Shown piece after piece: positions 1 to 20,491 of a DNA stretch of 20,491 bases (positions are counted from its first letter, which is position 1; each line of letters opens with the position of its first letter). The position numbers were made by a program, and so were the translations under genes. Location of the stretch: positions 1-20,491 of the forward strand of contig JBDLKA010000063.1 of NCBI GenBank assembly GCA_039714075.1. The letters run 5' to 3'. This stretch comes from Candidatus Krumholzibacteriota bacterium. Its GTDB lineage: Bacteria; Krumholzibacteriota; Krumholzibacteriia; LZORAL124-64-63. A model generated the notes under the pieces. It did no database searches, was not told the DNA's origin, and worked only from the letters and a program-made list of their open reading frames with translations.

Positions 1-2
1 CG

Positions 3-506
3 GGCAAAAAAGGCATCAGAAAGATTCCCCAGGTGGGAATCGTCGAAATCCAGGATGATGTGGAAATCGGGGCCGGTTCGTGCGTGGATCGGGCCACCAC
101 CGGGCGCACGGTTGTGGGGCAGGGATCAAAGGTCGACAACCTGGTGCAAATCGGCCACAATGTGACAATTGGCAAGGACTGTTCACTAAGTGCCCAGACG
201 GGGATTGCCGGCAGCAGTTCGATTGCAGACGGGGTCATGATCGGGGGACAGGTCGGAATTTCCGATCATTTGAAAATCGGCGAAGGGGCAAGAATAGCGG
301 GGCAGTCGGGCGTCACCAGCGACGTGCCGGCGGGGCAGACCGTTTTCGGCTGTCCGGCCGTGGATTTCAACGAGTCGTTCCGGATGTTCGCCTCCCTGAG
401 GAAACTCCCGGAACTGTTACGCAGGGTCAGACGTCTGGAAAATGCGGAGGAATCCGGCCGGATGAATGACACGGGCACCATAAACGACGATGAAGGTCAG
501 GGGTAA
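3..506 (+). CDS. lpxD: UDP-3-O-(3-hydroxyacyl)glucosamine N-acyltransferase, 5'-truncated by the window edge
   Basis: Frame is open from base 3: [32 protein letters not shown]...[15 protein letters not shown]. Hexapeptide repeats and LpxD KIPQxG/DNLVQIxHN motifs; lies directly upstream of lpxC-fabZ-lpxA. Confidence 0.95.
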
Positions 507-512
507 CAACCA

Positions 513-1826
513 GTGCTCTGGTTCCAGAAAACGCTGAAGAAGGAAGTTTCCACCGAGGGCCTCGGCCTGCATTCCGGTGAATTTTCCCGTATGACCTTCA
601 TCCCCGCGCCGCCCAACACCGGGCTGGTCTTTGTCGTGCCCGGACCCGAGGGCGAGTCCCGGATCCCGGCCCTGGTCGAGAATGTGGCCGACGGCCAGGA
701 TCTCGTGCGCGCCACCACCCTGACCAAGGACGGGGTGACCATCCACACGGTGGAACATGTCCTGTCGGGACTGGCGGGGATGGGGATCACCAATTGCCTG
801 ATCCGCCTGGAGGGCGGGGAACCGCCGGTACCCGATTGCGCCAGCGCCCTGTCCTATGTGGCGATGATCGACGAGGCCGGTGTCGAGGCCCAGGGGTTGC
901 CCGCGCTCTACTACAAGGTGAACCGCCCCATATCATGGCGGCAGGGAGACGTGGAATTGACCGCCGTGCCCGCGGAACACTTCACGCTGACCTTTTCCAT
1001 CGACTATGAAGATCCCAAGATCGGGGTCCAGAACGCGACCTTCGAGATTCATCCTTCCATCTACCGGGAGGAAATCGCCCCGGCGAGGACCTTCGCCATG
1101 ATGAAGGATGTCGCGCGCCTCCAGGAGATGGGGCTGGTCAAGGGAGGGTCCTTCGAAAACGCCCTCGTCTTCGAGGACGGCAAGCTCGGCGGCGGTCAGG
1201 AACTCCGCTTCGTCGACGAATGCGTGCGCCACAAACTCCTGGACCTCCTGGGGGATCTGACCCTGCTGGGGATGCCCATCAAGGGGCACGTCACCGCCAA
1301 GCTTTCCGGCCATTCGGGCAACGTCGAGTTCACCCGGGTGCTGGCCAAGGCCGAGCGGCGGATGCCGCGGATCTACCCGTCCCGCAATCCCGAGTTCTGG
1401 GACATCGGTTCCATCATGGAGATCATGCCCCACCGCTATCCGTTCCTGCTGGTGGACCGCATTTTCGACCTGGAACCCGGCAGGAGGGTTTCGGGCATCA
1501 AGAACGTGACGGTCAACGAGCCTTTTTTCGAAGGCCATTTTCCTGGTCACCCCATCATGCCCGCGGTGCTGATCATCGAGGCCATGGCCCAGACCGGCGG
1601 GGTGCTTCTGATGAGCGGATTTGAAGATCCCAAGGGCAAACTGGTATATTTCAGCGGCATAGACAATGCCCGTTTCCGTCAGCCGGTAACGCCCGGCGAC
1701 CAGCTCAGGTTCGAACTGGAAATGCAGAAGATGCGAGGGTCACTTTGTAAAATGCATGGCACCGCCTGGGTCGGCGACAAGAAGGTCGCCGAGGCGGATC
1801 TCATGTCTACAGTGGTGGAGAGCTGA
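513..1826 (+). CDS. lpxC-fabZ: Bifunctional LpxC (UDP-3-O-acyl-GlcNAc deacetylase) / FabZ (3-hydroxyacyl-ACP dehydratase) fusion
   Basis: N-terminal QKTL..G.GLHSG, TVEHVLS and [11 protein letters not shown] zinc motifs of LpxC; C-terminal [18 protein letters not shown] and EAMAQ motifs of FabZ; one uninterrupted ORF with a GTG start. Confidence 0.95.
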
Positions 1827-1851
1827 TCCACCACCTTTAAGGAGGAATATC

Positions 1852-2673
1852 TTGGACCCGATGAAGATCAACAAGGTTGTCGGTCCTCGACCCGTCAGCG
1901 AAGCCGAGATTCACCCCACTGCGGTGGTGCATCCCTCGGCGCGCCTCGGGCACAACGTCAAGGTCGGTCCCCATTCGGTGATCGGTCCCGACGTGGTGAT
2001 GGGACCTGACTGCGTGGTTGGTTCGTCCGTCCTCATCGAGGGCCATACGACCATCGGCAGGAACAACCGGTTCTTCCACGGCGCGGCCATCGGCTGTGAA
2101 CCCCAGGACAAAAAATTCCGCGGCGAAACCACTTTTCTCGAAATCGGCGACAACAACGATTTCCGGGAATACGTCACGGTGCATCTGGCCACGGAGGAAG
2201 GCGCCCAGACCCGAGTCGGCAACAACAACCTGGTGATGGCCTATGTGCACATCGCCCACAACTGTCATATCCACGACGACTGTGTCATCGCCAACGCCGT
2301 CAATCTGGCCGGGCACGTGGAAGTGGGAAACCACGCCACCATCGGTGGTCTGACCCCCGTGCACCAGTTCGTACGGATCGGGCCCTATGCCTTCATCGGC
2401 GGGGCCAGCCGCCTGTCCCAGGATGTGCCCCCCTTCGTCAAGGTGGCGGGCAGTCCGGTGGAGGTGCGGGGGATCAACAGCATCGGTTTGAAGCGGAACG
2501 GCTTCACCGATGATGACCTGAAGATCCTCAAGAAGGCCTACCGCATCCTGTACCGGTCGGGGCTCAATGTGACCCAGGCCGTCGATAGGATTGCGGCGGA
2601 CTGCAAGCTGACCAAGCACACCGAAACCCTGATGGCCTTCATCCGCCGCTCGGACCGGGGGATTGTGCGTTGA
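1852..2673 (+). CDS. lpxA: Acyl-ACP:UDP-GlcNAc O-acyltransferase
   Basis: IHPTAVV hexapeptides, PQDKKF, HIAHNC, LAGHV, VHQFVRIG and GLKRNGF motifs. Start placed at TTG 1852 (AAGGAGG at 1839-1845); the in-frame ATG at 1861 is an alternative. Confidence 0.95.
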   Translation: MDPMKINKVVGPRPVSEAEIHPTAVVHPSARLGHNVKVGPHSVIGPDVVMGPDCVVGSSVLIEGHTTIGRNNRFFHGAAIGCEPQDKKFRGETTFLEIGDNNDFREYVTVHLATEEGAQTRVGNNNLVMAYVHIAHNCHIHDDCVIANAVNLAGHVEVGNHATIGGLTPVHQFVRIGPYAFIGGASRLSQDVPPFVKVAGSPVEVRGINSIGLKRNGFTDDDLKILKKAYRILYRSGLNVTQAVDRIAADCKLTKHTETLMAFIRRSDRGIVR

Positions 2674-2707
2674 GGGTTCTGGCACTTGCCGTGAAAGTTG
2701 ACTGACG

Positions 2708-3907
2708 GTGTCGTCGAGGTCATCCCGGCATGTTTTCATATCCTGCGGGGAAGCCAGCGGGGATCGATACGGAGCGGCCTTGACGGCCGCTCTGTCTTCC
2801 ATGGATCCCGATCTGCGCATTTCCGCCCTCGGGGGCGCGGGCCTGGAACAGGCGGGCGCGGAAATCATCGCCGATTCGGCGGAGCTGGCGGTGATGGGTT
2901 TTTCCGAGGTGATTTCGGCCCTGCCCACCTTGTTGCGGGTCAAGAACCGCATCGGGCGCCATCTGGTCGAGCAGAAGGTGGACCTGGTCGTCCCCATCGA
3001 TTTTCCCGGTTTCAATGGGAAGCTGGCCTCCAGCGCCCGCCGGACCGGCATTCCCGTGTTCTGGCTCATCGCTCCGCAGGTCTGGGCCTGGGGGAGTTGG
3101 CGCATTCCCGGTTTGCGGCGAAAGATCGATCGCCTGGGCACCATCCTGCCCTTTGAAACCGATTTTTTCACGCAACGCGGCTTCGAGGTGTTCCCCATGG
3201 GGCACCCGCTGATGGAGGATTACGGTCGGGATTTCCCGTTCGAGGAGAACCTGGCCGCCCGCGAAAGCCGGTTGAGCAAACGGGACGCCCCGCTGACCAT
3301 CGCCATCCTGCCCGGGAGCCGCAGACAGGAATTGAAGCATCTTCTGCCCATCCTGAAAGTGACCACCCAGGCGGTCCTGGGGCACCTGGGGGATCGCAAC
3401 GTGCGGTTCGTCGTCAGTGTCGCCCCCGGCATTGATCCGGTGACCATCAGTTCGGTGTTCGAATCGGGTGTGGAAATCACGGACCGGATATTGCCCCGTC
3501 TGCTGAATGATGCGGACCTGGCCCTCGTTTGCAGTGGGACGGCCAGCCTGGAGGCCGCGCTGGCCGGCGTGCCCCACGAACTGGTCTACCGGACCGGGGC
3601 CCTGAACGGGTTTCTGGGACGGCACCTGGTGCGGACCAACCATATCGGCCTGAGCAACATCATTCTCGGCCAGCAGATGGTTCGCGAGCACCTCCAGGAC
3701 AATGCTTCTCCGCTGCCACTGGCCCGCAATCTGCTGCGCTGGCTGTCCCGCCCCGCCGAACGGGAGGGATTCTACAATCATGTCAGAAGGGTTCGGCAAC
3801 TGTGCGGCCGGCAGGGTGTCTGGGAGCGGACCGCCCGGGCGGTGTTGGATATGATCCCGGCGGAGGCTGGTGCCCAGGCGGAAACGGCCTCCGGAAACGG
3901 CGCCTGA
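2708..3907 (+). CDS. lpxB: Lipid A disaccharide synthase
   Basis: GEASGD, AVMGFSEV, IDFPGFN, PQVWAW, ILPFE, GHPL, LPGSRRQE and SGTASLE motifs. Confidence 0.93.
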   Translation: MSSRSSRHVFISCGEASGDRYGAALTAALSSMDPDLRISALGGAGLEQAGAEIIADSAELAVMGFSEVISALPTLLRVKNRIGRHLVEQKVDLVVPIDFPGFNGKLASSARRTGIPVFWLIAPQVWAWGSWRIPGLRRKIDRLGTILPFETDFFTQRGFEVFPMGHPLMEDYGRDFPFEENLAARESRLSKRDAPLTIAILPGSRRQELKHLLPILKVTTQAVLGHLGDRNVRFVVSVAPGIDPVTISSVFESGVEITDRILPRLLNDADLALVCSGTASLEAALAGVPHELVYRTGALNGFLGRHLVRTNHIGLSNIILGQQMVREHLQDNASPLPLARNLLRWLSRPAEREGFYNHVRRVRQLCGRQGVWERTARAVLDMIPAEAGAQAETASGNGA

Positions 3908-3908
3908 A

Positions 3909-4517
3909 ATGTTACTGCAACGGCTGAAACTGTTCCTCGCACCCGGCACCTGGTGGTTCCTCAAGAAAACCGTCCGGCTGAACGAACTGATCGCGGACCC
4001 AGCCTGGGGTGATCGCCCGGTCATTTTTGCCTGCCTGCACCGCGATATCCTGCCGGCCATCATGTTTGTGCGGCCCATGCGACCCGCTCTCCTGGTCAGC
4101 AACAGTCCGGATGGGGATATCCTGGTCAAAACCCTGGGCGAGGAAGATTACAGGTTCGTCCGCGGGGCCACGGGCCTTGACGGCGGTCGCGCCCTGGTCC
4201 TGCTCCGCCGGGAATTGGGTGCGGGCCACAGTGTGGGACTGGCCGTGGACGGGCCCGAAGGGCCGTTCGGCGCCATCCGGGAGGGCGTTCTGCACCTGGC
4301 CCGGATGACCGGAGCCATCGTCGTGCCCCTGGTGGCCAAAGCCAGCCGGCCCCTGGTCCTGGAAACCTGGGATCGAACCGTGGTGCCCGTTCCCTTTCGT
4401 CGGGTGGAAATGGAAATTGGTCCGGCTCTGCGAATCCCCCCAGACGCCGGGGCGGATGACATGGCCGGTTTTTTCCGTATTCTGGAGGAATTCTACGGTG
4501 TCCAGGAGGAGATGTGA
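3909..4517 (+). CDS. DUF374-family (LpxJ-like) lipid A / lysophospholipid acyltransferase
   Basis: IFACLH, LVSNSPDGDIL, VRGATG, AVDGPEGP and TWDRTVVPVPF resemble DUF374 motifs (FWH, SxSxDGE, VRGS, DGPxGP, WD...PxPF); located between lpxB and lpxK; ATG 3909 is 1 nt after the lpxB stop. Confidence 0.8.
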   Translation: MLLQRLKLFLAPGTWWFLKKTVRLNELIADPAWGDRPVIFACLHRDILPAIMFVRPMRPALLVSNSPDGDILVKTLGEEDYRFVRGATGLDGGRALVLLRRELGAGHSVGLAVDGPEGPFGAIREGVLHLARMTGAIVVPLVAKASRPLVLETWDRTVVPVPFRRVEMEIGPALRIPPDAGADDMAGFFRILEEFYGVQEEM

Positions 4518-5689
4518 TGCGGATTCTCGACCTGCGTCCCCGGACCGTTCGTTTCATGTCGTCCCTGTGGCGGAAGGGTGCTCCCGTTCGGGGCTGCCTG
4601 GCCAAACGGCCCGACTCCCGCAACCCTTTCACAAACCTGATGGGCAAGGTGACCGACAATGTGGTCGCCCGCCGCGTGGCGGCGCGCAAGCCTGCCGCCG
4701 GCGGCCCGGCCATTGTCTCGGTGGGAAACCTGGCCCTCGGCGGAACCGGGAAGACTCCCGTCGTGACGGCCCTGGCCCGTGATCTGGCGGATGACCGCTG
4801 GCGCGGGGCCGTGCTGACCCGTGGCTTCGGATCCCCCTTGTCCGGTCCGCTGGCGGTTGATCCGGGGAATGTCCTGGCCGGTGACGAGGCGCGGCTGATG
4901 GCCGCGGCTTTGGATCCGTGCCAGTGGCCTGTCATTCAGGCGCGGCACCGGGCGCGGGGTTTGGAGTACCTGGTTGAAGAGCACCCGGGAATCGAGATAG
5001 TGATCGTGGAGGACGGTCATCAAACCGCCCGTCTTGGCCGTCATCTTGATGTGGTCATCCTTGATGCCTGGACGGTGGATGACGTTCAGGGATCACCACG
5101 AATCCATCCGGTGACCGGGGCGGTCTTCCCTTTCGGGCCGTGGCGGGAATCGTCCGCGGGTGCGGAACGGGCGGGGATCTGGCTTTTGGAAACCGAGGAA
5201 CCGGTGCCCGCCGAGGGAATGAACGGGCAGGCAGTGGCTGCTTTTTCCCGGCACCTGTCATTGCGTGATGCGCAAGAGGGATCCCTGTTTGAAACGCCGG
5301 ACGGACGGTTCGCGGTTCTTTCGGGAATCGCCCGACCCGCGGCTTTCGAAAAGGCTCTCGAACAGGTTCTGGTCCATGAACCGGTCTTGTCCATCAGGTT
5401 CGGTGATCATGCCGACTACACGCCCCGGGACGCGGCCGACATCAGGCGCGAGGTCGAAGAAGCAGGCGCGGACTTCCTGGTGACCACCGCCAAGGACTGG
5501 GTCAAGCTGGAACCCTTCTGGTCGAACGGTCCCCGGGTCCTGTTGGCGGATCTGGAAATTCGCTGGGGCGGGGAATCGACGCTGCCGGAACTGGTTGCCG
5601 AGCGCCTGGGCGCCTTGCGTGCCCGCCCGTCCGGTCATTCCACCCGGGAACAGCTGGAATCGGGAAACCGTTTCGCCGATGGCGATTGA
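4517..5689 (+). CDS. lpxK: Tetraacyldisaccharide 4'-kinase (divergent)
   Basis: VGNLALGGTGKTP P-loop, GDEA, EDGHQ, PFGPWRE, GIARP, FGDHADY and TTAKDWVKL motifs; TGATG coupling to the upstream gene and AGGAGG at 4504-4509. Confidence 0.88.
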   Translation: MRILDLRPRTVRFMSSLWRKGAPVRGCLAKRPDSRNPFTNLMGKVTDNVVARRVAARKPAAGGPAIVSVGNLALGGTGKTPVVTALARDLADDRWRGAVLTRGFGSPLSGPLAVDPGNVLAGDEARLMAAALDPCQWPVIQARHRARGLEYLVEEHPGIEIVIVEDGHQTARLGRHLDVVILDAWTVDDVQGSPRIHPVTGAVFPFGPWRESSAGAERAGIWLLETEEPVPAEGMNGQAVAAFSRHLSLRDAQEGSLFETPDGRFAVLSGIARPAAFEKALEQVLVHEPVLSIRFGDHADYTPRDAADIRREVEEAGADFLVTTAKDWVKLEPFWSNGPRVLLADLEIRWGGESTLPELVAERLGALRARPSGHSTREQLESGNRFADGD

Positions 5690-5761
5690 CCTTCGCCGTT
5701 GATAACCTGAATATCGGGGAGCGTATTTCACCCTGAGGTTCTCCGACCCGGAAGGTGGCAG

Positions 5762-7438
5762 GTGAGTTCACGATTTTTTGCTGATCCGGTCTCAAGTCGC
5801 TGCCTGGTTATTGGATCAGGTATCGCCGGGTTGCAGTTCGCTCTTCATGCCGCCCATCAGGGCCCCGTCCGTGTCGTGACCAAAAAAGAAAGCAATGAAA
5901 GCAATACAAACTACGCCCAGGGAGGCATCGCCGCGGCCGTTTCTCCCCTGGATGATTTCGAAACCCATGTGCAGGACACTCTCCTGGCCGGCGACGGCCT
6001 CTGCAACGAGGAAGTCGTCCGGAAGATGGTGGAGGCCGGTCCTGGACTGATCGACCGCCTGCTTTCCTACGGAATCCAGTTCAGCCGCGAGGGAGAGGGT
6101 GACGATGCGGCCTTTGCCCTTGGTCGCGAAGGGGGCCATTCCCGCCGCCGGGTCCTGCACTGCCGCGACCTGACCGGACGGGAGATCGAAAGCCGTCTGC
6201 TGGAGGCCTGCGCGAATCATCCCAACATATCCCTGGACGAGGACCACATGGGATTGGAGTTGCTCAAGGGCGAGGTTCTGGGGTGGACCGGGGACATGAG
6301 CGCCCGGGTGGTCGGGTGTCTGGTACTTGATCGCCGGACCCTTGCCCGTCAGGCCTACTTCGCCGATGCGGTCGTCCTGGCAACGGGCGGCTGCGGCAAG
6401 GTCTACAGCTATACCAGCAACCCCGACATAGCCACCGGTGACGGCCTGGCGATGGCCTACCGCGCGGGCGCCGAACTCCGGAACCTGGAATTCGTGCAGT
6501 TCCATCCCACCTGCCTCTACCATCCGGAAGCCAAAAGCTTCCTGATTTCCGAAGCCGTTCGCGGCGAGGGCGGGCGCCTGATCAACGGCCGCGGTGAACG
6601 TTTCATGCAGCGGTATCATCAGATGGGGGATCTCGCGCCGCGGGATGTCGTGGCCCGCAGCATCGACCAGGAAATGAAGACCAGCGGTGATACCTCCGTT
6701 TTCCTGGATCTGCGCCACCTGGACCGTCATAAAGTCCAGGACCGGTTCCCCAACCTGGTAAATATGTGCGCCAAGTTCGGAATCGACATGGCGGGAGAAC
6801 CCGTTCCCGTGGTGCCGGCCGCCCATTACATGTGCGGTGGAGTGGCGGTCGATCTGGATGCCCGGACCAGTCTGCCCGGCCTGTACGCCATCGGGGAAAT
6901 TGCCTGTTCCGGTGTCCACGGGGCCAACCGCCTGGCCAGCAATTCCCTGCTCGAAGCCGTTTTCTTCGCCACCCGCGCCGCCGCGGCCATCGCCGACGAG
7001 AAGGCTTACGTCGGGGAAATGACGCCCGCCCTGGCGCCGGGGTTCGGCGGCCGGGAGAGCGGCGTTCCCGGGGCCCAGGTCATGGTGCTGGAGCACGACT
7101 GGGACCTGGTGCGGCGGGTCATGTGGGATTACGTGGGAATCGTGCGCAGCAGGGAACGGCTCGATATCGCCCTGGACCGGTTGCGCTCCATCAGGCAGAC
7201 GGTCGAAAGCGTGTACCGGTCTTCGGTCATCGATCCGGCCACCGTCGAACTGCGGAACATCGCCCTGCTGGGTGAATTGATCGTGCTCAGCGCCCGCGCC
7301 CGCCAGGAAAGCCGCGGTCTGCACTTCACGCTGGACCATCCCCACCAGTTGGCGACGGCTGAAGATTCCCGCATCTGTCGCCATGAAGATCTGGCCGGGG
7401 AGACCAGCTGGGAGGCCCCGGAGGAATCCCTTGGGTGA
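5762..7438 (+). CDS. nadB: L-aspartate oxidase
   Basis: GSGIAG FAD motif, NTNYAQGGIA, EGGHSRRR, EFVQFHPT, LISEAVRGEG, LAPRDVVAR, PAAHYMCGG, HGANRLASNSLLE and ESRGLH motifs. Confidence 0.93.
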   Translation: MSSRFFADPVSSRCLVIGSGIAGLQFALHAAHQGPVRVVTKKESNESNTNYAQGGIAAAVSPLDDFETHVQDTLLAGDGLCNEEVVRKMVEAGPGLIDRLLSYGIQFSREGEGDDAAFALGREGGHSRRRVLHCRDLTGREIESRLLEACANHPNISLDEDHMGLELLKGEVLGWTGDMSARVVGCLVLDRRTLARQAYFADAVVLATGGCGKVYSYTSNPDIATGDGLAMAYRAGAELRNLEFVQFHPTCLYHPEAKSFLISEAVRGEGGRLINGRGERFMQRYHQMGDLAPRDVVARSIDQEMKTSGDTSVFLDLRHLDRHKVQDRFPNLVNMCAKFGIDMAGEPVPVVPAAHYMCGGVAVDLDARTSLPGLYAIGEIACSGVHGANRLASNSLLEAVFFATRAAAAIADEKAYVGEMTPALAPGFGGRESGVPGAQVMVLEHDWDLVRRVMWDYVGIVRSRERLDIALDRLRSIRQTVESVYRSSVIDPATVELRNIALLGELIVLSARARQESRGLHFTLDHPHQLATAEDSRICRHEDLAGETSWEAPEESLG

Positions 7439-8225
7439 GGGTTGGTTCAAAGCGGCCTTCGGAGCCCATTATCCCCTGCTTTACCAACACCGGGATGCCG
7501 CGGAGGCCGGGCGCTGTATTGCCATGCTGCAGGGCCTGGCGCCGTTCACCCGGCGGCCGGGGGACCTTGTCCTGGACCTGGGGTGCGGCGATGGACGGCA
7601 CCTTGAACTACTTTTCAGGCTTGGGATTGCCGCCGTGGGTCTGGACCTTTCGGTCCATCTGCTGGATCGGGCCCGTGCCCGGGAAGGGGGGTCTTCCCGA
7701 TATCCCCTGGTACGCGGAGACATGCGCCATCTCCCTTTGGCGGATGATTCCTTTGTCTCGGTCCTGTCCCTGTTCACCGCTTTCGGGTATTTCGGCACTC
7801 CGGCCGACAACAAGGCGCCCGTGCAGGAAGTGGCCCGGGTGCTGAAACAGGGCGGGCGGTGGTATCTGGATTATTTCGACGGTGACCGGGTGCTCGCGGA
7901 ACTGGGCTCCGGCAGCCGGAAGGAAAGGGAAAGGGAACTGGGTCCTTTGACCGTCCGTGAAATACGCCGCTACGAAGCGGATCGATCCCTGGTCGCCAAA
8001 GAGGTGCATCTGAGGCCAAGGTCCGGAAAACAGGAAGAAGCCCTGGCCCTGGGAGTGCCTTCACAGGGACTGGAGTATACGGAACAGGTTGCCGTGTTCA
8101 CCCTGCCGGAACTGGATGACATGGCTGCCGGCCAAGGGTTGCACCGGGTGGCCGCCGCAGGTGGTTATGAAGGCCAGGTTCTGGGTGAGGGAACCCGATG
8201 GATCCTCGTTTACCAAAAGGCGTAA
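7431..8225 (+). CDS. Class I SAM-dependent methyltransferase, candidate bacillithiol N-methyltransferase (NmbA-like)
   Basis: VLDLGCGDGRH motif I, GLDLS, RGDMRHLP, LSLFTAFGYF; N-terminal WFxxxFGxxYxxLYxHRD. Probable TTG start at 7431 (GGAGGA at 7420-7425), overlapping the nadB end by 8 nt. The methyltransferase call is firm; the substrate is inferred from gene context. Confidence 0.85.
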   Translation: MGEGWFKAAFGAHYPLLYQHRDAAEAGRCIAMLQGLAPFTRRPGDLVLDLGCGDGRHLELLFRLGIAAVGLDLSVHLLDRARAREGGSSRYPLVRGDMRHLPLADDSFVSVLSLFTAFGYFGTPADNKAPVQEVARVLKQGGRWYLDYFDGDRVLAELGSGSRKERERELGPLTVREIRRYEADRSLVAKEVHLRPRSGKQEEALALGVPSQGLEYTEQVAVFTLPELDDMAAGQGLHRVAAAGGYEGQVLGEGTRWILVYQKA

Positions 8226-8238
8226 GAGACGAATCTGC

Positions 8239-9855
8239 ATGAGTATGCCCGTTAAAACTCTTGAAAGACTAGATGCGGCGGTTCCGTCCGGCAAAATGTT
8301 CCGCGATTGGCTGGGAATTGGCCTTGAGGCGGATTTTCTGGCCCCGGAACAGGGGGATGCGTCCGGGGAACTGTCCGCGGCCCTTGCCGGCTCCGCTACC
8401 ACGGCCGGGAGCGAAACCGGGCCGTCACCTTTGTTCGGCTCGGCCTGGGTGGGCCGCTGGTCGGATTCGTTGGCCGAAGACCTTCCCCATGAAAACGACC
8501 GGGCCGCATTCCGGGCCCAGGTCGCCGACCTCCAGGCCGGAGTGGCGGATGTGGTGGTGACCGGTCAACAGCCCGGCTACCTGGGAGGTCCTCTCTATAC
8601 GCTCTTCAAAGTCGCCACGGTCATCGCTTTGGCCAGACGCAGGTCCGCTGCCGGAAAGCCCACCGTGCCGGTTTTCTGGAGTGGGGACGCGGACGACGAC
8701 CTGGCCGAAGCCCTGGCTCCGGTGGCCTGGTTTCCCGGCGAATCCGGTCTTCAGCGCGGCCCGACGGCGTCGCAGGGTCCCGCAGGCCGGTCCCGGTCGC
8801 CCGTACTGGGTCGTCTGGCAAATGATGCCTGGAACAGCCAGGCGGCTTCCCTGTTGGACCGTGTCAACACGCTCCACGAGGGTGAATCCGGACGATTGGC
8901 AGGCGACCTGGCGGAAATCTGGCGCCTGGCCGAAACCCGGGGCTGGGGCTGGGCGCGGTTGTCCCGGCGGGCGATCCTACGCGTGTTTGCCGGCACCGGC
9001 CTAGTTGTTGTCTCGGGTGATGATCCCGGGTTGCACGCGGTGGCGGGACCCCTGTACCGGGAGATTCTGGACAAGCAGGATATCCTGGCCCGGCAGGCCG
9101 AACAAAGGGGCAACCAATTGACCGCCCACGGCTGGCACGCCCAGATCAATGCCCGCTCCCTCGCGCGGCCGCTTTTCAAGATGGTTGAGGACCACAGGGT
9201 GCCTTTGGAGGCGGGGGACCAGGATACGGATCCTTCCCTGTTGCGACCGGGTGTCATGCTGCGCAGTCCCATCCAGGATTGGCTGCTGCGGCCGGCCGCG
9301 GTGGTGGTGGGGCCCGGGGAAATGGCATATCTGCGGCAACTCGACCCCTTGTACCGGGAATTGAACCTCCCCAGGTCGCCTTTGGTGCCGCGCCTGTTTG
9401 CCTGGTTGCTGCCGGAAGGTTTCGAACCCGCCGTGCTGGCGGATTTCAGGAATCATCCGGCGGCTGAAGCGAATCTGGTCTCCAACCTGGCCGCCGAGGC
9501 CGAGGATAAGGTCCGCCTGGTGTTGGAGGACATCCTGGCAGGGCGGCTGGGTCTGGAAAAGGGACGGGCCCGATCCCTGGCGGCCGGCCGGGCCCGGCGC
9601 TGGAGCAAGGGCGTGGGAGCCATGCTGCGTGGCGAAATCAAACAGTCCCGCCTGGATGCCGTCTCGGGTTTGCCCCCCTGGATCTTCCCTGACGGCGCCC
9701 GCCAGGAACGAAGCCTGGCCTACCAGTGCGCCGCCGCCTTGTGGGGAGAATCCCTGGTGACCGCCTGTCTGGAAGCGGCGTCGATGCATCTGGAGGAGGG
9801 AGCCCGGGACAACTGGCGGGAATTCTCGATCCAGGTGCCGGATCCCGGCCAATGA
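8239..9855 (+). CDS. bshC: Bacillithiol biosynthesis cysteine-adding enzyme BshC (divergent)
   Basis: VVTGQQPGYLGGPLYTLFK, PVFW, GPGEMAY and QER motifs characteristic of BshC/YllA; about 538 aa; adjacent to bshB and bshA. Start is ATG 8239 or 8245. Confidence 0.88.
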   Translation: MSMPVKTLERLDAAVPSGKMFRDWLGIGLEADFLAPEQGDASGELSAALAGSATTAGSETGPSPLFGSAWVGRWSDSLAEDLPHENDRAAFRAQVADLQAGVADVVVTGQQPGYLGGPLYTLFKVATVIALARRRSAAGKPTVPVFWSGDADDDLAEALAPVAWFPGESGLQRGPTASQGPAGRSRSPVLGRLANDAWNSQAASLLDRVNTLHEGESGRLAGDLAEIWRLAETRGWGWARLSRRAILRVFAGTGLVVVSGDDPGLHAVAGPLYREILDKQDILARQAEQRGNQLTAHGWHAQINARSLARPLFKMVEDHRVPLEAGDQDTDPSLLRPGVMLRSPIQDWLLRPAAVVVGPGEMAYLRQLDPLYRELNLPRSPLVPRLFAWLLPEGFEPAVLADFRNHPAAEANLVSNLAAEAEDKVRLVLEDILAGRLGLEKGRARSLAAGRARRWSKGVGAMLRGEIKQSRLDAVSGLPPWIFPDGARQERSLAYQCAAALWGESLVTACLEAASMHLEEGARDNWREFSIQVPDPGQ

Positions 9856-9871
9856 GAGGAATTCCGATAAC

Positions 9872-10642
9872 ATGATCAACCGCGAAGAACACGCCTGTGA
9901 TCTGCTGGTCGTTTCCCCGCACACCGACGACGCTGAAATCGGTCTGGGCGGAACGATTAAGCTCCTGTCCCAAAAAGGGCGCCGGGTTTGGGCCGTCGAC
10001 CTGACACGGGGCGAACTGGGAACCAACGCCACCTGCTCCGAACGCTGGGCCGAGGCCGGGAAGGCCTCCGCGGTGCTGGGATTGACCGGCCGCGCGCAGC
10101 TGGAATTGCCCGATGGATTCATTGACAGCACCGACCGCGAACAGGTGTCCAAGGTGGCGGCGGCCATCTGTCGGTTGAAGCCCCGCTGGATCGTGACGGC
10201 GCCTGATCCGGTCCGCCATCCGGACCATCAGGAAACCCCGAAGCTCGTGGCCCGGGCCGCCTTCCTGTCGCGCCTGGCCGCCTGGGAAACAGGGGAGCCG
10301 GGCGGGCAGGTATGGGACGGCGGCGCCTCCTGGCCCGCCCCGGCGGAACGCTGGGAAACCGAGGCGGTCTTTTCCGTATGCCCGGATGACGGAACTCCCG
10401 CCATCCTGTTCGACATCGGTTCCACCTGGCAGGCCAAGCAGGAGGCCCTGGCCTGTTACGCCAGCCAGTTCGCCCGGCAGGAGGGACGCCGCCCCACCTG
10501 GATCAATGATGCCGCCTTCATGGAAAAAATCGAACGGCGGGCCCGGACCTGGGGCCGATGCGCGGGTGTGGAACTTGCCGAAGGATTGTGCTCGGTGGCC
10601 ACGCCGGTAATGACCGACATTCCCACGGAAAGGTGGCTCTGA
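9872..10642 (+). CDS. bshB1: PIG-L/LmbE family deacetylase, GlcNAc-malate deacetylase BshB1-like
   Basis: SPHTDDAEIGLGG, DLTRGELGT, LPDG, RHPDH and YASQF motifs; TGATG-coupled to bshA. Confidence 0.85.
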   Translation: MINREEHACDLLVVSPHTDDAEIGLGGTIKLLSQKGRRVWAVDLTRGELGTNATCSERWAEAGKASAVLGLTGRAQLELPDGFIDSTDREQVSKVAAAICRLKPRWIVTAPDPVRHPDHQETPKLVARAAFLSRLAAWETGEPGGQVWDGGASWPAPAERWETEAVFSVCPDDGTPAILFDIGSTWQAKQEALACYASQFARQEGRRPTWINDAAFMEKIERRARTWGRCAGVELAEGLCSVATPVMTDIPTERWL

Positions 10643-11775
10643 TGAAGATGCCCGCCGTCGGCATAACCTGCTACGCCAGCCAGGGGGGCAGCGGTGTCGT
10701 GGCCACGGAATTGGGACTGCACCTTTCCCGCAGGGGTTGCGAGGTCCATTTCATCTCCGCGGAAATGCCTTTCCGGTTGCGGAAATATCATGAAAACATC
10801 TTCTATCATCCCGTGGAGATGCCCCACTACCCCGTTTTTCAACATTCTCCCTACACCTTGAGCCTGGCCACGGCCATGAGCGAGGTGGCCACCAGGTGCG
10901 CCCTGGACATCCTTCATGTCCATTATGCCATTCCCCATGCGGCCAGCGCCTATCTGGCCCGGGATATGGTCGGCCGGGACAAACTCAAGGTCGTGACCAC
11001 CCTCCATGGGACCGATATCACCCTCGTAGGGCAGGAACCGTCGTTTTTCCCGATGACCCGCTTTCTGATCGACCAGAGCGATGCCGTGACCGCGGTATCG
11101 GATTTCCTGAAAAAAGAGACCATCGAGGTTTTCGGGACCGGGCATGACATTGAAGTGATTCCCAACTTCGTCGATGCGCGGGTTTTCAAGCCGACCGACA
11201 CCCATTCCCTGCGCGAACGGTTCGCTCCCCAGGGAGAGAAACTGCTCGCCCATGCGTCCAACTTTCGTAAAGTCAAGAACGTAGGGGCGGTGGTTGATGT
11301 ATTCAAGGAGGTTTCAGCGGCCCTGCCCAGTCGGCTTCTTCTGATCGGGGACGGACCCGAAATGGGGGGTGTCCGGGAGATGGTCGCGGCCGCAGGCCTA
11401 TCCGAAAAGGTGGAGTTCCTGGGGCAGGTGGACAGCCTGGAGGAGATTCTACCGGTGGCAGACCTGCTGCTTTTACCCTCCCTGCATGAATCCTTCGGCC
11501 TGGTGGCGCTGGAAGCCATGTCCTGCGGGGTGGTTCCATTGGCCACCAGCCGGGGCGGCGCCGGGGAGTTCATCCAGGACGGTTTGAACGGTTTCCTGCG
11601 GGATCCCCAGGATGTTCCGGGAATGGTCGCCGCGGCGGTTAAAGTTCTTCAGGATGACAATTTACGCGAGGAAATGGCCGAAGAGGCACGCCGGGATGCC
11701 GCGGGCGATTTCGGTGTCTCCTGCGTGGTTAAACAATACCTGGATCTGTACGACCGGTTGCTGGCGGGCTCCTGA
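10642..11775 (+). CDS. bshA: N-acetyl-alpha-D-glucosaminyl L-malate synthase (GT4)
   Basis: GITCYASQGGSGVVATELG, HVHYAIPHA, TTLHGTDITLVG, SNFRKVK and ESFGLVALEAM are BshA signature motifs. Confidence 0.94.
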   Translation: MKMPAVGITCYASQGGSGVVATELGLHLSRRGCEVHFISAEMPFRLRKYHENIFYHPVEMPHYPVFQHSPYTLSLATAMSEVATRCALDILHVHYAIPHAASAYLARDMVGRDKLKVVTTLHGTDITLVGQEPSFFPMTRFLIDQSDAVTAVSDFLKKETIEVFGTGHDIEVIPNFVDARVFKPTDTHSLRERFAPQGEKLLAHASNFRKVKNVGAVVDVFKEVSAALPSRLLLIGDGPEMGGVREMVAAAGLSEKVEFLGQVDSLEEILPVADLLLLPSLHESFGLVALEAMSCGVVPLATSRGGAGEFIQDGLNGFLRDPQDVPGMVAAAVKVLQDDNLREEMAEEARRDAAGDFGVSCVVKQYLDLYDRLLAGS

Positions 11776-11801
11776 ACCATGAATCTTCCCATCACTGGTG
11801 G

Positions 11802-11829
11802 TTGACAGAAGGTCCGATGGCTTTAAAAT
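11802..11829 (+). promoter_or_regulatory. Sigma70-type promoter
   Basis: TTGACA (11802-11807), 16-nt spacer, TAAAAT (11824-11829), in an AT-richer intergenic gap about 45 nt upstream of the next start codon. Confidence 0.7.
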
Positions 11830-11874
11830 AGAAGAGGTCAATCAGCAGACGTGGCATATTTCGAGGAGAGGGCC

Positions 11875-12252
11875 ATGCATGAAACCATGGACCTGATGTT
11901 ATCCATCAGAAATCTGGCCGAAAGACGTGGTGTCTTCAGGCCGGAGGCCTATTTTTTCGTATTGGAAGCCCTGGAGAACGCCATGGCGTCCATGGACGAA
12001 CGAGGCCACATCACCGGTGAAGATCTACTGGAATGGATTCGGGACCTGGGACAGGAAAGATACGGCATCATGGCTGGTGATGTCTTCAATGTCTGGGGCG
12101 TCCACGCGACCATCGATTTCGGCCGGATCGTCTTCCACCTGGTGGAGGCGGGGTTGTTGCGGAAACGCGACGAGGATTCCCTGAGTGATTTCATCGACAA
12201 ATTCAACTTTCAGGACGCTTTCGCCTTGAAGGTTTCCGAGGGGCGGGGCTGA
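11875..12252 (+). CDS. Conserved hypothetical protein, Minf_1886 / TIGR04138-like family
   Basis: EAYFFVLEAL...HITGEDLL...YGIMAGDVFNVWGVHATIDFGRIVFHLVEAGLL...DSLSDF matches the family pattern as I recall it; GAGGAG at 11863-11868 precedes ATG 11875. Confidence 0.75.
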   Translation: MHETMDLMLSIRNLAERRGVFRPEAYFFVLEALENAMASMDERGHITGEDLLEWIRDLGQERYGIMAGDVFNVWGVHATIDFGRIVFHLVEAGLLRKRDEDSLSDFIDKFNFQDAFALKVSEGRG

Positions 12253-12458
12253 ACCCGTTTTCTCGCTGCAAATGGTTGAATTCCGAGGGAACTTTCAGGC
12301 TTGAGGTCTGTTTCTCCCGGTTGGACGATAATTGATTTGCAGAACAACTGATCTGGTCCCGTTCGGGGCCTGGTGGCGGACCAGGGAAGGACCGCCCGGA
12401 TCCGGCCGGAAGGAACAGGGCCGCATCCCCCCTATAACTGAATATCCGAGGAGACCCA

Positions 12459-13211
12459 ATGTCCGCCATGTTTCTTACGGCGATATTTCCGTCGACTTTT
12501 CTGGCTGCCCTGGGCCCGGGTGAACTCGTCGGCCTGGTGACCGACTCGACGTTCTTCGGCAAGTTCATCCTGCTGGTCCTGCTGGTTCTTTCGGTCATGT
12601 CCTGGGCGGTCTTCATCGACAGGGCGCGCACCCTGAACCGGATCCGCGCCGGCCACCAGGAATTCTGGACCAAGTGCGAGGGCTGGCTGGACAGCGGGTC
12701 GTCCGCCGGACCCGAGAAGGCCGCCCTGGTTGCCTGGTGCCGCCACAACACCGAACTGCCGCTGAGCAACCTCGTCCTGGAGACCGAATCGATGTCCCAG
12801 TGGCCCGCCATCCGGCGCGCCTCCGAGCGGGTGTCATACCTGGAGACCGAAAACCTGGAGCGGTACCTCATCCTGCTTTCGACCGCCGTGACGATCTCGC
12901 CCTTTCTGGGGCTGCTGGGAACGGTGTGGGGCATCATGAGCTCGTTCTGGGGCATGGCCTCTATGCAGAGCGCCAACCTGACGGTGGTCGCGCCGGGTAT
13001 CGCCGAGGCCCTGATCACGACCATCGCCGGGCTCGCCACCGCGATCCCCGCTGTCATCTTCTACAACATGACCGTCCGGAAGATCGACCTGGTGGGCAAC
13101 GAGGTCGACCGGTTGCGGACCGTGCTCGAGGAAGCGGCCGGCGGCGAAGCGGCGCCCGCGGGGAGGGACCAGAGCCTTAGGCCCGACCTGCATGACCGGG
13201 AGACCATCTGA
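12459..13211 (+). CDS. tolQ: MotA/TolQ/ExbB proton channel protein
   Basis: Three TM segments, SPFLGLLGTVWGIM and APGIAEALITTIAGLATAIPAVIFYN; first gene of the tol-pal cluster; GAGGAG RBS. Confidence 0.9.
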   Translation: MSAMFLTAIFPSTFLAALGPGELVGLVTDSTFFGKFILLVLLVLSVMSWAVFIDRARTLNRIRAGHQEFWTKCEGWLDSGSSAGPEKAALVAWCRHNTELPLSNLVLETESMSQWPAIRRASERVSYLETENLERYLILLSTAVTISPFLGLLGTVWGIMSSFWGMASMQSANLTVVAPGIAEALITTIAGLATAIPAVIFYNMTVRKIDLVGNEVDRLRTVLEEAAGGEAAPAGRDQSLRPDLHDRETI

Positions 13212-13621
13212 TGGCCACGCGAAAAAGATCCTACAGCGCCATGGCCAACATCAACATCACCTCGCTGGTGGATGTGACGTTGACCCTGCTGATCATTTTC
13301 ATGCTGACGGCGCCCTACATCCAGGGTGGGGTGGAGGTGAACCTGCCCGAGGCCGCCACGCGCAACGTGGTGGTCAAAGAGGGTCCGGTCATTTCCATCA
13401 CCAACAACCGCCAGGTTTTTTTCCAGGAGCAGGCCGTCGAGATATCAGATCTGGCCATGCTGCTGGCCCCTTTCGAGGAGGACAAGGAGGAAGTCCCGGT
13501 CTACCTGCGGAGCGATGAAGAGGTGCCCTACGGTTTCGTGCTTAAGGTCATGGCCGCCGTGGAGGTCGAAGGGTTCCTGAATCTCAGCCTGGTAACCGAC
13601 CAACCCGTGGATGATCAGTGA
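13211..13621 (+). CDS. tolR: TolR/ExbD protein
   Basis: INITSLVDVTLTLLIIFMLTAP TM segment with the conserved Asp, VNLP and SDEEVPYG motifs; TGATG-coupled to tolQ. Confidence 0.9.
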   Translation: MATRKRSYSAMANINITSLVDVTLTLLIIFMLTAPYIQGGVEVNLPEAATRNVVVKEGPVISITNNRQVFFQEQAVEISDLAMLLAPFEEDKEEVPVYLRSDEEVPYGFVLKVMAAVEVEGFLNLSLVTDQPVDDQ

Positions 13622-14313
13622 TGTTGAGCCGTGGGCTCCCCATTTCCATTCTCGTCCATGCCCTCGGCCTGGTGGTCATGGTCATGTTCGGCAATTATGT
13701 CGCGCGCAATCCGGTGCGGCCGCCGCGCTCCATCAAGGTGAACATGGTTCATTTGCCGGAGCTCCAGGTGCAGCCGACGGAGGCTCCACCGGAGGAAATC
13801 GTTCAACCGGCACCACAGAAGGAAGTGAAACCCGAACTTCCCCCCAAGGAATTGCCGAAGCCCAAGCCCGAGGAAACGACTCCCAGGAAAGTCGAGCCCC
13901 AGGAGAAGATAGAGGTCCCGGATCCTCCGCCGCAGGAAGACACAAAAACACCGGATGAGCCCGTGGAGCAGGTGGCCAAACCCGTCATCAGCGGACCTTC
14001 GGCCGCGGACACGGACTCCGATTTTCCTTTTGCCTGGTATCTGACGAGGGTCGAAGGCCTGATCGCGCGGAACTGGAAGCCACGTCAGATCGGGTTCGGC
14101 AAGAGAGCCGTGGTTTCGTGCGCGGTCCACTTCAGCATCGCCAGGAACGGCACCGTCTCCCAGGTCACCCTCGTCCGGAACAGCGGCGTGGGTGTGTTCG
14201 ACCGCGAATCCCTGCGTGCGGTGCAAACCACGAAACTGCCGCCGTTGCCGCCCCAGTTCACCAGCCCGTCGCTGGGAGTGACTTTCATTTTCAACCTGGA
14301 GCCCGGAACCTGA
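13621..14313 (+). CDS. tolA: TolA/TonB-like energy transducer
   Basis: N-terminal TM helix with SxxxH (SILVH), Pro/Glu/Lys-rich linker, TonB_C-like domain (IARNW...SGVGVFDRESLRAV...LPPLP); lies between tolR and tolB. Confidence 0.8.
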   Translation: MLSRGLPISILVHALGLVVMVMFGNYVARNPVRPPRSIKVNMVHLPELQVQPTEAPPEEIVQPAPQKEVKPELPPKELPKPKPEETTPRKVEPQEKIEVPDPPPQEDTKTPDEPVEQVAKPVISGPSAADTDSDFPFAWYLTRVEGLIARNWKPRQIGFGKRAVVSCAVHFSIARNGTVSQVTLVRNSGVGVFDRESLRAVQTTKLPPLPPQFTSPSLGVTFIFNLEPGT

Positions 14314-15608
14314 TGTCTCGAAACAAAAAACTCCTTCTGATCCTCGTGGCGGTGCTGTCCGTGAGTCCCACGGCGGCCCTGGCCCAGGGCCGGAACAACG
14401 AAGTCGTCATCGAACACACCAAGACCGCTTTCATCAAGACCGACGTCCTGATCAGTGAACTGGACGTTCTGTCCGGGGGTGTCGCCTCGGCCGACGCGGC
14501 CAACCTGATGACCGACATCATCGGCAACGATCTGCGGCTGTCCGGACTTTTCCGGGTGGGGATGTTCGAGGGCGAGTCCGACAGCCTGGAATTCGAATTC
14601 ACCATCGAGGGAACGGTAGAGGGGCCTCTGCGCGACGCGGACCAGACCGGGGAGAACGCCCCGGTCACCATTTCGCTCAACCTCCTTTCCTTTCCCCAGC
14701 GACAGCTGCTGATGAACAAGCGTTACCGACCGCTGCACACCCAGATGCGGTCCACGGCCCATCATTTCGCCAACGAGGTCATCCACTGGCTCAGCGGGGA
14801 ACCGGGCATGTGCCTGTCCCGGGTTGTTTTTTCCCGGGGCACCGGCGGCCGGCGCGACCTCTACGTGGTGGATTACGACGGGGAGGGCCTGCTGCGGCTG
14901 ACCGCCAACCGCGAGTTGAACCTGTGCCCCGACTGGTCCCCCGACGGACGTGAGATCGCGTTTACCAGCTACCGGAACGGCCAGCAGGCCCTGTTCAGCC
15001 TCGACACTTCCAACGGCAAGGTGCGGCGCGTCATCGGCATGGAGGGGCTGAATTACGGCGCGGACTGGCATCCGGACGGCAAAGAGCTGGTTCTGGCCCT
15101 CTCCCACGGCGGAAACCCCGAAATCTACCGGATCACCCCCGAGGGCAAGATCATCAAGCGCCTGACCGTCTCCAAGGCCATTGAAATCAGCCCCAGCTGG
15201 TCTCCCGGCGGCCGGGATCTGGTTTTTACCAGTGACAGGACGGGTACCCCTCAGTTATATATCATCGACAGCGAGGGTGCCGGCAGACGCCGGCTGACCT
15301 TCGAGGGCAAATACAACGAATCGGCGATCTGGTCTCCGAGCGGTGACCAGATCGTGTATGCCACAAGATCGGGTAACTACACCCAGATCGTGGTCATGAA
15401 GTCCACCGGCGAGGACAGGCGGGTCCTGACCGACCGCCGGTGGCGGAACAGCGAGGATCCGAGCTGGGCGCCCGACGGACGGCACATCGTGTTCGCCTCG
15501 GACCGCAGCGGGGTCTTCAAGCTTTACGTGTACGATGTCGTGGAAGACACTTTTCGCCAGTTGACGTTCGGAGACAATCCGGACATCACCCCCGCCTGGT
15601 CCCGTTGA
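14313..15608 (+). CDS. tolB: TolB beta-propeller protein
   Basis: Signal peptide (ALA|Q), DLRLSGLF and AHHFANEV motifs, repeated PxWSPDG (PD40) motifs; ATG 14313 is coupled to the tolA stop. Confidence 0.93.
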   Translation: MSRNKKLLLILVAVLSVSPTAALAQGRNNEVVIEHTKTAFIKTDVLISELDVLSGGVASADAANLMTDIIGNDLRLSGLFRVGMFEGESDSLEFEFTIEGTVEGPLRDADQTGENAPVTISLNLLSFPQRQLLMNKRYRPLHTQMRSTAHHFANEVIHWLSGEPGMCLSRVVFSRGTGGRRDLYVVDYDGEGLLRLTANRELNLCPDWSPDGREIAFTSYRNGQQALFSLDTSNGKVRRVIGMEGLNYGADWHPDGKELVLALSHGGNPEIYRITPEGKIIKRLTVSKAIEISPSWSPGGRDLVFTSDRTGTPQLYIIDSEGAGRRRLTFEGKYNESAIWSPSGDQIVYATRSGNYTQIVVMKSTGEDRRVLTDRRWRNSEDPSWAPDGRHIVFASDRSGVFKLYVYDVVEDTFRQLTFGDNPDITPAWSR

Positions 15609-15648
15609 GGTCAGGCAGCATTATCATCATTACAAGGAGTGTAAAAGC

Positions 15649-16206
15649 ATGAACAGAGGACGGATTTCCCGCAAGGCGCTGCTGATCGCCGGACTGGTGC
15701 TTCTGGTGGCCCTGGTCTCGTTGGCCGGCTGCAGCAAGAAGGCCGAAGTTGAAACCGATCCCGCCGCCGGGACCGGAGTCGCGGACACCACCGAGGATCT
15801 GCCCACCGAGACGGTGCCCGAGCAGGTTGAACCCGTAGTCGACGAGGGACCCGACTACCTGACTCTCGACCCCAAGGATTACGGTGTGGGTGATGTCTAT
15901 TTCGCCTTCGACCAGTACGATCTGGATGACGAGAGCATGGGCATCCTTTCCAACAATGCCCGCATCATCAAGGAAGCCGGCGTCACCATTCTGGTATCCG
16001 GCCACTGCGACGAGCGCGGCACCGTCGAGTACAACCTGGCCCTGGGTGAGAAGCGCGCCCGCGCCGTTCGGGATTACCTGGTCAGTCTGGGTGTCTCGGC
16101 CAGCCAGTTGAAGGTTACCAGTTACGGCGAAAGCAAACCCTTCGCCAAGGGCAGCGACGAAGATGCCTGGGCCAGGAACCGGCGCGCGCACTTCGAACGC
16201 CCGTAG
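15649..16206 (+). CDS. pal: Peptidoglycan-associated lipoprotein
   Basis: Lipobox LAGC, YFAFDQY, GHCDERGTVEYNLALGEKRA, SYGESKP and NRRA OmpA-domain motifs; AAGGAG RBS. Confidence 0.95.
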   Translation: MNRGRISRKALLIAGLVLLVALVSLAGCSKKAEVETDPAAGTGVADTTEDLPTETVPEQVEPVVDEGPDYLTLDPKDYGVGDVYFAFDQYDLDDESMGILSNNARIIKEAGVTILVSGHCDERGTVEYNLALGEKRARAVRDYLVSLGVSASQLKVTSYGESKPFAKGSDEDAWARNRRAHFERP

Positions 16207-16218
16207 GGACGGCACATT

Positions 16219-17022
16219 ATGTGGTTTTTCAGGTCACAATACCGGCGGGCAGCCCGGCCCGTCGGTCCGCTACTGATTTTGGCCGCCGCGTTGCTGGTTT
16301 CCGGTTGCGCGCCGCAGCTGGACCGGATCGAGGTTTCGGTTCAGGACAACCGGGACGAGATCTCGCAGTTGCAGGCCGAGAACAAGCGGATGCTCCAGGA
16401 GGTGCAGGCCCTCGGCCAACTCCTGAGGATGGACCGGGACGCCGGTGATGAGTCTTCTGCCATGCGCCTGGCCAAGCTCTCCCAGGTGGCCACCCGCCTG
16501 GACCAGCTCATGCGCAAGCTGGACGACAACGCCGAATACATGAGGGATCTTTCCGCGCGGGTCGACCTGTTGGCCACCCGGTCGGGGATTCCCACCCTGG
16601 GAGAGTACAAGGCTCCCAGCACCGACAGCGTGGAAATGGAAACCCTGCCCGAGGAGGGCCGCTCCATTTTCGAAATGGCGGAGCTGGACCGCAACCGGGG
16701 CAACATCGAGCTGGCCAAATCGGGGTTCCAGGATTTCCTTTCCAAGTACGAGAACTCCGAGTTGTCGGACGACGCGCTGTACTGGCTGGGGGATCTTTCC
16801 TACGGCCAGGGTGATGATGCGGCCGCTTTGAGTTATTTTGAAGACATGCTGGCCCGTTTTCCCGGCAGTGACCGGTCTTCGGCGGCTCTTTACAAGTCGC
16901 GATCCTGCCTGATGAACCTCGGGCGCGAAAGCGATGCCGAGGCCATGGGAGCAGCGTTGTTGGAGAAATACCCTGATTCCACGGAAGCGGCGCTTTTGCA
17001 GGCCGAATCCGGGGGAGAATGA
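16219..17022 (+). CDS. cpoB: CpoB/YbgF-like coiled-coil + TPR protein with a lipobox
   Basis: Follows pal; LVSGC lipobox, heptad-rich N-terminal half, TPR motifs (FLSKYENS..SDDALYWLG, FPGS, YPDSTEA). Confidence 0.85.
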   Translation: MWFFRSQYRRAARPVGPLLILAAALLVSGCAPQLDRIEVSVQDNRDEISQLQAENKRMLQEVQALGQLLRMDRDAGDESSAMRLAKLSQVATRLDQLMRKLDDNAEYMRDLSARVDLLATRSGIPTLGEYKAPSTDSVEMETLPEEGRSIFEMAELDRNRGNIELAKSGFQDFLSKYENSELSDDALYWLGDLSYGQGDDAAALSYFEDMLARFPGSDRSSAALYKSRSCLMNLGRESDAEAMGAALLEKYPDSTEAALLQAESGGE

Positions 17023-17080
17023 TTTCGGGGGAAAATCATTTAGCGCGGAACCTTTCCGCGCACGGCAAGGAGAAATCGAG

Positions 17081-17410
17081 GTGCCGAAGTTTCCCGTTCT
17101 CAAGATGGCCCGTGGCCTGTCCCAGGTGTTTCGTCCCGTCGAGGTGACCAACATCGACGACGATCATCACGCCTTCATTGTCCGCTACAGCGGGGACTAC
17201 ATCGTCCATTCCCACGACAAGGATGAATTCGTCTACATCCTGGAAGGGTCCCTGGTCGTGGAGATGGACGGCAGGGAAGTGGAGGTGCGCCAGGGGGAAG
17301 CCTTCCTGGTTCCCGCCGGCACCCTGCACCGGCCCCGCTGCAAGAACATGGCCCTCGGGCTGGTGGTCGAAACCCGGGGCTTGCAGAAGCAGATGGATCC
17401 CCAGGTCTGA
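17081..17410 (+). CDS. Small cupin-domain protein
   Basis: HSHDKDEFVYILEG and GEAFLVPAGTLHRP cupin metal motifs; GTG 17081 follows AAGGAG at 17067-17072. Confidence 0.85.
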   Translation: MPKFPVLKMARGLSQVFRPVEVTNIDDDHHAFIVRYSGDYIVHSHDKDEFVYILEGSLVVEMDGREVEVRQGEAFLVPAGTLHRPRCKNMALGLVVETRGLQKQMDPQV

Positions 17411-17425
17411 CCTGGACCCAGGCAC

Positions 17426-17458
17426 AAAAAAGGGCGGCCGACGGGCCGCCCTTTTTTT
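17426..17458. terminator. Bidirectional intrinsic terminator
   Basis: AAAAAA-GGGCGGCC-GACG-GGCCGCCC-TTTTTTT between the convergent cupin and fbp genes. Confidence 0.92.
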
Positions 17459-17487
17459 GTCCCGATTTTGTCCCGAGTTTGTTCGGA
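17455..17487. repeat. 11-bp tandem repeat (two exact copies plus one degenerate)
   Basis: TTTTGTCCCGA TTTTGTCCCGA GTTTGTTCGGA. Confidence 0.7.
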
Positions 17488-17495
17488 AACCTGCC

Positions 17496-18560
17496 TCAGA
17501 TTGCCCCGGGCCCCTCGCTGATCATCTTTTCGATCCACAGTACGTCGCCCCGGCTGCCGATGTAGAGCGGCACCCTCATGTGCAGGTCGTCCGGAACGAC
17601 GTCCAGGATGGATCCGTTGCCGTCGCTGGCGTAGCCGCCCGCGTTCTCGACGATCATGGCCAGCGGCGCGGCTTCGCACATCAGCCGGAGCTTGCCCTGG
17701 GGGTGCTTGGTCGTGGGGGGGTAGAGGTACACTCCGCCGTACAGGAGGTTGCGGTGGAAGTCGGCCACCAGCGAACCGATGTACCGCGACGACATGCCCG
17801 CCCCTTCGGTGGGGGCGTCGCCGCGGGTGGTCTTATGCGCATCCCGGCCGTACTTGAGCTGGCGCAGGACCTCCCTCACCTGGGGACTCCACTTGGGCTC
17901 GTAGGCTTCGTTCACGGAATAGATCTTCCCGGTGAAGGGAGTGGTGATGTTTTCGTGGCTGAGCAGGAACTCGCCGATGGCCGGATCCAGCGTAAAACCG
18001 TGGACCCCGCTGCCGGCCGTGTAGACGAACATGGTGCTGGACCCGTAGATGATGTACCCGGCGGCCACCAGTTCGGACCCGGGCTGCAGCAGGTCGTCCT
18101 GGTTGACGCTGGCCAGTTGGGACTTCCTTTTCCAGATCCCGAAAATGGTCCCCACCGAAACGTTGGCCTCGATGTTGGAACTGCCGTCAAGCGGATCGAA
18201 CACCACGATGTATTTGCCGGTGCCCTGGCTTGTGTCGGCGAAAATGGGGTCGGCCACTTCCTCGCTGCCCATGATGCAGACCTGCCCGCGGCGGCCCAGG
18301 CATTTCAGGAACACGTTATTGGCGAAACTGTCCAGCTTCTGGACCACCTCGCCCTGGATGTTCTCTTCGTCGGTGGCGCCCAGGATGTCCTCGACCAGAC
18401 CGGCCTTGGTGACGTCCCGGCTGACGACCTTGGCAGCGAACGAGATGTCGTTCAAAAGACTGGTGAAATCGCCGCTGGCGCTCGGGTGCAGCCGCTGCAG
18501 GTCAAGGACGTGGGATTCGATGGTTTGCAGATTCCTGGGAGCCATGGTCATTTCGGGCAT
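17496..18560 (-). CDS. fbp: Class I fructose-1,6-bisphosphatase
   Basis: VQKLD, SEE, FDPLDGSSNI...VGTIFGI, YSVNE, RYIGSLVADFHRNLLYGG and GKLRL motifs. Start is ambiguous among three nearby Met codons. Confidence 0.95.
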   Translation of the reverse strand: MPEMTMAPRNLQTIESHVLDLQRLHPSASGDFTSLLNDISFAAKVVSRDVTKAGLVEDILGATDEENIQGEVVQKLDSFANNVFLKCLGRRGQVCIMGSEEVADPIFADTSQGTGKYIVVFDPLDGSSNIEANVSVGTIFGIWKRKSQLASVNQDDLLQPGSELVAAGYIIYGSSTMFVYTAGSGVHGFTLDPAIGEFLLSHENITTPFTGKIYSVNEAYEPKWSPQVREVLRQLKYGRDAHKTTRGDAPTEGAGMSSRYIGSLVADFHRNLLYGGVYLYPPTTKHPQGKLRLMCEAAPLAMIVENAGGYASDGNGSILDVVPDDLHMRVPLYIGSRGDVLWIEKMISEGPGAI

Positions 18561-18616
18561 CCTCGGCAGCGCCGCAAGGGCGAGTGGACTGGGTCATGGA
18601 TACGGGGTTTGTCAAC

Positions 18617-18644
18617 ATAGTAACAGCATGTGGGATCCCCACAA
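18617..18644 (-). promoter_or_regulatory. Putative extended -10 promoter for fbp
   Basis: Minus strand reads TTGTGG-N16-TACTAT with a TGn extension (TGTTACTAT), about 55 nt upstream of the fbp start. Confidence 0.4.
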
Positions 18645-18743
18645 CGATTCTCTTGCTTTGGCCCCTTTTGTTTGCCATCGTGGCGGCAGAAAATCCCTGC
18701 GCCACAGTGCGATTCTGACCAGACCTGTTCGGAAGGAAATACC

Positions 18744-20384
18744 ATGTCCGAAGCCATGTTCGACGTTCCGTTTCCCGAAAACGAGCCTGTTCTGGGGTAC
18801 CTCGAAGGATCCCCTGAAAAGAAGGAATTGAAGGCCGCGCTGAAGAAGATGGCCGGCGAGAAGATCGACATTCCCATGGTCATCGACGGCCAGGAAGTGC
18901 GCACGGGCAACCTGGCGGACTGCGTGATGCCCCACAAGCACAGCCACAAGCTGGGCCAGTACCACAAGGGCGGGGAAAAAGAGGTCAAGATGGCCATCAA
19001 GGCCGCCCAGAAGGCCAAGAAGGGCTGGGCGGCGACTCCGTTCCAGCACCGGGCGGCCATCCTGCTGAAGGCGGGCGAGCTTCTGGCCGGCCGGTACCGT
19101 CAGGTGCTCAACGCCGCGACCATGCTCGGGCAGAGCAAGAATCCCCTGCAGGCCGAAATCGACAGCGCCTGCGAACTGATCGATTTCTGGCGCTTCAACC
19201 CCCATTACGGGGCACAGATCCTGAGCGAGCAGCCGGACAGCTCCCCGGGCATGTGGAACATGCTCGAGCAGCGGCCACTGGACGGCTTCGTCTTCGCCGT
19301 CAGCCCGTTCAACTTCACCAGCATCGCCGGCAACCTGACCACCGCGCCCGCCCTGATGGGCAACACTGTGGTCTGGAAACCCGCTTCCAGTTCCGTGTTC
19401 TCCGGCCACTACATCATGGAGATCCTGAAGGAAGCCGGCATGCCCGACGGGGTGATCAACTTCGTGCCCGGCAGCGGCGGCCAGATCGGCAACCCGGTCA
19501 TGGCCAGCAGCGACCTGGCCGGCGTTCATTTCACCGGCAGCACCCAGGTTTTCCAGGGCATGTGGAAGCAGATCGGCACCAACATCCACAACTACGGCTG
19601 CTACCCGCGGATCGTGGGGGAGACCGGCGGCAAGGATTTCATCTTCGCCCATCCCAGCGCCGATGTGGACGCCCTGGTCACCGCCATGGTGCGGGGCGCC
19701 TTCGAATACCAGGGACAGAAGTGCAGCGCCGCCAGCCGGGCCTACATCCCGGAGAACCTGTGGAAAGAGGTCCGCAAGAAGCTGACCGACATGATCGCCA
19801 CGATCGCCATGGGCGACGTGACCGATTTCCGGACCTTCATGGGCGCGGTGATCGACCAGAGCGCCTTCGACAGCATCAGCGGCTACATCAAGCGCGCGCG
19901 CAGCAAGGCGGCCAAGGGTCGGGCCCGGATCATCGCCGGCGGCAAGTGCGACGATTCGAAGGGTTACTTCATCGAGCCGACGGTGATCCTGGCGGATGAC
20001 CCAATGTACGAGAGCATGGTCGAGGAGATCTTCGGTCCCGTGCTGACGGTCCACGTCTACAAGGAAAAGGATCTGCTGAAGACCCTGCGCCTGTGCGACA
20101 AATCCTCGGCCTACGCCCTGACCGGCGCCATCTTTGCCCAGGATCGCATGGCCCTGATCAAGATGAAGGAAGAGTTGGAGGGCACCGCGGGCAACTTCTA
20201 CCTGAACGACAAGCCGACCGGCGCGGTGGTGGGGCAGCAGCCCTTCGGCGGCAGCCGGGCTTCGGGTACCAACGACAAGGCGGGAAGCTACCTGAACCTG
20301 ATCCGCTGGACGAGTCCGCGGACGGTGAAGGAAACATTTGACCCGCCCCGGGATTATCCGTACCCATATATGTCCAACCGATAA
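18744..20384 (+). CDS. pruA: L-glutamate gamma-semialdehyde (P5C) dehydrogenase, monofunctional
   Basis: NEPV, QAEIDSACELIDFWRFN, SPFNFTSI, HFTGS, GETGGKDF, FEYQGQKCSA (catalytic Cys), EEIFGP and GQQPFGGSRASGTNDK motifs; ATG 18744 follows AAGGA. Confidence 0.93.
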   Translation: MSEAMFDVPFPENEPVLGYLEGSPEKKELKAALKKMAGEKIDIPMVIDGQEVRTGNLADCVMPHKHSHKLGQYHKGGEKEVKMAIKAAQKAKKGWAATPFQHRAAILLKAGELLAGRYRQVLNAATMLGQSKNPLQAEIDSACELIDFWRFNPHYGAQILSEQPDSSPGMWNMLEQRPLDGFVFAVSPFNFTSIAGNLTTAPALMGNTVVWKPASSSVFSGHYIMEILKEAGMPDGVINFVPGSGGQIGNPVMASSDLAGVHFTGSTQVFQGMWKQIGTNIHNYGCYPRIVGETGGKDFIFAHPSADVDALVTAMVRGAFEYQGQKCSAASRAYIPENLWKEVRKKLTDMIATIAMGDVTDFRTFMGAVIDQSAFDSISGYIKRARSKAAKGRARIIAGGKCDDSKGYFIEPTVILADDPMYESMVEEIFGPVLTVHVYKEKDLLKTLRLCDKSSAYALTGAIFAQDRMALIKMKEELEGTAGNFYLNDKPTGAVVGQQPFGGSRASGTNDKAGSYLNLIRWTSPRTVKETFDPPRDYPYPYMSNR

Positions 20385-20432
20385 GGATGCATTGGAGTTT
20401 AGGCTCCTGCCCTGTCGGATGGGTGAGCAAGG

Positions 20433-20466
20433 GAGGGACGGCTGGAGAGCCGTCCCTCATTTTTTT
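20433..20466 (+). terminator. Intrinsic terminator after pruA
   Basis: GAGGGACGGCT-GGAG-AGCCGTCCCTC (11-bp stem) followed by ATTTTTTT. Confidence 0.9.
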
Positions 20467-20491
20467 GCCGTGGAGGGGGAAGGGGGTTGGG

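Follow-up and report, generated by a model that had tools for sequence, protein, structure and literature searches.

The window analyzed here, a 20,491-nucleotide stretch of DNA from an uncultured, marine bacterium of the class Krumholzibacteriia, very probably encodes a complete pathway for the biosynthesis of N-methyl-bacillithiol. The predicted pathway is carried by four co-oriented genes on the + strand, which encode an NmbA-like methyltransferase and proteins of the BshC, BshB, and BshA families. At the level of sequence, we establish here the identities of these genes, the membership of the methyltransferase in the NmbA family, and the conservation of their linkage. The locus is a neat further instance of a known pathway rather than a system of a new kind. 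The features of the region are as follows.

5762..7438, + strand: nadB, L-aspartate oxidase (TIGR00551, 571.5 bits vs a cut-off of 452.75)
7431..8225, + strand: nmbA-like class I SAM-dependent methyltransferase, 264 aa (Pfam Methyltransf_11/25; match to PDB 9RI2)
8239..9855, + strand: bshC-like gene for the cysteine-adding step, 538 aa, divergent (TIGR03998, 166.6 bits vs an equivalog cut-off of 265.8; PF10079, 125.8 bits)
9872..10642, + strand: bshB1-type GlcNAc-malate deacetylase, 256 aa (TIGR04001, 184.0 bits vs an equivalog cut-off of 182.5; PF02585, PIG-L)
10642..11775, + strand: bshA, N-acetylglucosaminyl-L-malate synthase, 377 aa (TIGR03999, 492.5 bits vs an equivalog cut-off of 273.7)
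11802..11829, + strand: promoter-like site TTGACA-16 nt-TAAAAT, an 11/12 match to the consensus only, between bshA and the next gene

The methyltransferase gene and bshC are separated by 13 nt (8226-8238) and bshC and bshB by 16 nt (9856-9871), while bshB and bshA overlap by 1 nt at 10642, within TGATG. The gene order is the reverse of the order of the pathway steps. This string, with its two gaps, its overlap, and its reversed order, had been described from the letters of the DNA in an earlier sequence-only reading, and all of it was confirmed. The start of the methyltransferase gene was assigned to the TTG at 7431, with GGAGGA at 7420-7425; an alternative in-frame ATG is found at 7383. The TTG is favored since the N-termini of the relatives start 2-5 residues ahead of a conserved Trp. 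This start and the stop of nadB (7436-7438) overlap by 8 nt. Between nadB and the methyltransferase gene, the search for promoter-like sites gave none. Transcription therefore probably reads through from nadB. Three promoter-like sites were found between 4400 and 13000, compared with 1.3 expected from shuffled sequences, and the sole strong one is that at 11802-11829, after bshA, which likely marks the 3' limit of the unit. A simple scan found no terminator 3' of bshA. The operon had been called self-contained. This is an overstatement, given the overlap of the methyltransferase gene with nadB and the constancy of nadB as its upstream neighbor.

BshA lies well over its equivalog cut-off and BshB1 marginally over its own. 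The BshC-like protein falls below its cut-off. It resembles BshC in its place in the pathway and in its sole match in the PDB, which is BshC from Bacillus subtilis (4WBD, E 6.2e-17). The BshC proteins of two other relatives from the class were also found below the cut-off, with scores of 210.3 and 188.1 bits, so the low score is a general trait of the class rather than a peculiarity of this locus. The first 60-100 residues of BshC align poorly even within the class. We infer that this sub-threshold BshC is active.

The assignment of the methyltransferase depends on its relationship to CtNmbA (CT1040, PDB 9RI2) from Chlorobaculum tepidum, a biochemically validated bacillithiol N-methyltransferase (Hiras 2018, PMC6282198; Hammerstad 2025, PMC12719100). 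When the methyltransferase was compared with the PDB sequences using phmmer, the best match was 9RI2, with an E-value of 2.2e-21 (next best, 1.9e-10), over residues 5-202 of 264, or about 75% of its length. A profile of 25 sequences from its own clade matched 9RI2 at positions 3-258 of 267 with an E-value of 1.1e-40 (next best, 6.7e-18). An NmbA profile from other phyla, composed of 19 members (Paenibacillus, Brevibacillus, Ignavibacteria, Bacteroidota, Gemmatimonadota, Thermoanaerobaculia, and others), matched 9RI2 with an E-value of 6.6e-75. In the host genome, the same profile recovered the methyltransferase over its full length with 177.3 bits (E 4.3e-52), and the next locus with 45.5 bits (9.2e-12). 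The published criteria for orthologs of CT1040 are a BLAST E-value of 1e-20 or lower, coverage above 80%, and identity above 25% (PMC12719100). By phmmer to 9RI2, rather than by BLAST with CT1040, the values of 2.2e-21 and about 75% are borderline.

The residues that are invariant among 100 members of the family are all present in the methyltransferase, including W5, F10, Y14, Y18, R21, VLDLGCGDG, D72, and FTAFGYF. The class I SAM-dependent core is likewise recognized, with motif I (VLDLGCGDG), the acidic D72, and a conserved D97; the frame is intact and SAM motifs I-VI are conserved. The only family hits in Pfam are the generic Methyltransf_11/25 domains. The AF2 model (pLDDT 95.5) contains a Rossmann-like sheet and the strands of the Cap. 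The crystal structure of CtNmbA has a four-stranded Cap domain of unusual topology with a narrow substrate basket, and AlphaFold mispredicts the Cap topology even for CtNmbA (PMC12719100), so the model does not settle the topology of the Cap in the methyltransferase of the window. Compared with CtNmbA, the family of this methyltransferase has a stretch of 12 residues inserted in the Cap hairpin. A fold search was non-discriminating as a test of family: 9RI2 ranked sixth (E 2.8e-18, TM 0.64, rmsd 7.4) behind a top hit of 9icz_B (9.5e-19). In a family tree with an unresolved base, no rooted clade test, and no Chlorobi sequence, the methyltransferase nests among named NmbA-family lineages. With outgroup rooting, the paralogue group L151-L153 fell in the basal polytomy, and very long branches led to four outgroup rows. 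The sequence-only reading had staked its proposal beforehand on the methyltransferase grouping with NmbA, and the sequence, profile, and reciprocal profile comparisons agree in placing it there. These comparisons support its assignment as a member of the NmbA family and a predicted bacillithiol N-methyltransferase.

Large stop-to-stop frames had suggested a fused NmbA-BshC protein. The fusion was rejected, since the methyltransferase homologues end at their own stop in all 110 of the extracted loci, with lengths of 237-280 aa. No longer homologues were found at an E-value of 1e-15 or lower, which is weak evidence.

The order methyltransferase-bshC-bshB-bshA was retained in 30 of the 30 loci that were fetched from the same class, including relatives without the Cap insertion. 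The nadB gene is upstream of the methyltransferase gene in 29 of these loci, and the remaining one is cut by a contig end. In 80 named loci from other phyla, bshC-bshB-bshA is found directly 3' of the methyltransferase homologue in 20 and bshC alone in 28, and phyla without nadB as the neighbor also show the adjacency to bshC. The methyltransferase and BshA are both present in 84 of 121 genomes from the phylum and both absent from 31; five contain BshA only and one the methyltransferase only. The two proteins are thus jointly present or jointly absent in 115 of the 121 genomes, and the methyltransferase is kept in 85. In two of the BshA-only genomes, the arrangement is nadB-bshC-bshB-bshA with the methyltransferase slot empty. 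Operons of this kind are the pattern expected of an optional tailoring enzyme. The linkage of the methyltransferase gene to the bsh genes, another point on which the sequence-only reading had staked its proposal, holds in every locus fetched from the class and extends to several further phyla. Together with the match to the NmbA family, it supports, at the sequence level, the earlier proposal that the methyltransferase is a bacillithiol-tailoring enzyme within a complete pathway for a methylated thiol.

In the proposed pathway, BshA would join UDP-GlcNAc and L-malate, and BshB would take off the acetyl group. The BshC-like enzyme would then add cysteine to form bacillithiol, whose cysteine amine the NmbA-like methyltransferase would finally methylate with SAM as the methyl donor. 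We infer that the genes are co-transcribed in the order nmbA-bshC-bshB-bshA, on a transcript that probably starts at or before nadB and would end after bshA. The host genome, which is 92% complete, yielded neither gshA nor gshB, in keeping with this pathway. On the other side, it yielded no YtxJ or bacilliredoxin, and its lone YpdA-like gene is sub-threshold (159.8 bits vs a cut-off of 339.9).

The locus is unlikely to yield a modified thiol or a different one, with the BshC-like ligase adding another amino acid or the methyltransferase with the Cap insertion methylating another atom or methylating twice. The score of BshC (166.6 bits vs 265.8) and the poor alignment of its first 60-100 residues within the class are in keeping with an altered ligase, and the 12-residue insertion falls in the Cap hairpin, the Cap being the substrate basket in CtNmbA (PMC12719100). 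However, relatives in the class that are free of the insertion have the same operon, BshC is sub-threshold across the class (210.3 and 188.1 bits), the family-invariant residues of the methyltransferase are all kept, and BshC is the only homologue of the ligase with a solved structure. The option of a new thiol, which the sequence-only reading had left beside N-methyl-bacillithiol, gained no positive support. There is similarly a small chance that the pathway of the Krumholzibacteriia departs from that of the Chlorobi, in that the Cap insertion and the sub-threshold BshC-like ligase could give an undescribed bacillithiol derivative with another methylation state or thiol-bearing residue, and, separately, that nmbA-bshC-bshB-bshA, headed by an nmbA gene that can be lost, is the common arrangement of the pathway outside of the Bacillota, Bacteroidota, and Chlorobi.

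Two other explanations are highly improbable. The methyltransferase might act on another substrate, unrelated to bacillithiol, as part of a housekeeping string (lpx genes, nadB, tol-pal). The overlap of its start with the nadB stop, the presence of nadB upstream in 29 of the 30 class-level loci, and the generic Pfam domains that are its sole family hits are compatible with such a role, but its match to CtNmbA is specific, its adjacency to bshC recurs where nadB is no neighbor, and its presence or absence follows that of BshA in 115 of the 121 genomes. It is about as hard to credit that the pathway ends at bacillithiol, with a methyltransferase that is inactive or unexpressed. Relatives with the methyltransferase-less operon point in that direction, whereas the intact frame, the conservation of SAM motifs I-VI and of the family invariants, the confident model, and the retention of the gene in 85 of the 121 genomes argue for a functional enzyme. 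A pathway to N-methyl-bacillithiol is thus the reading that we prefer.

The N-methyl-bacillithiol pathway would make this compound the predicted main low-molecular-weight thiol of the Krumholzibacteriia. Its occurrence in a diderm had been implied to be a surprise, which does not hold, since the published producers of N-methyl-bacillithiol, the Chlorobi and Bacteroidetes, are diderms (PMC6282198). Among the papers searched, none mentions the Krumholzibacteriota together with bacillithiol, and none was found on the nmbA-bshC-bshB-bshA operon arrangement; as judged from titles and the beginnings of abstracts, the papers matched by a broader search on the bsh genes, PMC7278568 among them, do not concern this cluster. 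PMC6282198 does not contain the words operon, adjacent, or synten-, nor does PMC12719100 contain "gene neighbo"; the RefSeq survey described in the latter was limited to 43 validly published phyla. The known chemistry is unchanged by this locus. The tight and widely conserved linkage of nmbA with bshC provides independent support from genomic context for the role assigned to NmbA, and the natural pairs of operons with and without nmbA offer a comparative system for the purpose of N-methylation.

The methyltransferase of the window resembles CtNmbA as a class I SAM-dependent methyltransferase of about 260 aa with the N-terminal W..F...Y...Y.HR, a motif I of the VLD..xGxG type, FGYF, and a co-occurrence with bshA, bshB, and bshC, and CtNmbA is its best and only close solved homologue. 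It differs in that the identity is about 25% (Foldseek structural alignment), motif I is GCGDG rather than the AxGxG of CtNmbA, and its family has the 12-residue insertion in the Cap hairpin. The four genes of C. tepidum are scattered, as judged by locus tag (CT0548, CT1419, CT1558, and CT1040; PMC12719100), whereas they are contiguous here. NmbA from Paenibacillus polymyxa was also shown to methylate bacillithiol (PMC12719100). It belongs to the same family, and Paenibacillus homologues are included in the profile that matches both 9RI2 and the methyltransferase of the window. Unlike in the window, no bsh genes were found beside the methyltransferase gene, with the queries used, in the 17 Bacillota loci that had sufficient flanking sequence, all of them from bacteria other than P. 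polymyxa itself.

The three bsh genes encode the same enzyme families as BshA, BshB1, and BshC from B. subtilis, with BshA and BshB1 over the cut-offs. They differ in the sub-cut-off score of BshC and in being contiguous with the methyltransferase gene; in B. subtilis, bshC is unlinked from bshA and bshB1. The same order with tight spacing, nmbA-bshC-bshB-bshA, is found in the Thermoanaerobaculia, in other Acidobacteriota, and in single MAGs of the Planctomycetota, Anaerolineae, and Aminicenantia. Compared with these clusters, where the upstream neighbors differ, a lead of lpxK-nadB and a downstream gene of the Minf_1886 family typify the class of the window; lpxK is upstream in 21 of 25 Gemmatimonadota loci as well.

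Four genes lie in close succession on the + strand, separated by gaps of 13 nt and 16 nt, with bshB and bshA sharing 1 nt at TGATG. The coordinates, gaps, and 1-nt overlap in the sequence-only reading agree exactly with these values.

Features of the window (positions in nt)
+ strand: lipid A genes, namely a hexapeptide acyltransferase fragment, an LpxC-FabZ fusion, lpxA, lpxB, a DUF374 gene, and lpxK
513–1826: LpxC and a FabA/FabZ-like dehydratase domain in a single 437-aa protein (PF03331 and PF07977)
3870–4517: DUF374 gene, wedged between lpxB and lpxK and overlapping both
+ strand, between lpxK and the methyltransferase gene: nadB
7431–8225, + strand: methyltransferase gene (MT)
8239–9855, + strand: bshC (TIGR03998, 166.6 bits, under the cut-off of 265.8; PF10079, 125.8 bits)
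9872–10642, + strand: bshB (BshB1, 184.0, barely above the cut-off of 182.5)
10642–11775, + strand: bshA (TIGR03999, 492.5 bits, cut-off 273.7)
11851–12252: Minf_1886-family gene, after bshA and behind a strong promoter-like site (TIGR04138, 104 bits, cut-off 60)
+ strand: tol-pal block (tolQ/exbB, tolR, a TonB_C protein, tolB, pal, and a TPR protein)
17178–18620: ORF of 480 aa, following the tol-pal block and preceding the aldehyde dehydrogenase ORF
18630–20384: aldehyde dehydrogenase ORF of 584 aa, with the Aldedh domain from residue 97

The assignment of BshA is unambiguous. BshC is divergent and recognizable though below the cut-off, and the sole solved homologue of this protein is BshC from B. 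subtilis (4WBD, E 6.2e-17). The window is a complete contig of 20,491 bases from a genome bin of 4.06 Mb that is 92% complete. Its G+C content is ∼62%, nearly all of its plausible genes are on the + strand, and matching DNA was listed in marine metagenome runs only. The 480-aa ORF had zero Pfam or NCBIfam matches at E ≤ 0.001, and the aldehyde dehydrogenase ORF has either an N-terminal extension or a start called too far upstream.

The most likely start of MT is TTG 7431, which follows GGAGGA at 7420–7425 and overlaps the end of nadB (stop codon 7436–7438) by 8 nt. This start is preferred to ATG 7383 because it agrees better with 110 homologues, whose N-termini lie a few residues ahead of a conserved Trp. 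Using a simple consensus scan, no promoter-like site was found at the nadB-MT junction, and one strong site (TTGACA, 16 nt, TAAAAT; 11/12) was found at 11802–11829, between bshA and the next gene. From these consensus matches and the overlap of MT with nadB, it is plausible that the unit ends after bshA, and it probably begins at or before nadB. The earlier description of the locus as self-contained is thus overstated.

The methyltransferase was found to belong to the NmbA family. Using MT as the query against all PDB sequences, the top match was 9RI2 (E 2.2e-21, 79.9 bits, query residues 5–202), followed by a match at 1.9e-10. This entry is the crystal structure of NmbA from Chlorobaculum tepidum (CtNmbA), for which methylation of bacillithiol at the cysteine amine has been demonstrated biochemically (PMC12719100). 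The single-sequence match covers ∼75% of the protein and is borderline with respect to the ortholog rule of coverage above 80% given in that paper. A profile of 25 sequences from the clade of MT itself, 47–72% identical to MT, matched 9RI2 over profile positions 3–258 of 267 (E 1.1e-40), with CalS10 next at 6.7e-18. The reciprocal profile comprised 19 homologues whose named source organisms are not members of the class Krumholzibacteriia (Paenibacillus, Brevibacillus, Kroppenstedtia, Ignavibacteria, Bacteroidota, Gemmatimonadota, Thermoanaerobaculia, Aminicenantia, Latescibacter, and Calditrichaeota). It matched 9RI2 at 6.6e-75, with the next structure at 1.5e-28, and in the genome of the window it retrieved MT (4.3e-52, 177.3 bits, positions 3–241 of 243), the next locus scoring 45.5 bits. 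A scan of 1.84 billion representative proteins returned 59 relatives of MT at E ≤ 1e-30. Three of the relatives listed align with 9RI2 along their own entire length, with E values of 1e-35 to 1e-42 that are ∼20 orders ahead of any other structure.

The columns that are invariant in 100 family members (W5, F10, Y14, Y18, R21, D49, G53, D72, F115, G119, D147, K190, E218, and R256) are all kept in MT. In a Foldseek search with the confident AF2 model of MT (pLDDT 95.5, pTM 0.92), 9RI2 came sixth (E 2.8e-18, TM 0.64, 25% identity), in the company of CypM-type and C-methyltransferase structures scoring ∼1e-18, so that 9RI2 was not singled out. This ranking is uninformative rather than negative, because AlphaFold is reported to mispredict the topology of the NmbA Cap (PMC12719100).

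MT was detected at E ≤ 1e-10 in 37 of 41 relatives, the genome of the window included; the four genomes without it also have no BshA above the cut-off. Apart from the genome of the window, 36 of the relatives contain MT; loci were fetched from 30 of them, with G002, G004, G005, G006, G009, and G010 omitted. The genes for MT, BshB, and BshA have the same order and strand in all 30. BshC exceeded 60 bits by tblastn in 28 and was recovered in the remaining two using TIGR03998 (210.3 and 188.1 bits), and thus the proposed linkage of MT to the bsh genes, in the order MT-bshC-bshB-bshA, is conserved in 30/30 loci. NadB is upstream in 29 (the remaining locus ends at a contig edge), LpxK is upstream in 27, and the Minf_1886-family gene is downstream in 22.

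The phylum sample contained 121 genomes, all reported as one class, with MT present in 85 and BshA above the cut-off in 89. When the two positive lists are compared, 84 genomes carry both genes; 5 are positive for BshA alone, 1 for MT alone, and the remaining 31 for neither. In G095, G117, and G122, which are among the five positive for BshA alone, the assembly is fragmented and BshA is on a short contig. The remaining two of the five, G056 and G082 (assembled as a single contig of 4.1 Mb), have the order lpxK-nadB-bshC-bshB-bshA-Minf_1886; MT is missing from the interval between nadB and bshC, and the Minf_1886-family gene holds the same place in both. In these two operons and in the co-occurrence counts, MT acts as an optional gene at the head of the bsh operon, which is the behavior expected of a tailoring enzyme. 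This pattern fits the gain of nmbA in different lineages described in PMC6282198.

A quick IQ-TREE tree, constructed without Chlorobi, had 70 rows: MT itself, 23 methyltransferases out of the 30 from the class, 39 sequences from the 80 named loci, and 7 of the 10 candidate outgroups. MT falls inside a clade (SH-aLRT 96) with every class-level methyltransferase in the tree, Hydrogenedentota, and Sumerlaeota. Acidobacteriota and Gemmatimonadota adjoin this clade, a Paenibacillus/Brevibacillus clade is further out, and the base is a polytomy. One family of the class has a second, paralogous methyltransferase of ∼250 aa (loci L151, L152, and L153; G038:C3, G028:C8, and G033:C8), which scores 82–91 bits against an NmbA-family member, differs in its N-terminal motif, and does not adjoin bsh genes; this group also falls into the polytomy.

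The genome collection was scanned with the family alignment, and the neighbors of the best 80 of >600 pattern matches were identified by tblastn using the proteins of the window. Directly downstream of the MT homologue were bshC-bshB-bshA in 20 of these 80 loci, bshC alone in 28, bshC-bshB in 1, bshB-bshA with no detectable bshC in 1, and none of the three in 30. The full clusters are from Thermoanaerobaculia and other Acidobacteriota, Holophagae, and Aminicenantia, with one MAG each from Anaerolineae, Planctomycetota, and an unclassified lineage. The loci with bshC alone are mostly from Gemmatimonadota, together with Latescibacter, one Hydrogenedentota, and one Bacillota MAG. In six of the 30 loci without bsh neighbors, <2.2 kb of sequence follows the MT homologue; the other 24, which are long enough and were negative with the window proteins as the only queries, are from Bacillota (17), Bacteroidota (3), Ignavibacteria (2), Calditrichota (1), and Gemmatimonadota (1). 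No Minf_1886-family gene was seen beside bsh genes in these 80 loci. From this recurrence, the gene arrangement is common and not peculiar to the window. In 21 of 25 Gemmatimonadota loci (L072, L076, L086–L088, and others), lpxK precedes the NmbA homologue by ∼2 kb, and an lpxK...nmbA-bshC neighborhood is therefore common to this group and Krumholzibacteriia; only bshC follows the NmbA homologue there, with bshB and bshA located elsewhere.

Within the 92%-complete genome of the window, neither gshA (TIGR01434) and gshB (TIGR01380) nor YtxJ/bacilliredoxin was found, absences that are provisional because of that completeness. YpdA, a putative bacillithiol disulfide reductase, is the best family for a flavoprotein of 443 aa (G000:C31:31784-33115; L065:979-2310), at 159.8 bits, below the cut-off of 339.9. 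This protein has an N-terminal extension of roughly 170 residues and is, judged from sequence, a candidate reductase for the oxidized thiol.

The most likely product of the locus is N-methyl-bacillithiol, made by BshA, BshB, the divergent BshC, and the NmbA-family methyltransferase. The methylated bacillithiol pathway, the main interpretation of the sequence-only reading, is supported by the family membership of MT and its conserved linkage. That reading also allowed for a new thiol, for which one could cite the BshC score below the cut-off and the Cap insertion in the methyltransferase; nothing positive points to such a product. The insertion is 12 residues long, lies in the Cap hairpin, and is present in the family of the window and absent from CtNmbA and from the other families of the class. 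The W..F...Y...Y.HR and FGYF segments are shared by CtNmbA and MT in alignments. No description of an nmbA-bshC-bshB-bshA cluster was found in the literature, and gene-linkage wording is absent from the available portions of PMC6282198 and PMC12719100. The N-methyl-bacillithiol pathway and the NmbA enzyme have already been published, as has their occurrence in diderm bacteria of the FCB group. To these are added a candidate phylum beyond the published RefSeq survey, the compact and conserved grouping of the four genes behind nadB, and natural variants of the operon without the methyltransferase.
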